In this document: positions 1 to 64,000 of the stretch, in pieces
Layout of the letters: the number at the start of each line of letters is the position of its first letter
Numbering within the stretch: the first letter of the stretch is position 1
Assembly (NCBI RefSeq): GCF_006345805.1
Contig: NC_043002.1
Span: forward strand, 83,638,001 to 83,702,000
Source: Octopus sinensis
Lineage: Eukaryota
Length of the DNA: 64,000 bases
Direction of reading: 5' to 3'
Program-made: the position numbers and the translations under genes
Notes under the pieces: generated by a model
What the model was told of the DNA's origin: nothing
The model's input: the letters and a program-made list of their open reading frames with translations, nothing else
Database searches by the model: none

Positions 1-388
1 CACGCTCACACCTGCACCTGTGGGGAAGGGAGTGTAAGGAAATCAACGTCATAATGCGTTGTCAAGGAGACCAGCGTTCTTTTAGAACAACGACTTCATG
101 GCTTGAAGACACCAAAACAGAAATGGCTAAGAAAGCGTCTACATGAGTCTACATTTAAAAAAAAAATTACCATCGTTTTTTTTCCATTTTAATGCATTTT
201 TTCGCTATTATATGAGGGAAGTAACTCTCTAAAAATGTCTACGATGAGTCAACGATTTTTAAAAAAATTTACCATCATATTATTTCCATTTTTAATGCAT
301 TTTTGGCTATTTTTTGGCTATAACTCTCTAAAAATGCTTATATAGTTATTTCCCTTACAAACCCGAGCAACGCCGGGCGATACTGCTA

Positions 389-389
<1 letters not shown>
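1..389 (+). mobile_element. 3' portion of a non-autonomous Helitron
   Basis: Ends in the GC hairpin cccgagcaacgccggg, then CTAG (386-389) followed by T, the typical Helitron 3' terminus. An internal ~95-bp duplication is present. Confidence 0.7.
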
Positions 390-457
<68 letters not shown>

Positions 458-1072
458 ATATACATACATACATACATACATACATACAGAAGTGGGCACC
501 ATTAATCGAAAAGTTAACTTCGTTAATCGTTAATTCATTAATTCTTTTAAAATGTAACGGAAGTTAGCGTTAATCTGTCAACGTTAACTTTTATTGAAAA
601 AAGGCACATCTACAGTTTAATACCCCATCGAATTTGTTGCCTCATAACTTCCAGAGAAATGGATACTTTTTAACAAAACTTTCACTAAACAATCGCTTAT
701 ATTCTGTAGATTGAGTTAAGACTTTTGGAAAAAGATTTTCTGAGGGGTTGGGGAGAGGAGTTTCGGAAAATTCAGAAGACCCGACATTTTCCCCCCTCAC
801 AACTTTCTGGAAAATAGGTATTTTTTAATGAATTTTTATACAAATACCTTTCAAACGGTGTAGATTACGATTAAAAAGAAATTTGTAGGCAAAATTTTGG
901 GAAGGGGGCAGGGGTCTGGAAAACGGAGTCTCAGTTCAGACGGCTCACATAATTTGTAATTTCTCTGTTTTGAATTTTTTTTCACTTCCGCTACCCCCTC
1001 ACCATCCCAGTCGGGATCGATTTTGGCCATTTTTTTCACTACGCACTTAAGAAATATCTTTGGTTTAAAAAA

Positions 1073-1360
1073 GTCTCTATATATATAAACGGCAAAATAT
1101 GTGTGTGTGTGTGTGTGTGTGTGCATATCCTTTATACAAATCCACAATTTTTCAGTTAGAGGGCTCGCACTTTCTATGGTCATATAAAACCGTCCAAGGG
1201 TGGTTGTGAAGATCTTTTCATTTCCCCAGTTACCCCTGAAAGCCATTTAAAAAAATCGTTAAACCGACCCCTTATGTTTCAGGTAACAAAAGTCTTTAAT
1301 ACAAGGGACGTAATTCCAGGGAAATAACTCTTTAAAACTCTGCATTTCCCTCCCTTTGTT
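1073..1360 (+). mobile_element. Helitron-like 5' fragment with internal (TG)n
   Basis: Starts TCtctatatatataaacggcaaaat, nearly the same as the start of the complete element at 1474. The 3' end is not found. Confidence 0.5.
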
Positions 1361-1473
1361 ATGTATCACACCTCAATACTGTACCAGACCAATTTATCCA
1401 ATTTAGGACCGGAACTGTCCCGGATTTCTGGATATTCCAGTTTCCCAGAGAATTTCTAAACGTTTGCTTAAAA

Positions 1474-1772
1474 TCTCTATATCTATAAATGGCAAAATGT
1501 CTGTTTTTTGATTGGACGGAGATAATTTTACACCTGACAGTTGGATGCGCGTGCGCATTTGCAGACAGTCTGTATGACTGCACATTTTTGTGTTTTGCGA
1601 AGACGCGTTATCATGTGTTTTGGCTTTCAAACGTGCAAGCTTTTTTGATTTGAGAAATGCAGGGAATAATTAACGAGTTTGACCAAGTGATTGACAAGAG
1701 AGAGGGATTTTCATGAAAGACCAAATATGTTTGACTAGCACTAGACACGACAACGCCGGGTCATAATGCTAG
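1474..1772 (+). mobile_element. Short complete non-autonomous Helitron
   Basis: 5' TC (1474), 3' degenerate hairpin acacgacaacgccgggt plus CTAG (1769-1772). Inserted between A1473 and T1773 with no TSD. Confidence 0.7.
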
Positions 1773-1973
1773 TTGTTAATAATTTCAAAGAAAAATGTGT
1801 GATTTAAGGGAAATCTGGCTGTTTTTTCTAGCTCATACCAAAACCGCCCTCCTCGTTTCTTTCTCACTCACATATCTTTTGATATTTTTCAATATTTTTC
1901 TCCCTATAAACAAATTTTATGGAATGATGATGTCAAAATAACACACGTGTAGTCCTAATCGAGTGAGGCCGTG

Positions 1974-2017
<44 letters not shown>

Positions 2018-2362
2018 GTTTAAGAAAAAAAACACCTAAAAACATCTTTAATGTTCATATTAATCTGCCAAATGTAATGCTTATTTGTTCACGTTATTTT
2101 GAATTATTCAGGTTCAAGGGGCGTGTTCGCAATATTTGCTTGTAACTTCGTAAATTGTTTTACATACAGATCAGAAATTTTGTCAGTGGGTGATTTATAT
2201 ACCACTGGTTTATAGTTATGTAATTTTACCTGATCTTGCTGAGTAAATTTGACTTTTATGGGCAGATAAATTTAATTAACAGGGGTAAAAGCAATAACAT
2301 CATGGATAAACACACACACACACATATATATACATACATACATACATACATACATACATACA

Positions 2363-2424
<62 letters not shown>

Positions 2425-2428
<4 letters not shown>

Positions 2429-2639
2429 GAGTGCTGAAATGTTCCTTATTTTGGATAAAATATCGGAGGATCAGTTAATTATGATTTTATTCAACATATT
2501 CCCCTTTCAGATTCACACACTTATTGCAGTGGTCATTCAGTTTTTTAAACCCTGTAAAAAAAAAAACTCGTAATGTTAGGACTCCAACCAGGCCTTTCGC
2601 GTTACCCTTGAAACCAAGGACTTTTCAGCAGCCTCTTCG
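2425..2639. mobile_element. Tc1/mariner MITE
   Basis: Imperfect TIRs tgaggagtgctgaaatgttcc / ggacttttcagcagcctcttcg with TA on both sides. Confidence 0.6.
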
Positions 2640-3076
2640 TATATATTGCACGCATAATACGCATATAATTCAAAAACACCCTGCAACCGACGATAATCAA
2701 GAAAATAGAAATAGGTTTTAAAAATTCTACGAAACTAAAAGATCCAGTGGTCCTCGGCTCACTGGTTGGGAATGCCTACTGAACTATTTTGTAACTTCTC
2801 TTTAAATTGTGACTTGAAATCTGACAGAGATCAATCTTACCTTTCATCCTTCCAGGTCGATAGAATAACTATCTGACTAGTCAAATACCAGTGAGCAATA
2901 TAATCAACTTTGTCCTTGAATGCAGTGCCCCTGCTTGGTCACAGTATAACGGCTGAAACCGGTGAGAGACGGATAGAGTTTATTGTATAACATTTATTCC
3001 ATGGTTTACAATTGTTTCAACAACGTAAGGTGATGAATCACAGATCATGTCTATGGACGGACACACACACACACAC

Positions 3077-3142
<66 letters not shown>

Positions 3143-3808
3143 TTATCTATATGAACAGTTCGGAATTTAGTATATTTTTAAGCACAGTATAAGTCGAATA
3201 AAGATGTCAACAAGATTGTTTACAAGAATTGAACTATGTATCAATTATGTCATTCAATTACGTTAACCATCACTCTAAAACGTCCGACGTTTCCTCCCAC
3301 AAAATTTAACACAAATAACCAGCGACTGTTATTTAACCTCCATGTATATCATACAAAACGTTTTGATTGTTTTCAAGGGTGTTTAGCCTCCGGCAGGGTC
3401 GTCGTCCTGTTGGTAACACGCCCTAGTCTAACACTAGGTACCACCGTGCTAAATGAAACAATTCCAGCGTATAAATATAATATATTTATATCAAGTTTTG
3501 ACCCAAGGCCAGATTAATGTAATACATGATGCATTATAAAGAATTAAAACTTAATCACGTACGTGATTTTATATTTGTGTGAGTATATGCATACATACGT
3601 ACATACATACGTACATACATACATACGTACATACATACATATATATAATGTATTATAGTGTAATAATATAATAAATGTTTCTAACTTAGCCTCAAGGCTT
3701 AAATTTTATGAGAAGATTAGTCGATTAAATCTACCCCAGCTTTATTTTATCGAATCCGGAGGGACGAATGGTAAAGTTAAGCACGGCAGAATTTGAACTC
3801 AGAACGTA

Positions 3809-3868
<60 letters not shown>

Positions 3869-3882
3869 CATACATATATATA

Positions 3883-4075
3883 TGGTTGGCGATTTTTTTC
3901 CTCTGTCTTCCCTTCTCTGGATCTTTCCTTCTCCTATGTTTCCGACGAAGAGCTCCGCTCGAAACGTTAAACCCTCCTTCTTCCCTTCCTTCCTGAGCGT
4001 CCAATAATACTATATTTGTTCCACGTCCTCGCGTTGTTGTGTTTTCTCTTTTTGTTTTCATGTTTGGAGTAACTT
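3883..4075 (+). mobile_element. Short hammerhead-bearing repeat (Penelope-like pLTR-type), embedded in (TA)n
   Basis: Contains the hammerhead motif at 3938-3972. A degraded homolog lies at 21480-21615. Confidence 0.55.
3938..3972 (+). ncRNA. Minimal type I hammerhead ribozyme motif (U4C variant)
   Basis: GTTT-CCGACGA-A-GAGC-tcc-GCTC-GAAA-CG-T-T-AAAC. Stem I GTTT/AAAC, stem II GAGC/GCTC, palindromic stem III. Confidence 0.65.
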
Positions 4076-4800
4076 TATATATATATATATGAAAACGCGC
4101 GCGTTTACAAACACACACGCATATGTGTATGTGTGAAGGCTTTACTAATTTCTGACACAAAGAATCTCCTATTTTCTTCCACAAAATATAAAATAATATT
4201 TTATACAATAGCATGTACGAGGCTCCTGATGAATTTTTAAAAATCATTGTGTCGCCATAAAAGAAGACTTGAATGTTAACGCAAACCTGGCTCGACCAGT
4301 CAAATCGGTTGGTGTGTAAACCAAATGAACAGAAATCTTCCCGCAAATACTCTTGTCAGTCAAAACTTCCCGAAAAACTCCGTTGAGTTATTAAAAAAAA
4401 GCTAGCAAATTGAACCCCAGACAGAGCCATCTAGCAGTTCTCAGTAAGCCACGACACTCTGTTCCGTGAGATGCTCTATAACCTCTTCAACTTTGTTTAC
4501 TTAACATGCTTGTGCTGTGTTCGACAAGAAGTACTGACCTTGTATTGTAATGCTGAATCATGCACACATTATCTACATTCATAGTTCTCACACTTTCTGT
4601 CTTCAATAACTATGAACTACTTTCGTATCAAGCAAATTGTTTGCAGAAGACTTTCAACTTTTCTATCTGTTATCGCATGGAATCTGTTCTATTAGATCAA
4701 ATATTCGTATGCATGTAAATGCAACCGTTCTGGATTAGTAAAAAGATATATAAAAACTCAAATAAATATTCGTATGGTCATTCTTGCCTTCACATGCAGT

Positions 4801-5214
4801 GGATCTTTTCGGTTCGAACGGCAGTTTTTAACATAATTTCTAGGTAACTAAAAAATTTTAAACTTCGTATACTGGTAGAATGTGTTTATAAAACATCTTT
4901 TTCTCTTGGCTTTATTGAGAAAATTCTATAGTTTGTAAGATATTTGTTGCTTTTTCTTCAATTTCTGCAATTTCAACCAATCACTGACGTCCATTGAGGT
5001 AAAAACCATTCTGTGCCGTATGAATATGTCCCTCGTTTAAGAAACAGATTGGGTTTATTTACATTTGTGAAGAAAAAAAGGTACCTTTCCCCCACCCCTA
5101 ACCCTAACCCTAAAACAGATTGAAATGCAATAGATCGATACTAGGGTCATAATTATGGGTGACAATTTAATATGACACCGCTAGAAAAAACTGCCGTTCA
5201 AACCGAAAAGATCC
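4801..5214. mobile_element. GG-terminal MITE, copy 1 (Merlin-like)
   Basis: ~28-bp TIR ggatcttttcggttcgaacggcagtttt / aaaactgccgttcaaaccgaaaagatcc. Degenerate 8-bp TSD catgcagt/catgaagc. Internal CCCTAA repeats. Confidence 0.8.
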
Positions 5215-6469
5215 CATGAAGCTTACCTGATATTGTGTACAACCAACGACGAAATAATGACTAAGATCCACTAAATGTAAAACGATATTTCGGAAGAAAT
5301 TATTAGAACAGAGATTATCTCGCAAGATACCACCATGTTGACAATAAAACTGCCAACGACAAAATAATCAAAATAACTAGATATTGTCAAAACTGTTTAT
5401 TTTGATTTGCAACATTGAGTCAAATACGTACATTGTAAAGGAAAGAACACTTGCTAAAACACTCCGATAGTACATAACTGGTTTATTTATTTTACTGAGG
5501 CATGAAAACAAGGCTGACGCCAGGGAGATTTGAATACGTCACATAGTGAACCGTAACTAAATAATGATAGATAACTCCTCTGCTGGTTCTAAGAATACTT
5601 GTTATAACGATGGATGTTAGAATATTTTGTGTACTGGACAAGATACTCTGGAATGTTTAGCTTAATACCACTACTTGTTTCTAGGGGTGTTTTCAGTGGG
5701 ATTCATTGCAATCCAGTCTTCCCTCACCCCGCTAGCATTCTCTGGTTGCTTAAGTGCTTTGTCCTTGCTCCTGTAGCTAGGCCATTAAAAAAACTGAAAA
5801 TGTTACACCCGTTCCTGCTTTGATTTCAAATCTTGAGGGAATCGGCTTTGAATTTCATCCAGAGGTTGATAAAAAAAATAATAAAAGTATCCTGAGTCTG
5901 TTTTGATCGACTGATTTCTCTCTGACATTGTGTGAACTTGTACCATTGTTGATTGTTATTCTTAGTCGTTTGAGTGGTCGCAAAATGAGTCTCTTGATGT
6001 GATGGTCAGCTAAGCTAAATGTAATATTATAAGTCTACCAATAACACTGATCATTTGCACTCTGTTCATAGAGTGCTGTTGTGGTTTAAGCCTAGGTCGA
6101 TCCTATCCCAGCAAACTTATGACCAAAGGTATTCTAGCCCTCTCTATTTCGTCTTTTTATGTGGTTATCCGAGACTATACTGCCCAGTGTATCTTTCTTT
6201 ATTCGAAAGGATAAGATGTCATTTGAGGTAAGTCGTGATGCTATTTCAAACAGGTCAAGCGACTACATAGAGACTCCTCTCACGGTCACCATTGTGTTTT
6301 AGCTAAAAGGAAAATTAAGAAATTAGTACCAAGACGCTTCGTAGGATTATGGGTTACCATTGATAGGATTTCGTATCCAGTCAAACGACTATATCAAAAG
6401 ACTAAGATGCATCTTGTTACTTAGAGCGTTTGTCTATGTTGCTTGATTTTCCAAGTTGGATCCTGTATG

Positions 6470-6660
6470 TCATGTTCTCTTGTCTAAGTATCCAGCTTGG
6501 GTGACGGCTCATGTTGGTTGATCACATATTACATGGTCACGGCACATGAGTATTTCGCAGAGATGGGAACTGAGTGGGACACTACTAGGAAGGTTGCTCG
6601 GGACGACCCGTGTAAATACCGACAAATGGCGGATGCAGTGACGCGCTGCAACCTGACCTG
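6470..6660 (+). mobile_element. Decayed 3' end of an RTE-type LINE
   Basis: The translation EYFAEMGTEWDTTRKVARDDPCKYRQMADAVTRC resembles RTE C-termini and ends in the short tandem tail acctgacctg. Confidence 0.4.
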
Positions 6661-7316
6661 GTATCTCCGGAGAAATATGGCAAAAGCTTGTTTCTGAATT
6701 TTACAATTTCCATCTATTAGCAGCAAAGATGTATCGGCGCGAGGCCTTTGGGTTAAGGATGTTCGGCTCGTGCTCATAAAGTCATGAATTCATTTCCTGG
6801 ACCAAATAGCACGTTGTTTCCTTGAGCAAGACACTTCATTTTACTTTGCTCTCGTCAACTCAAAAGGAATACCTGCCAACTGCTGGGGTAGCCTTTCTTC
6901 CAGCTGTCACGTCCTCCATGTTCCATTGTGCCGTTGTGTCCAGGGTAATAGGGGTGGTGGAAGACAACCATAAGCATAAAGACAAACATCCACATATGTA
7001 TACAACGGGTTTCCACACAGTTTCTATCAACCAAATTTACTCACAAGGCTTTGATCGGCCCGATATTATAGCAGAAGACTCCAGGTGTACTGAACCCGAA
7101 ACCATGTGGTTAAGAAGCAAACTTCTTAACACACGGCCACACCTGCTGCACCTGTTTTGTCGTAGGCAGTTTTATTGTCAACATGGGCGTATCTTACGAA
7201 TTAATCTCTTTTCTAATGATTTCTTCTGAAACATTGTCCTACTTTAAACGGATCTTAGACATTAATTCGTCGTTTATTTCAAAAAATAAATTACTCATAT
7301 AGGGTAAAGGATACAA

Positions 7317-7635
7317 ACCTCCTTCGGTCATGAATGGCCATGGGATTGCCCCTAGAAAGTTACCCTCCGAGGCACAAATCCGCGTAAGGTTGTTTATGGA
7401 AGACCAACAATCACCCATGCATACCAGCCTCCCCTCTCCACCGATGTCATCCAAGGGAAAGGCTGATACAGCTTGGCAGTGATGCTGCTACTCATTTCTA
7501 CAGCTGTGTGAATTGGAGCAACATAAAATAATGTGTCTTGCTCAAGAACACAATACATAGCGCAGTCCGGGAATCGAACTCACAACTTCATGACTGTGAG
7601 TCCGACGCTCTAACTACTGAGCCATGCGCCTTCAC
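7317..7635 (-). mobile_element. tRNA-derived SINE family C (CORE-like centre)
   Basis: Head gtgaaggcgcatggctcagtagttagagcgtcgg with A box and B box (gttcgattccc), then tgtgttcttgagcaagacac. Homologs at 26618-26955, 62416-62734 and 20628-20820. Confidence 0.8.
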
Positions 7636-8196
7636 GAAGGCGTTTGTTGTATACATACAATATCATGTATTCTGTACAGTCATCAATACTTCGGACTACC
7701 TGTGCAAGAATGACATGCAAATTCGTGAAGCGTTTCACATCTTTTAAATAGGCCCAGGCATAGCTGTGTGATGAGAAGTTTGCATCTCAACCACATGGGT
7801 CCGGGCTCAGTCCTACCGCGTATCACCACGGATTAGTGTCTTCTAAAAAAGTGAAGATGTAAACTTACCGAATCTCATCTTACTCATTTTGCCCCAATTA
7901 AATTTATTTTTTATAGCTCAAAGAATACGGGGACAGTTTTTTGAAATAGTGTTCAGATTATGCCATAGTGTTTTTAATGCGTTTGGAGAAGGTCATATGC
8001 TTAGCAAAACGTTATATTTTTTATATTATCATATACCATATTTATTCATGTAATGACTATAAATCCAAGAAATTTTATTTATCATAATTTAATTACGAAG
8101 ATACAAAGAAAGAGAAGAAGAAAGAAGGTGGAGGTAAGCAGCAGAAGATGGAAGAGAGGGAGCAACGGGCTGCACATCCCAGAATAAACGGCGTGT

Positions 8197-8500
8197 TCAG
8201 CCGCGCCCTGTGGTCATGAGCGCAATAGCGTTGCCGTGGAGAATGGCCAGCGACACTCGCTGCAGCAGCCACTCCACTTCGCGGTGCTCATTTCTCAGAC
8301 GGCCCACCGTTATCCCGATTTTGCAGAAGATAACGGTAGTGCGGGGCCCCAAAACACCTGGGATCCCAGTTGTGACCGGCAGAAACAGCTCTCTCTTCTG
8401 CGTTACGGGTGGTGACACCTGGGTTTGCAGTCGATGCAGCACGATTGGAACCAGAGTAGGGTGCTGCTACATTGGTCTTGATCGCAATTTCCGACTATAA
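8197..8500 (-). pseudogene. C-terminal fragment of a CRE-clade (RLE) non-LTR retrotransposon
   Basis: GC-rich island translating FLPVTTGIPGVLGPRT...REVEWLLQRVSLAILHGNAIAL, matching the QRxSxAIxRGNA C-terminal motif of CRE-like elements. Confidence 0.6.
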
Positions 8501-9424
8501 ATGCTCAGGTGTTCTACCAACAAAAACAACCACTGTCATCGAATTAGCGAATTACGCAGACACGTATGCCCACAATGTGGTTTTTAGGCCAAACCTGCAT
8601 GACACAGCGTGACAAGACTTGTTCCTTGAATCACATGTATAACTATCCAACAGGCTTCTCTTCCACACCGTTGCCGTCTGTTTAATTGTTCTCACATAGT
8701 ATAAGCCAACCAGAAGTTAATAAATAACACTTACGCAAGAAGGCACACAGCAGAATTGAAACTAGGGCCTCATGTTTTGTGGAGCGAGCTTCTTAACCAT
8801 TCGGCCATATTATTTAGAAGTATTTGTGTATGATGCGAAAAAATCGACTCAAAACCTCATGGACAAAATTGAGAGGCGGGTAGCATTATATTCGAGTGTG
8901 AGAAAAAATAGATTGGATAAAATATACTTCTGATTTTTAGCTACAAAAATAGGGATCACTTTATATTTGAGATTTCATTGCATTATACTCGAGTAAATAC
9001 GGCAACTAGAAACGAATTCAAATTATATGAAACATTTCTGTTAACCAAGGTTCACAACCCCGAAGCTTCCGGCTCGATCTCAGCGTGCGGCGCCTTGGAT
9101 TAGTGTCTTCGACCATTGCCGTAGATCTACTGCAAAAATCAGGAGTCTTATAATTGGAATTTGATCGACAAAAACTACGTAAAGAATAAAATATGTGCGT
9201 CGGACAAAAATATATTCTAGTTGTGTATCTTTACACCTAAAGCAGCTTGGTATTTCATCTCTTTCTTGCAGGATGCGTGATACCACCGACTAGATCTCCA
9301 TGAAGGTGGTGCTCCTGCATGGCTGTTGACTGAAAGCAGTAAAGGAAACAAAAAGGAATCCAGTGGACTAGTAAAACAGAGGTAAACATACTAGGGATTT
9401 TCTATTTAGAAAAACGGAAAGTGG

Positions 9425-10300
9425 ATCAGTGCAGCAGTGGATCATGGACTGGCAACTCAAGCTGGCTGTGGACAAATGTACCACCATGCATTTTGGGAGG
9501 AGAAACCCAGCGTCCACCTACTCCCTCCACAACACTGATCTCAAAAAGTCTTCATGTGAACGTGACCTGGGTGTTATTGTCGACAGTGATTTGCGTTGGA
9601 CAAAACACATCGCTAAAATTGTCAAGAAGGCTGAGGGTGTCTTGGCATCACTCACCAAATCCTTTGTGAGCCGCTCTCCGGCTATCTATCTGCGGCTTTA
9701 TATAGCTATGGTAAGACCTCACCTGGAATTTGCATCACCGGTCTGGAATCCCTATCTTGCCCAGGATATCAATCTTCTGGAAGCTGTTCAGCGACGCGCA
9801 ACCAAAGAATACCCTCCATCAGGCATTTGCCATATCCTGAACGCCTTACTTCCCTGGGCATGGACACATTGAAACTCCGACGTCTGGCAGCTGACTTGGC
9901 AGACACCCATAAAATTATCAACCATCGTACAAACAATAACTCTGAGCACCTTTTCAAACTCCACCCATCTAACACCCGTGGACATATTTACAAAGTAAGA
10001 AAACAGCACAGCTCCCATGACTTCAGGAAACATTTCTTCACGCTGAGAGTTGCTGAAACATGGAACAAACTGCCGGCATCAGTTGTTAGTTGTCGGAGTA
10101 CTGCATCCTTCAAAACTTCCATGCTTCCTGAGATTCGCCAACACTACACTTGATTTTCTCCCTTCCATACACACGCAAGCATGTATCTGACTCATACATT
10201 GTTCGCTTTCCAGACATTTCTACATTACTGCATGTACTTTATATGCACTTTCTGACAAGTTGTGGTGCACCTGAGCACTGTATACAATAATTTCATTATA
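9425..10300 (+). mobile_element. 5'-truncated CR1-clade LINE (C-terminal RT region and 3' UTR)
   Basis: ORFs 9429-9808 and 9808-10153 give W..WQL.L...KC..MHFG, ERDLGVIVD, VRPHLEFASPVWNP, LEAVQRRATK, YPERL..LG..TL..RR, RGH, FF..RV...WN.LP. One frameshift in an A-run at ~9805. The 3' UTR ends in an ATT/ATAT tail. Confidence 0.93.
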
Positions 10301-10373
10301 TTATATTATATATTATATATTATATATTAATAGACTGCCATGGTGCATAAATGCACAACGATATATGATATGA

Positions 10374-10423
<50 letters not shown>

Positions 10424-10459
10424 ATACACCCATATATATATATGTATGTATATATATAT

Positions 10460-10506
<47 letters not shown>

Positions 10507-10909
10507 CATATATATATATATGGGTGTATATATATATATATACACCCATGAACTCAGCTAGCTTTGTTGAACAGGCGACCTATACTAGAGAAATAAAGAA
10601 AGAAAATGAAGAAGGAAGCAAAGATGACTAGTCACATGCTAATGGCTGACTTCTCATTGTTATTGCATGGGAAACAGCTAAAATATTAAAACATACACTG
10701 AATGTAGCAGATTCACTAACACATTCAAACACACACAGATATGACATATTTCCGTTTACCAAATTCCTTCATAAGGCATTGATTGGCGCCTGGGCTATTG
10801 TCGAGGACAATTCCTCAAGGAGCCGCGTGGTGGAACTGAACCTGAAACCATATCCCTTCGAAGTAAACTTTTTAACTAAGCTGCCATATATATATATATA
10901 TATATATAT

Positions 10910-10967
<58 letters not shown>

Positions 10968-11039
10968 CATATATATATATATATATATACATATATATAC
11001 ATATATATAATATATATATATATATAAATATATACATAC

Positions 11040-11071
<32 letters not shown>

Positions 11072-11123
11072 ATATACATATACATATTATAAATATACAT
11101 ACATATATATATATATATATATA

Positions 11124-11170
<47 letters not shown>

Positions 11171-11247
11171 TATATAATATATATATATATATAATATTTT
11201 AATCCTCGGATTTTCTACCCTTATTCAATTTTATTTATATATAAACG

Positions 11248-11554
11248 ATAAACGTCGCCCTTTCCAAGCCTAGCCAAGCTCAAGGGCCCGGTTTCCCGGT
11301 TTCTGTGGCGTATGTATTCCCCAGCTGGACGGGACGCCTGTCCATCACAGCGTTACTCAAGTAACAGGAAGACAGAGTGAGAGAAAGTTGTGGCGAAAGA
11401 GTACAACAGAGGTCGCCACCACCCCCTGCCGGAGCCTCGTGGAGCTTTTCGGTGTTTTCGCTCAATAAATACACAACGCCCGGTCTGGGAATCAAAACCG
11501 CGATCCTCCAACCGCGAGTTCGCTGCCCTAACTACTGGGCCATTGCGCATCCAC
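11248..11554 (-). mobile_element. tRNA(Arg-like)-derived SINE family D, tail type 1
   Basis: Head gtggatgcgcaatggcccagtagttagggcagcg...tttgattcccagaccgggcg. The same head occurs at 21137, 48907 and 55046. Confidence 0.8.
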
Positions 11555-11581
11555 ACACACACACACACGCACATACACACA

Positions 11582-12221
11582 CCAAAAATATGTATACACA
11601 CTTCAGGAAAGGAAAAATTTGGGATCTTTTCGGTTTGAACGGCAGTTTTTATTAAATAATTTCCACGTAACTAAACACTTTTAAACTTCGTATACTGGTA
11701 GAATGTGTTTATAAAACATCTTTTTCTCTTGGCTTTATTGAGAAAATTCTATAGTTTGTAAGATATTTGTTGTTGTTTTTTTTCTTCAATTTCTGCAATT
11801 TCAGCCAATCAATGACGTCTATTGAGGTGAAAACATTCTGTGCCGTATGAATATGTCCCTCGTTTAAGAAACAGATTGGGTTTATTTACATTTGTGAAGA
11901 AAAAAAGATATCCTTCCCCCACCCCTTCCCCCCACCTCTAACCCTAAAACAGATTGAAATGCAATAGATCGATACTAGGGTCATAATTATGGGTGACAAT
12001 TTCATATGACACTGCTAGAAAAAACTGCCGTTCAAACCGAAAAGATCCAAAATTTGTATGAATATTTAACTTGTATAAATACCTCTATAAATATAAAAAC
12101 CGCTTTCGATGTTTTATCAAAATACGATAACACAGAGTGCATTGCAATAACATTAAATTAAAATATTTATACAGATTTTTCCCTTCCTGAAGTGTGTATA
12201 CATTTTTTTGGGCGGACTCTG
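11582..12221. mobile_element. Tc1/mariner MITE interrupted by a GG-terminal MITE
   Basis: TIR ccaaaaatatgtatacacacttcaggaaaggaaaaa versus tttttcccttcctgaagtgtgtatacatttttttgg...ctgTA. The left end is clipped. Confidence 0.65.
11622..12048. mobile_element. GG-terminal MITE, copy 2, perfect 8-bp TSD
   Basis: Same TIR as 4801-5214. TSD aaaatttg at 11614-11621 and 12049-12056. Confidence 0.88.
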
Positions 12222-12274
12222 TATAATATATATATAGATATATATAATATATATATAATATATATTATATATAT

Positions 12275-12478
12275 TTACTACCCACAAGGGGGACAAACAA
12301 GGACAGACAAACAGATTAAGTCGATTACATCGACCCCAGTGCGTAACTGGTACTTAATTTATCGACCCCGAAAGGATGAAAGGCAAAGTCGACCTCGACA
12401 GAATTGAACCCAGAACGTAACGACGAAATACAGCTACGTATAGCCCGGCGTGCTAACGTTTCTGCTAGCTCGTCGCCT
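12275..12478 (-). mobile_element. SINE family B, tailed subfamily B1
   Basis: Homologous to 50581-50811, including the ttgtctgtccttgtttgtcc...gtgggtagtaaa tail. Confidence 0.75.
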
Positions 12479-12545
12479 GATATACATACATACATACATA
12501 CATACATACATACATACATACATACATACATACATACATACATAC

Positions 12546-12578
<33 letters not shown>

Positions 12579-12610
12579 TCCAAATTAATTAATTTCACCC
12601 TTTATTGTTA

Positions 12611-12677
<67 letters not shown>

Positions 12678-12688
12678 ATATCTATATA

Positions 12689-12720
<32 letters not shown>

Positions 12721-12789
12721 GTATATATATATATATATATAATATATATTATATATATATATAGATAGATAGATAGATATATACATAAA

Positions 12790-12829
<40 letters not shown>

Positions 12830-12914
12830 TATATATATATATGAATATATATATATATGTGTATGTATATATATATGTGTGTATGTGTGTGTGTATATAT
12901 ATGTATATACCCAC

Positions 12915-12957
<43 letters not shown>

Positions 12958-13787
12958 TATATATATATTCATTTATATATATATATATATATAATATATA
13001 TATATGTACGCACACACACATATATATGTATGATGTATGTGATGAATGTATATTTATGTCAAGTCATTTGTAAGCTCTGCTGGTAACATGTATCCCAATA
13101 CAACCTGTTGCATGCTGACTAAATCGGCAACTCACACAAAGCTTGCTTGGTGTGCGTGCGTGATTTTTGGACATCCTGCAAGATGGGAAACAAAGCCTTT
13201 CAAATGTTAATGTTAAATGAACTCGGAGTGAATGTCAATGGCCATACAATATTTACATATGCAAATAGATATGTGCGTGTATGGTCAGTGGCATGTTCAT
13301 ATTTCATTCAAATGAGACGTGGATGAAATGAGTAATCCTCTCTATAGCTTCGACGTTGACGGCAGTCGGCCAATGGACGCATATGTTACAGGTGACAACA
13401 TACCACCATGCATCTTGTATTGCAATTTATTAGATATAGAAATAAAGGCAGTTGGTTTATTAATTACCTGTTGCCCTCTTTCTATTTCAAAGACTCTCAA
13501 ACACATTACATAGTGCCACCAAACGTGTGAAACCTTCCACAATTCAAGGATCTGACTGAGTTGTCTGTACCATCAGCCGGATTTTCTTGTGAGAGATAAA
13601 ATTGTGAGGAGGTCTTTCAATTTTGGTATGTTACGACATCAGTGACAATGAAGCCAATAATAAAAGGAAAAGTTACTTGTCTATCTTGAACGGTCGAAAC
13701 GAATATCATAACCGAATATTTTATATGATATTCTTTGTGGTGATTCCTTTATTATCTTCATTATTGTTAGCTTCAGTTTCATTATAG

Positions 13788-13788
<1 letters not shown>

Positions 13789-13822
<34 letters not shown>

Positions 13823-13873
13823 TAATATAATAATAATAATAATATTAATAATAATAATAATAATAATATGATG

Positions 13874-13968
<95 letters not shown>
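13789..13968. repeat. (TAA)n microsatellite
   Basis: ~180 bp of near-perfect TAA repeat directly abutting the Dong-like element. Confidence 0.95.
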
Positions 13969-14705
13969 CAGTTAATACGTGGGCGATGGCATCACTTCAG
14001 TATGGAGTGGCAATTATAAAATGCCAAAAAGAGAAATGATGAAAATGGATACCAAGACCAGAAAAATGTTGACAGTACACGGAGCCTTCCACCCTAAGAG
14101 TGACACCGATAGGCTGTACTTGCCCATAAGAAAGAATGGGAGAGATTTGATCAGTTGCCAGGACTGTATCGAAGCAGAGGAAAGAAGTTTAGGTGGTATG
14201 TAAAAAATGCCGTGGAGCCATTGTTGAAACATGCGAAGGCCGGCTTTTTCAAAACTGAAAATTGTGTAATGAAAGAAAAATTTAAACAAGAAATGAACAC
14301 AAGAAAAGTAAAAGCATAGAAGGAAAAAAAAGTATTGTCAGTTTGCAAGAGATGTGAACGCGAAGACAGATACAGAGAACTGGTGGTTATGGATGAGAAG
14401 GAGTGGCCTGAAGATAAAGACAGAAGCACTCATATGCGCAGCTCTAGAACAAGCGTTAAAGACCAACTATGTGAAGTGCAGAATAGACAACACTACCGAC
14501 AGTGACAAATGCAGAAATTGTGGTGAGAGGGGTGAAACGGTATGGAACATCGTTAACGAGTGCCCGAAATTGGCACAGCGCGAATATAAAAGACGCCGTG
14601 ATAATGTGGAAAGAATGATCCATTGGAAGCTCTGTGGAAATCACGGCATTCAAAGAGCAAAGACGTGGTATGAGAAAATCCCAGAATGAGTCACCATGAA
14701 TGTTG
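13969..14705 (+). pseudogene. R4/Dong-clade RLE non-LTR retrotransposon fragment
   Basis: MDTKTRKMLTVHGAFHPKSDTDRLYLP..GR.L, LK..TEALICAALEQAL.TN, zinc knuckle CRNCGERGETVWNIVNEC, then YKRRRDNV.R.IHW.LC...WYE.IPE. Contains stops and frameshifts. The 3' end is replaced by a SINE. Confidence 0.85.
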
Positions 14706-14742
14706 TCGAGCGATGATGGGGAGGACAAACACTGACTAACAA

Positions 14743-14787
<45 letters not shown>

Positions 14788-14940
14788 CGACGGGCTTCTT
14801 TCAGTTTCCATCTACCAAATCCACTCACAAGTCTTTGGTCGACTCGAAGCTATAATAGAAGACACTTGCCGAATGTGCCACACAGTGGGACTGAACACGG
14901 ATCTTGTGGCTGGGAAGCAAGCTTCTTACCACACAGCCCC
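14706..14940 (-). mobile_element. SINE family A (partial)
   Basis: Reverse complement of the ggctgtgtggtaagaagcttgct...gatggaaactgaaagaagcccgtcg family, with internal (TA)/(CA). Confidence 0.75.
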
Positions 14941-16568
14941 TCCATAAAGATATAATACAGTAATACCTCGCAGTACGAGTTTAATTCCTTCCATCGCCGA
15001 GCTCGTATTATGGTTTACTCGTTTTACAAATCAATTTTTCCCATTGAAATTAACTAAAATATAATCAATCCGTTCCAGACCGCCCCCCCCCCAAAAAGAC
15101 CCTCAAAAATAATCTTTTATGGGTTTTAAAACAGAAAAAGTAGTTACAAATAAAATGGTAATTATAAAAAAGAGAATGCAAAACTGGATTATTACCTGAA
15201 TTACCTTAAAGTTGGGACGATTTGGTTGAGAATCACCGGACTTAAACAATAATTCGCAGATCGAAATTTTTCAATAGTATCGTTTTGTATGGCAAGCCGG
15301 TCTATCCGTGTCCACTGTGTTGCATTGTTTCTTTGCACGTTTTGTATTAGATGCGAGATGAAAAGAGGTTGTTAGTCCTTATCGGAAACTTTTACCATTT
15401 TTTTTTAAAGGAAAGGCAAAACTGTGACCAGTTTCCACGAACCTCTTATAGGGACGGAGAGGGAGCAGAAAAGGGAGAGAAGGGGAGGGAGAAGGGAGGA
15501 GAGAGAATAATCGATCCTTGGAGTCGTTCTGCTCCTGCAGTTATTGATCCCGGAAAGGGATTAAATGACAACTTGACACTTGATTGATTCATGGAGTCAC
15601 TGGAAGTCTTCGACAGCGACGAGTGATTCAGCGGAATATCCAGGATGTGGCAGATGGAGAAAGAGAAAGGACAGCACCAGCACCAAGCTGGTACTCATTT
15701 ACAGCAGGCACGACACGAACTATCTTGCTCAAGGACACAACATGTCAGATCTAGCATTGAACCGACGATTCGACAGTCATGAGTCGAACGTCGCTAACTA
15801 CTTAGCCACGTGCGTTCCTAAAAAAAATTTAACGCAACACTAAATTAAATTACCTTTCGTCGCAATGTACCTACAGTGGGAGTTCTAGTGGTGGGGGTGG
15901 AGGGAGGAAAAGGGGACGTCTACTTTGTCCCCTTATCAGACGGGTTGGGTATCAGTGAAATCACGTATCCGTTAAATACTGCAGTTAATATTACACACCC
16001 ACCCACCCCGAAATGTGGTTCCTTTCTGTGTTAGAAATATTTATTGCTAATTTTTGTAGGGTGGTGAGTTGCACAACCGGTAGAGCATCAGAAAAAATGC
16101 ATTTCTGGGGTTTTTTAAAAACTCATCTGCTTTTGCGTTCTTACTTTGAATCTCGTTTGGGTCGATATTGTTTTTCATTGTTACGAATGTGTGCGCGTGC
16201 GTCGATAAAGAAAATGGTACCAGTTAAATACTGGGATCAAATCCTGCTTTCGTTGGATTCACAGTCACTAATAGGGTTGTGGGGTTGGGATGCTTTGTGA
16301 AACACAGCGTATCTTGGATATTTTAAACATGGCGGATCTCAGCCCTGGTGAGGCTAAAATATATGTTAATTTCGACAGAGAGAGAGAGACAGACAAGAAG
16401 AGAGACAGAAAGAGAGAGAGAGAAAGAGAGAAGAGAGAGAAAGAGAGAAAGAGAGATATATATAGAGAGAGGGAGAGGGGGTGAGAGAAAGAGTTGGGAG
16501 TAGACTTATGATCAGACTTGAGGAAAAAGGAGAGAGAGAAAGTTGTTGGACCTAAGATAGAAATCGAG

Positions 16569-17012
16569 CAACCAACCAGCCAACCAACCGACAAACCAAC
16601 CAACCAGCCGACCCACCGACCAACCAACCAGCCAGCTAACCAACCGACCCACCGACCAACCAGCCCACCGACCGACCAACCAACCGACCACCGTCCAACC
16701 AACCAACGAGGCAACCATCCAACCAGCCTGCCAACCAACCGACTAACCAGCCTGCCAACCAACCGACAAACCAACCAACCAACCAGCCGACCCACCGACC
16801 AACCAACCAGCCAGCTAACCAACCGACCAACCAACCAACCAGCCAACCAACCGACCAACCAGCCAACCGACCCACCGACCAACCAGCCCACCGACCGACC
16901 AACCAACCGACCACCGTCCAACCAACCAACGAGGCAACCATCCAACCAGCCTGCCAACCAACCGACTAACCAGCCTGCCAACCAACCGACCCACCAACCA
17001 ACCAACCAACCA
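16569..17012. repeat. Degenerate (CCAA)n tetranucleotide array with higher-order duplication
   Basis: CCAA/CCGA/CCAG variants. The block caccgtccaaccaaccaacgaggcaaccatccaaccagcctgccaaccaaccgactaaccagcctgcc occurs twice. The long ORFs here are artefacts of the repeat. Confidence 0.85.
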
Positions 17013-17732
17013 ACACTTCTGTTGGCTGTTATTTCTATATAAAGGTCACTGAATAAAAGATGGGTTGGTCACGACTTGATGTCTTCGATCATAGACCTGT
17101 TCGATTAGGCCTTCGTGAGGGCTGGACAACAACAACAACAACACCATATATTTAATACGACCGATATTCTCTAGAATTAGGAACCAGGTGTTGTTTGCGT
17201 GAGTATGGCACCATATCCATCAATCTGGAATACAATTGACAGGTCACCTTATCAGGTGCATAGTAATGGTACACTAAAATTACAATAATCTAGAGCTGTT
17301 ATAACCGTCTCTCATACAAAGGCCTCAAAACCTCTGGCACGCACCTCGTAATTATATAACCTACGTGTAAACATTTATTAATTTGTTTCGGCACTTCAGA
17401 ATTTTTTATCGTTTACTTTGTCATTGGACTGTGGCTATGCTGGAGCACCACCCTGAAAGGTTTTAGTTGATGAAATCGATCCGTCTACCAAATTCACTCA
17501 CAAGACATTGGTCAGCCTGGAGCTATAATAGAAGACACTTACCCAAGGCGCCGTACAGTGGGACTGAATCAGAATCACAGTTATCTGTGTGCATTCCTTG
17601 TTATTGCCGTTTTCGAAATCGAAAATCACCAGTTGTGGGGAAGGGTAAATTTGTTTTGAAAACTAAAAATCTGATAGAAAAGAAAATTATTGAAGTTAGA
17701 AAACAGCTGAATATAAGAGAAATAATATTTAA

Positions 17733-17957
17733 CCCTTTGCCTGTCCAGTGTATCACATATGATACACATGATGTATTTTCTTGGCATCCGTGCATCAGAT
17801 ATAATACACATTCCTAATTTGTTCAACCACTAGAGTAACTTGGGACTTATGAAAGGAAAGTTATATTAGATTGTATGAAACAAGAGCTATCTATAAACCT
17901 GAAAACAAGTATGGACTTTTAGGACTAACTTTTGAAAATACTGTGGACAGGCAATGG
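17733..17957. mobile_element. piggyBac-type MITE
   Basis: TTAA at 17729-17732 and 17958-17961. TIR ccctttgcctgtcca / tggacaggcaatgg. Confidence 0.75.
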
Positions 17958-18743
17958 TTAATAGTGGTATAAACTAAAGGAAAGCATTTTTTTTTAGTAG
18001 ATATACACGACGAGGTGTCCCAACAGAAAAGACACTTAAATATATCTTGGTGGGAGGGATTATAGAGAAAATTGTAAATTGCAATGATCCGAGAAGTTTA
18101 GCAGGCAAGAGGGACAGTGAGATAATGAAGTGTTCTTATTGCAAAACTAAAGTCTCTAAGATAAGAGAAGCAGGCAGTTATATGAGAGACACTGCAGGGG
18201 GTCTTTGATAAGATATAAATTAGAACACTGCCGTACCAGACGATAAAATTTGACGTTATTGCTGGAGATTAATTGACACTGAAAGTCGGGGGTATTTTTT
18301 TAAAAACTCCATGCAGTGCTTTCCAAACTGGGGTCGCTACCACTTCCTTTCCACAAGGGACGCTAAAACCCATTTCAGTGGTTGCTAGGAATGTACAAAA
18401 AAATAGAAAAAAAAAGAAGCAAAATTGAAATTAACCTTTATTTCTCTATGAATAAGATTACGGAAGATTTAACGGAGGGTGCAGGCCACCAATTCAACTT
18501 ATTATAAATGGGGTGCTAGACTAACAAGACGGTTTGTGGTTCAGTCAAAGGAAGAAGGGGCAACATCCACAACTTTTTATATTGCTACCGAGATTGTTGG
18601 GAGGAAGGGACGAAATGATTGAACAGGTCATTGAACTGTTACAAATACTTGCAACTGAGCAGACTCTCCTAAAAGCAACCAGGAGTTACGAGATAGTAGT
18701 GGTAGTAGCAGCAGCAGCAGCAGCAGTAGCAGTAGTAGTAGTA

Positions 18744-18789
<46 letters not shown>

Positions 18790-18842
18790 CTTGTTACCTA
18801 AGAATTAGCCGTCAACATTAAGTTAAGTTGATATTTTTCATT

Positions 18843-19253
18843 AGCGCAGGAGTGGCTGTGTGGTAAGTAGCTTGCTAACCAACCACATGGTTCCAGGTTC
18901 AGTCCCACTGCGTGGCATCTTGGGCAAGTGTCTTCTGCTATAGCCCCGGGCCAACCAATGCCTTGTGGGTGGATTTGGTAGACGGAAACTGAAAGAAGCC
19001 TGTCGTATATATGTATATATATATAAGTGTGTGTGTATATGTTTGTGTGTCTGTGTTTGTCCTCCTAGCATTGCTTGACAACCGATGCTGGTGTGTTTAC
19101 GTCCCCGTCACTTAGCGGTTCGGCAAAAGAGACCGATAGAATAAGTACTGGGCTTACAAAGAATAAGACCCGGGGTCGATTTGCTCGACTAAAGGCGGTG
19201 CTCCAGCATGGCCGCAGTCAAATGACTGAAACAAGTAAAAGAGAGTAAAAGAG
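18843..19253 (+). mobile_element. Full-length SINE family A (tRNA head, CORE-like cttgggcaagtgtctt, internal microsatellite, gtaaaagag tail)
   Basis: A/B-box head tggctgtgtggtaag...ggttcagtccc. Many homologs: 38696-39080, 41121-41522, 52252-52750, 53594-53920, 37411-37742, 47790-48348. Confidence 0.88.
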
Positions 19254-19257
19254 ATAA

Positions 19258-19451
19258 TACAGTTCTATATTTAAGAAACGAGGAATTATGTACAATATTT
19301 ACATTCGACGGATATTTGTCCTCATCTTGTTTGTTGTTAACATAACGTTTTGGCTGATATACCCTCCAGTCTTCTTCGGGTGTCTTGGGGAAATTTCGAA
19401 CCTGGGTTCTCATTCCTAAGGTATTTTTCGACGTTTTTATTATTATTATTA

Positions 19452-19515
<64 letters not shown>

Positions 19516-19615
19516 AACCACTACGCCATATGCCCGTGGGAATATGGCGTAGTGCTTAAGAGTGCGGGCTACTAACCTCAAGATTCCGAGTTCGATTCCA
19601 AGCAGTGACCTGAGC

Positions 19616-19653
<38 letters not shown>

Positions 19654-19803
19654 CATCGAAAAATACCTTAGGAATGAAACCCAAGGTTTGAAATTTCCCC
19701 AAGACACCTGAAGAAGGCTGGCAGGTATATAAGCCGAAACGTTATGTTAACAACAAACAAGATGAGGACAAATAACCGTCGAATATAAATAATGTAAATA
19801 ATT
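19258..19803. mobile_element. Head-to-head pair of a tRNA-headed, (AAT)n-containing, hammerhead-bearing element
   Basis: 19290-19435 is the reverse complement of 19652-19803. Palindrome centre accactacgccatatgccc|gt|gggaatatggcgtagtgc at ~19536. tRNA-like A box tggcgtagtgc and B box gagttcgattcc at 19538-19610. Confidence 0.8.
19703..19748 (+). ncRNA. Minimal type I hammerhead ribozyme motif
   Basis: gacac-CTGAAGA-a-GGCT-loop-AGCC-GAAA-CG-TT-atgtt. The inverted copy at ~19339-19385 (-) has core mutations (CCGAAGA, AAAA). Confidence 0.7.
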
Positions 19804-20819
19804 TTCATTAGTATGTTGTTATGAGCGTATCAAAGTCCGTAAGATAGTAGAAGCGATAGCTTGGCGAACAAAATACTTCATATTTTGAGTTCGTTCACCT
19901 TAGAGTCAATTTGCCTTTCATCTCTTTCGAGGTTGCAAAAGTAAGCACCAATCAAATATTGGAGTTGATCAAATCCGTGTGGCTTTGTGCCAATATTAGA
20001 AACCATTGTGAGGTCACTCAATCGTTAATGTAGGAAAAATTCTTTGCGGTATTTGTTCCGGCTTCTTACATTCTGAGTTCAGTTTTCGCCGAGGTCAGTT
20101 AAGCTTTTCATCTCTCAGGTGTTGATGAAATTAAGTCCCAGTCAAGTACTGACCCTGTGTAATCAACTAACCTGCTTTCCGTAAAAATTGCTGTCCTTCT
20201 GCTTTAATTAGAAATAATTATTGTATATATTCAAGGATGGCTGACAAACCGAAGCGTTAGAGCGCCAAGCAAAATGCTCTGCGGTGTTTGTCCCAATTCT
20301 TTAAATTTGGGGATCAAAACCCTACGGAATTTATCTTTTTGTTCCATAACGGTGGATTGACCGAATCATTAAGGCATTGGACGAAAGGCTTCACGATATT
20401 GTTGTACCGGCTTTCAAAATTCAAGCATTTCTTCCATGAAAGGTCACCTAACGGGAGACAAACATGAGAGGTTTATATACATACAACCCTTTTAGCCCCA
20501 GTAAAATATTCTCTTTTTGTGTCCAAAGTGTGCTTATCTACTTCATAAAGTCTTCTCATCGATTTCTGAACCCGGTGGGTCGTTGTATCGTTTCACGTTA
20601 GTCCAGCTGAACATGAGCGTTGATGTGACCTCCTTCGGTCATGAATGACCATGGAATTGCACCCAGAAAGTCACCCTCTGAGGTACAAGTCTGGGTAAGG
20701 CTGTTTATGGAAGATCAGCAGTCGCCCACGCATACCAGCCTCCCCACTCCACGCCACCAATGTTATCCAAGGGAAAGGCAAAGGCCGATACTGCTCGGCA
20801 CCAGTGACATCACAACTCA

Positions 20820-21137
20820 TTTATTAACGTGTAAGTGGCTGAGCACTCCACAGACACGTGTACCCTTAACGTAGTCCTCGAGGAGATTCAGCGTGACACA
20901 GAGTGTGACAAGGCTGGCCCTTTGAAATACAGGTACAACAGAAACAGGAAGAAAGAGTGAGAGAAAGTTGTGACAAAAGAGTACAGCAGGGTTCACCACC
21001 ACCCCCTGCCGGAGCTTCGTGGAGCTTTAGGTGTTTTCGCTCAATAAACACTCACAATGCCCGGTCTGGGAATCGAAACCACGATCCTACGACCCCGCGA
21101 GTCCGCTGCCCTAACCACTGGGCCATTGCGCCTCCAC
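20820..21137 (-). mobile_element. SINE family D, tail type 2
   Basis: Family D head joined to the tail gtacctgtatttcaaagggccagccttgtcacac...ggagtgctcagccactt, which is also found behind a family-C-like head at 33440-33775. Confidence 0.8.
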
Positions 21138-21321
21138 AACATGAGCATTATTCTACTGCTAATGCAGCCATTTCTCTTCTCCAGCTGTCATATCTCCTAG
21201 ATCAAGCATGAGAAGACTGAAAGCGTGTCTATGTTAGCTCGTTGATATGATTAGCAAACCGTGGTACCAAATATCAGGTAATACTCGCTAGCGAATGACT
21301 GCTAAGCTTATGCATGTACAT

Positions 21322-21446
<125 letters not shown>

Positions 21447-21479
21447 TACATACATACATACATGCATAATACCTGTCTA

Positions 21480-21615
21480 AGCTGGTTTTTTCTTTTTTCT
21501 GATGAAAATCACGTGTCCGAAACGTTGAAGACCCTTTTCGTCTCCTTTCAAGCATAATACTAATAACATTTTTGTTAAAACGTGTTCCTCTCATTGTGTG
21601 CCTTTTTGTTTTTGT
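21480..21615 (+). mobile_element. Degraded copy of the 3883-4075 hammerhead element
   Basis: CTGATGA (21499) ... GAAACGTT (21519). Stem II is disrupted. Downstream sequence is similar to 3970-4065. Confidence 0.5.
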
Positions 21616-21640
21616 ATATATATATATATATATTTGTGTA

Positions 21641-21673
<33 letters not shown>

Positions 21674-21959
21674 CCATTCAGGCTCATACACTCGCACACA
21701 CTCACGCGCGTGATTTTGGTGACTATACATCGAATGTATACTGCACCACGAAAAATCAAATTATAAATGTGAGGAAAACAAAAAGGAAAAAATCATTATC
21801 CTAATAATATAGCTTAGTTTAGAAAGTCACACCAGAATTTAAATTGACAGAAATATTGTTGCCATTACGTGTTTTACTATATTTTAAAGAAAATAATAAA
21901 ACATGCTTTAATTAGAAATATTGAATTTCTAAATGTCTCAGAGAGACACGAGCGGTGGT

Positions 21960-22265
21960 GGAGTGATAGAGTGGTTGTATACTGTCAACATAGCGTGACA
22001 GTCCCGTAAAGGGAATTACACCACCGCTATTTAACCCTAGGAAGCATCGACGCTTCCTGTCGGCTTTGACACATTTCCTGTGTCCTTATATTTGCGAAGG
22101 GGAGGCAAGCACCCCTACCAGCTAGGACTAGCAACCTGAAGACATGCTTGTTTCTGGGTCTTGCCCGTCATCAGTCCAGGGTAGCTAGTCCTGCTAGTTG
22201 AGATACTTAGTTGAGATAATAAAACATGCGTAATTCTTACAAGCAAACAAACATAACCCTGGGTT
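21960..22265 (-). mobile_element. Retrozyme-like non-coding element
   Basis: Structured ~300-bp unit holding the canonical hammerhead and extra hairpins (caggaagcgtcgatgcttcct; ctgtcacgctatgttgacag). Boundaries are approximate. Confidence 0.5.
22124..22192 (-). ncRNA. Canonical type I hammerhead ribozyme
   Basis: Minus strand aggactagctaccctgga-CTGATGA-cGGG-caaga-CCCa-GAAA-CA-agca-TG-TC^-ttcaggttgctagtcct. Long stem I with internal loop, intact core, GUC cleavage triplet (cut between 22141 and 22140). Confidence 0.85.
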
Positions 22266-22632
22266 ACTGGTATTTCCAGTCCCAACCGAAGCATACAACA
22301 AAAGGAATTATGTTCGACCATGAAATCTTATTGGTGTGTCCTCTTAACGATGCAAAGCAGAAATAAAAACATAGACGAGGTAAACATTTAGCAAGTTCCG
22401 CTTGATTAAATATTGTTGTAAATAAAATATTGCTGAAAATATCGCCAAGACAGATACGAAATAAAAGATCTGATATTAACAATAAACCGAATGATTCAAA
22501 AGTCTATATATATATATGTAAGTATATGTATGTGCATGTATGAGTATATACACTCAAACACACACACACATGCACATACGTACATACATACATACATACA
22601 TACATACATACATACATACATACATACATACA

Positions 22633-22664
<32 letters not shown>

Positions 22665-23495
22665 CATACATACGTGTGCAGTGAAGTATACATATATGAG
22701 TAGGTCTGTCAACGAATAAATCGAATGTCGAACGGATTTCTGAAGAAAATTAAACTCGTATAACGAGCTGAAATTTGATCAACGAATCACGAACTGTCTA
22801 CGCACGCAAATAAGTGAGATCCAATTCACGCGACGATCTGGTATTTGAGTAACAAATCAAGAGTAAGTTAAGCAAGCGTATAAGTGCCGGGAGAGTATAT
22901 ACTAACGTACGTTAAAATAGACAAATTGTATGGGTGTCACTCATTCGATTGCGACGACGAGGGTTCCAGGACATCCAACCAACAGAACAGCCTGCTCATG
23001 AAGTTTGACACGCACACCCCTGATGTAGTTCTCGGGAAGATTCAGCGTGACACAGAATGTGACAAGGCCGGACCTTAGAATCTCAGGTACTACTCATTTT
23101 TTCCCAGCTGAGTGGATTGGAACAACGTGAAAAAGCGTACCTTGCTCAAGAACACAACGCGCGATCGTAAGCCGAATACCTCTAATTACTAAGACATGCG
23201 CCTTCACAGATAAATTGTTTGGTGAGCAGGGGTTTTTTTTTCCTTCTTTTTTCTTTTTTTTTTTCAGAAAATTCTGTTCAACCAACGAACTGAAATTCGA
23301 ACAACAAACTATGAATGGACAACGCACACATAAAAATGGCGGCGAGATCGTGTACAAACGGTTTGTTAACGTCCATGTATGCATTTCATGTAGCTTGCAA
23401 ATTTTCATACTTTATACAGAAAAAAATTTATCACGCATATTTTGCTAAAAACACAACCATAGTTCGACAGAAGCAAGATAACGGGAACACACACA

Positions 23496-23580
<85 letters not shown>

Positions 23581-24087
23581 AACAAACTAACAAACAAACA
23601 TATACGTAGCGCACACACACGCGCATTCAGACACATACGTACATATACGTATATATTTAATACATTTATGTATTTACTATTGTTGGATGGACAAATAAAA
23701 CATAATTTCATGCTTTTATAGGAAGTTTGGATGAGGCTTGGGACGGATTATCCCCTATTTCTATGTATTTCAATTACTCATGTAACAATGTGGCTTTGGG
23801 TAATCTTTACCTGAGCCGAGACAAACGGGTTAGCCGAGGTAAATGGAATATCTATCATCATAGTTTAGTTTGATCAGGGCTGACCTTAGACAAAATAGTA
23901 ACCGCAACAGCAACCATTGCAATAAGTACGGAGGATAAGAGGTTAAGCTGACCCAGGTGGTATTTCAACTCAAAACACTAAAGGGACATAACTATGTAGC
24001 AGAAAGTACTTAGTTTGGCGGTTGTCCTAGTTGCTAGGTAATCTATCTCCTACCATCAACCCACTCTCTTCCTGCTACCACTACATA

Positions 24088-24147
<60 letters not shown>

Positions 24148-24229
24148 CACTACTACAACTACTTCACCAATAGCTATCATAAGTGTAATTATTTGCTTCA
24201 AGCAAAATCAAATGAAATTTAAGTTCTGA

Positions 24230-24261
<32 letters not shown>

Positions 24262-24730
24262 AGCGAGAGAGAGAGAGAGCGTATGTGTGCTTGTTTGTAT
24301 GTAACTGGTCAAGATTTGTTTATCTTTAAATGTTAGATTTTTTTGTTCTTGTTTAAAATAAGTCTACATATGCATGTGTGTGTTTAAGAGAGAGAGAGAG
24401 AGAGAGAATGAATGTGTGTGTGTATGGGTGTTTGTAAGGGAGAGTGAGGGGAAAGAGAAGGAAGAGAGAAAGGAGGGGGAAGAGAGAAAGCATACGTGTG
24501 TGTATGCATGTGTAAGAGAGAAAGAGAGAGAGAGATAGAGAGAGAGCGGAGAGGAGAGTGGGAGGGAAATGAAAAGTGAGACAGAGACAGGCAGAGATTG
24601 GAAGTCAGAGAATGTGTGCGCGCGCGCATGCGTTTGTGTGAATATGTGCAGCGGAAACAGATAATGTCTGTGTGTTGTTTTTATTGTTGTTGCGTGTGTA
24701 CCTGTCTCTGCGCGTATATCTGTGTATAAA

Positions 24731-24761
<31 letters not shown>

Positions 24762-25299
24762 GAAACACACAAGCACGCACACATGTATATATACATGCAA
24801 TGTTTATCGGAGATTCAGTTCGCACATATTGGGGAAATGTCTGTCTCTCCAAACATGCAAAATATTCAAGAACAAGAATATTGATCTCGTCTACCCTGCT
24901 CCGTCTAGCTCTTCAAATATTGTCTCTTTGAAACTCACATAGGGCGCTTCTATGCCGTCATTCGATCAACTAGAAATAACTCCTAAAAAAATTTTCCTCC
25001 TATCACAGCCTACGGCTCAAAACCAAATAAACATAAATGGACGCTGGAAAAAATTGTCAAAGATATACTTTGTCTAAATGGAAGAGACAATCACGTCGCA
25101 GTTGAAATGCCTTTGGTCAAAGGTCTACACGTTGGCAGAACACCTGGGTTTAAGCAACAAAAACAGAAATAGCAATAATGACAACAAGTTGAAAAGATAT
25201 AATCTCTATGTGGTCGTTCGGCCTGCTAAAAATAACACACAAATCGTTTTCGAACTGCACCCTACGTCTCCATAAAAAGACACATTTAATAAAGAGAGC

Positions 25300-25719
25300 G
25301 GATCTTTTCAGTTTGAACGGCAGTTTTTTAAAATAAATTCTAGGTAACTAAACACTTTTAAACTTCGCATACTGGTAGAATGTGTTTATAAAACATCTTT
25401 TTCTCTTGACTTTTTTGAGAAAATTCTATAGTTTGTAAGATATTTGTTCTTTTTTTCTCTTCAATTTCTGAAATTTCAACCAATCAATGACGTCTATTGA
25501 GATAAAAAAAACCATTCTGTGCCGTATGAACATGTCCCTCGTTTAAGAAACAGATTGGGTTTATTTACATTTGTGAAGAAAAAAGATACCCTTCCCCCAC
25601 CCCTAACCCTAACCCTAAAACAGATTGAAATACAATAGATCGATACTAGGGTCATAATTATGGGTGACAATTTCATATGATACCACTAGAAAAAACTGCC
25701 GTTCAAACCGAAAAGATCC
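25300..25719. mobile_element. GG-terminal MITE, copy 3
   Basis: Same TIR and body as 4801-5214 and 11622-12048, with (CCCTAA)3. No clear TSD. Confidence 0.85.
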
Positions 25720-25784
25720 AAGGTTGGTTATAAAGATTATGAGCTCTAAGAAATCGCATTAAAGCTTAAATAACTTCTACTAAT

Positions 25785-26310
25785 AAACTTATAGTTTATT
25801 GAAAAAAATTATGTATTTTAAGAAGGTCATTATGCCAGTTTTGAACGCTTGCCCTGGTTTTATTTTATTTCTTTAATTATTGTTAGTCAACGTTTAACCA
25901 TTTAAACAATCGCTTGTTTGATTAACTGTTCAGTTAATTAATCAATTAGCTGGGTTCGTCAGAGTTCTTTCGCCGCCATTTGCTACCTCTCTATGTCAAA
26001 TCTATGATGTGCCCTCTCTATTTCAAGTATGCTTCAGGTCTATCTGACTCCTGAACAAAGTTGGAGCAGATCTTAATTAGAGAGTGCATACCATTGAGGG
26101 TGGGGGGCAAATGACAAACGAAAGGACTTTGACAACCCTAGCAGACTGTTGACTGACCGAACACTTACTGAAACAATCAATTAGTTAATTGGGCAAATAT
26201 TTAACTAGTTGAGTTATAAAGAAAGAAGTGAAATAGTACCAGAGCGTGTGTTTATTATTGGCATAATGACCCTCTCAAGATACAACACCTATTTCAACAT
26301 ACAATTTCCC
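25785..26310. repeat. Old foldback/MITE with ~200-bp imperfect arms
   Basis: ggtcattatgcca (25824) versus tggcataatgacc (~26260); gtcagagttctttcg...catttgc versus gcaaatgac...cgaaaggactttgac. Confidence 0.55.
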
Positions 26311-26617
26311 TTCTAGAATTTTGCAAACCAGATACCAACATGCAAAAAAAAAATACAGTTAAAGTATTCCAACACTTAAACTGATGAGAAAAGAAATGGT
26401 TAGGTTTAGGGATGTTCTTTTACTTGTTCTGGAGCACCGCCTCGAAGGGTTTAGTAGAATCAATCAACCCCAGTACATAATCTTTTTTAGTCTGCTGCTC
26501 ACATTGTTGTTTCTTTTGCCAAACCGCTAATTTTATGGGAGCGAAAACAAACATTGTTTATCAAGCGATGTGAAGACAAACACAAGTACACGTATACACG
26601 TACATATATCGGGCCGG

Positions 26618-26955
26618 GACCCCCTTCGGTCACGACACTGACCATGGGATTGCACCTAGAAAGTTACCCTCCAAGTCACAAGTCTGGACGAGGTGGTTTA
26701 TGGAAGACCAGCAGTCGCCCATGCATACCGGCCTCCCCTCTCCACGCCACCAGTGTTATCCAAGGGAAAGGCATAGGGGCCGATAAAGCTTGGCACCAGT
26801 GACGTCGCAACTCATTTCTACAGCTGAGTTAACTGGAGCAACGTGAAATAAAGTGTCTTGCTCAAGAACACAATACGCAACCAGGTCCGGGATTCGAGCT
26901 CACAACCTCACGATCGTAAGCTCGACGCTCTAACCACTGAGCCATGCGCCTTCAC
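26618..26955 (-). mobile_element. SINE family C, full-length
   Basis: Homologous to 7317-7635 and 62416-62734. Confidence 0.85.
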
Positions 26956-27314
26956 ATACGTACGTATATACAGATACATATACGTACACACACGCGCGAA
27001 TACATATGCACAAGCACACATGCATATATTCACATTTATACACGACGGCTTTACACAGCTTTCCGTCAAGCGAATTCACTCATAGGATCTGCAGCTCGAA
27101 GCTTTGTTAGAAGACACTTGTCCAAGGTGCTATGCAGCAGAGATGAATCAGAAACCGTATAGTGTACTGAGATGATACATGCTCAAACTGTTTTGCGTAA
27201 ACATTATCCAAGAGAATTTCGTATAAACTCCTTTATAATGATAAAGACTTCGAAGCTGAAGTACCTCAAACAGGAGTTCGTGATCTTTGTATAAGAACCG
27301 AATAATATAATAAT

Positions 27315-27530
27315 GGTTTCAAAGTTTGGCACAAGGCCAGAAAATTATGGGATGGGGCAGGGTTAGTCGATTACATCGACCCAAGTGCTCAAATAGTACT
27401 TATTTTAGCGACCCCGAAAGGATGAAAGGCAAAGTCGATCCGGGCAGAATTTGAACTCAGAACGTAAAGACGGACGAAATGCCGCTAAGTATTTTGCCTG
27501 TTGCAGTAACAACTCTTGCCCACCGCCTTC
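27315..27530 (-). mobile_element. SINE family B (Meta/MESC-like central domain)
   Basis: Reverse complement of gttctgagttcaaattc...gactttgcctttcatcctttcggggtcg...taagtac. Many homologs. Confidence 0.75.
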
Positions 27531-28374
27531 CGATTAATATAAAAATACAGTCGTAAAATGATATAGCTCTTTGCTTCCCAACCACATGGTACCGGGTTCA
27601 GTCCCACTGCTGGCACTCTGGGCAAGTGTCTTCTACTATAGCATCGGGCCGACCAAAGCCTTGTGAGTGGATTTGGTAGACGGAAACTGAAAGAAGTCCA
27701 ACGTGTAAATATCTATATATGGGGGTCTCTTTGTGTCTGTGTTTGTCCCCCCATGAGCTTGTTCCCATACACACACACGCACACACATAAAGCTAGAAAT
27801 AGCAACCAGTAAGCTATCAGCGTTATTAGAGCTTCGCCGAAAGTTTGAAACTTCAATGTTGAGTTATCCTTCATTCCTCTAACAGTCTCCGTAGAGGTAA
27901 GACAGAGATTTCCTATATTTACCGACGCAAACATCTCTGCTAGTAAACGTTCAGTGGAGCTCTACATAGCGTCGATAGCTTATCGGCTGCTATTTCTCGC
28001 AATGATCGTACTTTGTGTACATTCGCTTTTTATATTTATAATTCTACCTTTTATGCTTTTTTTTTGGTGCTTTATTCTTCCTGGATAGTAATATTATTTT
28101 TAATAATATTTATATATCCTGTATGTATGTATGTATGTAAAATTTACTAGTATTGGCTTCATTTCACTACTATTCAAACACCCGGGTTCCCCTTTATACA
28201 GAAATAACCCGTAAATATTTCCCTAGATCACTGTTAGTTTACTCTTTTTTCTATCGACTTCAAACTCCACATTGCGAGATGATATGATTTTAATATATTG
28301 GGCCTTCTAGCCTCTTCCCGAGGCCCTGCTCTTTCCTCTTACTTTTGTTTATTTTATTTTACGCATTTGTATTC

Positions 28375-28476
28375 GCTCTTATGAAGCTCCATGTATTAGA
28401 TCAAATGTGCTATGAAGATGACAAATATTATTTTCGGAATTTCCAACTAACATTGGAAGCGGAAACGGCCGTAAGA
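28375..28476 (+). ncRNA. Degenerate hammerhead motif with long stem II
   Basis: CTTATGA (G5 mutated)-a-GCTCCATGT...ACATTGGAAGC-g-GAAA-CGGCCG-TA. Stem III is the palindrome ACGGCCGT. Confidence 0.4.
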
Positions 28477-28905
28477 AAAGTTATGTCATGTTTTGTATTA
28501 AAAAATAATCAACCGATGTGGTTTAATTTGTGTTTGTTGATCAAAAGTTTTCTCCATTTTCTGATTATTTAAATTTGATTCCTGATAAACTTTTGCTTAT
28601 TCTGTTGTTACATGTACCCCACGAGTATAGTGTGCCTGCATACCCATGCCCAGGGATAGCACAGGTAATTGATACCGATAGTAAATACGGATGCTATTAT
28701 CCCTTAGACGGTTAATACAATCGCTAACTTTGCTTACCCTTTATATATATATATATATATGGTTTATGTTTATAATTGTTTGAATTACATAATAGTGTTT
28801 TTTCTCTAATTTATATACATTATATATTTATATTGTGAAATTTGATTTAATGCTTATTTGAATTTTTCCCTGCAAGTTTGGAGTTATACTCCCTAATATA
28901 TATAT

Positions 28906-28953
<48 letters not shown>

Positions 28954-31485
28954 ATATATACTTGCAGTTATACAACACAATACCCAAGAGTAAGGAATGG
29001 TCTTGTGTCGAGTTGGGAACCTTTGACCAGAGGTCTGCTCAGTGGTGCCGTGTTAAGGGAGGGGCTATGAGTAATGCAGTACTGAGACCCAGAAGGCCCA
29101 TGGATTCCTTGAGGAGTGTTGAATTTTGCTATATTTCATTGGGGACTGGGAATCATTTCTTTGATACAGCACCGGACCTATGTACACCAAATGATGCTCA
29201 AGATCTGCTCAGTCAGGACTAGCACATTAAGCTAAACAACAGTAACAATACCACTAACGTCAATAGCAGAAAAGATAAATAAAATGATGATAATAATAAC
29301 AAAAAAATGATGGTGAATCATAACGGAACAATTTCTCTATTTACATTCCTATATACAAAACATCAGCAGCTGAATAAGTCTTTGAACCCGAAATGAGACT
29401 TCATAACGGTTGACTGAGATCGTAAGAAGGTTGGATGAAGAGATGTTGTTGTCGTCATCATCTTTGTTGTATATCTCGCCAGTAAACTATATCACATACA
29501 GACTCTCCCGATATGAAAGATACGTTTCGCCGAGGAGCCATAATAAGAACGAAACATGCCTGTTGCGTTCACCATTTGGTTTTTAAGACAAGGTTTTTAA
29601 GACAAGATGTACCTCTGGTTTGCCTATGATCTCCAAACATTTAGAAGTCCTGATCTTATTTCAGTTATCTCTCCTGCTTGTTGTTTTATTTATTTTAAAC
29701 ACTTCTAAATGGAGTTTTTATCTACTAATTACTTGGATTATATCAGTCGACCATAGTTTTTTACCTCTCTGTTTTACATTTGTGAGATTCTACCGCATTT
29801 ATATTTATGCATACAGAACGTAGTGGATTGGCAGAGTCGTTAGAGAGTCGGACAAATGCTTTGCAGTTTTTCTTCACGTTCTGTGTTCAAATCACGCCAT
29901 GGTCAACTTTGTCTTTCATCCTTTCAGGGGCAATAACATACAGATCCAGTCCAGTAATGACAGCAGGTAATCGACGAGCTCACCTCCCTTGAAAAATTGC
30001 CAGCTTGGAGCCTAAACTAAGGACAATATCCGAATTGGACAAATAGTGAGAACGTAAGACAAAACGCATGTATGTTGCAAATTCAGAACTATGCGGTGGC
30101 TGACTTTTGCCTTTAATGTTCCCTAGAAAAATACGTTTCGCCGAGGAGCCATAATAAGAACGAAACATGCCTGTTGCGTTCAGTCAGATATTGGTGTGTG
30201 AAGATGCGTTGCTTGGTTGTGAGAATGCTGCACTCACGATCGCATGATCGAGGTTTCGACTCCTGGACCGGTCGGTGATTTGTCTTTTTGAGCAAATCAC
30301 TTCATTTCACGTTGCTCCAGTCCACTCAGCTTTAAATGAGTTCAAGCAATAACTGGTAAGTTAACCCTGCGACCCGTTCAGGGTGAAGGTTGTAATCTTA
30401 GTTACTTATATCACATGGAAACCAAGTTAAATATTGGCTTTATGATTCTTAGGGCTCAAGGCAGGCCTAAGGAATAGTGAACAACAGAAAATATCGACTG
30501 TTGTATCCTTTTTAAAATAGTAGGGTGTAGTTAGAAGAAGATCTGGTCACTATTTCTTGCAGGTCGACTAAGTACGTGGGAGCTCCTTCTTTGGCACAAC
30601 AAATTATCAGTTGTTAACCGTTTTATCATTAATAAGAGCAAATTATAGACTATTGGTCTAAATTAAGAACGAAGCATAAACCAGGTGTTTAAAACTGCAT
30701 GACACAAACACTAACGGCGACTGGTCGAAATAGATTTGGTGGCACGACCAGTTTCTCAAGTAAAAAAAAAAAAAAAAAAACAAAAAACATTTATGGTGAT
30801 TAGTCACGAAGAAGGCATGATACACTTTTGTGTATGTCGTTATGTAAACTCTTGTGTATGACGTTAAATAGATTCATCAGTGTTCTCCACAAAATGGGTA
30901 ACAATAGTAATTTCCTTGACTACTACTACCACCACCACCACCACCACTGCAAGCTCAAAATAGATATCGTGTAAGAATTGAATGCTATCAAAAACACCTT
31001 ACATCAGCAGTTGTTTTACTGCTGAATTAAACTATATTTTTAATATTGATTTACTGCATTGTCACAACGCCCCAAAACGTATACGTTGAAAACGTGTAGT
31101 TGTCTATTGGATAGACAGACTTTCAATGTCATTGGTAGGTATTTTTGTTCGACCCTGAATAATGAATGGCAGAAAACCCCGGGCTTTTAAAATAGTGGTG
31201 CTGATTTGATAAACGACTGCTTCTCCCAGTTGTGTCAGCTTGTACCTTTGTTTAAAAAACAAACAAAATGATATTGATTTATTATTATGTAAGCAAGGTA
31301 TTATGCCCTCTATTGATGATGTTAATATTCTTTTCTGAATGATTGAGAAAGTCGCTTTGCGACCACATGGTTTCGGGTTCAGTCCAACCGCACGGCACCA
31401 TGGGAAAGTATCTTCAGCTATACTCCCGGGCCGACTTCTGTCTTGTAAGTGAATTTGGTTGAAGGAACCTGCGCAGAAACTCTGT

Positions 31486-31541
<56 letters not shown>

Positions 31542-33057
31542 GTGTGTGTGTGTGTGTGTGTGTGTGTAATGTGCGTACGTGCGTGCATGTTTGCATGTGC
31601 GTGTGTGTATTTGTTACTCCCTACTACCGTTTGATAACCGGTAATGGTTTGTTTATGATCACGTAACCTAGCGATTCGGTAAAAGCGACTAATAGAACAT
31701 CAGACTCTAAAAAAAAAAGAAAGTACTGGGCACGATTTGTCCGAGACTTTGACTAGAACCCTGCATGGCTGCAGTCTAATGAATGAAACATATTGTTGCG
31801 ACGAAATGCAGCAATATGTAAGATGTTTTTTTTTTATTATCTGTGTTCAAATCCTATCGAGTTAGACTCTACTTTTCATCGTTCTTAGGTCGATAAAATA
31901 AAATACCAGTCAAGTATTGTGGTCGATAAAATAAAATACCAGTCAAGTATTGTGGTCGATATAATTGACTGTTCCCCTAACTCCACCCACGCAATTTTGG
32001 TGCTGTGCTTACATAAGAAATCAATATTGTTTTCTAAGTCACAAGATAACACGTCAAAGAAAAGCAGCTGTTGATTAAATTAACCCTAGTACTTGTCTGG
32101 TACTTTATTTTTATGAGCCCATGAAACCTGAAAAGTAAATTTGAGGTCTGGAAGATTCGAACAAAAATGTTAATATCGTGATATGGATATTGTGGCAATC
32201 ATGCCTTTCCACTCGAATCATCAACGTAAAGGAAGCGGATATAGTTGTTTATTTAAGTTCGTTTCACAACTACATGGTTTCGGTTTGCAATAGCACAGAA
32301 TAGCACCTTGATCAAGTGTCTTTTACCAAAGCTTCGCTTCGACTAAAAGCCGAGTGAGTGAAATTTGGTAGTCGTAAACTACATGGGAATCTGTTGGAAT
32401 AACCGTTCCTGTTTTGGGGTAATAGACATAGTCTGTTCCCTGTTGAACCTTTATTGGAGTTCACTTTGTTTCAAGTTTTCAGGAAAGATTTCCGGAGACT
32501 CTAAAAAAGGGTTGTAGATATTGTCCTTCCTCCTCTAGGAATGTCGTTATAAAATAATAGTTTCAAATTTTGGCACAAGAGTAGCATGTTCGGAGGAGGG
32601 TACAAGTCGATTACACCGACCTCGTTGCTCAACTGGTACTTATTTTATTGACACCAAAAGCATGAAAGGCAAAGTCCCCCTCGGAGGAATTTGAACTCGG
32701 AGCATAAAGACAGACGCAATGCGCCTAAACATTTTGCCCGGCGTGTTAACTCTTCTCTCAACTCCTCACCTAAATAATAATGATAATAATAATAATAATA
32801 ATAATAATAATCCTTTCTAGTAAAGGCACCAGGCCTGTGTGTGTGTATACATATATGGTTTCGCCATTGTCCTGTATATTTCTTAGCTATTCCCAATGGC
32901 TCTTCGCCACTGGCGCCACCAGAGGTGAAAAATAACATCGTTAAAGGACCGAAATTGTAAGGATCTTTTGGACGTTGACTGATGAGAAATTAGTTACGAA
33001 TTTTCTGTTTGTTATGGTATAGAATTTTCAGTTTGTTGTGTTTCAGTTAAAATTGAA

Positions 33058-33091
<34 letters not shown>

Positions 33092-33439
33092 TATATACAA
33101 CACACAAACAGAAACGCACACACACGCACAAATACACTCACATTGCAGACTAATACCTCATTTGTCAAACTTAGTTGTTACTCATGTGTTGGCTTTTGTT
33201 ATTGTTCATTATATTCGTACTATACCATATATGCATACATAAATACATAAACATATATCTACTTGCATATGTATAATGTGTATATGTGAGCGTGTGCGTA
33301 TCAATGTACGTTTATATATATATATATATAAGTATGTGTATGTATGTGTGTGTGCATGTGTGTGTGTATGTACATACGTAAGCATATATACTCACATGAA
33401 CAGGTGTATTTTATGCACAAATAATTGTAGACCTGGTAT

Positions 33440-33775
33440 GTAACTAAAGTGGTACTCCGTCGGTTACGACGACAAGGGTTCCAATTGATCCGATCAACTG
33501 AACAGTCTGCTCGTGAAATTAATGTGCAAGTGGCTGAGCACTCCACAGATATGTGTACCCTTAACGTAGTTCTCAAGGACATTCAAGCGTGACATTCAAG
33601 AGTGTGACAAGGTTGGCCCTTTGAAATACAGGTACTACTCATTTTTGCCAGCTGAGTGGACTGCAGCAACGTGAATTAAAGTGTTTTGCTCAAGGACACA
33701 ACACATCGCCGGGAATTGAATTCACAACCTTATGATCGTGAGCCCACACTCTAACCACTAAGCCACACGCTTTCA
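33440..33775 (-). mobile_element. SINE with family-C-like head and type 2 tail
   Basis: Head gtgtggcttagtggttagag...tgtgtccttgagcaaaacac. Tail shared with 20820-20940 and 22930-23100. Confidence 0.75.
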
Positions 33776-34102
33776 AAGACCTTGTTAATTTCAAAGACCC
33801 AGTTAATTCTTTGAAACGTTATTTTTCACTTGGTAGGGCCTATGGAACCGCGACCATTACAGGAATGATCAAAAGGCGAACAATTAAAAAACAACGCAGA
33901 GGTTTCAGAGAAAGCATCGAGATAGTTCTGGCCAAAAAGACCATGACGTCTGAGGTTCAGTAGAAAGCCATCAGGACACGGACCTAGACTTAATCAACCC
34001 AGATCTGGCCGTCTGGCTGAGGATGTGTGTTTCTTATGTCCCGCATTATGACAACGTATCTCGTCTTTGCGGGACTGCCTGAACAACATACCTCGCTGAC
34101 TG

Positions 34103-34551
34103 TATTTCTTTATTGCCTATAAGGACACACAGAGAGGGGACGAACAAGAACAGACAAGAAAGCACAAGTGGGGACAAAAAACATAAACGGATGAATGAAA
34201 TGAAATTATATAAAAATGAAGATGTAATGGCTACTACTCGACCCCACATCCGAGTAGTACCATTTTAACTATATTTTTACACTACTTTTAATCCAGCGTT
34301 TATCTGAATAATTATCTTAGTAAATGCAAAGCGGTTTCAGTTTTTCAAATTCCACCACAGGTGGCAACTGGTCGTATCTTATTTCTAACCCTAATGGGTT
34401 TACTTCGTCTCCAAAGTTTGCTTTCAATTTTTCATAGTTTTTCATGTCAATTAAAATGCATTCCATACCTGGGACTCTTATGTTTTTCCTCTAATTACTG
34501 CCTTCATCTTCCCTATTTTTGCTTCGATGGCTGCATTCGTCCAATAGTTAC
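34103..34551 (-). mobile_element. 5'-truncated ORF1-only L1/Tx1-like element (copy B)
   Basis: Minus-strand translation ...YWTNAAIEAKIGKMKAV...NYEKLKANFGDEVNPLGLEIRYDQLPPVVEFEKLKPLCIY* (stop 34317-34319), homologous to copy A. 3' end caataaagaaata. Flanked by atacctcgctgactg at 34088-34102 and 34552-34566. Confidence 0.75.
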
Positions 34552-34878
34552 ATACCTCGCTGACTGTAATTCTTTATTTTGGCACCTAGGCCATAACATA
34601 GAGGGTACAGCACAAGGACAGAGAGAACACCACAATGGGGACAAAAACATAAAACGAATGAAAAATGAAAGATGTATTAAAATAATAAAATTGATGATGA
34701 TGAAATGGCTGCATTGAGCCCAACTCTTATGCAGTACCATTTAACAGTTAAATTATACAAATTAACAAATCTTTCTTACACACTCTTTTTTTCTTTTAGC
34801 ATCGTTTTTTTTTTTTAATTTTGAAAGCCTATTTTTTTTTCTCTCAATTTTTATAAAATTTTACTTACTTTACTCTTT

Positions 34879-36560
34879 TTAACAGTTCAGTAAGCGTTTC
34901 AAATCTTCATACTCCACGACCGATGGTAATTCGTCGAATTCAATTTCGACCCCTAAATGGTCTATACTACTTCCGAACAGTTCTCTTAGTTTCTCGTATC
35001 TCTCCTTGTCAACTTGCTTTCTTCTGTTTATTTCTCCTGTGGCAGCCTTAATCATATGATTGATTTAAACTTCGTGATCTTCCGCTCGATTGCCGCACTT
35101 CTAGCATATGTACTTACTTACTAGTACTTGTAGCTACATTCACCCTGGGCGGGTTGAGTCGGCTTCTTCTACTCATGGAAGAAGTTTCGTGGGAATATGT
35201 GAATTTCACAAGCGGTCCCCAACAATCCCGCATGTGGAGACATCCTGTTTGCCGCAGATTGCCCGCTGACGCAGGGACAGAACGACCGAGGAGCCGCCGG
35301 TTGCCGAAGCAGACACTCCGAGGATTTTCACCTGAGCCCCGCCTGCCGGGTTGTGGCCCTAATACCACTCGGTGTCAGACCAATCCGCCTTGGGTGGCCC
35401 TACCAGGAACCGAAGTTCCCGACGTCATAGCTCTGACACGTCTAGCATATGTAACCATATGCCACTTGTTTTTTCTCTTTTTAACCAACGTTTGCTTCAA
35501 CGACGGACCTGGGATGTCCGAGCGAGTCTTTTCACTTGGCTCCTCTCTTGGTGTGCCAAAATAAACGTCAATGTCTAAGCCTTCCATACGTGTTGCAATG
35601 ATGTTTCTTGCTGCCACTCTACCTTCCATTGTTGATTCTGCTGGTGTCTCGAACCTGTTCCTCTTCTCCTCCATCTCAATCTCCTTCATCCTTTTCTGGC
35701 TCTCTGGTGGAGAACTCGCCAGTTCTTTCCTTTTCCTCCTATTCACGACGGTGAATGATTCCTCCATCTTTCTCCTTTTCCCGCACTACCACTTCGGTAC
35801 TCCGTTCTTCACTTTTCTGCTCCTTCTCTTCGTTTTCTTTCTGGGGCATCTTGCTTTCATGTACCCCTTTTGACCACTTAAGAAACATGTTAGTGGCCTT
35901 CCTTCCACTACTACTCTTAGTCTAACGTCTTCCGGGAGAATGATCTCCTCTGTGGTCTCGTACAAATCTTTTAGGCTCGCTGGCCATACCTCCATCAATT
36001 AACCTTTTTGGTTCTCGTAATCTTTAAGATTTTTACTTCATCCTCCATTCTGTGCATGACTGCTGCCACCAGCTATGCTTCCTTAATCTCGGTGGATACT
36101 CTGCCGATTCTCACTCTGGCGATGCGTTTGCCAGAGTAAGTTAGCAGAAGTACCCATTCTGGTGTCCTTATCAGCACAGTGGAGTAGTTTATTTCGTCTT
36201 CTTCGTTGCTAAACCTTACTTCCACTGTGCCGTACTTCCTTCCACGTGTATAAAATGTCGTAAGCCTCTTTACGTCCTTGAGGCACTCCTCTATTGCCTC
36301 TATTGGGGCAACCACTATCTTTTTAGAGGACGTAGATAGCGTTCTGTACACCACTGTCCCCTTTACCACATTGTTAATCAATTCTTGAGTCAGCCTCAAA
36401 CTGGCTTTCTATCAATTTACTGCCCTCCTTCCACTTTCTGGGCTCTATCTTAATTTCTCTTACTTCCAGGGCGTTGGTAGATACTCCTTTAATCGTGGCT
36501 GATGCGTAACTTCCAGCTGGTTCATTTTCCATCTCTCCTCTCTTCTCCACTTCACCCATA
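34879..36560 (-). pseudogene. Disrupted gag-like/ORF1 protein (~440 aa reconstructed)
   Basis: Fragments 36374-36577 (GSYASAT), 36073-36399, 35786-35998 (LRVVVEGRPLTCFLSGQKGYMKARCP, a decayed CCHC knuckle), 35454-35767 (basic/acidic linker) and 34879-35112 (YARSAAIERKI...RYEKLRELFGSSIDHLGVEIEFDELPSVVEYEDLKRLLNC*). Confidence 0.7.
35113..35440 (-). mobile_element. Non-autonomous RTE-derived insertion
   Basis: 13-bp TSD tctagcatatgta (35100-35112, 35441-35453). RTE-like 5'-UTR motif agagctatgacgtcgggaac..cctggtagggccaccca and an agtaagtaag tail. Confidence 0.7.
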
Positions 36561-37362
36561 ATTGGGGAAGAAAACAAATATCAAAACAGGCAAAAACAGC
36601 AACAATAGTTCAAAATTTAACAAATTTAACAGATCTTAGGTTCACCCACACGGGGAGACCTTCAATAAGTATAACAAGCAAACGACTTACTCAGAATCAC
36701 AAGTGATTTAACCAAAAATACTACCAACGCGAAAAAGAAAATACCTCGCTGACTGACATTACTGACTGACACAGTCTTACCTGGGGACGTCCGCCGCAAC
36801 AATATTGTAAGGTGTGAAGCATCCAGTGACATGAGATACAACACTGATATCGATACATGTATGCAGAAGTTTTTTTGTGTTTCTCAGTACAGACGAGTCC
36901 CCTCATGTTGTAACATACTTGCAATTCACCCCTGATGCTAATAAGTTACTCTATTGTCCCAACTCTTGTCGTAGAGATTCTTTTTTGTGTTTGCAATAGT
37001 TATATACTTCAGATGAAGGTGGAGTGTCAAACACCATAACTCTAATTTTTCTATACTTTAAAATCAATAACATGGAGTGGCTGGTGTTAGGAAGGGCATC
37101 CAACTGTAGAAACCATGTCAAATCAGGCTGGAACCTGGTGCAGCTCTCCGGCTTATCAGCTCCAGTCAAAATGCAAAGTGGTATAAACGCAAGCGTGGCT
37201 GTGTGGTGAGAAACTTGCTTCCCAACCACATGCTTCAATGTTCAGTATCACTACATAGCATCTTGGGCAAGTGTCTTCTACTTGAGCATGGAATTGGTAG
37301 ACAGAAACTGAAAGAACTTGTATATATATATATATATATATTGATTGATTCTAGTTTCAGTA

Positions 37363-37410
<48 letters not shown>

Positions 37411-37413
<3 letters not shown>

Positions 37414-37742
37414 TCTTTTACTTGTTTCAGTCATTTAACTGCGGCCATGCTGGAGCACTGCTTTAGTCGAGCGTAATTGACCCCAAGACTTATTCTTTGT
37501 AAGTCCAGTACTTATTCTATCGGTCACTTTTGGCGAATCGCTAAGTTACGAGAACGTAAACACACCAGCATCGGTTGTCAAGCGATGTTGGGGGTACAAA
37601 CACACACACACATATATATACATATATACGACGGGCTTCTTTCAGTTTCCGTCTACCAAATCCAGTCACAAGGCTTTGGTCGGCCCGAGGCTATAGTAGA
37701 AGACACTTGCCCAAAGTGCCATGCAGTGGGACTGAACCCGGA
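37411..37742 (-). mobile_element. SINE family A
   Basis: Reverse-complement homolog of 18843-19253, lying between fragments of a + strand copy (37192-37320, 37760-37995). Confidence 0.8.
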
Positions 37743-38248
37743 AGCATTATATATATATATGTGTGTGTCTATGTATGTATATCTATGTGTGTGTGTCTGT
37801 GTCTGTGTTTGTCGCCCACCACCAGTTTTGGTGCGTTTACATCCCATTAACTTAGCGTTTCGGCAAAATTGACCGATAGAATTAGCACTAGGCTTAAAAA
37901 AAAGTTCTGGGATCGATTCATTCGACTAAAACCCTCCAGGGCGGTGCCCCAGAATGGCCGCAGTCTAATGACTGAAACAAGCAAAAGAACAAAAGACAAA
38001 AATGTACATAACAATAAGATTAATAGCGTTGTCCTTGTCATGATCCCAACACGTGTTTGACGGTATAACAATTCGTTCCACTTGGTCATGTTGACCCTGA
38101 GTCAGGGCACGTTTGAAAAAAACTTTTAAAGATAAAGAGAGAAAAGAAAAGACATCCCAGGCAACGCAATAAACAAATATTGACATTTCATAATGTTTTT
38201 GGGTTTTTCTTTCTTTTTCTTTGGTTTTTTTTTTTGGTTTCTTTTTTG

Positions 38249-38348
38249 NNNNNNNNNNNNNNNNNNNNNNNNNNNNNNNNNNNNNNNNNNNNNNNNNNNN
38301 NNNNNNNNNNNNNNNNNNNNNNNNNNNNNNNNNNNNNNNNNNNNNNNN
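38249..38348. other. Assembly gap (100 N)
   Basis: A run of exactly 100 N. Contiguity across it is not guaranteed. Confidence 0.99.
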
Positions 38349-38552
38349 TTTGCTTAGCTAACAAATGGTGTCACAATAGTGAAAGGTGTGAGCAAAATTA
38401 CTGAGTAGTAAAATTATGCTGAGTAACGGGTTTTTTTTCAAGTGAAAAAGGAAGATGTCACATTTAATACATATACGTACATACACATGCATACACGCGC
38501 ACGCACGCACACACAATATATGTTTATATATCTTTATATGTGTGTATGTATG

Positions 38553-38616
<64 letters not shown>

Positions 38617-38621
38617 GCGCC

Positions 38622-38656
<35 letters not shown>

Positions 38657-38695
38657 CTATATATATATATTATATATATATATATATATTATATA

Positions 38696-39080
38696 GGCCG
38701 CAGGAGTGCTGTGTGGTAAGTAGCTTGCTAACCAGCCACATGGTTCCGGGTTCAGTCCCACTGCGTGGCATCTTGGGCAAGTGTCTTCTGCTATAGCCCC
38801 GGGCCGACCAATGCCTTGTGAGTGGATTTGGTAGACGGAAACTGAAAGAAGCCTGTGGTATATATGTATGTGTGTGTGTGTGTGTTTGCGTGTCTGTGTT
38901 TGTCCCCCAAGCATTGCTTGACAACCGATGCTGGTGTGTTTACGTCCCCGTCACTTAGCGGTTCGGCAAAAGAGACCGATAGACTGGGCTTACAAAGAAT
39001 AAGTCCCTGGGTCAATTTGCTCGACTAAAGGCGGTGCTCCAGCATGACCGCAGTCAAATGACTGAAACAAGTAAAAGAGT
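38696..39080 (+). mobile_element. SINE family A, full-length
   Basis: Near-identical to 18843-19253. Confidence 0.88.
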
Positions 39081-40288
39081 ATATATATATATATATTATT
39101 ATATATAGAGAGAGAGGAGAGAGAGAGAGAGAGAGAGAAGTAGGAAGGTGGATTAACACAAATAGGCTTAATAACAATATTTACATGGAATACAAGATAC
39201 AGAGTACAAAATAAAGGATACAAAATAAACAAAAGATGTTATGTAACAGTCTTATTTTAACAAGTGTTTCGCGTGAATCGTGACTTATGCCGCAACCACA
39301 TTCATTTCATAATAAAGATCCATAGTGTCGGATCCATTGCGTGTGTGTATGTGAGAAAGAGTGTGTGTGTGCATGTGCACGCGTGCGCGTGTGTGTGTGC
39401 AAGTACAAGTACATTCAGTCCAACCTTGTTTTATCTCCTATAAAAAACTTCTGGACAATTTATCACCGTTAACTCCAATTTTTAACATCTACGATAATTT
39501 AGAGGTGGAGCTTTTATTTTATTTTTTCCTTTGATGCCCTGACCATATATTTTAACCCTTCCCTTCTGTCTATCTTTATCTCACTGAGAAAATAATAATG
39601 TCCTTACTTTACCTAACAGCCATGTAGAATGTTCTCCTAAATTTATATGCAGTTCTCATTTAGCACTGTATACCATTCGATAAATAATTATGGATTAAAT
39701 TATTTTCTTCTGAAGATCTGGCGTACCAAGGTGATTATGCAATCATCTACATAACGATTACCGCACAACATTCTAGTATTTGTTAGTGAAACACGTGTAA
39801 AGATTATTTAATAGATGTTATTACAATAAAAAGGTAAACTAAACGTTCCATCTTAATTCTGCTCTTGTATATACATACATACATATACGCGCGAACACAC
39901 ACACACACACACACACATTATATATGTCTAAAGAACATGAATGTACTTCGATATTCTTCAGTATTTGCATGAATTTTTTCTGCAGTAGACGATGGCAAAT
40001 ATTCGTTTGATGTTTCTGCATGTTATTGAGGAGGATTTTAGTAGACTTTCAGTTTTAGCGAACAGAGGAAAGCGCAAAATTACAAACATAACGGATAAAA
40101 TCAACTAGTTTATTTTTATTCCGGCATAATAAGTAATTAATTAGATAACTAGATGCAAGAATGGGTTTGTAATTAAGAAATTAAACCGCGATCCAATTAC
40201 TACATGACATCTTGGGCAAGTGTCTCTTCTGCCATAATCATGGCCTGTCCACTACTTGTGAGGGATATATGTATTAGGAAAGTCGCTG

Positions 40289-40326
<38 letters not shown>

Positions 40327-40622
40327 CTTTGCTTAAGATAGTTTCGATTAACGCGTCTCTAGTTAACTCGGTTAATTAATTCTAACCGGTTTTTATTTAA
40401 CAGATACATTTCATACAACACAATCCGATGTAAAAGGAGAGGGAGAGGGGCGGGGTAAGAGAGATAGAAAGAGGTAGAAAGAGAGGGAGTAAGAGAGGGA
40501 GAGAGAGAGGGAGAAAGAGAGAGAGAAAAGAAGAAAATGATCCCGTAGCGAGTATACTCTGCTGCCATAGCAATGACTAGTAACAGCAGCGGAAGTCTTT
40601 ATTGTTTCAGGGTTTTTATTGT

Positions 40623-40890
40623 TTATTTCTTTGTACAGCTTTTGGCATCACTATTTCTGTCTTCCCCACCCCTATTAAGAATAGATGCAGCACGGAATTT
40701 TGTCAGTGAATAGGTCGCGGTCTCAAAGCGGCGAAAATATTTTGGCAAATTAAATTTAAATGTTGAAGTGAATCTAATGGGTTTTGTGTGTTTCTTAAAT
40801 GGCTTATAAACACCTTCTACGCTGCAATTGTTTTCGTTCCAGCACACGATCTCAGATCAGGTCACTTGCTATGCAAGTACATCTCCGTAA
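40623..40890 (+). mobile_element. Short repeat carrying a variant hammerhead (Penelope-like pLTR-type)
   Basis: Contains the motif at 40699-40749. Boundaries are approximate. Confidence 0.45.
40699..40749 (+). ncRNA. Minimal type I hammerhead motif with swapped 3-8 pair (G3/U8)
   Basis: TTTGTCA-GTGAATA-g-GTCGC-ggtctcaaa-GCGGC-GAAA-ATAT-T-T-TGGCAAA. 7-bp stem I, 5-bp stem II, palindromic AATATT stem III. Confidence 0.6.
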
Positions 40891-41120
40891 GAATATCTTT
40901 CCCGTTAGCAATGGGATGGGAAAATGACTGAAAAATGGTCGTACTGAAAACAAAAATAAAGGCGGAAAGCTTTTACTTTAGGAAGAAACTTGAAAAAAAA
41001 GTTAAGTTCTAATAAGTTCATTAGAAAGTCAGAGAGTGTCCACTCATTTGGAGTGAATGAACCAACTGTACACACTACGTTAAAAGATGAAGAGTACAAG
41101 AAATTATAAGTGGGTGGAAC

Positions 41121-41250
41121 TACATGGTTCCAGGTTCAGTCCCACTGCGTGGCACCTTGGGCAAGTGTCTTCTACTATAGCCTCGGGTCGACCAAAGCCT
41201 TGTGAGTGGATTTGGTAGACGGAAACTGAAACAAGCCCATCGCATATATG

Positions 41251-41295
<45 letters not shown>

Positions 41296-41522
41296 ATCTT
41301 TGTGTGTGTGTATATGTTTGTGTGTCTGTGTTTGTCCCCCCCCCCAACATCGCTTGACAACCGATGCTGGTGTGTTTACGTTACTTAGCGGTTCGGCAAA
41401 AAAGAACGATAGAATAAGTACTAGGCTTACAAAGAATAAGTCTTGGGATCGATTTGCTCGACTAAAGGCGGTGCTCCAGCATGGCCACAGTCAAATGACT
41501 GAAACAAGTAAAATAGTAAAAA
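41121..41522 (+). mobile_element. SINE family A, 5'-truncated
   Basis: Homologous to 18885-19253, with an expanded internal (TA)n. Confidence 0.85.
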
Positions 41523-41875
41523 AAATATATAGAAATTAATAATTAGTTGTGGGTGATTCGAAAACTTCAAGTAACAGTCTGCATTGCACAGCGTAAGAAT
41601 CTAGGCAGCATCTGCTAGCACTGATAAAGTAGCTCTATTTACTCTCTTACTCCTTTACATGTTTTAGTCATTGTACTTCGGCCATACTAGAGCCACGCTT
41701 AGTACTTATTTAACGCCTGGTACTTCTTCCATTGAAACTACAACATTTAGATCACGGATGGAACACCCCTGACCACTGGGCCACGCACTTTCACGACTGG
41801 GACAATATAAGTATGTGAAAGCATAAACAAATGCGATAGATAAATAGGTTGAGAGACAGAGAGTGAGATAGAGAT

Positions 41876-41920
<45 letters not shown>

Positions 41921-42390
41921 CAGACAGACAGACAGACAAGCAGGCAGACAGACAGACAAACAGACAGAGAAATTTCAGAAGGTTGGCTATGTTAGTGACA
42001 GGTTTGCACCTCGGTAAGAAAAATATATTTGTCCTTCATTTACATGACGCCAATTGAAAGTGACATTAATAGATGATAGCTTCTAAATGAAAGCAAGAAG
42101 GTCCTTGTAAGGAAACCAAGCAGAAATCTGTATTGTCCGTCATATATAACAACCGTTTCTGTTATTTTATAACTGCATCCCACTTCCTAGCCGACACTGA
42201 ACCGGACGTGAAGGTTTATGAAGCAATATTATCATACAATGTCAAGTTTCTGTTATTTTACCTAACGAGAAAGACGTCGTTTGTATATGTGTGTGTATGT
42301 GTGTTTGTGTGTGTGTGTGAATGTATGTGTGTATACGTATACATATGTACATATGTATACGTATATGTATGCGTGTGCGTATGTGTGCAC

Positions 42391-42437
<47 letters not shown>

Positions 42438-42510
42438 TATATATATACATACGTACATGTATGTTTGTGTGTGTGTGTGTGTGTATATGAGAGTGTGTGT
42501 GTGTGTGTGT

Positions 42511-42546
<36 letters not shown>

Positions 42547-43555
42547 CGTGTGTGTGTGTGTATCATTTAGACACAGAGATACACATTTTGAAGACAGATA
42601 CAAACGAGTAGATCTACCGCAGTATTTTACAGATACTTTCTGCTCTCGATTGGCAAAGATGAAAAACTAAGTTGATGTGAGAGTGATTTAAACACAGAAG
42701 TTATAAAGAGATATACGTAAATACTTCGAGACATTTTCTTCGATGCTCTACCGTTTCGCACCGATTGAATAACATCGATGATGAATTTTCAATATGGGCA
42801 CCAAGCCAGTACATATAAAGCTGGCCGTTGGTAACTTCAGAATCTTCCCTTTGCGGATCTTATCTTTCTTTCCGGCTAGCTATTTTGATAATCCATAACG
42901 ATGCAGAATCGTAAGCGCATCGAACAAAAATACTTAATGGCATTTCTTCTCGCTTTTATGTCTTGAGCTCAAATACCATCGAGGTCGACTTTGCCTTTCA
43001 TCCTGCGGAGTTAATGAAATAAGTATCAGTCGAGCACTAGGGCCGATGTTATCAACAATTTCCCCTCCACCAAAATTTTAGGCCTGGTGATTTTTAACAA
43101 TATCTGGTCAATTAGCTTTGATTTCCTTGTCTATGTGAGGAAGCATATCCCGGAACATAGACGCTGTGCCATCCCTGGAGACCTTTCTTAGTGAATTACT
43201 TGTATACTATTTCTTTCCTGTCAACGTTTCAATGTGCAGGGATATGTTTGTGCATATATTCCTTTTTGGTTTAGACTGGGCAGCCAGAAATGATTTGGTT
43301 GTTTGTTTTTTTTCTCCATATCCACATACTCTTAAGTTACTGTATTTTGCTTCTTTATATGTTTTAGGTGGTTTCTTGTGGGAAAGCTTTGATCAAGAAC
43401 CCTTCACTTTCTGAGTTGGGTCCCGCGCTTTTGAGTCTTGAGATTTTTCTCTTTACTATTGCAACTGTGTTCAGCTTTTTCTGTTATTGGCCATGTAGGG
43501 ATTTTTCTTGCCATTTCATCATTTTATTCTGTAGTCCCAAATTTGGTCCCGATTT

Positions 43556-43556
<1 letters not shown>

Positions 43557-43603
<47 letters not shown>

Positions 43604-43606
43604 CAA

Positions 43607-43642
<36 letters not shown>

Positions 43643-43726
43643 TAGCAGCAACAACAGCAGCAGCTGCAGTAGTAGTAGTAGTAGTAGTAGTAGTAGCAGC
43701 AGCAGCAACAACAGCAGTAGCAGCAA

Positions 43727-43765
<39 letters not shown>

Positions 43766-43777
43766 TAGTAGTAGTAG
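43557..43777. repeat. Compound (AGT)n/(AGC)n trinucleotide repeat
   Basis: Alternating agt and agc/aac blocks; source of the poly-S/V/L ORFs. Confidence 0.95.
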
Positions 43778-46251
43778 TTGCCGTCGTTGTTGTATGCTTT
43801 AATATTAATGCTTTAAGTGTTAAAAAGCTTAATGTTAGTGTTTGACAGTGAAAGCTTAATAGTGTTAATGATTTAGTGCTAAAACCTAAACCGCATATTT
43901 TGTATTTCTATGTTTATTTTTGTTTTCCTTTCTGTGAATTTTCAGAGACTTCGTCATCGGACGTTTCAATTCCAACTGCAGGCGGGATTTCAAACGCAAA
44001 GTGTGTGCATCTTCATTCAGTCCTTGGTTTCGACAATTAAACAGTTTGTTTCTCAACATAGCTTCTCATTCTCACAGTCATTTACCATCATAGTCACTTC
44101 TTTCCTTCACCATTTGTTTTTCTTTAATTATCTTGCTCATTTGTTTTCCAACTTTTGACATTTCTCCGCCTTATTCACCAACCAATATTGACTTGATCTT
44201 CGCCTTTTTCTTGTTTCAGGCTTTTTTTCTTTTCTTTATTTTTCTCTTTTACTTTATATTGAATTAACTGCTGGTACTTTTTCTGTCTGCTCTTTATATA
44301 TATCCCCTCACTGGCTCGGCATCTTGTTATCGTTGTTGTTATTGTTGTTGTTATTATTGTCATTGTTGCTCCTGTTCTTTAGCCCTAGGTTAAAGACGGC
44401 GAGCTGGAAAAATCATTGGAGCATCAGAGAAATGCCATGCGGTATTTGTTCCAGCACTTTACATTCTCAGTTCAAATCCTGCTGTGATCAACTTTGTTAT
44501 TCAACCTTTCTAAACCGATAACTTAAAGTACCAGTCAAATATTTGGATCAGTGGTATTGACTAACTTCCTCCCTTCAAAATGCTGATATTGTCCTAAATT
44601 AGAAATAGTGGCTTCGCCACAAGTTTGCACTGCGATCAACCATCATTGACAAGTGATTGTCACGTCTTCGTTGAAGGCGCAACGTATTCCGAATTACATC
44701 ATCCTGCATACATATATCCTTCCTTTTTAAAGTTGATAAGGCTGATCTGAGGGAATTTTAGCTGCTATATCTAACAGGTTAAATTACTACACTGAGATAC
44801 ATTTTTCAGTTTGTTTTGATTACAAATGATATTGATATCGTCTGTTCCATTTTTTTTTACAATATCTTCAAATATCACTCACAGTTATAGTTGTAGACAT
44901 TTGGTATGACTTAATCAAAGAAGGAAGGAAGCACCTTATGCCCCTTTTCACGATCTGGGTTATTTGGGGGTGAAACAGGAAGTTGTCTTCAGACCAGTGA
45001 CTCGTCCCAAATGTTTGCAAGGGAATGCACTTCGATAAAGTCAACCAGCGATATGGAGGGGATTCTAAACTAGACGACGGTTTAATATCACCCCTTGATA
45101 TTCAACAGATTTTTACACAATTTCCTTCAAATTTTACGCACAAGTCTTTGGTCGAATTGAGGATATAATAGGGAAACCAAGCAAAAATCTGTATTGTCCA
45201 TCATATATAACAGCCGTTTGTTATTTTATAACTGCATCCCACTTCCGAGTCGAAGTGGGTACTTTGTTATCTTCTAAAGCACTGGCTCTCAACCAATTTT
45301 TACCTATTGTCCACTTTGATATCTATTTTACACGGGTGGACCATCATAGCCATTCAATGTTTTTTAAAAAAACCTATTATCCCTCTATAATTAAATATTA
45401 TTAGGAATTGTATTAAAAAATTGTTAAAATATTGTGTTGTAGAAATATAACCAATTTATTGCACATAGATTTCAACAAAAAAAAATTATATTCACCCCCA
45501 CACCCAAACAGGGGCCATGTAGACCCCGGCTGGGAACCACTGTTCTAAAGTATGGCTTTATCTGCTTTTATTTCTAACTTTCAACATGGTGGTAATCTTG
45601 GCACAACCTTAAGGTGTCGGAAACCAATCCTTGTCGTTCTTTCTCGGCCCTTTACATGCTGAGTTCAAATCCTGCTGAGGTTAGCTTTACCTTTCGAGAT
45701 TGATAAAGTACAAGTTTGTTTTAGTCATAAAATGTCGTCGGTCCCTCTCCTTCGAATATTCCCTTTGAAAAGAAAATTATCATCGAAGGCAATCGTTTCG
45801 CTTTCAACTATAATGATGAGAGTGGTTCGTGAAGCGGTTGTAAGCCTTTCGATGGCAACTAGTAAAACAATAAAATTTTTGAAAAATGCAATGATTAAAC
45901 AACCATGAGTGGGGAACAGAACCAAATTCCGCATTCATGGTGACAAGGCCTCTACAGTGAATTTGTTGCTACTTCCGGTTGCACGATTTTATTCTTAGAA
46001 ATTGTCCCGCACATACCCACATCCTCCTCTCTACCTGCCTGTTCATCAGCCATTGCCTTGCTGAACACGTTATGGCCCTAGAAGAAATAATTTAAACAGC
46101 TTGTGTAAAACTTATGCATAATGTTTTGGCAAGCAATAGGTCTATGGTTTTCTGTCAAGTCAGTGTTTTCATTGCTAGCTTTAAGATTTGTCTGAGCTAT
46201 CTCAAGCCAGTTTGGTATGCCAAGTTGGCTTTCTGCAGTTCTTTTTAAAGG

Positions 46252-46310
<59 letters not shown>

Positions 46311-46689
46311 GTGATTTCTACAATTCTTTTAAACATGTGTGTGTGTGCATGTGCGCGTGTGCGTGCGTGCGTATGTGTCTGTGTGTGTGTATGACTTTCT
46401 CTAGTGTTTACATTTTGTTTCATTATCCAACTATTAGATTTTTCTCTCTGTTTTGTTACAGATCTTTTAAATGTTTTGAAGTCGATAGTGCATATTTACA
46501 GTTGTTCCTTTCGTGTACTGTATTCACTACTGGTTGCACTAATTTATTTATGCATTACGGTTGAAGTTATTTTTCATGTCCAAGATCTTAGACTAAAACT
46601 ATTCTATGATCCTCTGAGAAGGGGATTTTCACAGAAATATTAACTTTCATTTTCCGATACACAGTTTGGATAATAAATGACTCGTTGAT

Positions 46690-47360
46690 GTAAGCTGGTA
46701 GAATCGTTTGCACAGCGAGCAAAATGCTTAGCAGTACTTCGTCCGTCTTTTCATCTTGTATTCAAATTCCGTCGAGGTCGACTTTGCCTTTCACCCCTCT
46801 CAGGGTCGACTAAATAAGTACCAGTTGAACACTGGGGTCGACGTAAACTACTTTCCCTCTCTCGCGAAATTGCTGGCCTTGTGCCATAGTTTGAAACCAA
46901 TATTAAGATGGGCGAAGGCAGCGAGCTGGCAGAATCGTTAGCACACCAGCGGTGAGATGCCAGAAACGCTAGCACGCCGGACGAAATGCTTAGCGGTATT
47001 TCGTCTGTCATTACGTTCTGAGTTCAAATTCCGCCGAGGTCGACTTCGCTTTTCATCCTTTTGGAGTCGATAAGTTAAGTACCAGTTGTGTACTGGAGTC
47101 AATCTGATCGACTGGCCCCCTCCCCCAAAATTTCGGGCTTTGTGCCTAGAGTAGAAAAGAATCGTTAGTACAGCGGGGAAAATGCTTAATAATATTTCGT
47201 CCGCCTTTATGTTCTGTGCTTAAATTCCGTCGAGATCGGCTTGGCCTTTCATCCCTTTCGGGATCGTTAAAATAAATATCATTTGAGTACCGGGGTCGAT
47301 GTAATCAACAGGCCCCCTCCTCGAAAATTTCAAACCTTCTTCGTGTAATAGAAAAGAATA
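46690..47360 (+). mobile_element. Cluster of 3-4 tandem or nested SINE family B copies
   Basis: The unit gagctggcagaatcgttagcac...gtcgactttgcctttcatcc...aagtaccagttg...ggggtcg recurs in the same orientation. Confidence 0.8.
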
Positions 47361-47789
47361 ATGATTCGTTTCGATAAGAGAGTTCCTCACTCAAAGTGGT
47401 AACCTTTGATGGTTGACTCAACCCGTTGCTTGATTTAATACCACTACTTGGCTCTTGTATACTTTATGCTAAATCCAGTCAGTTGCAAGCATTCGGGATG
47501 GGCCCTCGGCCGGTGGATAACTCCTTCTACGAAACACGGAAACTCCGAAAAGAGTAACTGGTCGCTGCCTCCTTGCTCTCAGCCGGTACATATAGAAAAA
47601 TGTATGAGTTAAAAGTATTAACCTCCCCTCAACAATACTGAGTGTAGAATTTCCGTACATTAGAGAAAGTTTTTTATTTTTTTCCATAAGATTTAGTGGG
47701 TCCATGAGGAATTTATTACTCACATACTGATTACGATGGTACCTAACTATCTTGTGTGCGGTTCAACTTATTTCGTTTCTTGTGTTCAT

Positions 47790-48022
47790 TTTACTTGTTT
47801 CAGTTATTAGACTGCGGCCATGCTGGGGCACTACCTTCAAGAGTTTGTAGACGAATCAATCGACTCCAGTACTAATTTGTTTAAAAGCCTGGTACTTATT
47901 TTAATGGTCTCTTTTGCCGAACCACTAAGTTACAGGAACGTAAACACATCAGCACCGGTTCTTAAGCAGTGGCGACCCCTCCCCCCACATACATACATAC
48001 ATATATACATATATATATACAC

Positions 48023-48067
<45 letters not shown>

Positions 48068-48125
48068 GCACACACACACACACACACACCACACACACAC
48101 ACACACAACACACATATATATATAT

Positions 48126-48185
<60 letters not shown>

Positions 48186-48348
48186 ATACGACGGGGATCT
48201 GTCAGTCTCCGTCTAACAAATCTTTTCACAACAAGGTTTTGGTCGACCCGAAGCTATAGAAGACACTTGACCAAGGTTCTACGAAGTGGGACTGAGCCCG
48301 CAACCATACGTTTGAGAAGCAAGCTTCTTACCACACCACCACACCTGC
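47790..48348 (-). mobile_element. SINE family A, diverged, with expanded internal microsatellite
   Basis: Reverse-complement homolog with a ~200-bp (CA)/(TA) block in the middle. Confidence 0.75.
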
Positions 48349-48594
48349 ACTTTGTTAATGTATTTTCGTTGTTCTTTTAATCTCTATTAACGCTGTTCAC
48401 CTGGATAGCATATGTTTGGTAAATAATTTTATTACTTTGTATTCTATTTGCATCTTCTAGGTCATTGGGCCTCAAACTGACAAATACCACCAGCTCCTCT
48501 CTCACCCTACGCTCACAAAAACATATTTTTACTACCCCGCTTTCTTCACCATGGTGTTTAAATATTTGAATGTTTAAAATAATCTAAATGTTAT

Positions 48595-48907
48595 TATCAC
48601 GTGATCACGTAACCGACCAGGCTATCAGATGTTGCTACACATCGCTGGTCACAATGCGCTTGGCCTTGTTTTAGCCTTCAAATGACGCCACCCCGCTGGC
48701 TAAGCGAGCAGGCCAACAGAAGAAAGAGTGAGAGGAAGTTGCGGCGAAAGAGTGCAACAGGGGTCGCCACCACCCCCTGCCGGAGCCTCGTGGAGCTTTT
48801 AGGTGTTTCCGCTCAATAAACACTCACAACGCCCGGTATGGGAATCGAAACCGTGATCCTACGACCGCGTGTCCGCTGCCCTAACCACTGGGCCACTGCA
48901 TTTCCAC
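48595..48907 (-). mobile_element. SINE family D, tail type 3
   Basis: Family D head plus the tail gcttagccagcggggtggcgtcatttg...gtgatcacgtgat, also seen degraded at 51890-51990. Confidence 0.8.
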
Positions 48908-49245
48908 AAATGTTATTATAAACATTGCAATTTGTTTGTCTCTTTTTCAATCCACAGTACTCTACCCCATAAGAAACACTGTCTTAAGTGCTGTTTTAGA
49001 TTGAAAGCAGTTGTATTAAAAGAAATACTAATGCTCCAATGTGTGTTGTTGCATACTGGTGCTTAAGTATTATTCGCAGTGATCTGATCAATAACTTTTA
49101 AATATGAGGGTGGGTAGACTTTTTTTAATTATCCTCAAACTATAATTGCAACTTATTTTTTCGAATTGATTTAATGCATTTTTTAATATATATTTTATAT
49201 AGAAGTGTATAAACTTTGTGCGCACACACACACATACATATATGC

Positions 49246-49321
<76 letters not shown>

Positions 49322-49699
49322 TATCTACACGAAACTATATTAGTGATGAGTGATAATAATGGAAATGGGGATAAAGGCGGTAATTTGTTTTCTTGCTCTC
49401 TTCTATAGAAGAAAATCGACTATATGTGGGAAAAACGAAGGATTTCTGTTGTCTAAACTGCTTATCTCGAAACGGGTTTGAAGTGGTTAAAGTTTGCTGG
49501 ATTTCATCCCAATAATTCTTCAACCGCTTCATATAGCCGACACAAGGATTTTTGAGAGTTTTCTAATACCACTGGAATAAATCTTGATTTGAATGTAAAG
49601 ATCGGGTGACATAGACAGAATATTTGAAAATGTACATCTGTTGTTGGCGACATCATATATGAGTGTTTTTCTCTGAGAAGTATTTAAGTTCTTTGCGGA

Positions 49700-50410
49700 A
49701 TTCAAACTGGTCGTGACAGAAGTAACATTACTTGTTATGTATATATGTATGTCTCTTCTATTTTTTAATTATTATAAATCTTCCACTGAGAAACACAGAC
49801 AAATTCACATTTGGAACTTGAGAAAAGTTTTGCATATTTTTAATGTTCCACTCACAGATTGCACTTGTAATGTACAAATTAGCTGGTCAATTTCTCTTTC
49901 TGAAAATCCCAGTTTATCTACATTCTCCTTTAAGCATTTGCAAACAAAAGCTACTGCTCCAATTATTATTGGTATGAATATGAATTCATAGTCTGGATAT
50001 AGAAGCTGGAGGTTTTGAGGCAGTTGTCTATAGACATCCTCCTTTTCTTTGTTTTTCAAAGAGATATCTATATCTAACTTCTGTGATGGTACATACCTTT
50101 GCCCCTCTATCCCAAACAACAATATCCGGCTTGTTATGCTTACATTTAACAAAAGTTTTGATGGGAATATTCCACCAGTATTCCTTGAGTTTATGGATGT
50201 ATTCCATAATAGAGGGATTTTCTAAGTTGATTTCAGGACAGTCTTTTTTCGCGGATGGCATTGTAAATTGTTTTAGCAACAACCTTGTGCCGCATAGGGA
50301 GGTAGTAACGTGATGACATTTTAGGACAGCTGCTAATCACATGCGTGATGTCTTCTCAGAAACATGACATGGCCTACACATGCGGTTGCACTTTAGATTA
50401 CAAGAGCGTC
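49700..50410 (-). pseudogene. 3' fragment of an RLE-encoding non-LTR retrotransposon (R4/Dong-like)
   Basis: CRPC...DITHVISSCPKMSSRYYLPMRHKVVAK (CCHC plus RH motif), HNKPDIVVWD...TEV (PD..E nuclease), KE..Y..L, IPIIIGAV. Stop at 49805. Frameshifted. Confidence 0.82.
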
Positions 50411-50580
50411 GTATGTATGTATGTATGTATGTATGTATGTATGTATGTATGTATGTATGTATGTATGTATGTATGTATGTATGCATGTATACGCATGTAA
50501 ACATTATGTATGTGCATCGATATATATGTGTGTATATGTATGAGCGGGTGTATATGGACGCGTGTTGTATGTATGTATGT

Positions 50581-50811
50581 GGCGGCGAGCTGGTAGAAAC
50601 GTTAGCACGCTGGACGAAATGCGTAGCCGTATTTCGTCTGCCGCTATGTTCTGAGTTCAAATTCCGCCGAGGTCGACTTTGCCTTTCATCCTTTCGGGGT
50701 GGATTAAATAAGTACCAGTTACGCACTGGGGTCGATATAATTGACTTAATCCGTTTGTCTGTCCTTGTTTGTCCTCTCTGTGTTTAGCCCCATGTGGGTA
50801 GTAAAGAAATA
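50581..50811 (+). mobile_element. SINE family B1, full-length
   Basis: tRNA-like head ggcggcgagctggtagaaacgttagc...gagttcaaattcc, central gcctttcatcctttcgggg...aagtaccag, tail ttgtctgtccttgtttgtcctctctgtgtttagcccc...gtaaagaaata. Confidence 0.88.
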
Positions 50812-50887
50812 CGTATATGAATGCGTGTATGCACGCATATAATCATTAATGCATTTATACGTGTGGATAGAGAGATGCGTGTTTGTG

Positions 50888-50926
<39 letters not shown>

Positions 50927-52251
50927 TGTGTGTGTATATCTTCTTATATGGAATATATTTTAACCGGTTATCTGCTTGAGGGCAAGGTTGTAGAAAAAGA
51001 TATATATAGGAAATTCTTGTAGATTTATATTTTGCAAGATACCGTGATCATTTTTAACGTCTTTATATGTATGTCTTTATGTATGCATATATGTATGTAT
51101 TCGAGAATAAATGTATGTATATGTATAGATGATTGTATGTATGAATGTATGTATGCATGTATGTATGTACATATGCATATGTGAATGCATGTACGTGTGC
51201 GTGTATACATATTATGTATTATCCTTTTTAATGATTCTGGTTCTAATGCTTATATTAACTGACAATGGAAAGATATTAAAACAATGTATATATCCAACGT
51301 TGACACGGTTTTTTCCTTATCCTTTGCGCACTCATATCTTAATTCTTAAGAATTTCCGTAACTTAGATTTGTTCCTTCGCTAGACGCTTTTTATCTTTTG
51401 TGTAGAAGGTACTTAGCCATTATTTCTTACTCCAAAATTACTTGGCGGTAACTTCAAGGTGATATTGTATACTAATTCATTATTACCTTAGAAGAGGTTT
51501 TAGTATAATTAATCCTTATATGGCCTCAGTTTTTGTTTCAAGTACTCGTTCGCAATCTTCTCAGTGAGTTGCCCGTTTTCATTATGCTTTAGTGCAGGGG
51601 TGGGGAAACTTCTTAGTGCAGTGGGTTAAAATATCTAAAAAAAAAAAAAGTCCGCTGGCGGATCACAAGTTCTAACTCTTATATCTGTGTAAATCTTGTA
51701 TATATCTATGTATAATTTGATATATATTAATAAAGCTAAGTCTAACACATTAAATTAACGCGTAACAGCTTCATTAACGCCGCCACTGAATTTAGGACGT
51801 TTATATTACCTATGAGGTATTCTTTATTTTTCCGCTAGAGTGTAGTTGGGTCTCAAGGGGGGGGGGGGTGCAAACATAGCACTATGTGTATCATGTGATC
51901 GAGCAGACAATTGGATTTTCTTATACATCTCTGGTCACACTACGCTTTGTATCGTTTTCTCTTACAAATGATACCACCCCGCTGGCTAGGCATTAAGCCC
52001 ATAATCCCCACTGAATGGAAAGTCAGTCTGTCGCAGGGTTGCCCATTTACAGCTGAGGGGATTGGAACAATGTAAAATGAAGTGTCTTGCTGAAGGAGAC
52101 AATGTGTCACCAGTCTGGGAATCGAAAACGCAATCTTGTGATATGGAGTACAACACTCTAATCACTACGCCACGCGCCTTACATTTATTTGTATATACAT
52201 ATATGTGCGTGCGCGCGTGCATGTGTGTGTATGTGTACATATACATATATA

Positions 52252-52486
52252 CTCTTTCTCTTTTACTCTTTTACTTGTTTCAGTCATTTGACTGCGGCCA
52301 TGCTGGAGAACCGCCTTTAAACGAGCAAATCGACCCCGGGACTTATTCTTTGTAAGCCTAGTACTTATTCTATCGGTACTTATTTTGCCGAACCGCTAAG
52401 TTACGGGGACATAAACACACCAGCATCGGTTGTCAAGTGATGTTGGGAGGACAAACAGACACACAAACATATACACACACATACAT

Positions 52487-52566
<80 letters not shown>

Positions 52567-52747
52567 CATATATATATACATATATACGACGGGTTTCTTT
52601 CAGTTTCCGTCTACCAAATGTACTCACAAGGATTTGGTCAGCCTGAGGCTATAGTCGAAAACACTTGCCCAACATGCCACACAGTGGAACTGAACCCGGA
52701 ACCGTGTGGTTGGTAAGTAGGCTACTTACCACACAGCCACTCCTGCG

Positions 52748-52750
<3 letters not shown>
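52252..52750 (-). mobile_element. SINE family A, full-length
   Basis: Reverse complement of 18843-19253. Confidence 0.88.
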
Positions 52751-52787
<37 letters not shown>

Positions 52788-52800
52788 CACACATGTATGC

Positions 52801-52897
<97 letters not shown>

Positions 52898-53072
52898 GCA
52901 TAAACAGAGTTGGGGGAGTATTCGATATGGGAATTTATTCGTACATAGCTGACTCAGTTTCTACCTTGTGAGTACATTAGCGACGAAATGAGTCATTACC
53001 TTCAAATGAATTCACGTGTGTATTTGGGTGCGGGGGCTGTGTGTGTGTGTGTGTGTGTGTGTGTTGTGTGTG

Positions 53073-53120
<48 letters not shown>

Positions 53121-53593
53121 GTGACTATGCGAATGAGTCGCAACGAATCGAAATAGAATAGGAGAAGGATAAAGAAGAGAAAACAACATTGATTATGTTT
53201 AATAAAAGATGAAGCAGTGAGCTGGCCGAGTCGTTAGCACGCCGGACAAATTGCATTGCGACATTCCTTTCGGCTTTACTTTCTGATTTCAAATGTCGCC
53301 GAGATCAACTTTACTTTTAACCTTTTGGGATCGATGAAATAAATACCCCCGCCCTTGGTAGAAAGGGGTATATTTAATAAAAGATCTGACATAGTTTCAA
53401 GCTATTAAAAAAAGAGAGAGAAGTTATAAAACGGTCAACAAATGGCTGCCGAAATAAAATATTTCATCAAAAACGAATATGAGACATTGAAACAGTTGGT
53501 GTTTTAGAGAGTCATATTCCCAGTAGTATATCATCTATTTACGATAAACAGCCAACCCTCCTGCTCAGTATAATATATAATACAATTGGACAA

Positions 53594-53920
53594 AGGCGCA
53601 GTAGTGGCTCTGTGTTAAGTAGCTTGCTTGCCAACCACACGGTTCCGGGTTCAATCCCATCGTGTGGCACCTTGGGCATGTGTCTTCTACTATAGCCTCG
53701 GGCCGACCAAAGCCTTGTGTGTGGATTTGGAAGACGGAAACTGAAAGAAGCCTATCGTATATATGTATATGTATATATATGTGTGTGTGTTTGTGTGCCT
53801 GTGTTTGTACCCCCAACATCGCTTGACAACCGATGCTGGTGTGTTTACGTCCCCGTAACTTAGCGGTTCGGCAAAAAGAGACCGATAGAATAATTACTAG
53901 GCTTAGAAAGAATAAGTCCT
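53594..53920 (+). mobile_element. SINE family A, 3'-truncated
   Basis: Homologous to 18843-19170. Confidence 0.85.
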
Positions 53921-53930
53921 GAAAGAATAA

Positions 53931-54485
53931 GCACGCCGGGCAAAATGCTTTACGGCATTTCGTCCGTCTTCGCGTCCTGAGTTCAAATTCTGCCGAGGTT
54001 GATTTTGTCTTTCATCCTTTCAGGGTCGATAAATTAAGTACCAGTTACGCACTAGGGTCGAGGTAATCGTTTGTTTGTCCTTGTTTGTACCCTCTGTGTT
54101 TAGACCTTTTTAGGTAGTAAAGAAATAGGTATTTCGTCTGCCGCTACGTTCTGAGCTCAAATTCCGCCGAGGTTGACTTTGCCTTTCATTCTTTCGGGGG
54201 TCGGTTAAATAAGTACCAGTTACGCACTGTGGTCGATATAATCGACTTAATCCGTTTGTCTGTCCTTGTTTGTCCTCTCTGTGTTTAGCCCCTTGTGAGT
54301 AGTAAAGAAATAGGTATTCCGTCTGTCTTAATGTTCTAAGTTTAAATTCCGCCAAGGTCGACTTTTCCTTTCATCCTTTCGAAGTCGATAAAATAAGTAC
54401 CAGCTGAGTACTGGGGTCGATATAATAGACTATCTCCCTCCCACAAATTTCAGACCTTGTGCCTATAGTAGAAAGGATTATTATT
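53931..54485 (+). mobile_element. Head-to-tail SINE B/B1 trimer
   Basis: Junction aaagaaata|ggtatt at 54127/54128 and 54312/54313 (period 185 bp). Confidence 0.85.
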
Positions 54486-54859
54486 GTTGTCTTCTTCTTC
54501 TTCTTCTTCTTCTTCTTCTTCTTCTTCTTCTTCTTCTTCTTCTTCTTCTTCTTCTTCTTCTCCTTCTTCTTTCCATCAGGACTCACGCTATTAGCCACAA
54601 AGAATAATCTCTAATTCGAGCCTACTCTAAGCTACTAAGAATGCGTGTGGGAACTTGAAGATCCACCCATCATACGTTATAGACAGGCGCTTGCACGGGC
54701 GCGAAAGCTACGTTGTTATACTCATTCCGTAAACGGAGGCTTTTAACGGGTGGAGAACTGAACCATCCTGGGGTATGAGAATTCGCAATCTAGACTAGGG
54801 GCTGAAAGTTTACCACATCATAGTGGGTTACACCATGGTTCCTCTGCTTTGTGGCAGAA

Positions 54860-55046
54860 ATAGGAAGAAAGAGCGAGAGAAAGTTGTGATGAAAGAGTAC
54901 AGTGGGGTTCCCCTCCCTCCGCCGAGCCTTGTGGAGCTTAGGTGTTTTTGCTCAATAAACACTCACAATGCCCGGTCTGGGAATCGAAACCGCGTTCTTA
55001 CGACCGCGAGTCCGCTGCCCTAACCACTGGGCCATTGCGCCTCCAC
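54860..55046 (-). mobile_element. SINE family D head with a fourth downstream sequence
   Basis: Family D head. The sequence beyond ctctttcttcct differs from the other three copies. Confidence 0.75.
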
Positions 55047-55834
55047 TGTTGTTGTCGTCGTCGTTGTTATTTGCCTTTTGTCTCTTGCTTAGGGGAGGAA
55101 AAGTAGGCCCCTTCATCCTTTTTTCAGGGACTTCAAAACTGGTAGAAGACAGTGAAAAAAGGTTATCCGAAGACCGAAGACTTGGTTTGAATGGTTACAA
55201 TACAGTGTATTCTATTAAACGCACCCAAGGATCAGTTAAACCGAGTGACAGATCAGAAAAGAATGGTTCTTCTGGAAGCATCCCACACAATTTACCAAAT
55301 TTAATTTACGAGACTTTGATCGACGAAAAATCTATGGTAGAAGACATTTACCTAAAGTGCAGGGGAATGAAATCGAACCCGAAAGCATCTAGTTGCGAAG
55401 CGAATTCCTTAAGCATTCAACCATGCCCTTAACTGTTAGTAACAATCACGTGAGAATAACCGTAGATCATTATAGCTTCAAATATTAAATGCGATGCCAA
55501 AAGCATTATATTAGACTTTTTTTCTATAAAAGTGGGTAAAAAGACCTCTTTACATTTATTTTCTCTCTCCGTTTAGAATATCGGTTTCTAACACTGAAAA
55601 TAAAACATGCTTTTAATATCTCAAGTAACTAAACAGTGCACTCAAACCGCTTTTAGATTTGATAAACGGAGCAGTAGATATGCATTATGACATTATAAAT
55701 GTCACATTGTCATCATCATTTTCACTTTAAATAATTCGGTATGAATTTGATATTAGGAGAATAAATTCAATGATTTTAGATAATTTCTGAGAAAAGATTT
55801 CATTTTCATGTAGCAATAGGTTGTGTGTGTGTGC

Positions 55835-55930
<96 letters not shown>

Positions 55931-56562
55931 GTGTGAGTATGCATATGTGCGCGCGTGTATATATGAGTGTGTTTTTAGCAAAAGTCTAATCCATCAAATC
56001 TCTCGTAATTCTAGCTTTAATCTTGAATTTAATACATAACTTTCTTTTATATTCTGTATATCGACGACAACCGACAGAGATTAGTGCTTTTAGTTTCCCA
56101 AATGATTTCAGGTGGAACTAGCAGACAATTATAAAGTGCATACATAAAAGAATATATGCAGACATTGTAAATAGCATACGGTAACGAAGTGCATTTATGA
56201 TGGTATACGCGGATTGTTGCTAAAACGTATCCAAGAAATATACCTCTTTTTCCCTATCAATATTTATGCCTTTATAAGGTGACGAGCTGGATAAAACGTT
56301 AGCACGCCAGACAAAATGCTTAGTAGCATCTCGTCCGTCTTTACGTTCTGAGTTCAAATTTCGCCGAGGTCGACTTTGCCTTTCATCCCTTTCAGGGTCT
56401 ATAAAATAAGTACCAGTTGAGTACTGAGGTCGATGCAATCGACTTACCTCTTCCTCGAAATTCTTGGCTTCGTACCGAAATTTGAAACGAAGATTTATAT
56501 CTTTATACGAAATTCTCTGGTGAGCAGTTGGAAGTTATAAGCATAATTTGGGGAACTAAATT

Positions 56563-56667
56563 TGAAATAGGAATTAAAAGAATGAATACGTTATAAAGAT
56601 TTTTTGCATTAGATTTTAATGCAATAAAAATCTTTATAACATATTCAGTCTTTTAATTACTATTTCA
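56563..56667. repeat. Near-perfect AT-rich hairpin (~50-bp arms, 5-nt loop)
   Basis: tgaaataggaattaaaagaatgaatacgttataaagattttttgcatta-gattt-taatgcaataaaaatctttataacatattcagtcttttaattactatttca. Confidence 0.85.
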
Positions 56668-56771
56668 TGATTAAAACATGGTTCGATTAGTTAAGTAAAT
56701 GGAGGCTGATTTAGCTCTGGTATTCAACACCTAAGAAAACTACAATAACACTCGGAGTAAATTACATTATA

Positions 56772-57000
56772 AACTATTATATAAAATATGTTCTGTCTGC
56801 CTGTCTGTGTGCCTTCTAGGATCTCGGGCATCCCCCATCCGATTGCGCTCAAATTTGATATGTAGATACCGACGGTATCAGGGCGTGTATAAGTCTTGAA
56901 AAAAAATTACAAAAATCGATTCCAGGTGAGAATGCGATCGATAAAGCCGTGGGAAAATTAGTGTTTCTCAAAGGGGAGGCCTATGGGACGGTCGGACAAG
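56772..57000 (+). mobile_element. Helitron-like 5' fragment
   Basis: ctattatataaaat followed by ctgt repeats and ccgattgcgctcaaattt, an architecture common in non-autonomous Helitrons. No 3' end seen. Confidence 0.4.
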
Positions 57001-58108
57001 TTGTTTTGAGGAAATTTGGTTTAAATGTTTAACAACTCAACACCATCCATTGGACGGGGGGCGTTTTGCTCGTAAAAGATAAATTTATGACAGTAGTTAA
57101 GCTATTACACATTTAGTGACAGAAATTATTACATTATAGAATTATAACATTATGCACAATTTCTTAAGATGGTGAGCTTGCAGAACCGTTAGCATATCGG
57201 ATTAAAAGGCTTAGCAGCATTTCGTTTGTCTTCACACTCTGAGTTCAAATTCAGTCGAACTCGTCTTTTCGGGGTCGATACAATAAGTACCAGTTGAGCA
57301 CCGAGGTCCTTATAATTGACTAGTTCCTTTCCCCAGAATTTCAGGTCTTGTGCCAATAGTAGAAAGAATTATAAACAATCTCTTAATACGCATTTTCTCT
57401 CTCCCTTAATAGTTTATAAGGTGGCGAGCCGGCAGATTCGTTAGCACACCGGGCAAGATGCTTAGCGGCTTTTGTCCGCCATTATGTTCTGAGTTCGAAT
57501 TCCCACAAGGTCCACTTCGCTTTCATTGTTTAAGGGTTGAAAAATACCAATTGAACACTGGGTTCGATGTGGTCGACTTACCCCTCCCACGAACTTGCTG
57601 GCCTTGTTCCAAAATCGGAAACTAATATTTGTGAGGCAAAAGTTTCAGCACAGCAAATAAAACATTGAATCTTTCGTATGTAGAGATAAACGAGTAAACC
57701 CCCAAACTGTTTTCTTGTTTAACAAAGATTAACAAATTAATTAAAACCATTAATTACACAATCGTTAAGTGTACAGCTTGATTTCATAAGATTTTGAAGT
57801 TAGAATAAACCGGGAAACTTCCGAGTATTTTTTCTTTCTTTTTTTTTTCCATTTTTACCTCTTTGCCACATCAATAGATTTTAGTGTATATTTCTCTCTC
57901 CCTCTTCTCCCCTCTCTCCCCCTCTCCCCCCTCTCTCTCTCCCACCTCATTATCGATTTTGAAACTGGTGCCAGACAGTGCATGCGGTGCTGTTATGCCA
58001 CGTAGACGGAGACCAAATGTAGGAAAGCAAGTCGTTCTGCTCTACCACCGTAAAAAGAAAGGCAAACAGGAAAGACGCTGATTTATTTTTAGCTCTCACG
58101 CACGCACA

Positions 58109-58204
<96 letters not shown>

Positions 58205-58568
58205 CGCATGCACACATACACACATGCACACAGAGAAATTTCTTTAACTAATGTGGAATTTATAGATTATTTGGCTGTTGTTGAAATACATTCAACTGAC
58301 ACTAAATAATCACGTGGGGGTGAAGTAACATTGTTTTAAAGATTTTCTCTCTAAATATTGGCAGACGATAAAGCGTTACCTTGAAGTGGTCGTTACTCTT
58401 TGGTTGCGCTGCGAGATGCGTCTCGGAAATAATGTAAATTATATTTCTAAAAAAATATGAAATGCATGAAATGAAATTCTTAACAAAACTGCATTGATAA
58501 ATGTTTCATTTCTTCAAAAAACAATAGTTAATAATTTAGCATAGCTTAAAACATTATATATACAGGCG

Positions 58569-58627
<59 letters not shown>

Positions 58628-58967
58628 ACACATACACACACACACTCGCACACAAATACACACACACACACATACACACACACTCGCACACAAACACACA
58701 CACACAGACACACACACACACGCACATATACACACACACATTCACACACACACTCGCACACAAACACACACACACAGAACACACACACACACACACACAG
58801 ACACACACACACACATACACACACACATATATATATATATCGGATTCTCCACGGAAACTGCAGTGTATTTATTTGCCTTTAACATTTGAAACATGTGACA
58901 ACTATATTTCAACTAACCTACAATGTAATTATACACACAACACAACACACCACCCACACACACACAC

Positions 58968-59008
<41 letters not shown>

Positions 59009-59182
59009 ATGCATACACAGGCATATTTAGTATTTGTTATATTATATATATATATATATTATATATATATAGCCAGATAACGAAATAGCCAGATAACGAA
59101 GAGATGGTGTTGTGGATTTCCACTTCGCATCTGAAACTCAGAGTTATTATCTTGACTACCGAGTAATATAACATATTGTATA

Positions 59183-59236
<54 letters not shown>

Positions 59237-59298
59237 GTGTATATATATACTTATTCACATATATATGTACTTATAACTACACACTCACACACACACAC

Positions 59299-59334
<36 letters not shown>

Positions 59335-59372
59335 TTAATAAATAGATGCGAGATTTATAAATAGTTTATATA

Positions 59373-59899
59373 CGAGGGGAAGTCAAAGATTATCCGCACT
59401 TTCGCCATATCATATCTTTATAATTGCCACACTGCCTTCGGCGCATGCGTGCTTATATTTGGTACTAATGCGGTCACATGATCGAAATTACGCAAGTGAT
59501 CTGAGAAATGCTGTGGGTGAACCGGTTCACCGTTACCATCTCTCGAGTTTGCTGAATCTTCTTATCAGTGGTGGAGGTTGACGGGCGGCCTGCTCCCACA
59601 TCATACGTCACGTTTGTTCCCTGTATTGTGCTAAAAGCCTCCGTTGAATTCCAGAATCTGACACACCTTCCGACCAGAGAAATCGGGTCATGGCTCTTTG
59701 TTCTTCTTTGGTGCGCATTGCTTAGTGGAGCGGCCGTGCTTACACTGTAAAGCCAGTAAGAAAAATGGCGCAATCAGGCTCAAACTTTGATCGCGTGACC
59801 ACAATAGCACCAACTTTAAGCACGCATGCGCAGAAGCCAGTGTGACAATAATAAAGATATGTTATGGCGAAAGAGCGGATAATTTTTTACTTTCCCTCG
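59373..59899 (-). mobile_element. Internally deleted mariner element
   Basis: TA TSD (59371-72, 59900-01) and ~110-bp TIRs starting cgagggga. Internal minus-strand remnant GTNVTYDVGAGRPSTSTTDKKIQQTREMV resembles the mariner HTH linker (GRP). Confidence 0.85.
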
Positions 59900-60339
59900 T
59901 ATCTATAGTATCTGAAATGTTTATTGACAACAGCATAACTTTCATGTTCCAGAGAAGACTTGGTTTCGATCAGGCCGTGATCTCCTCACCTCCTTAAATT
60001 TCATGTTGCATAGTTCAATTACCACCAAATAGCCAACGATAGTTTAAATATCTTTCCTGTAATATGAAACTTAAATTGTCAGCCTAGCATTTAACACACA
60101 ACGTAAAATACGTGCGTGCGTATATGCATGTGTGTGTGTGAGTGTGTGCGTGCGTGCGCTAGTTTGAGTGTGTATGTGTGTGCTTGCGTGCGGGATTCTT
60201 ATAATTTGTGACAGACCGAATCCCGGAATTAGAAGTCGTACTTTACAAATTGCGCAAGCACCGAATTACACAATCTGGAGGTTACCCTGATGCGGAGTAT
60301 GCCTATCTACATGCATACATACACACACGCGCTCGAAGG

Positions 60340-60377
<38 letters not shown>

Positions 60378-60618
60378 ATAATAATAACAATGATAATCCT
60401 TTCTATTATAGGCACAAGGCCTGACATTTTGTGGGAGGGAAGTTACTTAATTTGTCGACCCCGAAAGGATGAAAAGCAAAGTCGACAGAATTTGAACTCA
60501 AAACGTAAGGACGGACGAAATACCGCAAAGCATTTTGCCCAGTGTGCTAACGATTCTGTCAGCTCGCGGACTTAGTAATACTACTACTACTACTACTAAT
60601 AATAATAATAATAAAATA

Positions 60619-60651
<33 letters not shown>

Positions 60652-60677
60652 TAATAATAATAACAATAATAATAATA

Positions 60678-60893
60678 ATCTTTTCTACTGGAAGCACAAA
60701 GCCTCAAATTTTGGGGAAGTGATTAAGTCGATTATATCGACCCCTTTGTGTAACTGGTACTTATTTAATCGACCCCAAAAAGATGAAAGGCAAAGTTGAC
60801 CCCGGCGACATTTGAACTCAAAACGTAGCGATGAGCGAAATACCGCTAATCATTTCGTCTGACGTGCTAACGATTCTGCCAGCGCGCCGCCTT
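60678..60893 (-). mobile_element. SINE family B inside an (AAT)n tract
   Basis: Reverse-complement homolog. A second, deleted copy lies at 60400-60570. Confidence 0.8.
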
Positions 60894-61239
60894 CATAATA
60901 ATAATAATAATAATATAATATAATAATAATAATTAATAATAATAATCTCATCATCATCATCATCATCATCTTTGAAAGGAATTTATAAATATTTTAATGC
61001 ATCACTACCCGCGTTTCTACAACTCACATGTTTCTTATGATCATAGTCCGTATTTCTGGCATGATTACAGTACAGTGCGTAGTATCAGGTACATCATGTT
61101 CATGCATTTATCGCTTCGGGCGATATGGCATTAACGGATATTTATATGAGCGTCTTTATCAAAACACACACACCACACACCACACACACACGCACGCATG
61201 TATATAGCTGTTGGTTTGTTTATCATTATTATATAATAT

Positions 61240-61295
<56 letters not shown>

Positions 61296-61301
61296 TATAT
61301 A

Positions 61302-61344
<43 letters not shown>

Positions 61345-62008
61345 ATATATTATCTTGTTTATGTATAACATGCTAACATGCACACCTAGATTATATAAGG
61401 GCTGCAATGAATGGCTTTCATGCTATAATATCGATAATGCACCATCCCGTCTTTTTCATTCTGGATCCCAAATCATATAATTATTATGCAATGTGTCCTT
61501 CCTTTTCATTGGACGGTAGAATGTGTTATGAGCAAAATATTTGACTGTTACTTCTAATATGTCAAACAAGTAGGTAGGCTACTCAATGTACATGCTTGGC
61601 TAAACATGAAATTAACAAAAAACTGAACTTTAAATGTTGAATGACTGCTTTAACTTGTTAACAATAGCACTAGCAACATCGAAACCAAGCCTGTCTACTT
61701 GGCAGTGCCTTGCACCATCGTTGAGCACTGTTTTGTGCTGCAATTGTACCGTTTTTGAAGCAACTCCGACTTCGGCTGCAGCTATTGTTGTTGCTGTTAG
61801 TTCTTGTAAGATTTTAAATTATAGTTCTGCCTGCAGTTCCAGAGATGAGAGCTCAAAATGGCTAAATTAAACGGTTACACACACACACACACACAACACA
61901 CGCGCGCGCGCGCACACACAACACAATATATATATATTATATATATATTAATATATATATATATATATATATATTGGCTAAACTGGCAAAATGACCATTC
62001 CGAAATAT

Positions 62009-62050
<42 letters not shown>

Positions 62051-62415
62051 GTATATATATACGACGGGCTTCTTTCAGTTTCCGCCTACAAAATCCACTC
62101 ACAAGGCTTTGGTGGCCCGAGGCATATAGTAGAAGACACTTGCCCAAGGTGCCACGCAGTGGGACTGAATCCAGAACCATGTGGTTGCTATGCGAACTAC
62201 TTACCACACAGCCACTCCTCAATATGTAGGGCTAATGTGAACTTCTTAAAGCAATAAGGATTGCGGTGGGGTGATTTGAGGGCGATGTGGTTGTAAAAGC
62301 TCCATTATTTGGCTCATTAAGATCATTGATATTTTTGATTGTGTTATTGTTATTGTTTCCCCGTTGAGCAGACCTACGACCTAATGAATTCCCGTCTTCA
62401 TAGGGTCATCTAGGA

Positions 62416-62734
62416 TTTTTCGGAGACCCCCCCTTCGGTCAGGAATGACCATGTGATTGCACATAGAAAGTTACCCTCCGAGGCACAAGTCCGGGCAAGG
62501 TTGTTTTGTGGAAGGCCAGCAGTTGCCCATGCATACCAGGCTTCCCTCTCCACACCACTGATGTTATCCAAGGGAAAGGCAAAAGGCAACTCATTTCTAC
62601 AGCTGAGTTAACTGGAGCAACGTGAATTAAAGTGTCTTGTTCAAGAACACGACACGCAGCCTGGTCCGGGAATCGAACTCACAACCTCACGATCGTATGT
62701 TCGACGCTCTAACCACTGAGCCATGCGCCTTCAC
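62416..62734 (-). mobile_element. SINE family C with TSD
   Basis: Homologous to 26618-26955. atctagga is duplicated at both ends. Confidence 0.85.
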
Positions 62735-64000
62735 ATCTAGGACTACATTCTTCTATATGTCCCTTTTTTTTCAAGATAAAGAGCGTTGACTCCTTTTTCT
62801 GAAGAATTTAGTTGATGTTTCTAACACGTCAATCGACCATACTGAGGCTCCTTCGTGACCTTGAGCTGTTGATGGTGAAGGTGTTGCATATAAACTGAAG
62901 TAGTCACGATTTCAGCTCCAGACAACATTACATAAAGTGAAAAAAAAAATTAAATATTAAAAATAAAGTTAAAATAGAATTGAAAAGGTTATATTTTATA
63001 TTATTTTTATGTCATCCAAAGTTTCGGTTGAGCAAGATTTATTGTAAACGACGCAGTCGCTTTATTTTCTTTATTTTTAAAGTTTACGTGCAAGAACATT
63101 AAGTTTGTTTTGTTGTTGTTGTTGTTGTTGCTGTTGTTGCTGTTATTGTTGTCTTTTTTAACAATAGATTTGAAATCACAGTCCGGCAATATTGTACTTT
63201 GACTGACTTGCTTGACAACTTCTTTATCGTTGCAGAAGCAATTGTTAATCGCTGGCTCAATTCACTCAGCCATAAATATGTAACATTATATAAACTGCGG
63301 GAGTGCTTAGTGGTGGTGGTGGTGGTGGTGGTGGTTGGAGGTTTCATACTCGAGGACACAGTTAAAACCAGGACTGATAAAGGCCTGGAATGAAAATACA
63401 GCTTTGCATTTACTTCGTCTGGCATTCCAATGACCTTGCCGATTAGCCGCGTAGAATTGATCTATTTTTATTGATTTATGTATACAAGCACAAGAGACTG
63501 AATTATTATTGTTTTTCTTGTTACTTCTGATTGTTGCTGTTGTTGTTGTTGTTGTTATTGTTGTTTTGCCCCATTCAGCGTTCATTGACCAAGGCTTTAA
63601 TCAAGAGAATTTCTACTACGACCATCCTATCTTTGCAAATACTGATAAGGCACAGAAAGTGTGTCAATAGCCAACTGGAGGAGATGTCCTCCTGGTGCTA
63701 CAAGCAACAGTAGCATCAACCCTTAAGGGTTAGCCACATTTAAGTGGCAAATATACTTCACGTTGTCTTGCAGCTATTGTTTATACCTTGCTCAGAGATT
63801 TATTATAGCATCCTATCTTTTTATCTTTTTTTATCTTAGCCTATTGTTCGATTTAACACCAGCATTTGATCCTTAGTTGCCTACACAGAGTTCACTCTGT
63901 TAGCAGCTTTTGCGTCCGGTTTCCCATTTTTGGATAGCTTCCTTTCTTCTTTATTTACCAAAACTCAGAGACCCAGGCGAACCGAATCGCATTTTCATTT

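Follow-up and report, generated by a model that had tools for sequence, protein, structure and literature searches.

The element on the minus strand at positions 22208 to 21912 of the window (the whole stretch of 64,000 nucleotides analysed here, from Octopus sinensis, contig NC_043002.1) is very probably a 5'-truncated copy, with its target-site duplication, of a non-coding repeat, 354 nt long, in which a type I hammerhead fold is conserved and which was likely copied into the genome by the RT/GIY-YIG protein of a Penelope-like element (PLE). It is best classified as a likely partial copy of a non-LTR retrozyme, likely mobilised by PLEs. This kind of element is known, although no paper on cephalopod retrozymes was found in open PMC and bioRxiv texts, and the family may already be catalogued in Repbase or Dfam or in the supplements of papers. 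The earlier note, written from the sequence alone, had also proposed a partial copy of a non-LTR retrozyme, and dispersed homologues and a 354-nt head-to-tail unit bear this out; the Penelope-type insertion signature, by which its movement is explained, is missing from that reading. The features of the window copy are listed below.

22216..22229, minus strand: target-site duplication, 5' copy, 14 bp; the same 14-mer flanks both sides
22209..22215, minus strand: 7-nt stutter at the 5' junction, repeating the element's own first bases, as read in the sequence
21912..22208, minus strand: probable retrozyme copy, 5'-truncated, about positions 58-354 of the 354-nt unit; homology starts at 22208
22135..22180, minus strand: type I hammerhead with proximal stem I, core, stem II with its family-wide C-A base, and stem III
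between 22141 and 22140, minus strand: predicted hammerhead cut
22107..22208, minus strand: extended stem I, about 30 bp with internal loop and bulges, from the fold and the family alignment
within 22107..22208, minus strand: 5' strand of extended stem I, which is the LINE target in other copies
22148, minus strand: private U-to-A change by which the stem III palindrome is lost (1 of 77 copies)
21953..22090, minus strand: downstream hairpins and multibranch arm with an AC-rich single strand (folding z -3.9)
near 21966, minus strand: the family's first preferred 3' end, unit position about 300 (38 of 79 arms end at unit 286-313)
21912..21965, minus strand: 'tail' of about 54 nt with two terminal hairpins at its end, from the fold and the arm ends
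21912, minus strand: the family's second preferred 3' end, unit position 354 (25 of 79 arms end at unit 346-360)
21893..21906, minus strand: target-site duplication, 3' copy, 14 bp, 5 nt beyond the element end

Proximal stem I pairs 22180-22175 (5' strand) with 22140-22135 (3' strand), both read on the minus strand. Between them lie CUGAUGA (22174-22168), a C (22167), GGG (22166-22164), a 5-nt loop, CCC (22158-22156), an A (22155), GAAA (22154-22151), a 3-bp stem III with a 4-nt loop, and GUC (22143-22141). The CUGAnGA/GAAA/NUH core, the three stems and the open-ended stem I of the type I class are all present. The canonical core reported earlier for this strand is therefore at its stated positions, and the GGG/CCC stem II with its 5-nt loop and the 3-bp stem III with a tetraloop can likewise be read in the sequence. 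Stem I, described as about 16 bp with an internal loop, does consist of 6 bp, the loop and 9 bp, but continues to about 30 bp. The further hairpins noted downstream were located at 21953-22090, together with the two terminal ones in the tail. The extent had to be redrawn: a unit of about 300 nt at 22265-21960 had been proposed, and the element occupies 22208-21912 of a 354-nt unit. It is, as had been stated, the only copy in the window.

The evidence for the family comes from the 2.72-Gb genome as a whole, in which a first look gave 2358 candidates (40 scored) and the exact 34-nt core occurs 46 times. With stem II left free, intact cores were found in 274 copies, and the reversed control gave 0. 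The unit of 354 nt is defined by head-to-tail junctions, at 45 of which position 354 is directly followed by position 1, and these come from several subfamilies; numbering follows a real copy, L011, with the cut after position 125. The window copy is 93% identical to L011 over unit 62-354. The unit is non-coding and low in GC, bears a type I hammerhead, lies within the 150-450 nt range of retrozymes and folds with z -6.3. Among the 100 listed of the 274 cores, only 1 pair of hammerheads at unit spacing was found (L162), so that the proposed check for tandem multimers returned at least one two-hammerhead tandem; the longest tandem seen, also L162, has about 1.8 units. The element contains no ORF-like protein family and no RT and GIY-YIG ORF of its own, and neither a tRNA-like head nor a poly(A) tail of its own was found, in agreement with the earlier statement that ORF and tRNA head are absent. 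Eighteen ORFs of the window have no Pfam family. Contigs from four runs, three presumed to be RNA and the fourth probably DNA, were aligned to L011 and mainly cover unit 140-320. Those of the presumed RNA runs, searched as assembled contigs only, contained no unit-spanning piece and no circular joint, which speaks neither for nor against circles; the flank of one contig matches the genomic sequence beside copy L049, as read-through would give.

The manner of insertion can be seen from the ends of the copies. Of 79 arms selected by their core, 63 end in two classes, 38 at unit 286-313 and 25 at unit 346-360, which gives two fixed 3' ends about 54 nt apart, the first of them in the AC-rich strand. 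Ten of the other 16 arms end at unit 196-276 and 6 fall in the bin over 360, where 2 are the chimeras L161 and L077 described below, mis-binned owing to the rotated query. An inverted 5' partner accompanies 64 of 173 pooled insertions, a non-random pool drawn from ranked or pattern searches, beside the 45 head-to-tail junctions. Where both ends of an inverted pair could be classed, 40 of 45 pairs carry one end of each class (p 8e-8), and by analogy with PLEs this pairing is the one-sided PLE 'tail'. The element ends adjoin AT-rich DNA or microsatellites; the AT repeats 3' of the element end vary among copies and are often duplicated 5' as the target, and flanking repeats of at least 9 nt were found at 25 of 102 insertions, compared with 2% of mismatched pairs. 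PMC11167929 maps the PLE tail between two internal RT start sites, one of which is AC-rich, and the Naiad preprint (10.1101/2021.04.23.441226) lists these insertion traits as PLE characteristics. The two 3' ends, paired inverted insertions, partial tandems and AT-rich targets thus point to a non-LTR retrozyme that is likely PLE-mobilised. A third class of 3' end, at unit 79-94, was considered as a further RT start site and rejected, being the 5' junction of a LINE. Elsewhere in the window, an inverted pair of another repeat (19284-19471, minus strand, and 19616-19803, plus strand), 90% alike over 188 nt, has a hammerhead-like core at 19708 and encloses a TAA microsatellite and a SINE-like piece in a PLE-type layout. 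The retrozyme copy is itself flanked by two related SINE-like repeats, each with a tRNA-like head (about 20810-21140 and about 22950-23200). Octopus-type SINEs and the only LINE match with a species name, to Argonauta, fit an octopod as the likely host. A CAAC-rich array of 446 nt with a 223-nt higher-order period lies at 16569-17014.

Two copies met in core-only samples, L161 (C2, 71.82 Mb) and L077 (C9, 95.92 Mb), run up to GUC and consist of PLE 3' sequence from there on; within those samples they are the only two that end at GUC, and they involve two different PLE families, in which the cut sites at the junctions are predictions from atypical cores. In L161 the PLE part begins with the base that follows the GUC/GUU of a hammerhead-like motif of PLE family B; this part is 94% identical to L132 over about 250 nt, and the junction has 3 nt of microhomology (GTC). 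The PLE part of L077 begins directly behind the predicted triplet of a relative of PLE family A. Across 23 other loci, the motif is found in that exact register in 9 and 10-15 nt earlier, behind a longer AT linker, in 7, and the remaining 7 are truncated or inverted before it. The L077 junction has no terminal bases in common and is carried by both inverted arms, with the PLE tail on one only, so that either the template itself or the source from which it was copied was a chimera. Targeted patterns yielded 7 matches with non-family bases after GUC, and no third chimera was among them (2 known chimeras, 4 point mutants and 1 chance match); nor was a reciprocal chimera, with a PLE 5' part and a retrozyme 3' part, present among 21 matches. 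Exact starts at position 126, the first base past the cut, make up 8 of 21 compared with 1 of 21 at a control site (p 0.02), a modest excess, whereas the ratio of 5' ends to point mutants, 14:5 compared with 11:10 at a control site more prone to chance A matches, is not different (p 0.20). As far as genomic copies can tell, the chimeras suggest cleavage in vivo followed by ligation or template jumping; no literature on such cut-site chimeras was found in open PMC and bioRxiv texts.

A cycle may be proposed on this basis. Rare tandem loci would be transcribed, and their hammerheads would cut at GUC, probably aided by dimerising via the palindromic stem III. The cut ends would then likely be joined, as a circle or by cross-ligation, or bridged via a template jump, and the PLE enzyme would nick AT-rich DNA, start at an internal RNA site at unit position about 300 or 354, and copy back across the cut site, halting at variable points. 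With both start sites located downstream of the cut, a copy reaching past it on the upstream side requires a circular template, a jump or a precursor left uncut. Tandem precursors are rare (one unit-spaced pair among 100 listed cores), which makes joining the favoured route, though not a proven one. We consider it an even call whether the full reading holds: that in vivo, cut RNA ends become joined, whether they stem from one element or from different ones, that the joined (circular or chimeric) RNAs are templates of the Penelope RT, and that a Tx1-like LINE has in addition specialised on the hammerhead stem, with the ribozyme left intact just past its poly(A) signal. If it does, the two chimeras would be fossils of the joining and would give direct genomic support to the circular-template model, which was proposed for PLE tandems in 2014 (PMC4209133) and gained no support from the in vitro work of 2024 (PMC11167929).

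An alternative that we regard as possible but rather unlikely agrees on PLE mobilisation and on the classification, and differs in the template alone. The templates would be uncleaved linear read-through transcripts, the hammerhead would be kept for another step, and the chimeras would be rare switches at common short motifs. According to PMC11167929 (2024), cleavage is dispensable in vitro and no reads end at the cut site, which is in line with this account, as is the GTC microhomology in L161. Copies with a LINE tail require no ligation, and L009 and L162, in which a LINE 3' end precedes the hammerhead, are equally explained by uncleaved read-through templates, which counts against joined ones. 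However, both arms of L077 carry the junction, which is exact on either partner and shares no terminal bases; tandem loci of the length needed to template more-than-unit copies are rare; and 8 copies start exactly past the cut.

The LINE in question is L1/Tx1-like, a clade assignment made from domains only, has a fixed 3' end and sits in the 5' strand of stem I. Both junctions are present at 6 of 10 loci examined (L256, L257, L260, L261, L262 and L091), the 5' one at unit 79-94 and the 3' one at about 62-74; one junction is present at L258, L259, L263, L264, L009, L162 and L163. The inserts between the junctions, whose kinship is based on junction sequences and ORF1 peptides, are 1.6-2.1 kb long, mostly with ORF1-like peptides, and occur in several subfamilies. 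ORF1-only short forms are also present, and two further loci have endonuclease, RT or zf-RVT frames at the same stem I site. From 167 LINE 3' ends found, 20 were read in list order (L265-L284), the first, already known, being skipped. Eleven of these precede a recognisable hammerhead of this family or its sister families, 5 precede only a short stem-like start, and nothing related comes after the other 4. The proportion of 11 in 20 lies above the 20% that PMC4494074 uses as a criterion. The duplication keeps the hammerhead intact about 55 nt past the LINE poly(A) signal. Target-specific Tx1 LINEs (Tx1 into Tx1D, Keno, Tx1-Mar; PMC4494074) are likewise endonuclease/RT/zf-RVT LINEs inserted repeatedly into one site of another repeat; unlike theirs, the target here is a ribozyme stem, which becomes a candidate new target for site-specific LINEs. 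No paper on LINEs targeting hammerheads was found in open PMC and bioRxiv texts. The sister hammerhead families (L267, L275, L276, L280, L281 and L283) differ in their stems and palindromes and retain the same core with the additional C and A at stem II, as well as a related hairpin downstream. The window contains a fragment of one such family at 63631-63669.

Potential partners are numerous in this genome, which has 18,573 PLE RT candidates, few families of which were inspected, and abundant intact PLEs with RT and GIY-YIG and open frames of up to about 800 aa. By their linker cysteines, the RT and GIY-YIG elements look like Neptune, a clade of PLEs. Loci L095-L137 represent young, abundant families with open 782-aa frames, and their hammerheads are minimal and atypical, with U-A or A-U at core positions 3 and 8; PLE families A and B have a short motif in common at the start of the tail. 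At 21499-21543 of the window, plus strand, there is a further hammerhead-like motif with a palindromic stem III, which may be left over from the end of a PLE. A search of loci L091-L137 gave no autonomous PLE whose terminal sequence aligns with the unit, and only a 9-nt terminal motif is common to the unit and one PLE family. Two copies 5.6 kb apart on C12 were tried as pseudo-LTRs around a PLE ORF and rejected, being one copy split by RTE-like and ORF1-type insertions.

Given so large a pool of PLE candidates, it was considered whether the copies are solo pseudo-LTR fragments of an unsampled autonomous PLE and no independent retrozyme. Their insertion signature is the same as that of PLEs, and 5'-truncated PLEs leave such pieces, according to bioRxiv 10.64898/2026.07.22.740005. 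This explanation is improbable and already weakened, however, since the unit closes on itself, from 354 to 1, at the 45 junctions in several subfamilies; the long ORFs beside copies are LINE ORFs or, once, an unrelated PLE fragment 280 nt downstream with no common sequence; and the hammerhead, canonical and long in its stem I, contrasts with the minimal ones seen in PLEs of this genome.

For the hammerhead itself, folding of the region compared with shuffles gave z -4.2 on the minus strand and -0.86 on the plus strand, and z -3.3 for the whole stretch. A loose core pattern has 11 matches where 9.3 are expected, that is, not above chance, and the suggested check against Rfam gave no hammerhead match to the element at any threshold, perhaps because stem III is short and stem II has an additional C and A at its base; the Rfam microRNA matches are the flanking microsatellites, and there was no other credible match. 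With the bare motif at chance level and no Rfam match, the case for the hammerhead rests on the family. An alignment was made of 77 of the 105 distinct hammerhead stretches, after truncated, chimeric and partner-arm rows were dropped. In it 91.3% of cells pair, compared with 24-45% in slid controls, the rows having been chosen by core and the copies being related. Two-sided changes number 80 cells compared with 27.6 in shuffles that ignore relatedness (0 of 500 reach 80), and two of five covariation measures, the pairs with two-sided change and the further pair types, are not above shuffles. Four of the six pairs in proximal stem I covary, as does the middle one of the three in stem II; stem III is nearly invariant and thus uninformative. 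On this comparative ground the hammerhead is real, its stems I and II being backed by compensatory changes between subfamilies, and cleavage at GUC is predicted. The alternative of a satellite-like repeat, or of a SINE moved by LINEs, whose hammerhead is a resemblance due to chance or decay, draws some colour from the missing Rfam match, the chance-level motif and a predicted minimum-energy fold of the window copy that lacks stems II and III as drawn; it is highly improbable in view of these two-sided changes, the sister families that hold the same core with different stems, the absent tRNA head and poly(A) tail, and the PLE-type inverted partners with one-sided tails. The C-A closing pair of stem II had been taken as a mutation from U-A, and turns out to be the majority state of the family (5' base C in 66 of 77, T in 10 and G in 1; 3' base A in 76 of 77), so that repairing the pair tests nothing.

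Within the family the window copy is probably an ordinary insertion, inactive as a source and a dead end. Of the 77 aligned copies, the window copy alone lacks a perfectly palindromic stem III: at the loop III position corresponding to 22148 it has A, and all 76 others have U. The stem III self-duplex is predicted at -5.8 kcal/mol for the window copy compared with -13.3 for the intact palindrome, and the hammerhead fold of the monomer lies 2.0 kcal/mol above the predicted minimum. With a single hammerhead and with unit positions 1-57 missing, the locus itself cannot give a unit circle; in a read-through transcript it would be cut once at most, and no unit RNA would be released.

Several comparisons place the family among known systems. 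It extends retrozymes to a cephalopod genome, it offers countable genomic evidence (junction-exact chimeras, 5' ends that fall on the cut, two start sites) on what the hammerhead does in Penelope-type transposition, and its protein-free 354-nt template is a small substrate for testing that role. With the metazoan non-LTR retrozymes of Cervera and de la Pena (2020; PMC7229834; mussel, 350-390 nt; axolotl Rtz_353) it shares a canonical type I hammerhead with a short palindromic stem III, a unit of about 350 nt with less than 50% GC and no ORF, long target-site duplications and strong folding, and axolotl HHR_Amex2 has a mismatch at the base of stem II as here. Unlike them, it consists mostly of dispersed copies of less than one to 1.5 units, without long arrays, displays an explicit PLE tail and inversion signature, and is known here from genomic copies. 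With PLE pseudo-LTRs, as treated in PMC4209133, PMC11167929 and 10.1101/2021.04.23.441226, it has in common the two internal 3' ends, the one-sided tail, the inverted 5'-truncated partner, partial tandems, AT-rich or microsatellite targets and an extra nucleotide between core positions 9 and 10.1. It differs from them in the absence of an ORF and of an alignable autonomous partner among L091-L137, in a tail of about 54 nt compared with 30-40, and in a full-size hammerhead. The preprint bioRxiv 10.64898/2026.07.22.740005 describes non-LTR retrozymes as non-autonomous PLE derivatives in 31 vertebrates, 3 insects and 1 coral. On the mobilising partner, the same conclusion is reached here; the basis in that study is co-occurrence and pLTR homology, whereas in this mollusc it is insertion anatomy and junction chimeras.

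Follow-up and report, generated by a model that had tools for sequence, protein, structure and literature searches.

ORF1-only LINE derivatives stacked at one base of a small LTR in Octopus sinensis, at a predicted transcription start and probably moved by an L1/Tx1-type helper

The window, i.e. the whole stretch of 64 000 nucleotides of Octopus sinensis DNA that was analysed (contig NC_043002.1, positions 83,638,001 to 83,702,000), contains a short repeat interrupted by two LINE-derived elements, referred to as A and B. Read along the minus strand, the order is 5′ part of the LTR, 15-bp duplication, A, 17-bp duplication, B, 17-bp duplication, and 3′ part of the LTR, with the following features:

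36756..36801, minus strand: 5′ part of the host LTR, beginning with TGTTG, about 30 bp shorter than in intact copies and without a TATA-like box
36741..36755, minus strand: upstream copy of the target-site duplication (15 bp), its first base being LTR position 77, in an initiator-like TCAGT
34567..36740, minus strand: element A, a full-length ORF1-only LINE derivative of 2174 bp including a nested insert; relatives have the same span
34879..36559, minus strand: ORF1 of A, interrupted by stop codons, frameshifts and the nested repeat
near 35846-35887, minus strand: decayed zinc knuckle in ORF1 of A, found as Pfam zf-CCHC in relatives
35100..35453, minus strand: repeat of younger age inside A; it has an (AGTA)n tail and a 13-bp duplication of its own (35100-35112 / 35441-35453)
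34550..34566, minus strand: middle duplication, common to both elements (15 bp for A, 17 bp for B)
34103..34549, minus strand: element B, a 5′-truncated copy of a sister subfamily (end of ORF1 and 3′ UTR)
34086..34102, minus strand: downstream copy of the target-site duplication (17 bp)
34032..34085, minus strand: 3′ part of the host LTR; a primer site does not follow it, nor does a polypurine tract precede the 5′ part

According to the original prediction, one 15-mer is repeated around two diverged elements. The 15-mer ATACCTCGCTGACTG was indeed found as exact copies at 34088, 34552 and 36741, and no further match with up to three mismatches is present in the window; the shuffle expectation of 1.09 applies to matches with up to three mismatches, whereas all three real copies are exact. 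The 3′ ends of A and B abut one and the same base, as had been proposed. A duplication of 15 bp was correct for A and had to be revised to 17 bp for B (34086-34102 = 34550-34566). The proposed protein homology is seen in 'YEKLRELFG...LGVEIEFDELPSVVEYEDLK' of A and 'YEKLKANFG...LGLEIRYDQLPPVVEFEKLK' of B, and the proposed divergence as DNA in 112 identities, 47 mismatches and 24 gaps over the shared protein-coding part. The homology is confined to the end of ORF1 and the 3′ UTR, and the homologous protein piece is the end of ORF1, not of a reverse transcriptase (RT). Tandem duplication, which had been discounted, does not fit two elements that are about 70% alike where they can be aligned and that each have closer relatives elsewhere. 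Both orders of insertion, A first or B first, yield duplications of 15 and 17 bp, and A and B are each about 85-89% like their nearest relatives. A repeat search of the whole window was dominated by microsatellites.

All three junctions of the stack are bridged by contigs of sequencing runs X2 and X9 (X2 being possibly not independent of the assembly, and the X9 contigs differing at 1-6 positions each), and the two outer junctions are also bridged by contigs of run X3; the stack is therefore not an assembly artefact. The flanks of the stack are uncovered in run X15. No empty-site joint was present among the joints listed in contigs of the other sequencing runs. The 15-mer is the duplicated target site of two LINE insertions that took place independently.

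Without its nested insert, A measures about 1.83 kb. Its T-rich 5′ UTR is followed by a single disrupted ORF, which includes a zinc knuckle, and then by a 3′ UTR that ends in ...AATAAAGAATTA, just past AATAAA and without poly(A). Relatives of A cover an equal span at 75-89% identity, and no match to ORF2 was found in the window. The ORF1 stop of B lies at 34317-34319, and the last 48 nt of B match the tail of a longer, ORF2-bearing element (locus L277, described below) at 42 of 48 positions. The nearest relative of B (86% identical) is a 1.7-kb ORF1-only copy from a stack on C1 that occupies this LTR site too.

The nature of the target was deduced from its other copies. The sequence ATACCTCGCTGACTG has 14 exact copies in the 2.7-Gb genome (4 for the reversed control), and each of the 11 copies found elsewhere in the genome belongs either to this LTR or to a stack at its insertion site, 6 of the 11 being filled. 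The host repeat is about 150 bp long, with about 410 first-look candidates in the genome. In seven cases it occurs as a pair around a short, non-coding interior of 351-703 bp; the pairs have TG...CA ends, a primer site behind the first copy and a polypurine tract before the second, and their 5-bp flanking duplications are exact at loci L002 and L070. As judged from this architecture, the host repeat is the LTR of a small, non-coding, TRIM-like LTR element, which we take to be of the Gypsy type. The copy in the window is accompanied by neither primer site nor polypurine tract and is therefore probably a solo LTR. L200, a different LTR that is also targeted, has a similar primer site and then a gag-like frame behind it, and on these features we presume that it, too, belongs to Gypsy. 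A search of the region and of four target loci against Rfam gave no RNA gene at the target, in line with the prediction that the site is no obvious rRNA, snRNA or tRNA gene, and targets of these three kinds were thereby ruled out. The 15-mer is present once in empty LTR copies (L002, L004 and L009) and so is not part of the element; family members in other LTRs are flanked by other duplications. A one-off event with random flanks elsewhere, which would have refuted the original prediction, is contradicted by reuse of the same site at many loci and by the presence of many stacks.

Within this LTR family, 22 right-hand halves were compared, and in 16 of them the break falls at position 76-78. 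Of these 16, 11 had been retrieved with a junction pattern, which makes them circular in this respect, 4 came from element searches (L025, L173, L187 and L202), and 1 is not an element. The junction pattern gave 27 matches (22 for the reversed control), 21 of the 27 being real by inspection; the pattern presupposes the site and is no proof of its position. Insertions were found in 5′ LTRs (at least 5), in 3′ LTRs (at least 8) and in solo LTRs, and were in the sense orientation in every inspected case. The duplications of decayed copies were called with a head-anchored finder. Some LTR elements carry an insertion in the 3′ LTR only (L019, L048, L064 and L111) and others in the 5′ LTR only (L140 and L141); where both LTRs were seen, the partner was empty or held a different stack. 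This distribution speaks for insertion into integrated DNA and against template switching by the RT of the LTR element. The nick is constant at one base in this family, although its distance from the TATA box ranges over 29-33 nt, and two filled copies (that of the window and L173) have no TATA box. At G000:C1:82,230,000-82,246,000 (L105-L107), the two LTRs of one small element carry different stacks, of at least four and at least three inserts, and an unrelated RT-coding element sits between these LTRs.

Relatives of A and B occupy about a dozen other target repeat families, which are mostly LTR-like, unrelated in sequence and entered in the sense orientation. Targets that begin with CAGTC, CTTTGG, AGTTC, GAGAAT or CTGTTA share a TATA distance of 29-33 nt. 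With one representative per target family, and with the window of 28-34 nt upstream of the nick and the representatives picked after looking, TATAWAWR was matched at six or more of eight positions in 9 of 15 families and at seven or more in 6 of 15, so that 6 of the 15 families failed the test at the lower threshold. Shuffles gave 2.8 and 0.5, respectively, with P values that overstate independence because several of the LTR families are related; other windows gave at most 4 and 2. Among nine control insertions of a SINE with the same tail, three reached 6/8 and none reached 7/8. In an out-of-sample family (V, an LTR-like repeat of about 700 bp), 6 of 15 loci are filled at an initiator-like site; of the nine empty loci, four, the copies aligning in full, have a perfect TATA box exactly 30 nt upstream, three have a TATA box (7-8 of 8) about 30 nt before a single initiator copy, and two have it at other distances. 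No TATA box was found in family W, the target of a more distant lineage. Families F6 and F8 have two sites each, 10-15 nt apart, and one copy (L294) is inserted in ORF2 of another LINE. In the mouse, the TATA box is placed at −32 to −29 of the start (PMC1779604, in the part available), and the nick is accordingly predicted to lie at, or one base before, the start of the LTR transcript. By TATA spacing only, the insertion base is thus the predicted transcription start of the LTR.

Members of the subfamily of A were found in about seven LTR families, and ORF2 copies that are 75-80% identical hit different LTR families. Target family nevertheless tracks lineage in both trees: 12 changes of target on the ORF2 tree (minimum 10, shuffles 18.5; 27 labelled tips) and 23 on the ORF1 tree (minimum 11, shuffles 44.5; 72 labelled tips, seven rows having been dropped as duplicates or partial), the trees having been computed with FastTree with target labels assigned by the authors, and such contrasts being inflated by kinship. 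Clustering of the upstream flanks with Blast linked 45 of 53, but chained them through SINE flanks; by eye, about 35 of the 53 begin LTR-like.

The extent of the ORF1-only class was examined with the best 60 further ORF1 matches out of 151 listed. In 35, a 3′ tail lies no more than 2.3 kb away and the intervening sequence contains no ORF2, no tail was detected in the other 25, and none of the 60 has an ORF2 directly behind ORF1. The query was itself ORF1-only, and the sample demonstrates a large ORF1-only clade rather than its proportion among all copies. At one locus (L179), a piece of ORF1 is followed by a stacked full-length element. Differences at codon positions 1, 2 and 3 number 727, 477 and 1806 among six ORF1 subfamilies, and 622, 509 and 968 between copies and their own subfamily. 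The excess at third positions between subfamilies indicates that ORF1 was functional and under purifying selection while the family spread. A is a member of a large ORF1-only LINE family and B a truncated copy from a sister subfamily. Since A and B contain neither endonuclease nor RT, they must have been moved in trans. The site-preferring, Tx1-type endonuclease of the original prediction is retained in so far as the insertions are independent, site-specific and attributable to L1/Tx1-type machinery, but it is not encoded by A or B.

Several further copies were observed alongside this family. An intact ORF1-only unit of 424 aa lies directly upstream of a near-intact full-length element (L225:225-6931); both have an identical 3′ tail and a 15-bp duplication and are inside a long, young repeat without a TATA box. 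The unit is possibly a second, independent ORF1-only derivative. A distinct ORF1-only subfamily (L154, L164 and L177) resides in a repeat that does not look like an LTR and has no clear TATA box, and positions 36820-36860 of the window resemble part of that repeat. An abundant SINE of about 230 bp carries the 3′ tail of the LINE and is found at untargeted sites, where its duplications measure about 12-18 bp (many loci, for example L105, in the C1 stack at 5887-6119, L147 and L175); it was probably moved by a Tx1-type RT.

Candidates for the source of the missing activities were found at the same LTR base. Locus L277 contains a decayed element of about 5.2 kb with ORF1 and ORF2 (endonuclease-RT) and a decayed duplication of about 15 bp, and ORF2 fragments at L208, L216 and L278 end at the same site. 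A fixed site in a multicopy target, together with a target-site duplication, was thus found for ORF2-bearing elements as well. No intact helper was found at the LTR site of the window. A related ORF2 (L226) is intact, with endonuclease, RT and zf-RVT domains; in Pfam, Exo_endo_phos and RVT_1 were recognised in L226 and L225, and zf-RVT in L226. The nearest solved structure to the ORF2 of L226 is human L1 ORF2p (E value 4e-69), and L277 and L290 match ORF2 of this type along its length. A homolog search with ORF2 returned almost only unnamed proteins, and neither this search nor the Atlas supplied a Tx1 name. Most 3′ tails have a small predicted hairpin before AATAAA (calculated with no shuffle control). 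The likely helper is a full-length element of the L1/Tx1 type that shares the 3′ tail; the lack of poly(A), the duplications of 14-17 bp and a sister family that targets (TC)n fit a Tx1-like element. That sister family (L076-L104) is large, young and ORF2-bearing, ends at (TC)n microsatellites at 25 of 29 loci, like Kibi, and includes copies with open frames of more than 1100 aa. Three ORF2-bearing copies (L100, L101 and L103) end at one identical site, which reads as decayed ORF1 of another LINE.

On this basis, A and B are separate ORF1-only copies at one fixed base of a Gypsy-type LTR, its predicted start, and were probably pasted there with endonuclease and RT supplied by a full-length helper able to cut at this sequence. 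The L1/Tx1-type machinery would bind the common 3′ tail of the ORF1-only RNA and paste it by target-primed reverse transcription, with the endonuclease recognising the LTR site by its sequence. Each insertion would leave the target intact, and stacks could form. Insertion in the sense orientation at the predicted start site would place the element, which putatively lacks a promoter of its own, under the LTR promoter; when helper lineages came to use further LTR families, transcription and spread would have continued in the lineages that cut at start sites. In R1-type elements, read-through RNA pairs with the target, and such pairing might add precision here.

In the most serious alternative, position would determine the site: TBP, or the Pol II pre-initiation complex assembled at the TATA box, would tether ORF1p or ORF2p, and the nick would be placed about 31 nt downstream with weak sequence preference. 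The common TATA distance of 29-33 nt in targets of unrelated sequence speaks for such tethering, as do the occurrence of one ORF1 subfamily, and of the ORF2 copies that are 75-80% identical, in different LTR families and the conservation of ORF1 in a lineage without ORF2. The spread of the subfamily of A over several LTR families would require several helpers or would be better fitted by a positional mechanism. A precedent is offered by TRE5-A of Dictyostelium, a non-LTR element of the APE type with an ORF1p that may bind subunits of TFIIIB, but the insertion windows of TRE5 are tens of bases wide (PMC5006619, in the sections available). Within the LTR family of the window, moreover, the nick stays on the same base when the TATA distance varies, although the indels may post-date insertion; two filled copies have no TATA box; target family tracks lineage; and inspection of the sampled flanks, with the genes unannotated, revealed no copy at an evident promoter of a host gene. 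Sequence-reading endonucleases are favoured by the lineage tracking, the constant nick and the copies without TATA box, and the positional choice of site is considered unlikely. The broader proposal, that an octopus LINE lineage finds Pol II start sites through the TATA complex, parasitises the promoters of at least 12 LTR families and has kept ORF1 as a tether in its satellites, is likewise doubtful; if true, it would constitute a Pol II counterpart of TRE5-A and Ty3.

Two other explanations were given much less weight. Minus strong-stop DNA of the LTR element, terminating at the transcription start, might have jumped to a co-packaged ORF1-only RNA and back, the RT of the LTR element thus mimicking a duplication. 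Such a template switch accounts for the position at the predicted start regardless of sequence, for the sense orientation and for the lack of poly(A). Under this route, however, both LTRs should carry an identical insert, and inserts were seen in single LTRs or, on C1, as different stacks; the 5′-truncated copies B and L296 have clean duplications of 16-17 bp, within the range of the tail-sharing SINE at untargeted sites; and endonuclease-bearing LINEs occupy the same site. The single-LTR hits, clean duplications and endonuclease-bearing LINEs largely refute this route, which is very improbable. A local event that happened only once, be it tandem duplication, nesting by chance or misassembly, would explain the proximity of A and B and nothing beyond; it is refuted by reuse of the site at many loci, by the divergence of A and B, with closer relatives elsewhere, and by the junctions bridged in other runs, and its probability is negligible.

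The preferred reading, sequence-directed insertion by a helper, combines properties of several known systems. HAL1 elements are poly(A)-tailed and not known to be target-specific, and were reportedly first described by Bao and Jurka in 2010. The octopus family resembles HAL1 (half-L1) of mammals, a non-autonomous LINE derivative that encodes only ORF1p (PMC5753468, in the part available): its full-length unit consists of ORF1 and UTRs without ORF2 at many loci, and its ORF1 was under selection during the spread, as seen in the codon-position counts above. It differs from HAL1 in that it has no poly(A), keeps the 3′ tail of the helper and is targeted. HAL1 proper descends from mammalian L1, whereas the sole ORF1 homolog found by homolog search was in Octopus bimaculoides, and we infer an origin independent of HAL1. 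Among Tx1-clade LINEs, sequence-specific insertion into multicopy targets is described for Tx1 in Tx1D of Xenopus, Keno in U2 snRNA genes and Kibi in (TC)n (PMC4494074, main text); these targets are multicopy, as in the octopus, but of other classes, and the octopus genome also has the (TC)n-targeting relative. Crocodilian Tx1 families, among them Tx1-8_Crp and Tx1-4_AMi, prefer LTR retrotransposons, the main text giving no position inside the LTR (Kojima 2015, PMC4494074); the octopus site, in contrast, is defined to the base, lies about 31 nt behind a TATA box in many repeat families, and is used mainly by passengers that code for ORF1. TRE5-A and Ty3 of yeast insert at a set distance from a promoter, their targets being Pol III tRNA genes with insertion upstream in a window of positions (PMC5006619, same sections), whereas the octopus targets are TATA-type promoters of transposons with a nick fixed to the base. 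Within the literature searched (Repbase Reports and most subscription papers lying outside it), no report of ORF1-only targeted LINEs in cephalopods was found; nor was one found of LINEs that target LTR start sites, the supplements of Kojima 2015, which possibly give the LTR position, also lying outside the search. The available text of an O. vulgaris repeat paper (PMC13282606) lists L1-Tx1 families, with no occurrence of 'target' or 'nested'. LTR-targeting Tx1 elements and ORF1-only LINEs are thus already known separately; their combination and the start-site rule were not found in print.

The helper-based reading would imply a chain of parasites in three tiers: L1/Tx1-type helpers exploit LTR retrotransposons at their predicted start sites and are in turn exploited by ORF1-only elements, and the LTR promoters are disrupted, and probably used, by the insertions. 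It would also explain a class of repeats that, having no RT, would be missed by automatic annotation. Related endonucleases, each with a different target at the same promoter position, would form a natural series for the study of specificity change in APE endonucleases and for the question of whether sequence or transcription-factor tethering selects the site; both questions bear on programmable LINE insertion.

In many 5′ UTRs of the family, GTAAGT and a pyrimidine run just upstream of the ATG resemble a retained intron (around 36690-36560 on the minus strand in the window, and in element heads). The 341-bp repeat nested in A is presumably RTE-like and is a 5′-truncated copy of a young repeat whose copies are 94-96% identical to each other. 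It is present at very high depth in runs X2, X3 and X9 and is nearly absent from X15; this contrast in depth suggests a recent burst.

What the first reader, a model, noticed from the sequence alone, without database searches (positions are those of the whole stretch)
34103..34165. The ORF1-only element and SINE B1 share their 3' terminal ~55 nt
Seen: copy B 3' end (minus) ttgtctgttcttgttcgtcccctctctgtgtgtccttataggcaataaagaaata versus the SINE B1 tail ttgtctgtccttgtttgtcctctctgtgtttagccccttgtgagtagtaaagaaata (54256-54312; also 50755-50811 and 12275-12312). Neither ends in poly(A). Known: shared 3' ends indicate stringent recognition by one RT. Inference: a three-tier system of an unseen autonomous Tx1/L1-like LINE, an ORF1-only element and a SINE.
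Basis: partly seen in the sequence, partly recalled or inferred. Interest (0 to 1): 0.7.

Follow-up and report, generated by a model that had tools for sequence, protein, structure and literature searches.

The report
Octopus SINE shares half-LINE tail
In what is likely an octopus genome, a short repeat (SINE) ends in the same 55-base tail as two broken retrotransposons that carry no copying enzyme, which likely means all three borrow the enzyme of an unseen Tx1-like retrotransposon family that would recognise this tail rather than poly(A).

Summary
The last 55 nt of copy B match three SINE tails at 43-45 of 57 columns and end on the same base. No shuffle of 2000 reached the score. There is no poly(A). 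The 12275-12312 copy is a deleted, cut-short version.

B (34551-34103) is a 5'-truncated relative of a full-length element A (36740-34567). They lie in tandem between three exact copies of a 15-bp target duplication. Both go from the ORF1 stop straight into the 3' UTR. The ORF1 is collinear with an intact 404-aa Octopus protein predicted as RRM-RRM-CCHC. No APE or RT was found.

The tail is not an inserted SINE fragment: A-B homology runs about 180 nt through it, and the SINE body is absent. Only 4 of 23 copies of this SINE carry the tail, so it is likely a tail swap.

'One RT' is overstated. The tails are only 68-79% alike, the insertion sites differ and no conserved hairpin was found. The autonomous partner is unseen; Tx1/L1 is inferred, and no octopus genome could be searched. 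Verdict: a known kind of system in an unusual setting.

The parts
34567..36740 (-). Element A: apparently full-length (2,174 bp) ORF1-only non-LTR retroelement, decayed
   Evidence: Bounded by 15-bp direct repeats; ORF1 pieces collinear with intact P0038
34879..36559 (-). ORF1 of A, broken by at least 4 frameshifts and several stops: predicted RRM-RRM, degenerate CCHC knuckle (about 35880-35840), low-complexity linker, conserved C-terminal block (about 35110-34882)
   Evidence: model of relative P0038
34567..34878 (-). 3' UTR of A (312 nt); the last ~180 nt are homologous to B, the last ~56 nt to the SINE tail
34103..34551 (-). Element B: 5'-truncated divergent relative holding the ORF1 C-terminal block (stop 34317-34319) and a ~215-nt 3' UTR
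34103..34157 (-). Tail of B shared with the SINE, with AATAAA at 34114-34109 and no poly(A)
36741..36755 (-). Target-site duplication, 5' copy (15 bp)
34552..34566 (-). Target-site duplication copy between A and B
34088..34102 (-). Target-site duplication, 3' copy
50581..50811 (+). Full-length SINE (231 bp) with the shared tail (50755-50811), in a (GTAT)n-like context
12275..12477 (-). SINE copy whose shared tail is internally deleted and cut short; 5' flank (GTAT)n
53930..54127 (+). SINE unit with the shared tail (54071-54127); its 5' part resembles the other-tail subfamily, so likely a host/insert chimera
54128..54312 (+). Headless SINE unit with the shared tail (54256-54312), tandem to the previous one; body 92% identical to the 50.6-kb copy
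54313..54478 (+). Remainder of a SINE of the same head/body with the other tail, likely the host of the two insertions

Best explanation
A and B are ORF1-only non-LTR retroelements that share their last 55 nt with one tail variant of an abundant SINE, likely because all of them are copied in trans by an unseen Tx1/L1-like APE-RT family that would recognise this poly(A)-less tail. Shown: co-terminal tail homology; the tail belongs to the A/B 3' UTR; ORF1 is followed directly by the UTR in both copies; two copies sit at one site between exact 15-bp repeats; the SINE occurs with two different tails. Predicted: the RRM-RRM-CCHC fold of ORF1. [quoted passage not shown]
For: Tail statistics. B vs SINE identity per 20 columns from the 3' end is 15, 13, 16, then 6-12, whereas B vs A stays at 12-17 for 180 nt. 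B's tail scores 5-8 against 13 of 13 other-type SINE tails. The 15-mer occurs 3 times, only around A and B; 6e-5 expected per 128 kb. P0038 (O. bimaculoides A0A0L8HJ83) matches A from the RRMs to the last block, and matches B's last block. No APE or RT Pfam hit in 47 of 53 ORFs of 40 aa or more in the region. Model pLDDT 85-97 over residues 21-220 with two beta-alpha-beta-beta-alpha-beta domains; top Foldseek hits are tandem-RRM proteins; Atlas neighbours carry zf-CCHC. PMC5203782 ties RRM/CCHC ORF1s of non-mammalian animals to Tx1. PMC13282606 lists 80 L1-Tx1 families, 56 Mb, in O. vulgaris. PMC4494074 reports tandem same-site insertions sandwiching a TSD for a SINE likely mobilised by Tx1.
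Against: No autonomous element was seen, so RT phylogeny is impossible. Type I ORF1 is not unique to Tx1: PMC5203782 cites Jockey-superfamily elements with every ORF1 type, and PMC10294476 reports an unplaced I-superfamily clade in Octopus. No conserved hairpin: 0 consensus pairs; only 1 of 7 single folds had z below -2. 3' junctions differ: A and B are followed by CAGTC, the SINEs by GGTAT, CGTAT or (AT)n. No clean TSD around the two free SINE copies. Only 2 ORF1-only copies and 4 SINE copies were examined, with no family consensus. The tail is T/C/G-rich, although shuffles control for that.
Confidence: 0.6

Rival explanations
1. Same three-tier system, but the autonomous partner is not Tx1/L1. 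It would be the unplaced Octopus I-superfamily clade or a CR1-type LINE with a type I ORF1.
For: PMC10294476 passages: 16 O. sinensis elements in an unknown I clade. CR1 covers 62 Mb in O. vulgaris. RRM+CCHC ORF1s occur in several clades. No sequence hit links this ORF1 to a named Tx1 element.
Against: Repeated same-site insertion with a 15-bp TSD fits target-specific Tx1. 'I' covers only 0.5 Mb in O. vulgaris against 56 Mb L1-Tx1 and 11 Mb L1. That CR1 usually ends in short tandem repeats is recalled; no such repeats are here. The window's CR1-like fragment lacks the tail.
Confidence: 0.2
2. The tail is shared by history only. The SINE picked it up in one template switch, but mobilisation is relaxed: the RT uses the A-rich end or the AATAAA/AGTAAA region and does not read the 55 nt.
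For: No conserved structure. 21-32% divergence between tails. [quoted passage not shown]
Against: A and B keep about 70% identity in the tail although synonymous sites in their ORF1 end are near saturation (pS 0.72, pN 0.30, 41 codons), which points to constraint on the 3' UTR. There is no poly(A) for a relaxed RT to bind. The tail switch goes with a change of flank from (ATT)n to (GTAT)n in the few copies seen.
Confidence: 0.12
3. Reverse direction or contamination: the tail on A and B is SINE-derived, either a separate SINE fragment inserted at each end or an ancestral capture of a SINE tail by the ORF1-only lineage.
For: B's tail is slightly closer to the SINE tails (43-45/57) than to A's (41/59). 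SINEs are dense and nested here.
Against: The tail lies inside the TSD in both A and B. It ends at the same base in two deeply diverged copies. A-B homology crosses the SINE boundary without a break. No SINE body or extra duplication precedes it. SINE tails are young (49-55/57 alike) and a minority variant (4 of 23).
Confidence: 0.05

Closest known systems
HAL1 (half-L1), HeT-A and other ORF1-only telomeric Jockey elements, Ag-Sponge (CR1)
   Same: Non-autonomous LINE derivatives that encode only ORF1 (PMC5786205 and PMC5753468 passages). ORF1-only lineages can give rise to new ORF1-only families (PMC13534243 passages), as A and B suggest.
   Different: Here the ORF1 is a predicted type I RRM-RRM-CCHC protein with an extra conserved C-terminal block, not the type II ORF1 of mammalian L1. 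It is interstitial, not telomeric, has no poly(A), and shares its tail sequence with a SINE. Search one search listed no Tx1-derived ORF1-only family.
Crocodilian SINEU / Tx1-Mar system (PMC4494074, parts 2-4 of 5 read)
   Same: SINEs likely mobilised by target-specific Tx1 elements, with tandem copies sandwiching a TSD.
   Different: SINEU has U1/U2 heads and poly(A) tails, and no LINE shares its 3' end. Here the link is a shared poly(A)-less tail and the head is tRNA-like.
Stringent SINE/LINE pairs with L1 tails: maize ZmSINE2/3 with LINE1-1_ZM; Chlamydomonas SINEX-3_CR with L1-1_CR (PMC3472496, PMC3747384 passages)
   Same: A SINE and an L1-clade element share a 45-80 nt 3' end.
   Different: The maize pair has a conserved stem-loop and the algal pair ends in poly(A); both are in plants or algae. 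This one is in an animal, with no detectable conserved fold, and the visible partner lacks ORF2.
Tail-swapping mollusc and metazoan SINEs (MetaSINEs, PMC4824008 passages); octopus OK/OR1/OR2 SINEs (Ohshima and Okada 1994, not seen)
   Same: One head/body with alternative 3' tails, attributed to a change of partner LINE.
   Different: The partners reported there are CR1 and L2 or unknown. By eye the body does not match the BivaMeta/BivaMD sequences in supplement part 1 of 4. Whether this SINE is one of the named octopus families could not be checked.

Membership tests
ORF1-only non-autonomous LINE (HAL1-like) | Encodes a LINE ORF1 homologue | tested here: met
   Predicted tandem RRM plus CCHC; 168 relatives at E<=0.001; collinear with intact P0038
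ORF1-only non-autonomous LINE (HAL1-like) | No APE/RT ORF between ORF1 and the 3' end | tested here: met
   312 nt (A) and ~215 nt (B) from stop to end; no APE/RT Pfam hit in 47 of 53 regional ORFs. A few terminal ORF2 codons cannot be excluded.
ORF1-only non-autonomous LINE (HAL1-like) | Retrotransposed as such (TSD, 5' truncation) | tested here: met
   15-bp TSD three times; B is 5'-truncated
ORF1-only non-autonomous LINE (HAL1-like) | Multicopy family sharing the ORF2-less structure genome-wide | not testable with these tools
   No octopus DNA collection; 2 of 2 copies in the window lack ORF2
Tx1 clade (L1 group) | RT phylogeny within Tx1 | not testable with these tools
   No RT in A or B; no partner in the window
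Tx1 clade (L1 group) | APE endonuclease in ORF2 | not testable with these tools
   ORF2 absent
Tx1 clade (L1 group) | Type I ORF1 (RRM + CCHC) | tested here: met
   (zf-CCHC in 4 of 101 rows); not exclusive to Tx1
Tx1 clade (L1 group) | Target-specific insertion | tested here: inconclusive
   Two insertions at one site, but a single locus; target matches no Rfam family
Stringent SINE/LINE pair | Shared co-terminal 3' sequence | tested here: met
Stringent SINE/LINE pair | Conserved 3' stem-loop with compensatory changes (common, not universal) | tested here: not met
   0 consensus pairs in 5 sequences; single folds disagree
Stringent SINE/LINE pair | Partner is an RT-encoding LINE and the tail is needed for mobilisation | not testable with these tools
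   Needs a genome search and a retrotransposition assay
tRNA-derived SINE (SINE2) | tRNA-related head with A and B boxes | tested here: inconclusive
   B-box-like stretch near 50656-50668 by eye (consensus recalled); ARAGORN and Rfam found no tRNA
tRNA-derived SINE (SINE2) | Short, non-coding, interspersed, high copy, exchangeable tail | tested here: met
   23 copies in 64 kb, two tail types

The most novel reading that the evidence does not exclude
Octopods harbour an old, self-diversifying lineage of ORF1-only retroelements that forms a split LINE. ORF1 and ORF2 would ride on separate RNAs united by one poly(A)-less tail that a Tx1-like RT reads stringently, and a tRNA SINE joined this system by a tail swap that retargeted it from (ATT)n to (GTAT)n sites and to its own body. 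It would be an animal L1/Tx1-clade case of stringent recognition, with the SINE's tail taken from a non-autonomous element.
Probability: 0.12. Interest if true: 0.75.

Novelty: new variant of a known kind. Interest (0 to 1): 0.45.

Why it matters
[quoted passage not shown] An animal SINE whose poly(A)-less tail matches an ORF1-only, probably Tx1-derived element would give a natural test of whether Tx1 RTs recognise their RNA stringently. It would also add Tx1 to the clades known to make ORF1-only derivatives. Practically, it names a partner for part of the 250 Mb of unclassified octopus SINEs (PMC13282606 supplement) and flags 'uncharacterized' Octopus proteins such as A0A0L8HJ83 and A0A0L8I5B4 as retroelement ORF1. 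The components are all of known kinds and repeat databases could not be checked, so the interest is moderate.

Tried and rejected
1. Separately inserted SINE fragment: rejected (inside the TSD, continuous A-B homology, no SINE body).
2. The last coding block as an ORF2 remnant: rejected because it is the C-terminus of the intact 404-aa P0038. A direct search with it among longer proteins found nothing in 48 candidates.
3. Tandem duplication of A's end to make B: rejected; 62% nucleotide identity and pS 0.72 over 41 codons. A second block in that script was mis-framed and is ignored.
4. Conserved tail hairpin: none.
5. Target as a structured RNA gene: no Rfam match at 33.7-37 kb; the 132 weak hits are almost all microsatellite-type.
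6. PDB sequence search with the ORF1 profile: nothing better than E 0.095. VIA-align gave only generic ACT/RRM-type folds, Z up to 8.2. Human L1 ORF1p was not among the listed matches, which is no evidence of difference.
7. 100 of the 150 listed hits were aligned (plus one window piece). The 50 left out were mostly short fragments, plus false positives P0109, P0111, P0135, likely fused gene models P0003, P0058, and P0001, P0046. None of the 101 rows had an RT or APE hit apart from one zf-RVT at E 0.026, and none of the 28 longer hits scanned had one. This is weak evidence, since ORF1 and ORF2 are separate frames.
8. The taxonomic range of the relatives stayed open, apart from two UniRef names. 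Prokaryote, phage and plasmid collections were not searched as irrelevant; viral and metagenome collections stayed unchecked.
9. Albertin 2015 and the Tx1L target paper were not held.

Full report
Context. The window is repeat-rich eukaryotic DNA. The two named protein relatives are Octopus bimaculoides UniRef records, at 65% identity over part of the query and P0038. The host is therefore inferred to be an octopus. No octopus DNA collection was available, so all DNA evidence comes from these 64 kb.

Observation. The B tail (34157-34103, minus) matches the SINE tails at 54256-54312 and 50755-50811 at 43 of 57 columns, and a further copy at 54071-54127 at 45 of 57. All end on the same base. For each of four SINE tails, 0 of 2000 dinucleotide shuffles reached the score. 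In a scan of both strands the four SINE tails were the best non-self loci (29, 27, 27, 20), ahead of A (19) and the best unrelated window (18; median 7). A's tail matches less well (40-41 of 59) and not significantly against the damaged 12-kb copy (94 of 2000). That copy has an internal deletion and fades into (AT)n. None has poly(A). An AATAAA or AGTAAA hexamer ends 6 nt before the terminus.

Anatomy of A and B. One 15-mer occurs exactly three times in the window: 36741-36755, 34552-34566 and 34088-34102 (6e-5 expected). It brackets A (36740-34567) and B (34551-34103), read as two insertions at one site. A has a 181-nt 5' UTR, an ORF1 with at least four frameshifts and several stops, and 312 nt from stop to end. 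B is 5'-truncated, begins in a short stretch matching both target and element, and keeps the ORF1 end plus ~215 nt. The order of the two insertions cannot be fixed.

The protein. A 111-aa piece found 168 proteins at E<=0.001 among 1.84 billion representatives. P0038 (404 aa, intact) matches A in order from the N-terminal domains to the last block (38% over 39 aa) and B's last block (39% over 41 aa). So that block ends ORF1, and both copies go from the ORF1 stop into the UTR. No APE or RT hit was found in 47 of the 53 ORFs of 40 aa or more in the region (the six unscanned are four flank ORFs and two plus-strand ORFs inside A). An AlphaFold model of P0038 from 101 sequences (mean pLDDT 75.9, pTM 0.53) shows two RRM-topology domains. 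Foldseek's best matches are tandem-RRM proteins (E 1.2e-4). zf-CCHC is found in 4 of 101 rows and in the Atlas neighbours. This is a type I ORF1, which PMC5203782 (passages) links to Tx1 in non-mammalian animals while noting that other clades have it too. A and B are old relatives: 51% amino-acid identity, pS 0.72 and pN 0.30 over 41 codons. Both lack ORF2 and their shared UTR block starts at the same point. A common ORF1-only ancestor is the simplest reading (inference).

Whose tail. From the 3' end, B vs SINE identity per 20 columns is 15, 13, 16, then 6-12; B vs A stays at 12-17 for 180 nt. The tail is thus a native part of the A/B UTR and an add-on in the SINE. BLASTN with the full SINE gave 25 rows: the B tail and 24 head/body rows from 23 copies. 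Four of the 23 carry this tail. Most others with a readable end carry a different one, and 13 of 13 such tails score at background (5-8) against B. The copy at 60684-60891 has the same body variant but the other tail, which marks the junction.

Insertion sites. The two free copies with the shared tail have (GTAT)n 5' flanks. Three of eight other-tail copies with both flanks listed sit clearly in (ATT)n, and most others end in ATT-like sequence. At 53930-54478 two shared-tail units of unequal divergence (78% and 92% to the 50.6-kb body) lie in tandem, each followed by the same position of a SINE body. This reads as repeated insertion into a host SINE and parallels A and B. Because that position is homologous in every copy, the apparent duplication is not independent evidence. 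The 3' junction sequence differs from that of A and B, although GTAT(GT) lies at the 5' junctions of A, B and the 50.6-kb SINE. No clean TSD is seen at the free SINE copies.

Mechanism. Most likely (0.6): an autonomous APE-RT element of a Tx1/L1-like clade binds this tail and primes reverse transcription at preferred sites. It mobilises ORF1-only RNAs in trans, and the SINE gained the tail by template switching from a sibling of A and B. Each of these steps is inferred. Against it: no partner was seen, no conserved hairpin was found, the tails are 21-32% apart and the targets differ, so 'one RT' should read 'one clade of RTs'. Rivals: a non-Tx1 partner (0.2; an unplaced Octopus I clade is reported in PMC10294476 passages); relaxed recognition with a historical tail (0.12); SINE-to-element transfer (0.05).

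Comparison with what is known. ORF1-only LINE derivatives are known from L1 (HAL1), Jockey (HeT-A) and CR1 (Ag-Sponge) (PMC5786205 and PMC5753468 passages). Such lineages can diversify (PMC13534243 passages). SINE tail exchange is established (PMC4824008 passages and supplement part 1 of 4). SINEs likely mobilised by Tx1 are known (SINEU; PMC4494074 parts 2-4 of 5) but have poly(A) and no shared tail. Tail-sharing pairs in the L1 clade numbered three in a 2012 survey, in maize and Chlamydomonas (PMC3472496 and PMC3747384 passages). O. vulgaris has 80 L1-Tx1 families and 1,279 unclassified SINE families (PMC13282606, first third of the text and whole supplement). Passages of PMC9115989 and PMC4758252 added nothing on this pair. 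Ten searches listed no description of this octopus pair or of a Tx1-derived ORF1-only family. Repbase, Dfam, SINEBase, Ohshima and Okada 1994, Albertin 2015 and unread supplements could hold one.

Verdict. A real feature. It works like a stringent SINE/LINE partnership with a HAL1-like middle tier. Membership in ORF1-only LINE derivatives is met; membership in Tx1 is likely but untestable here. New variant of a known kind; interest 0.45.

Noticed in passing
window 53930-54478 (+): Nested SINE array: two shared-tail units of different divergence, each followed by the same position of the SINE body, then a remainder with the other tail. Looks like repeated self-targeted insertion. A similar SINE-into-SINE join with the other tail is at 46949-47360.
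   Followed up: partly
window 50581, 12477 versus 60891, 60571, 32770: Tail type tracks flank type: (GTAT)n for the shared tail, (ATT)n for the other tail. This suggests the tail swap changed the partner LINE and the target. The (ATT)n type may belong to Dong-R4 (recalled target, untested).
   Followed up: partly
window 60684-60891 (-): SINE with the body variant of the shared-tail subfamily but the other tail; marks the swap junction.
   Followed up: partly
window 34316-34209 (-): After B's ORF1 stop one frame has two short open stretches, and a block conserved with A starts near 34268/34755. Could be the last codons of a lost ORF2; untestable here.
   Followed up: partly
window 36741-36900 and 33826-34102 (-): The target locus is unique in the window, has short TCAG repeats just upstream of the site and two GT splice-donor-like motifs; no Rfam or Pfam match. 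Its identity is unexplained.
   Followed up: partly
window 4798-5214, 11622-12050, 25297-25721: Three copies (91-93% identical) of a ~420-bp element with ~30-bp terminal inverted repeats; MITE-like.
   Followed up: no
window 9375-10153 (+), 14312-14689 (+), 49805-50221 (-): LINE ORF remnants: CR1-like, and two RLE-type (Dong/R4/Hero-like) C-terminal pieces (labels recalled; only 14312-14689 had a weak Pfam hit, zf-RVT E 0.002). None carries the shared tail.
   Followed up: partly
window 18844-19233, 38699-39079, 37413-37747, 53596-53919; and 7317-7635, 26619-26957, 62429-62736: At least two further abundant interspersed SINE-like families.
   Followed up: no
proteins P0003, P0058, P0001: Gene models in which pieces of this ORF1 appear fused to host-like proteins (WD40 in P0003) or duplicated; likely annotation artefacts from element insertions.
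   Followed up: no
window 38249-38348: 100-N assembly gap 1.5 kb upstream of element A.
   Followed up: no

Follow-up and report, generated by a model that had tools for sequence, protein, structure and literature searches.

A 64-kb stretch of the Octopus sinensis genome (the window, to which all positions below refer) carries on its minus strand two adjoining retroelement copies, A and B, which very probably represent an ORF1-only, protein-coding, non-autonomous non-LTR family. Taken as a whole, the data are likely explained by a decayed, multi-copy ORF1-only retroelement whose ORF2 functions were borrowed, likely from a sequence-specific cutter. The two copies share one insertion point, which was missed in the sequence-only reading that we followed up and is new in the present analysis.

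Structure of the two copies

Copy A is flanked by identical 15-mers at 36741-36755 and 34552-34566, and the 1,833 bp left between them once a nested insert is taken out agree with the ~1.83 kb of the sequence-only reading. Its ORF runs from an ATG at 36559 through a SYASA motif to a stop at 34881-34879; the short 5' UTR (181 nt) and single ORF (~446 codons, against ~440 residues) described earlier are present, but the frame is not open in this copy, being interrupted by in-frame stops and by three or more frameshifts (one reading gives five). Two of the four ligands of the CCHC knuckle, which had been called decayed, are indeed changed (35887-35846), and the first residues of the C-terminal domain lie at ~35441-35465, ahead of the nested insert. 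The 3' UTR, formerly put at ~310 bp, measures 312 nt and contains the expected AATAAA. The Pfam scan took in the 148 longest of the 197 non-repetitive frames of the window; in the element frames tested it gave no match to a reverse transcriptase or endonuclease family, as the sequence-only reading held, and the window pieces of the ORF, including the C-terminal block, matched no Pfam family. No LTR or TIR was found at the mapped ends, where the longest terminal match beyond the 15-bp duplication was a 25-bp A-rich one (84%).

Public contigs from four of the 24 listed runs (among them X1, X5 and X9) were aligned to 33770-37040 at 80% likeness, and the best-supported rows of each table were used. 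Three of the listed pieces of other copies (X1 record 6, X9 record 26, X5 record 19) end at 36740-36741, which confirms the 5' boundary of copy A. One contig spanning 36556-36874 came from a run guessed to be RNA and was kept out of the evidence. A 100-N assembly gap lies 1.5 kb from copy A, at 38249-38348.

The insert nested in copy A is a very high-copy repeat, with a bin depth of 1.8-4.2 x 10^5 in X1 and a high depth also in the run guessed to be RNA, and another copy of the element skips 341 bp here (joint 35103-35445, runs X1 and X5). Other copies of the insert extend beyond 35439, with ~36 extra letters near 35170, so that the one in copy A is 5'-truncated. It ends in a short TAAG-type repeat, presumably shares a motif with RTE 5' UTRs, and is probably an RTE-dependent SINE-like element.

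Copy B lies directly behind copy A, and the minus-strand order from 36755 to 34086 is 15-mer, copy A, 15-mer plus two bases, copy B, 17-mer. It retains the C-terminal domain, a stop at 34319-34317 and a 214-nt 3' UTR with AATAAA at 34114-34109, so the layout from ORF end to tail is the same in both copies, and the 3' tails are 77.5% identical over 138 bp. Both copies end 6 nt past the AATAAA with no run of A. Lying 34 kb and 27 kb from the two ends of the window, the pair is embedded in ordinary sequence and is not part of a telomeric array.

Features of the A/B locus (window positions)
Feature	Position	Strand	Remark
Target-site duplication of copy A, 5' copy, 15 bp	36741..36755	-	sequence
Copy A, full length	34567..36740	-	1,833 bp without nested insert
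Copy A 5' UTR, 181 nt	36560..36740	-
Copy A ORF1-like gene, ~446 codons net	34879..36559	-	broken by stops, frameshifts and insert
Two tandem RRM-like domains	35900..36360	-	approximate limits, mapped from P0014 model residues 63-225
Single CCHC knuckle, decayed in copy A	35846..35887	-	sequence
Nested insert, very high-copy repeat	35113..35440	-	13-bp duplication at 35100-35112 and 35441-35453
C-terminal domain, ~85 residues	34882..35117	-	predicted small alpha/beta fold, low confidence
Copy A 3' UTR, 312 nt	34567..34878	-	AATAAA at 34578-34573, no poly(A) tail
Middle target copy	34550..34566	-	serves copy A as 3' duplication (15 bp) and copy B as 5' duplication (17 bp)
Copy B, 5'-truncated	34103..34549	-	3'-terminal 447 bp of a diverged relative
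Target duplication of copy B, 3' copy, 17 bp	34086..34102	-
Predicted ~100-nt hairpin	33993..34102	-	insertion point at its 5' foot; -40.5 kcal/mol

The predicted protein and the ORF1-only family

The first relative of the ORF to be found was an Octopus bimaculoides protein with 65% identity over 72 residues. A phmmer search with the O. bimaculoides relative against 1.84 billion representatives gave 66 proteins, and a search with the C-terminal domain added three. All 21 relatives that were looked up form single-member clusters at 90% identity, and the 15 with names are all from Octopus (11 O. bimaculoides, 2 O. sinensis, 2 O. vulgaris). Identity to the first domain of copy A ranges from 24 to 69% (median 39%, 52 matches); the relatives are mostly fragments, and no intact natural ORF was seen. 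A profile search with the 39-row alignment returned only two proteins and is uninformative on the range outside Octopus, and scans of JGI metagenomes by protein and by junction pattern returned nothing. Fragments of this ORF are annotated as uncharacterised Octopus proteins, some of them fused into host gene models. Mixtures of the ORF with other sequence were seen in P0001, P0002, P0003, P0032 and P0063; P0003 joins it to WD40 repeats and P0002 to a MIB/HERC2 domain, while P0001 has the N-terminal module in duplicate, a hint that a further locus also holds tandem copies.

An AlphaFold model was made of the relative P0014 with the 39-row alignment, and its N-terminal half is confident (pLDDT mostly above 84 across residues 31-220). 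The top Foldseek rows for this model are all tandem-RRM proteins (IMP3 RRM1-2 at E 8.5e-5, HuR, Sxl), and VIA separated RRM/ferredoxin-type folds at residues 63-142 and 143-225, with a best Z of 7.9 (rmsd 2.3, 79 aligned) that calls for caution because this fold is common. No ORF1 of known structure appeared among the matches of the fold or PDB sequence searches. The intact knuckle pattern is present in 7 of 69 relatives and two or more knuckles in none, Pfam zf-CCHC was matched by 6 of the 39 aligned relatives, and the Atlas neighbours of the protein, taken as leads only, carry zf-CCHC, ZCCHC3-type RNA-binding domains or DUF4283. The RRM plus CCHC architecture that had been expected from such a model is therefore what P0014 is predicted to have. 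Type I ORF1 proteins are defined by one or more RRMs placed immediately before a CCHC knuckle (PMC4120745), and the ORF1 of this element, with two modelled RRM folds and one knuckle, is of type I on the strength of the model.

The C-terminal domain occurs in one predicted protein with the N-terminal modules in P0067, P0014 and P0023, and weakly in P0039, from which it follows that the domain belongs to ORF1 rather than to the end of an ORF2; its profile was matched by 11 of the 69 relatives. Folded alone, it gave a weak model of a small alpha/beta fold (pLDDT 59, one of five) with no Foldseek match at E 0.001. The best VIA score (Z 7.2, rmsd 3.6, 66 aligned) was to a carboxypeptidase pro-domain and acyltransferase subdomains, which represent a common small alpha/beta arrangement. 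The domain proposed as novel by the sequence-only reading is thus shared by A and B and free of any Pfam family, but a novel fold is unsupported, and a third RRM was likewise not borne out.

That the two copies belong to a larger family is suggested by the contigs. In X1 the flanks have a summed contig depth of 43-46, the bins of the copy A body 488-4,197 and the tail bins 4,223-6,676, values that differ from copy number and are taken only to mean many related loci. The 3' end stands moderately higher, perhaps because the tail is better conserved, and 71 and 75 X1 contigs differ from copy A at two positions of the tail. Joints between A-type and B-type tails point to intermediate subfamilies, and the mobility of the unit is reflected in the 15- and 17-bp duplications, the truncation of copy B, the shared 5' boundary and the many contigs. 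In X1 record 1, 34578-35112 is covered in one piece, from C-terminal domain to tail. X1 record 2 and X5 record 17 carry 34859-35111 and 35614-35846 (X5 also 35982-36092) within ~1 kb, that is, the second RRM/CCHC region followed by a linker that has diverged and by the C-terminal domain up to the stop, and X5 record 16 also counts as a contig of another locus without ORF2. Because these X1 and X5 contigs leave no room for an ORF2 between the ORF and the tail, other loci share the ORF1-only layout. A separate depth spike in the bin 34100-34209 (85,000-94,000 in X1 and X5, with point depths inside it of about 2,000-3,400) probably comes from a short stretch that matches a microsatellite or some high-copy repeat; a reading of it as the tail of a partner element was rejected, as point depths are only 1,900-3,100 in X1.

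Over the 59 alignable codons of A and B, protein identity is 53%, with pN 0.30 and pS 0.74 (Fisher p 1.8e-6), pN/pS 0.41 (bootstrap 0.25-0.63) and identity by codon position of 0.64/0.71/0.46. Here pS is saturated and selection is read on the natural A/B pair, not a consensus; the codon blocks were picked by local protein alignment, which favours a low pN, while decay after insertion acts oppositely. As far as sequence comparison goes, this shows a coding sequence kept under purifying selection while its synonymous sites became saturated. Since the stop-to-tail layout behind the C-terminal domain is the same in both copies, their common ancestor was most simply already without ORF2. These values, together with the same layout at other loci, uphold the earlier proposals that copy B keeps amino-acid similarity within a common layout and that the lineage is non-autonomous, protein-coding and under purifying selection. 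The proposal that it is long-lived fits the saturated synonymous sites, within the limit of one pair of copies.

Other origins of such a unit can be weighed on the same data. A domesticated host gene (ZCCHC3- or L1TD1-like) from whose mRNA LINE machinery had made many retrocopies would also leave units with one ORF, UTRs and an AATAAA, would fit the purifying selection equally well and could account for the ZCCHC3-type domains among the Atlas neighbours. However, the 21 single-member clusters in 21 show no orthologue conserved among the three Octopus species, the relatives vary widely in identity and are mostly fragments, and a tail that stays conserved at saturated synonymous divergence, with no poly(A), behaves as a cis signal would; we consider this origin very unlikely. 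It is still harder to see copy A as a one-off internal deletion of a two-ORF LINE, with the C-terminal block as the end of ORF2 and B as an ordinary truncated LINE. Copy B alone, with only that block and the tail, and the absence of a Pfam family for the block would allow this, but the block sits with the RRM/CCHC part in one protein in three independent relatives, none of the seven matches among longer proteins (150-2000 aa, a search of limited sensitivity) exceeds 404 aa, and contigs of other loci show the same junction, so that the deletion is largely refuted and highly improbable. A remnant of an LTR-element gag, to which the CCHC knuckle might point, deserves hardly any credence: the mapped ends carry none of the flanking LTRs that the sequence-only reading had associated with it, the predicted fold is a tandem RRM and not a capsid, and a 5'-truncated copy keeps an intact tail. 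The ORF1-only family is therefore the reading with which we proceed.

A shared insertion point at the foot of a predicted hairpin

Within the 64-kb window the 15-mer matches exactly three times, each time at an A/B junction; allowing up to three mismatches adds one further match, which is at chance level. The 3' junctions of A and B fall on the same base of one 15-17-bp sequence, and for two copies so divergent a single junction base is not expected from random insertion. The length of the duplication varies (15 versus 17 bp) at a constant 3' junction, a combination that fits target-primed insertion with a fixed first nick.

The insertion point lies at the 5' foot of a predicted hairpin, which no shuffle matched in strength (z -4.46, 0 of 200) but which is not unique in the window, ranking about second to fourth, in a tie, among 145 GC-matched 110-nt windows. 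Rfam searches with the region, the hairpin alone and the window gave no above-threshold match at the target, and the target motifs had no match in three of the four supplementary files of an octopus miRNA paper (PMC9699675), so that the hairpin may still be a miRNA. Judged by eye, the hairpin did not conform to the rules for an H/ACA RNA, a SECIS element or a hammerhead. Short related repeats at 33709-33775, 7567-7634, 26887-26954 and 62666-62733 (79% over 68 bp) are likely SINE heads, and two of the four equal the target hairpin in predicted folding strength. Just upstream of the insertion point, 36755-36790 (-) holds two GTCAGTCAG units and a splice-donor-like motif, and the target sequence itself contains a donor-like motif.

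Traces of the same target were found at other loci. At position 34088, within the 15-mer, 11, 5 and 2 contigs of X1, X5 and X9 carry a letter unlike both window copies (depth 615 of 658 in X1), and from these contigs it appears that other loci carry the 15-mer behind the tail. One X5 contig runs from half of the hairpin (to 34052) through 37 diverged letters, ~60% alike by eye, into the target and an A-type tail (from 34551), and by its sequence this joint is a paralogue of the target that received an insertion at that very base.

It seems to us somewhat favoured that insertion was directed by sequence, and the main challenge to this comes from the same ORF1-only family without a real target, the 15-17-mer then belonging, in some members, to the 3' end of the element itself, or else marking a junction of A into which B landed by local homology. 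In line with such a reading, which is also what speaks against targeting, four listed pieces of other copies stop at 34578 or 36740-36741 and do not run into the 15-mer at the 3' or 5' end of A; these are junction pieces among the matches listed, beside 1,339 further loose-end rows. The flanks, moreover, are near single-copy at 80% identity, unlike a young multicopy target, and the target has no Rfam match. On the other hand, the 15-mer also stands exactly at the 5' boundary of A, where the alignments of other copies end, and it takes part in the pairing of a hairpin that extends into the low-copy flank. The second locus, with its diverged half of the hairpin and an insertion at the same base, and a bin upstream of A at 1.9-2.9 times flank depth in three runs (to which overhanging element contigs may add) likewise argue for a host target, and we hold the target-free reading to be rather unlikely. 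Sequence-directed insertion may nevertheless be partial, given the four pieces that do not align into the 15-mer; in the literature, the same flank in more than 20% of copies has served as the criterion for a target preference, according to the part consulted of PMC4494074.

Possible mechanism, partner and comparison with known elements

According to the ORF1-only reading, the element is likely transcribed, and its ORF1 protein would coat its own RNA through the two RRMs and the knuckle; with its charged linker and C-terminal domain it could co-assemble with the proteins of a partner, by analogy with HeT-A, HAL1 and Ag-Sponge. The ORF2 protein of the partner would then recognise the conserved 3' tail and copy the RNA by target-primed reverse transcription. 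A first-strand nick at a fixed base would give the constant 3' junction and a variable second nick the 15 versus 17 bp, early stops would leave 5'-truncated copies such as B, and a target rebuilt at each insertion would allow copies to stack in tandem.

For the partner, the weakest step, the L1-Tx1 group is the best candidate, at about even chances, because its target preference is passed to passengers, an RRM/CCHC ORF1 suits it and it was recently active in O. vulgaris. In the parts of the sources consulted, O. vulgaris has recently active L1-Tx1 elements (13 families, 421 insertions; PMC13282606), many Tx1 elements prefer a target and pass this preference to passengers (PMC4494074), and the Tx1 clade is said to accommodate RRM/CCHC variants of ORF1 (PMC5203782). 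Possible alternatives from the list in PMC13282606 are Dong-R4, CR1 and further LINEs. A bolder version, which we consider unlikely, would be an old octopus lineage that has been without ORF2 up to synonymous saturation, has a three-domain RNA-binding ORF1 plus the C-terminal domain, and is site-specific at one base of an undescribed hairpin-forming, possibly RNA-coding host family; its ORF2 partner may lack a working ORF1, and the two would make up a two-component retroelement.

LINE fragments occur elsewhere in the window. A frameshifted 3' end of a LINE ORF2 at 9343-10153 (+), without a Pfam match at E 0.01, is presumably CR1-like by its motifs, and fragments of the C-terminal part of a reverse transcriptase at 14312-14686 (+) and 49808-50336 (-) are ones that we take to be R4/Dong-like, the former with a weak zf-RVT match (E 0.0022). 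A weak EGF-like Pfam match at 60998-61204 (+), below the cut-off (E 0.0013), is possibly a host exon or chance.

The octopus family is real and apparently undescribed, although it may stand in Repbase, Dfam or octopus repeat libraries as LINE/Unknown: no description of it was found in the literature searched, including octopus and cephalopod repeat papers (PMC13282606 text and supplement, PMC12988792, PMC8967140), just as the sequence-only reading did not recognise it. ORF1-only LINE derivatives are rare, the review part consulted listing three, HeT-A, HAL1 and Ag-Sponge, which are named as ORF1-present non-autonomous LINEs whose ORF1 proteins are suggested to multimerise with those of the partner (Kojima 2018, PMC5786205). 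Why such elements keep their protein under selection is an open question, and a diverse octopus family offers many natural copies with which to test whether ORF1p acts in cis on its own RNA or is handed over to a partner. Should the fixed insertion point be true, the family would in addition point to a site-specific endonuclease and to a family of unannotated hairpins in the octopus.

By comparison with known elements, the label HAL1-like given by the sequence-only reading holds for the mode of working but probably not for descent, in view of the type I ORF1 and the missing poly(A) tail. L1 carries a poly(A) tail, whereas the octopus element has none and has a shared insertion point. HAL1 is a non-autonomous LINE derivative encoding only ORF1p (PMC5753468), as in the octopus, but it derives from L1, and the ORF1 of mammalian L1 is of type II, with a coiled coil, one RRM and a CTD (PMC4120745, in part), in contrast to two RRM folds and a CCHC knuckle. 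The HeT-A-type telomeric lineages of Drosophila, which can persist and diversify as ORF1-only elements (PMC13534243, in part), resemble the octopus element in their CCHC-type ORF1, their need for the ORF2 of another family and their tandem copies; they differ as telomeric members of the Jockey clade with three knuckles (PMC4120745), whereas the octopus element has one knuckle, an extra C-terminal domain and a 3' UTR that is short, and it lies at an internal site between target-site duplications. Ag-Sponge of the mosquito, compared by description only, is of the same ORF1-present non-autonomous kind but of CR1 origin. The tandem insertions and the probable fixed insertion point in a host repeat recall Tx1, Keno, Kibi, Koshi, Tx1-Mar and the passenger SINEU; these, in the part of PMC4494074 consulted, are autonomous elements or non-coding passengers and target U2, microsatellites or DNA transposons, while the octopus target has no Rfam family. 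The traits that set the octopus variant apart are the extra C-terminal domain on a type I ORF1 and, probably, a fixed target.
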